From the IMG/VR virus record IMGVR_UViG_2693429679_000007: a DNA stretch of 5,717 nucleotides; one strand, given 5' to 3'. This stretch comes from a virus (taxonomy: Duplodnaviria; Heunggongvirae; Uroviricota; Caudoviricetes). How positions within the stretch are numbered: the first letter of the stretch is position 1; each line of letters begins with the position of its first letter. The translations under genes and the position numbers were made by a program. The notes beneath the pieces are model-generated. The model saw only the letters and a list, made by a program, of their open reading frames with translations. It made no database searches and was not told the DNA's origin. Below, piece after piece: positions 1 through 5,717 of the stretch.

Positions 1-1781
<1,781 letters not shown>

Positions 1782-1782
1782 N

Positions 1783-2694
1783 CCTATAACCGCAGTAATG
1801 TGGTGATGCCGGATGATGGCGCGCCGTTCCGCTACAGTTTCAGCGCCCTGAAAGACCGCCATAATGCCGTTGAGGTGAACTGGATTGACCCGGATAACGG
1901 CTGGGAGACGGCGACAGAGCTTGTGGAGGATACGCAGGCCATTGTCCGTTACGGTCGTAACGTCACGAAGATGGATGCCTTTGGCTGTACCAGCCGGGGG
2001 CAGGCACACCGCGCCGGGCTGTGGCTGATTAAAACGGAACTGCTGGAGACGCAGACCGTGGATTTCAGCGTGGGTGCTGAAGGGCTTCGTCATGTACCGG
2101 GCGATGTCATTGAAATCTGCGATGATGACTATGCCGGTATCCGCACCGGCGGGCGCGTGCTGGCGGTGAACAGCCAGACCCGGACGCTGACGCTCGACCG
2201 TGAAATCACGCTGCCATCCTCCGGCACCACGCTGATAAGCCTGGTTGACGGGCAGGGGAATCCGGTCAGCGTGGAGGTCCAGTCCGTCACCGACGGCGTG
2301 AAGGTAAAAGTGAGCCGTGTTCCTGACGGTGTTGCTGAATACAGCGTGTGGGGGCTGAAGCTGCCGACGCTGCACCAGCGATTGTTCCGCTGCGTGAGTA
2401 TCCGTGAGAACGACGACGGCACGTATGCCATCACCGCCGTGCAGCATGTGCCGGAAAAAGAAGCCATCGTGGATAACGGGGCGCACTTTGACGGCGACCA
2501 GAGCGGCACGGTGAATGGTGTCACGCCGCCAGCGGTGCAGCACCTGACTGCCGAAGTCACCGCAGACAGCGGGGAATATCAGGTGCTGGCGCGCTGGGAC
2601 ACGCCGAAGGTGGTGAAGGGCGTGAGCTTCCTGCTCCGTCTGACCGTAACAGCGGATGACGGCAGTGAGCGGCTGGTCAGCACGGCCCGGACGA
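1783..2694 (+). CDS. J: Protein J internal fragment, allele 2 (homologous to window positions 665-1576), frame +3, bounded by ambiguous bases on both sides
   Basis: Track ORF 1800..2720 ([46 protein letters not shown]...) is the same J region as 667-1576 but diverged: by hand count about 37 nt differences in 912 bp, giving 7 amino-acid changes (IRTGGRV for ISIGGRV, SGTTLISLVDGQGNP for [21 protein letters not shown] for [18 protein letters not shown] for [12 protein letters not shown]). The offset to copy 1 is a constant 1118 bp with no indels. The ORF's apparent end at 2720 is produced by the N run and a frame change. Confidence 0.85.
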
Positions 2695-2700
2695 NNNNNN
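2695..2700. other. Run of six ambiguous bases (nnnnnn) at the junction between the allele 2 and allele 1 fragments; single n bases mark the other two junctions (1782, 4213)
   Basis: Read directly from the sequence. All three discontinuities in J collinearity coincide exactly with N characters. Confidence 0.95.
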
Positions 2701-4212
<1,512 letters not shown>

Positions 4213-4213
4213 N

Positions 4214-4483
4214 ATGCCATCACCGCCGTGCAGCATGTGCCGGAAAAAGAAGCCATCGTGGATAACGGGGCGCACTTTGACGGCGACCAGAGCGGCACGG
4301 TGAATGGTGTCACGCCGCCAGCGGTGCAGCACCTGACTGCCGAAGTCACCGCAGACAGCGGGGAATATCAGGTGCTGGCGCGCTGGGACACGCCGAAGGT
4401 GGTGAAGGGCGTGAGCTTCCTGCTCCGTCTGACCGTAACAGCGGATGACGGCAGTGAGCGGCTGGTCAGCACGGCCCGGACGA
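4214..4483 (+). repeat. Exact 270-bp direct duplicate of 2425-2694 (allele 2 of J)
   Basis: Compared block by block with no mismatch seen; the shared reverse-strand ORF text ([39 protein letters not shown] in 1767..2543 and 3850..4941) reflects the same overlap. Confidence 0.8.
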
Positions 4484-5717
4484 CGGAAACCACTTACCGC
4501 TTCACACAACTGGCGCTGGGGAACTACAGGCTGACAGTCCGGGCAGTAAATGCGTGGGGGCAGCAGGGCGATCCGGCGTCGGTATCGTTCCGGATTGCCG
4601 CACCGGCAGCGCTGTCGCGGATTGAGCTGACGCCGGGCTATTTTCAGATAACCGCCACGCCGCATCTTGCGGTTTATGATCCGACGGTACAGTTTGAGTT
4701 CTGGTTCTCGGAAAAGCGGATTGCGGATATCAGGCAGGTTGAAACCACAGCACGCTATCTTGGCACGGCGCTGTACTGGATAGCCGCCAGTATCAATATC
4801 AAACCGGGCCATGATTATTACTTTTATATCCGCAGTGTGAACACCGTTGGCAAATCGGCATTCGTGGAGGCTGTTGGTCAGCCGAGTGATGATGCATCCG
4901 GTTATCTGGATTTTTTCAAAGGCGAGATAGGGAAAACCCATCTGGCTCAGGAGCTGTGGACGCAGATTGATAACGGTCAGCTTGCGCCTGACCTGGCTGA
5001 AATCAGGACGTCCATTACGGATGTCAGCAATGAAATCACGCAGACCGTCAATAAGAAACTGGAAGACCAGAGTGCGGCAATTCAGCAGATACAGAAGGTT
5101 CAGGTTGATACAAATAATAACCTGAACAGCATGTGGGCTGTGAAGCTGCAGCAGATGCAGGACGGACGCCTTTATATCGCGGGTATTGGTGCCGGTATTG
5201 AGAACACCCCTGACGGCATGCAGAGTCAGGTGCTGCTGGCGGCGGACAGGATTGCGATGGTTAATCCTGCGAATGGCAACACAAAACCGATGTTTGTTGG
5301 TCAGGGCGATCAGATATTCATGAACGACGTGTTCCTGAAACGCCTGACGGCCCCCACCATTACCAGCGGTGGAAATCCATCGGCATTTTCCCTGACTCCG
5401 GACGGAAAGCTGACCGCTAAAAATGCGGATATCAGTGGCAGTGTGAATGCGAACGCCGGGACGCTCAACAATGTCACGGTAAATGAAAACTGTACGATTA
5501 AGGGCATGCTGGAGGCGACTCAGGTCAGAGGTGACTTCGTTAAAGCTGTATCCAAATCATTTCCGAAACAGGCTGGTACGTGGGGTAACACGGAAACACC
5601 AAACGGGACGGTTACAGTCACCATAAGCGATGATCATAACTTTGACCGCCAGATTATTATTCCGCCCATTATTTTTAACGGTATAGCGTATGACGATCCG
5701 GGGAGCGGAAATAACCC
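4214..5717 (+). CDS. J: Protein J fragment, allele 2 (re-starts at the position equivalent to 2425 of the second fragment), frame +1, 3' end beyond the window; not in the ORF track because it runs off the window
   Basis: I translated frame +1 from 4213 to 5717 by hand and found no stop: (Y)[188 protein letters not shown]...[96 protein letters not shown]...[135 protein letters not shown]. Bases 4214-4483 are identical to 2425-2694. Confidence 0.88.

Follow-up and report, generated by a model that had tools for sequence, protein, structure and literature searches.

Anciently diverged, interchangeable shaft cassettes in the lambda-type tail protein J differ by a 29-residue repeat unit

In this work, we describe a segment of the tail tip attachment protein J that is present in E. 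coli and Shigella prophages in discrete versions between conserved flanks. The window, that is, the whole 5,717-nucleotide stretch of viral DNA analyzed here (IMG/VR record IMGVR_UViG_2693429679_000007), contains two of these versions, and it is well supported that they are real, anciently diverged, and interchangeable recombination cassettes and not a fast-evolving linker. Sequence comparisons indicate that the 28-codon difference in length between them is one 29-residue shaft repeat unit present in allele 2. Overall, exchange of a cassette made up of the shaft and the top of the beta-prism, with the 29-residue unit as its variable element, is probably the best explanation for these observations.

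The window is made up of four overlapping fragments with N joints at positions 1782, 2695-2700, and 4213. Allele 1 consists of the pieces 1-1781 and 2701-4212, which overlap by 750 nt at 100% identity, and allele 2 of the pieces 1783-2694 and 4214-5717, with a 270-nt overlap at 100%. The two J genes in the window are therefore paralogues from prophages, brought together in a scaffolded draft assembly. The term "alleles" of the original prediction, whose labels are kept here, is not appropriate for what is not one locus, and the arrangement of two alleles in one window is an assembly product. This raises the question of whether the divergent block itself could be an artefact of a stitched, mis-assembled window, for instance through a collapsed repeat or the chimeric joining of unrelated reads, as the N-joined fragments and the related S. 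sonnei records with chimeric open reading frames and N gaps in J (141 Ns within the J gene in one assembly) might suggest. However, finished records contain each version uninterrupted and in frame. Perfect (100%) matches to the allele 2 block are present in phage phi458 and complete E. coli chromosomes, and perfect matches to the core block of allele 1 (3686-3968) are likewise present in complete E. coli chromosomes; phage mEp460_ev081 is 99.2% identical to allele 1 over the block and its short flanks (3612-4008). Furthermore, the block is located well within pieces C and D and distant from the N joints. For the block itself, an assembly artefact is refuted, and we assign it a next-to-negligible probability. 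No Rfam matches for RNA were found in the window, and none of its antisense open reading frames, the longest of which crosses an N joint, gave a credible Pfam match.

Based on domain order and homology, both genes are assigned to the lambda-type tip attachment protein J (gpJ). The Pfam domains FNIII-A_GpJ, Phage-tail_3, Ig_J, Ig_J_second, Phage_Tail_Tip, and Ig_GpJ_C follow each other in this order, all above the curated cut-offs, which is the arrangement of a gpJ, with hub domains followed by two FNIII/Ig domains, by a shaft and beta-prism (Phage_Tail_Tip), and by a C-terminal Ig-like domain for receptor binding; FNIII-A_GpJ through Phage_Tail_Tip are present in both alleles and Ig_GpJ_C is present in allele 2. 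A phmmer search against the PDB returned lambda gpJ (8iyk_J; E = 0, 1261 bits) with near-identity over lambda residues 371-836, and the alignment of allele 2 was interrupted exactly at the extra segment (phmmer/HMMER). As the window contains J fragments only, the gene neighbourhood was read from identical or near-identical copies elsewhere: the tail cluster of the S. sonnei contig L215 encodes the tape measure protein, M, L, K, I, J, Lom, and Stf, and phage 21 has the order I, J, and stf, a tail-cluster context as for gpJ. Lambda residue numbering was verified on J02459.

The domains Ig_J and Ig_J_second correspond to FNIII-1 and FNIII-2 of lambda gpJ and end at FVEAVG, in agreement with the original placement of the block directly after two FN3-like domains. 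From its position between FNIII-2 and the beta-prism and its alignment to lambda residues 809-861, the block is assigned to most of the alpha-helical shaft (AHS) together with the initial 60 residues of the central straight fibre, a beta-prism. Both MAFFT and HMMER place the extra 28 codons between lambda residues E836 and L837, where the upper AHS helix meets the lower one. The features are listed in Table 1.

Table 1. Features of the two J genes in the window (positions refer to the whole stretch)
Feature	Position	Strand	Basis or remark
Single-N joint between pieces C and D	4213..4213	.	Stitching point, not biology (as are 1782 and 2695-2700)
Allele 1 FNIII-2, conserved left flank	3380..3640	+	Pfam
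Allele 1 AHS, 53 aa, lambda-type, without repeat unit	3650..3808	+	Colinear with lambda 809-861
Allele 1 upper beta-prism, 60 residues (MWGVK...AQGN)	3809..3988	+	Alignment
Allele 1 lower beta-prism, conserved right flank; end of piece C	3989..4210	+	
Allele 2 FNIII-2 (Pfam Ig_J_second), conserved left flank ending FVEAVG	4618..4878	+	Pfam
Allele 2 predicted AHS, 81 aa, lambda 809-861 homologue plus 28 extra residues	4888..5130	+	HMMER against 8iyk_J, AF2 helices, periodicity
Allele 2 extra 28 codons	4972..5055	+	MAFFT and HMMER
Allele 2 29-residue shaft repeat unit, one copy	4993..5079	+	Unit matches in relatives
Allele 2 upper beta-prism, 60 residues (MWAVK...GQGD), divergent right half of the cassette	5131..5310	+	Homology to lambda 862-921
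Allele 2 lower beta-prism (12-residue start...VRG), conserved right flank	5311..5532	+	Identity recovery, dS 0.32
Allele 2 receptor-binding domain, N-terminal part (Pfam Ig_GpJ_C), cut by window end	5533..5715	+	Pfam, RBD clustering

Structures of lambda gpJ (PDB 8IYK, 8XCJ/8XCK, and 8K35; Ge & Wang 2024, PMC11101478) provide a reference for this region. In lambda, residues 809-861 form a bundle of three alpha-helices, the two parts of which, 809-840 and 841-861, refold; upon LamB binding, residues 841-861 become beta-strands atop the prism, and the FNIII clamp is released (PMC11101478). Contacts with the receptor itself involve four loops in the C-terminal Ig-like domain and not the shaft (PMC11101478).

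The translations of 4924-5310 (129 codons) and 3686-3988 (101 codons) agreed with those given in the original prediction, except that each quoted peptide carried one surplus trailing Q, which belongs to codons 5311-5313 and 3989-3991, respectively. An alignment confirmed that allele 2 is longer by exactly 28 codons, contained all of the surviving anchors that had been proposed (MW-VK, DG--Y-AGIG, and PANGN--PMFV-QG-Q), and showed both versions rejoining in a shared 15-residue sequence after the block. Following the YLDFFKG motif, 46 of 101 aligned codons encode identical residues (45.5% amino acid identity), 12/41 in the helical part and 34/60 in the beta-prism part. In 15-codon windows, nucleotide identity was mostly 0.91-1.00 upstream, fell to 0.36-0.69 inside the block, the lowest values of the J gene, and was back at 0.82-0.98 from about position 3968/5290. 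The divergence is as sharp as predicted, but its true start is approximately 33 nt further upstream (about 4891), where the helical shaft begins; in the population, fixed differences begin 30-60 nt past the first nucleotide of the FVEA codons.

Between the two copies in the window, dS was 0.15 upstream, 2.28 in the block, and 0.32 downstream, the synonymous divergence expected of a cassette. Since dS is approximately 15-fold higher in the block than upstream, the divergence goes far beyond chance. The upper-prism part of the block had a dS of 2.11, and dN/dS was between 0.14 and 0.37 throughout. One could argue that the block is a fast-evolving, poorly constrained linker and that its versions are points on a continuum of point mutations and small indels, as it has the lowest identity of the gene and its helical part has the highest dN/dS (0.37). 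However, fast protein evolution would raise dN and not dS, and hence the saturated dS, combined with a dN/dS below 0.4, argues against such a linker.

Public sequences gave the same picture. Among 143 unique loci, 64 with the short and 79 with the long form, there were 105 fixed differences between the two forms in the block and none in the 600 nt upstream of FVEA or the 420 nt downstream. In the block, dxy was 0.375 compared to a within-class pi of about 0.04 (0.038-0.042), while in the flanks dxy equaled pi. Within each class, the block is also less diverse than the upstream flank (pi of 0.057-0.067), a further point that is difficult to reconcile with a poorly constrained linker. The segment from FVEA to QIFMN was 116 aa long in 87 and 144 aa long in 93 of the 187 loci scanned, and no sequences intermediate between the short and long forms were found within these two length classes. 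Identities to database records were bimodal: for phage records, the numbers at ≥90%, 80 to 90%, and 60 to 80% identity were 65, 0, and 96, and for complete E. coli genome records they were 3,584, 11, and 159. The combination of discrete classes without intermediates and flank polymorphism that is common to both classes is that of a cassette, and a rapidly evolving linker, which we consider highly improbable, is largely refuted. The original prediction of module exchange between conserved flanks is borne out by the dS jump, the fixed-difference pattern, the bimodal identities, and the several types of receptor-binding domain (RBD) described below. It had named a segment of no helical character and continuous intermediates as evidence to the contrary; what we found instead were helix-like signals and bimodal identities.

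Both forms are frequent among prophages of E. coli and Shigella, and the long cassette is present in up to 12 copies within one genome. It should be noted that the loci were picked as best matches to the queries, and class frequencies are biased for this reason. In addition, the protein homologue search gave only near-identical sequences among the 120 matches listed, and diversity was sampled via the locus scans and a representative search. While the forms are discrete, as proposed, there are more than the two originally described: at least two other one-unit classes were found, besides shafts with 3, 4, and 6 units. A class with a 62-aa spacing was considered as an anchoring artefact, but this was rejected, as it is a real 22-residue deletion variant.

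Comparisons with well-known phages show that allele 1 carries the lambda cassette and allele 2 the phage 21 cassette. The allele 1 query 3612-4008, which covers the block and short flanks, is 96.2% identical at the nucleotide level to J02459, and the allele 1 shaft is equal in length to and residue-for-residue colinear with lambda 809-861. Allele 2 has the same flanking FNIII-2 and lower prism as lambda and aligns to lambda residues 813-835 and 838-942. However, it differs from lambda by its insertion, by the low identity over 101 residues given above, and by its RBD, which according to RBD clustering is of a different type from the LamB-binding domain. In contrast, no material difference in the block was seen between allele 2 and phage 21 (OL657228, UMO75436.1; 97% nucleotide identity), phi458 (100%), cdtI (96.5%), or Ayreon and many Stx2 phages, which have the same cassette with one 29-residue unit, although the downstream RBDs vary among these phages.

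The original prediction described the extra stretch as rich in Q, E, K, and I. Read directly, the sequence is I-rich but otherwise richest in T and N, and a Q-rich stretch of 11 residues directly follows the 28 extra residues. Within this region, we identified a unit with the consensus IAEV-x9-EITQTV-x-KK-x3-QS-x2 and hydrophobic residues at positions 1, 4, 8, 15, and 19. The allele 2 unit matches three tandem copies in the J proteins P0153 and PhiR49_2, the latter from a complete phage genome record of a phage-isolate collection, and six copies in P0141, whereas allele 1 contained no copy when scored with the same unit. Match scores were 46-78 compared to a 99th percentile of 35-37 for the shuffled null, and the spacing was exactly 29 residues in P0153, P0141, PhiR49_2, and the locus L220, as expected for tandem repeats. 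J proteins of E. coli phages contain 0, 1, 3, 4, or 6 copies, with the lambda form having none; shafts of 56, 84, 157, and 193 aa, corresponding to 0, 1, 3, and 4 units, were found at 83, 129, 38, and 1 loci, respectively. A search of the literature, with incomplete coverage, revealed no explicit account of the shaft dimorphism or of a 29-residue unit.

The hydrophobic periodicity of the extra segment was 3.5-3.6 residues (P = 0.002 to 0.008 compared to shuffled sequences). This agrees with the helical part of the predicted heptad-like coiled coil (P of about 0.002) but not with a strict heptad, as the period is closer to 29/8 = 3.6. A reading of the 28 residues as four heptads was rejected, and because the spectrum peaks near 3.6 residues and relatives have a unit of 29 residues, the segment is referred to here as a 29-residue unit. 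Two AlphaFold2 (AF2) models, of 500 aa (31 sequences) and 157 aa (28 sequences), were used for secondary structure alone; their mean pLDDT values were 44 and 48, and they are models of monomers, whereas protein J works as a trimer. The larger model of protein P0002 has helices at residues 161-171, 177-197, and 204-223 with pLDDT values below 50, and the short construct has a continuous 45-residue helix (pLDDT of 52-65). LAEIRTS...NNNLN is helical in both of these low-confidence models, and structure prediction is thus in line with what had been anticipated for the segment, at a pLDDT of 52-65 at best. Since the extra stretch lies within the homologue of lambda 809-861, is periodic, and is modeled as a helix, we read it as probable helical-bundle material. 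The cassette is more than a coiled-coil segment, however, as it also holds the 60 beta-prism residues beyond the helix.

An alternative that we consider quite improbable is that the extra 28 residues are non-helical in the virion and instead add layers to the beta-prism or make up a loop or an insertion domain on the shaft. The homologous lower helix of lambda can turn into beta structure after receptor binding (PMC11101478), AlphaFold is reported to yield either state for related fibres (PMC12874032), our own models are of low confidence, and the segment opens with the helix-breaking NGQLAPD. However, the predicted helix common to both models, the periodicity of about 3.6 residues instead of a strand-like alternation, and the constant 29-residue repeat with its regularly placed hydrophobic positions all argue for helical-bundle material. 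Furthermore, the beta-prism signature motif SxSxxMxxLxS, searched in either orientation, was not enriched in the allele 2 shaft (1 match versus 0.26 expected, P = 0.23) or in the multi-unit shafts of E. coli (P = 0.24 to 0.60), whereas it was enriched in distant long shafts used as positive controls (Edwardsiella, P = 0.014; P0219, P = 0.001). The same result led us to reject a fold-switching region of the F7 pyocin type as the class of this segment. F-type pyocins (F2, PDB 25vf, PMC13455828; F7, PMC12874032) resemble the J proteins in the position of their three-stranded helical shaft, which has the two FNIII domains on one side and a beta-prism on the other, and weak similarity to F2 was detected in the prism part (E = 0.0013 to 25vf_A). 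The F7 shaft refolds into a beta-prism when the target is bound (PMC12874032). The pyocin shaft differs, however, in being far longer than that of lambda (163 switching residues in F7; PMC12874032), in carrying the SxSxxMxxLxS signature that allele 2 lacks, and in serving as a side-fibre docking site. Docking of side fibres on the J shaft was dropped from consideration, as the lambda side fibres (Stf) form a collar on gpV/gpM.

The cassette assorts with several RBD types. Shafts of 56 aa were found with six types, those of 84 aa with four, and those of 157 aa with two; types 0, 1, and 3 each occur with both short and one-unit shafts. The assortment is not fully random, and shaft and RBD types are not statistically independent in this sample of best query matches. 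Among the sampled loci, every lambda/LamB-type RBD was paired with the short shaft, most RBDs of type 1 had longer shafts, and the 157-aa shaft was restricted to types 1 and 3. This association would be expected if the cassette were a host-range determinant, co-adapted to and traveling with a particular RBD or receptor, and the two are tightly linked, with a distance of approximately 220 nt between them. However, the commonest RBD type is found in 31 unique proteins with the short and in 31 with the one-unit shaft, two other types also occur with both, and the 420 nt downstream that show no fixed differences include the start of the RBD. As receptor contacts in lambda also lie outside the shaft, we consider a role in host range unlikely and favor independently assorting shaft cassettes. 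Within the cassette, one upper-prism type was found in 54/54 short shafts and another in 75/75 one-unit shafts, and in these classes helix and prism top presumably stay together because of mutual fit. The two parts are nevertheless separable, since 3-unit shafts pair with two different upper-prism types.

Taken together, we propose that the block connects the FNIII domains, which close the tail, with the receptor-binding tip in the J central tail fibre and that prophages of E. coli and Shigella have this segment as a few discrete, anciently diverged cassettes. These would move among otherwise near-identical J genes via homologous recombination in the conserved flanks, a stretch of 22 residues on the left and one of 12 residues on the right. 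Conserved boundaries, a diverged segment, and independently assorting neighbours are also seen in the mosaicism of lambdoid tail fibres, for example by homologous recombination with prophages (PMC3945230). While the classic cases involve receptor-binding tips and side tail fibre genes, the J cassette is a structural shaft and prism-top segment without receptor contact. The J shaft is thus an ordinary, though well-supported, example of mosaicism in tail fibres, and the current understanding is unchanged, as both forms are carried by classical phages whose sequences have long been available (lambda and 21) and such mosaicism is well established.

With regard to function, the extra unit would lengthen the lower AHS helix from approximately 21-25 to 45-50 residues and add about 4 nm of shaft. 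By analogy, this helix would be the counterpart of lambda 841-861, which refolds upon LamB binding, and therefore the cassette would determine how far the fibre reaches and how large the refolding element is, and not the choice of receptor. We infer that the effect would be either a reach extended by about 4 nm or an elongated refolding helix. A bolder proposal, which is possible but doubtful at this point, is that the gpJ shaft is a copy-number-variable helical array of 29-residue units (0, 1, 3, 4, or 6) on near-identical fibres and RBDs, in which the number of units tunes the stand-off between tip and outer membrane or the metastable refolding helix and hence the threshold or energy of the tail-opening trigger. 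If this is true, these proteins would be a natural allelic series for how non-contractile tails turn receptor binding into tail opening.

In summary, a J segment that is shared in multiple versions explains assembly breaks and chimeric open reading frames in E. coli and Shigella draft genomes. The block is a mechanical link whose lambda counterpart keeps the tail closed and refolds once the receptor is bound; it would not itself choose the receptor. Discrete and freely recombining versions of this link differ by whole 29-residue units, and such natural length variants on one scaffold provide a ready set for phage structural biologists and engineers.

The 5,717-base window consists of several joined pieces and is no single continuous locus. 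Runs of N divide it into four pieces (see the table), through all of which a single plus-strand frame is open, and each piece codes for part of a homologue of the lambda tip attachment protein J (gpJ). The Pfam domains FNIII-A_GpJ, Phage-tail_3, Ig_J, Ig_J_second, Phage_Tail_Tip, and Ig_GpJ_C were recognized, and a phmmer comparison with lambda gpJ (PDB 8IYK) gave an E value of 0. The last piece matches, at 100% identity over its full length, a partial Shigella sonnei protein that has 158 members in the database; a scaffold gap of 141 N breaks this J gene in one of the S. sonnei assemblies (contig L215, positions 5860 to 6000). Based on these S. sonnei records and the overlaps between the N-joined pieces, the two "alleles" are paralogous J genes from different lambdoid prophages, juxtaposed by a scaffolded draft assembly. 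Since the frame is continuous across the single-N joints, artificial fused ORFs are called there, and long antisense ORFs also cross joints in the window. A 608-amino-acid S. sonnei "host specificity protein J" (P0001) has two copies of the region spanning shaft and prism, which marks it as a chimeric ORF predicted across a stitched contig. Short-read assemblies of Shigella and E. coli are regularly broken by J paralogues.

Positions of the pieces and features of the window
Feature	Allele	Position	Remark
Piece	1	1-1781	overlaps 2701-4212 by 750 nt, 100% identity
Fused ORF		55-1806	artificial, across a joint
Joint		1782	N
Piece	2	1783-2694	overlaps 4214-5717 by 270 nt, 100% identity
Joint		2695-2700	N
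Piece	1	2701-4212	
Fused ORF		2708-4303	artificial, across a joint
Block with short flanks	1	3612-4008	96.2% nt identity to J02459, 99.2% to mEp460_ev081
Block	1	3686-3988	lambda form
Return of nucleotide identity	1 / 2	about 3968 / 5290	0.82-0.98 from here on (15-codon windows)
Joint		4213	N
Piece	2	4214-5717	
Lower-identity patches upstream of block	2	4381-4425, 4486-4530, 4576-4620, 4681-4770	
True left edge of cassette	2	~4891	shaft start (population data)
Block	2	4924-5310	
Extra 28 residues	2	4972-5055	richest in T, I, and N
Counterpart of 22-residue deletion	2	5086-5151	shaft helix end and first prism strand
Receptor-binding domain	2	5533-5715	other type than the lambda LamB-binding domain

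The block had been described as an allele-specific replacement module. Its translations were reproduced except for one surplus trailing Q in each quoted peptide, the block of allele 2 is longer by exactly 28 codons, the claimed anchors are present, and both alleles share a common 15-residue stretch after it. The reported sharp divergence is evident from 46 identical codons among 101 aligned (45.5%), with 12/41 in the first part and 34/60 in the second, and from 15-codon windows, in which nucleotide identity is 0.91 to 1.00 over most of the upstream region and 0.36 to 0.69 inside the block. The extra stretch is not the Q-, E-, and K-rich segment it was taken for, and the Q-rich stretch of allele 2 comes after it. 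In lambda numbering, the FVEAVG motif at the end of the second FNIII domain (FNIII-2) has its last residue at 805, and the block covers K821 to N921. Cryo-EM of lambda gpJ places, after FNIII-2, an α-helical shaft, a β-sheet prism (the central straight fibre), and a C-terminal Ig-like receptor-binding domain (RBD) (PMC11101478). Judged by these domain limits, the block consists of the last 41 shaft residues and the 60 residues with which the prism begins. The 28 extra residues are placed between lambda E836 and L837, where the two shaft helices meet. Upon LamB binding, the upper helix (residues 809 to 840) is remodelled, the lower helix (841 to 861) becomes β-strands atop the prism, the FNIII clamp loosens, and the tail opens (PMC11101478).

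Such divergence might reflect module exchange between conserved flanks, as originally predicted, or a fast-evolving linker with continuous intermediates. Four tests agree and prove that the block is a cassette and not such a linker. First, dS between the window alleles is 0.15 upstream, 2.28 (saturated) in the block, and 0.32 downstream, with a dN/dS of 0.14 to 0.37 in all segments; as fast protein evolution lifts dN only, the 15-fold jump in dS indicates a different ancestry. Second, in a set of unique loci taken from public collections (64 short, 79 long), 105 differences fixed between the two forms lie inside the block, and none were found in 600 nt upstream or 420 nt downstream. Divergence between the classes is 0.375 in the block compared with a within-class diversity of ~0.04, while in the flanks the two are equal. 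Third, identity to the allele 2 core is bimodal: 65 phage records fall at ≥90%, 0 at 80 to 90%, and 96 at 60 to 80%, and the corresponding numbers for complete E. coli genome records are 3,584, 11, and 159. The segment from FVEA to QIFMN is also exactly 116 amino acids long in 87 of 187 loci and exactly 144 in 93, with no intermediates between the short and long forms within these two classes; these two exact lengths likewise speak against a linker. Fourth, in a set of 155 unique C-terminal proteins, the most frequent RBD type is found 31 times with a short shaft and 31 times with a one-unit shaft, and two more types are paired with both, showing that shaft class assorts with several RBD types and is to that extent independent of RBD type. 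The original observation is real, and its reading as an exchanged module is right. The RBD of allele 2 belongs to the type seen most often in the sampled loci. In the upstream FNIII domains, patches with 82 to 93% nucleotide identity between the alleles alternate with stretches of 98 to 100%, a pattern resembling a mosaic on a finer scale, made up of small recombination tracts.

Across the broader family, FNIII-2 and the start of the prism are separated by 56 amino acids in the lambda form, the lowest value found, by 84 in the phage 21 form, and by up to 625 in Xenorhabdus-like homologues. Tandem units matching the extra segment of allele 2 are present in two E. coli representatives (P0153, three copies; P0141, six copies) and in the 1,232-amino-acid J of the complete phage PhiR49_2 (three copies), always spaced by 29 residues and with scores of 46 to 78 versus a shuffled 99th percentile of 35 to 37; none matched in allele 1. 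The consensus is IAEV-x9-EITQTV-x-KK-x3-QS-x2, with hydrophobic positions 1, 2, 4, 8, 15, 19, and 28 kept. Unit count follows shaft length across 252 loci: 0 units at 56 amino acids (83 loci), 1 at 84 (129 loci), 3 at 157 (38 loci), and 4 at 193 (1 locus, L220), with one marginal match in an Edwardsiella locus with a 116-amino-acid shaft. Together with the tandem matches, this shows that the 28-codon difference is the presence or absence of a single building unit of an extensible helical shaft. Being the shortest form found, the lambda form may be a derived, shortened state. We found no description of the 0/1/3/4/6 copy series in the searchable literature. Rare variants are the four-unit and six-unit shafts and one locus with a 225-amino-acid shaft. 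Two units of P0141 have identical sequences, suggesting a tandem duplication of recent date, or perhaps a misassembly of its 2,974-bp contig. Members of a group of 21-type E. coli J proteins (P0025, P0026, P0028, and P0052) have lost 22 residues in frame between AAIQQ and MQDG, bounded by QQ...QQ, and may be defective prophage copies.

The extra stretch had also been suggested to form a short coiled coil. Compared with shuffled sequences, the hydrophobic periodicity of the lower helix of allele 2 peaks at ~3.6 residues (P = 0.002) and is also significant at 3.5 (P = 0.008). Two AlphaFold2 monomer runs gave the same secondary structure, in which short helices are set off by a break at NGQLAPD from a long helix (of 45 residues in the short construct) and strands follow from WAVKLQQ onwards, but with low confidence (mean pLDDT of 44 and 48; 52 to 65 in the helix). 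The helicity of the extra segment is thus supported, short of demonstration, with homology to a helical bundle of known structure and the periodicity as the main grounds.

The allele 1 block is the lambda form, and that of allele 2 is found in phage 21 (97%), phi458 (100%), cdtI, Ayreon, and many Stx2 phages. More than two versions of the cassette exist. Another one-unit class (BP-4795 [L210], YYZ-2008, and many Stx1a/Stx2a phages) is ~69% identical to the 21 type in nucleotides and ~58% in amino acids, its FNIII-2 also being just 72% identical, and the one-unit PhiR12_2_star (L209) is 76.7% and 71% identical, respectively. In one Stx1a phage, the match (75.8%) is confined to the first half of the block, suggesting recombination inside the cassette. 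Among 5,426 complete E. coli genomes, the short (lambda-type) block is present in 2,649 (at most 6 copies per genome), the long (21-type) block in 3,731 (at most 12), a count that takes in other one-unit classes at about 70% identity, and the three-unit shaft in 725 (at most 5). J loci L011 to L020, L023, and L025 to L027, assigned to Neobacillus, Kitasatospora, Leeuwenhoekiella, Pseudomonas, Shewanella, Desulfosporosinus, Oceanobacillus, Bradyrhizobium, and others, are 98.7 to 100% identical to lambda (most 99.7 to 100%, many over all 6,397 bases compared) and represent lambda DNA contamination. "Campylobacter phage CJLB-4" (MW057783.1, 48,361 bp) matches the allele 1 block with the same statistics as lambda and may be lambda or a mislabelled record, and a 1,350-bp contig in a Collinsella MAG (L007), 99% identical to allele 2, is probably a misbinned E. 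coli prophage fragment.

One extra unit would lengthen the lower shaft helix to about 45 to 50 residues and, at 1.5 Å per residue, add about 4 nm to the fibre. Because the lower helix refolds in lambda, a longer one may alter the trigger or the energy released. The refolding helix and its landing surface on the prism would need to match, which fits the perfect linkage of shaft and prism top in the 0-unit (54/54) and 1-unit (75/75) classes. However, this linkage is not absolute: the three-unit shaft is paired with two upper-prism types (20 and 4 unique proteins), so the two parts are separable by recombination. F-type pyocins have the same architecture as gpJ with a far longer shaft (PMC13455828). 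Their published fold-switch signature, enriched in distant long shafts used as positive controls (P = 0.014 and 0.001), showed no enrichment in allele 2 or E. coli multi-unit shafts (P = 0.23 to 0.60); membership of the extra unit in that fold-switch class was therefore dropped, and the likeness is one of position and architecture. Docking of side fibres on the shaft, as in F2 pyocins, is improbable in this case, given that the side fibres of lambda attach to gpV/gpM.

In summary, the block is a mosaic tail-fibre gene module that is ordinary for phage biology; both of its forms are carried by classical phages of known sequence and are highly prevalent in E. coli. To this, the present analysis adds its structural assignment as shaft and prism top, its behaviour as a cassette, the equivalence of the 28 codons to one 29-residue unit, and a natural series of 0, 1, 3, 4, and 6 copies.

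Follow-up and report, generated by a model that had tools for sequence, protein, structure and literature searches.

Which outer-membrane protein does a lambda-like phage recognise when the end of its central-fibre protein J departs from that of lambda? The question is raised by the last bases of a 5,717-base stretch of viral DNA (the window, by which we mean the whole stretch analysed). An earlier note on this DNA, made from the letters alone, described the second of two J alleles as entering at position 5521 a C-terminal region unlike the LamB-binding end of lambda J, and suggested that this allele may use a different outer-membrane receptor. In lambda, cryo-EM of the J trimer revealed an alpha-helical shaft, a beta-prism and three Ig-like receptor-binding domains (RBDs), whose distal loops L1-L4 enter the LamB trimer; on binding to LamB the RBD bases move apart and the prism twists, until at last the tail tip opens and the DNA can be ejected (PMC11101478). 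The loops L1-L4 were named by Ge and Wang (2024) without residue numbers.

Window layout and domain architecture

The window is non-contiguous, being made up of four pieces split by N at 1782, 2695-2700 and 4213 (Table 1). Piece C contains the final 750 nt of piece A (100% identity) and runs on past its end. Piece D stands in the same relation to piece B, whose final 270 nt it shares (also 100%), and A and B are 95.9% identical across their overlap. The window is two alleles of one J gene, allele 1 consisting of A and C and allele 2 of B and D, and the open reading frames that span the Ns are artefacts. The layout of the pieces resembles unresolved prophage-repeat contigs placed together in a scaffold.

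Both alleles are stop-free throughout (847 codons in allele 1, 714 in allele 2) and, judged by their similarity, are homologues of the lambda tail-tip or central-fibre protein J. The frame 4216-5717 contributes 500 codons without a stop, and its translation is letter-for-letter identical to the allele 2 peptide quoted in the earlier note. Piece D is 98.9% identical at the nucleotide level, over all 1504 nt, to the gpJ gene of E. coli Z1323PEC0014, and allele 2 shares 98.3% amino acid identity with the J protein of phage phi458. Two ORFs in alternative frames, 5483-5626 (+) and 5310-5507 (-), were disregarded because the J frame is backed by homology over its whole length.

The Pfam scan of 4216-5717 detected PF24421, PF24489, PF09327 and PF12421, in that order and all over the curated cut-offs. 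One ORF therefore holds Ig_J, Ig_J_second, Phage_Tail_Tip and Ig_GpJ_C, which is the canonical lambda-like J order. J of the closest relatives (phi458, the E. coli 4/1-1 prophage, 434, mEp460 and WGPS6) is a tail-cluster gene that follows I/K/L/M and precedes lom/stf. PF12421 (Tip attachment protein J, C-terminal receptor binding domain) is matched at profile positions 1-47 of 135 by residues 445-490 (nt 5548-5685), in agreement with the earlier suggestion that this part of the protein is the receptor-recognition module and that the window ends before the domain is complete. Judging from the relatives, about 81 residues and the stop codon (about 246 nt) would be absent past 5717, and by analogy the continuation is expected to read ...PGGTRYTGYGFEVRKNGVLIASRETKGAIPGSYSAVIDMPSG(R/G)GSVTLEFK...KKAASGISIR*. 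The full-length J proteins of phi458 and the E. coli 4/1-1 prophage complete the domain as ...PGGTRYTGYGFEVRKNGVLIASRETKGAIPGSYSAVIDMPSGRGSVTLEFK...KKAASGISIR*.

Table 1. Coordinates of the pieces of the window and of the J features described in the text
Feature	Position	Strand	Remarks
Piece A	1-1781		Split by Ns
Piece B	1783-2694		Split by Ns
Piece C	2701-4212		Split by Ns
Piece D	4214-5717		Split by Ns
End of piece C (allele 1)	4093..4212	+	Already 434-type; stops at N 4213, just short of the RBD
Piece D, 3' portion of J allele 2	4214..5717	+	Frame from 4216, without a stop up to the window end
Two Ig-like/FNIII domains of J	4291..4917	+	Ig_J aa 26-130 (E 2.5e-42), Ig_J_second aa 134-234 (E 6.6e-39), 4216 frame
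Phage_Tail_Tip domain (alpha-helical shaft and beta-prism of the central fibre)	5077..5463	+	PF09327, E 2.8e-31
Zone where similarity to lambda J collapses and similarity to 434 J persists (boundary of the RBD-end module)	5490..5520	+	Sliding identity
First 62 residues of the 434-type RBD (after QVR)	5521..5717	+	Cut by the window end
First hairpin, 14 residues	5566..5607	+	Alignment to phi330 918-921; same length as in 434
Start of second loop, 10 residues (PGG)	5686..5717	+	Aligned with phi330 E953-S962; cut by the window end

Class of the receptor-binding end

The genome of phage 434 is public (OL657226; PMC9119081), and we read the C-terminus of its J protein straight from that record (UMO75286.1). 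The 65-residue tail of allele 2 aligned without gaps to residues 992-1056 of 434 J with 61 of 65 positions identical (93.8%), and was identical at all 65 positions (100%) to gpJ of the E. coli 4/1-1 prophage, at 64 of 65 (98.5%) to phi458 J and at 95.4% to WGPS6. The same tail reached 26/54 (48%) in a local alignment with lambda J, 30/64 (47%) with phi330 J and 44% with phage 21 J. The full 143-aa RBD of the closest full-length relatives of the window is 94-97% identical to that of 434, 35.6-36.2% to lambda and 40-42% to phage 21 and phi330. In BLAST comparisons with phage and complete E. coli genomes, the window end was colinear with and 93-99% identical to annotated J genes, including those of phi458 (98.7% over 818 nt), cdtI (97.2%) and the E. 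coli 4/1-1 prophage (99.7% over the last 318 nt); further relatives are Ayreon, ev099, mEp332 and Stx-converting phages.

By its sequence, 5521-5717 codes for the N-terminal first third of a J RBD that belongs to the phage 434 (h434) class and is truncated where the window stops. The yardstick for this class was near-identity to 434 J residues 992-1137, loop lengths included. The J gene of the lambda h434 imm21 hybrid (OM418627) begins (nt 1) as lambda sequence, which lasts to about nt 2100, and is 434 sequence from about nt 2150 onwards to its stop, RBD included; this confirms that the window ending is the classical h434 host-range module. The module has been sequenced in phage 434 and its receptor long established, and nothing here is new in kind. 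High identity to lambda J residues ~990-1132, which include the four distal loops that insert into LamB, was looked for and was absent, the loop regions carrying indels. Neither was there high identity to the C-terminus of A8 gpJ (9WCA) or phi330 J, the value over the RBD being about 41%.

These comparisons agree with most of what had been read from the letters. The lambda J sequence cited in the earlier note was exact, as NC_001416 reads ...NCTINGTLRAEKIVGDIVKAASAAFPRQRESSVDWPSGTRTVTVTDDHPFDRQIVVLPLTFRGSKRTV..., and the tail does differ from lambda J as described; the end that had been named as evidence to the contrary, a full-length C-terminus closely matching the LamB-binding end of lambda, is in the relatives about 36% identical to it over the RBD. 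The 15-residue stretch before 5521, called conserved, is common to both alleles and to 434, while lambda differs from it (NCTINGTLRAEKIVG). Three points escaped the earlier note: the ending belongs to the classical h434 host-range type, whose sequence was already available; it is very common; and allele 1 shares it. The idea of a receptor other than LamB is supported, yet it belongs to the textbook host-range biology of lambdoid phages.

The fold was tested on P0003 (248 aa, full-length RBD, 98% identical to the query), the window itself holding the first third of the domain only. The AF2 model of P0003 had a mean pLDDT of 78.6, with the RBD blocks mostly at 85-96, and its Foldseek top matches were 9wca, 8xck, 8xcj and 9wcb, all at probability 1.00, which are closed and open central-fibre structures of A8 and lambda gpJ. 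Since 9wcb is the A8 gpJ RBD bound to OmpC, the J RBD fold is one capable of direct OmpC binding. Among PDB sequences, the completed domain matched A8 gpJ best (E 2e-73), followed by lambda gpJ (E 2e-65).

Predicted receptor

Phage 434 uses OmpC (PMC12502783), and a lambda equipped with the J protein of 434 binds this same porin (PMC3509688, PMC11101478). An RBD of the 434 type, together with the reported use of OmpC by 434, leads to OmpC as the predicted receptor of the window allele. We conclude that the J allele most likely recognises OmpC and not LamB, with a probability of about 0.8; class and fold are taken from the comparisons above, and OmpC use is inferred for allele 2 from the 434 literature. 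The lambda h434 hybrid (OM418627) also has the 434 side tail fibre gene; as it carries both 434 J and 434 Stf, the hybrid sequence alone cannot separate the two, and it is the cited literature that points to J.

Three copies of J would form a beta-prism fibre ending in three Ig-like domains, as in lambda, and the distal loops of these domains would dock into a trimeric outer-membrane porin. With loops of the phage 434 type, the porin bound would most likely be OmpC rather than LamB. Docking to OmpC would then be expected to bring about tail-tip opening and DNA ejection, as it does with LamB in lambda.

OmpC-dependent lambdoid mEp phages have been reported from the Mexican mEp collection (PMC11893012), and we found in mEp460 an RBD of the window's class at 97.2% identity and no annotated cor gene between J and int. 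Taken together, these points lend indirect support to OmpC as the receptor. Phages of the class plaque on K-12 hosts (e.g., phi458 on MC1061), and we found in the literature no receptor experiment on a phage with the exact sub-variant of the window (SFPKQAG…PNG). The SNIPE paper on the PhiR/mEp332 temperate phage panel reports dependence on ManYZ and does not report outer-membrane receptors, and a 2026 receptor-screen preprint deals with a Drexlerviridae-type GpJ and calls the lambda C-terminal domain not comparable.

Receptor choice in the lambda-like J family is labile, and a few substitutions can switch it. The native receptor of phage 21 is LamB and a single J mutation adds OmpC (PMC11336670), while A8 and 1A2, which are engineered gpJ chimeras, differ in the OmpC alleles that they accept (PMC11338833). 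In the Stx siphophage phi330, the need for OmpC was demonstrated by knockout and complementation (PMC12502783). The RBDs of phage 21 (J 5457-6176 of the compared segment) and phi330 are 80.4% identical, yet the two phages use LamB and OmpC, respectively, so that RBD class at about 80% identity is no guide to the receptor. A transfer of OmpC use from phi330 by way of WGPS6, which is the closest relative of phi330 and has the RBD class of the window, was considered and dropped because the RBD of phi330 J (PV189401) is of another class (41%).

Distal loops and variation within the class

The distal loops are the parts of the domain where a difference in receptor would be looked for, and the window covers the first of them and the start of the second; the third falls past the window end. 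In a published AlphaFold3 model of the 434 J trimer on trimeric OmpC, 434 has an additional contact loop that is far shorter in phi330 (T918-Y921) (PMC12502783). We aligned phi330 TSTY (918-921; phi330 numbering verified) with the first hairpin of the window, to which the extra loop with predicted OmpC contact consequently maps. This segment folds as a beta-hairpin in the AF2 model of P0003, and it exceeds its lambda counterpart by 2 residues and those of phi330 and phage 21 by 6. The second loop aligns with the phi330 hairpin that was modelled pointing into the OmpC barrel (E953-S962; PMC12502783), and it holds D81 and D82, both of which vary among members of the class.

Variation was scored in an alignment of 18 protein clusters of the class with the window tail and 434 J. 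Only a few positions vary (36, 40, 41 and 51; 81 and 82; 147; plus 131, 140 and 142), and many of them lie in or beside the three loops. There are two common first-loop haplotypes, SFPKQAG…PNG in the window and phi458 and AFPKKVG…P(D/N)G in 434, and other polymorphic loop positions in the class are D/S/T81, D82x and G/R/W147. It is conceivable, though we hold it doubtful, that the haplotypes and the other polymorphic loop positions are specificity variants for different OmpC alleles or give access to a second porin. The RBD of lambda h434 (OM418627) has two differences only from that of 434, D82N (AYDDPG->AYDNPG) and R147W (GNQRAG->GNQWAG), and its departure from 434 at two such polymorphic positions is suggestive of loop specificity. 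If this is true, the loop variants would be a natural record of an arms race between J and OmpC. Both sites are polymorphic in natural members of the class too and are situated in the predicted receptor-contact loops; D82N and R147W may be host-range adaptations that lambda h434 acquired in the laboratory.

The same variation provides the strongest alternative to OmpC use in general, namely that the RBD is 434-like and that this sub-variant binds a porin other than OmpC (LamB, OmpF or some further outer-membrane protein) or is restricted to particular OmpC alleles. Between the window and 434 there are four substitutions (S/A, Q/K, A/V and N/D) in 62 RBD positions, and three of the four (K->Q, V->A and D->N from 434 to the window) fall in the first hairpin, which is predicted to touch OmpC; polymorphism of the class is concentrated in the three loop regions, and small changes do switch receptor or receptor allele in this family (the one mutation of phage 21 from LamB to OmpC, A8 versus 1A2, and phage 21 versus phi330). 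The substitutions are, however, conservative, and both SFPKQAG and AFPKKVG are carried by a great many E. coli prophages and by phages able to plaque on K-12. Moreover, RBD identity to 434 in the full-length relatives, at 94-97%, is far over the 80% at which a receptor difference has been documented, and we consider a change of porin or a restriction to certain OmpC alleles rather unlikely.

Module boundary and mosaic structure

Scanned in sliding windows of 30 nt, allele 2 matched lambda at 24/30 positions at 5483, at 17/30 at 5498 and at 9-22/30 from there on, whereas identity to 434 was steady at 24-30/30 across the same zone. For the boundary zone 5490-5520 itself, the values past 5498 were 14-16/30 for lambda, and 434 held 27-29/30. 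The drop at about 5498 places the module boundary near 5495, about 25 nt upstream of 5521, and the divergence from lambda therefore starts earlier than had been proposed. It is also not particular to allele 2, as had been assumed: over its final 120 nt (4093-4212), allele 1 is identical to 434 J at 119 of 120 positions and to lambda at 93 of 120, so that allele 1 is heading into a 434-type end as well.

The upstream part of the fibre is of different origin in the two alleles. Over 5018-5273, sliding identity of allele 2 was 27-30/30 to phage 21, phi458 and WGPS6 and 8-21/30 to lambda and 434; its shaft/prism (~4958-5300) is of the phage-21/phi458/WGPS6 type, 28 residues longer than the lambda/434 type that is found in allele 1 (3660-3960). 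The shafts of alleles 1 and 2 differ, yet both alleles converge on 434-type sequence ahead of the RBD. This convergence of alleles with different shaft/prism modules indicates that J is mosaic at sub-gene scale, and allele 2 reads as a natural mosaic of a phage-21/phi458-type shaft and a 434-type RBD.

At about 47%, the GC content of the segment coding for the 434-type RBD is lower than that of the remainder of J (about 57%) and of the lambda RBD (55%), a difference that fits an exchangeable module of separate origin. We observed a GC content of 47-48% in the RBD-coding segments of 434-, 21- and phi330-type J genes, including window positions 5414-5717. The GC difference from the lambda RBD, consistent with a separate module, bears on the possibility of plain drift from a lambda-type, LamB-binding end. 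Such drift would agree with the fold and with the order of conserved motifs (DDHxFDRQ, DMPxGxG, KKxxxGIS), which are as in lambda, but it is hard to reconcile with an RBD identity to lambda as low as 36%, with the indels that all three distal loops carry and with near-identity to another, characterised class, that of 434; we regard a drifted lambda end as very improbable. An artefact of assembly or stitching, in which unrelated reads were joined into a chimera at the window end, has next to no probability as the origin of the divergent tail: the window is indeed stitched from four overlapping two-allele pieces joined by Ns, and pieces D and C have no 100% match in complete E. coli genomes (best 98.9% and 99.1%), but the junction of the fibre with the 434-type RBD lies inside piece D and not at an N, the same arrangement is colinear in real genomes over all 1504 nt (98.9%) and in phi458 over 818 nt (98.7%), and the reading frame is open throughout.

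Prevalence and significance of the 434-type module

The 197 nt of 5521-5717 were matched in 2,095 of 5,426 complete E. coli genomes (~39%), with 2,808 matching places in all and no more than 7 in any one genome. Nucleotide identity was mostly 90-95%, and matches of at least 95% were found in 25 genomes only. J-like genes overall were detected in about 4,600 of the 5,426 genomes. Phage records with the RBD at 90% or more amino acid identity numbered 74 and include cdtI, mEp460, ev099, Tritos and Stx1a-, Stx2a-, Stx2c- and Stx2d-converting phages. The 434-type module is a known one and is among the commonest J endings in E. coli prophages. Its presence lets the receptor of the source prophage be predicted as OmpC and not LamB, and a prediction of this sort is useful for host-range annotation and for the engineering of lambda-based delivery particles.

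Comparison with other J proteins

The J protein of phage 434, or the h434 allele (OL657226, OM418627), has the RBD class, the loop lengths and the boundary with the conserved fibre in common with the window; it differs in having a lambda-type shaft, in place of the longer shaft of the phage-21/phi458 type in allele 2. Lambda gpJ (8XCJ/8XCK) has a homologous Ig-like RBD that ends a trimeric beta-prism, matches PF12421, shares the framework motifs and presumably uses the same trigger. Its identity to the window class is about 36%, its distal loops are of other length and sequence, and its receptor is LamB rather than OmpC.

A8 gpJ and phi330 J (9WCA/9WCB; PMC12502783, PMC11338833) are lambda-like proteins whose RBD uses OmpC, and a structure with OmpC exists; A8 gpJ, by way of PDB 9WCA, belongs to the phi330-like RBD class. 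That class is distinct from the window's (about 41% identity) and has a first loop shorter by 6 residues, and OmpC use common to A8/phi330 and the window class would run through non-homologous loop sequences. Phage 21 J is related to allele 2 in the shaft/prism (~4958-5300; 27-30/30 per 30-nt window) and not in the RBD, which is of the A8/phi330-like class (80% identical to phi330, 40% to 434) and has LamB as native receptor.

WGPS6 and phi330, Pankowvirus Stx2a phages described as mutual closest relatives, carry RBDs of the 434 type and the A8/phi330 type, respectively, a swap of the RBD in two near-identical phages. The phi330 J gene (17482-20610 of the compared segment) is annotated as 1,042 aa starting internally with V, and a separate 116-aa ORF (17195-17545) is located upstream; the split annotation looks like a frameshift or a sequencing error in the record. 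In E. coli 4/1-1, a gene for a TIR-domain anti-phage reverse transcriptase (11395-12317 of the compared segment) was found downstream of the tail fibre genes, beside the end of the prophage with the tail-identical J.
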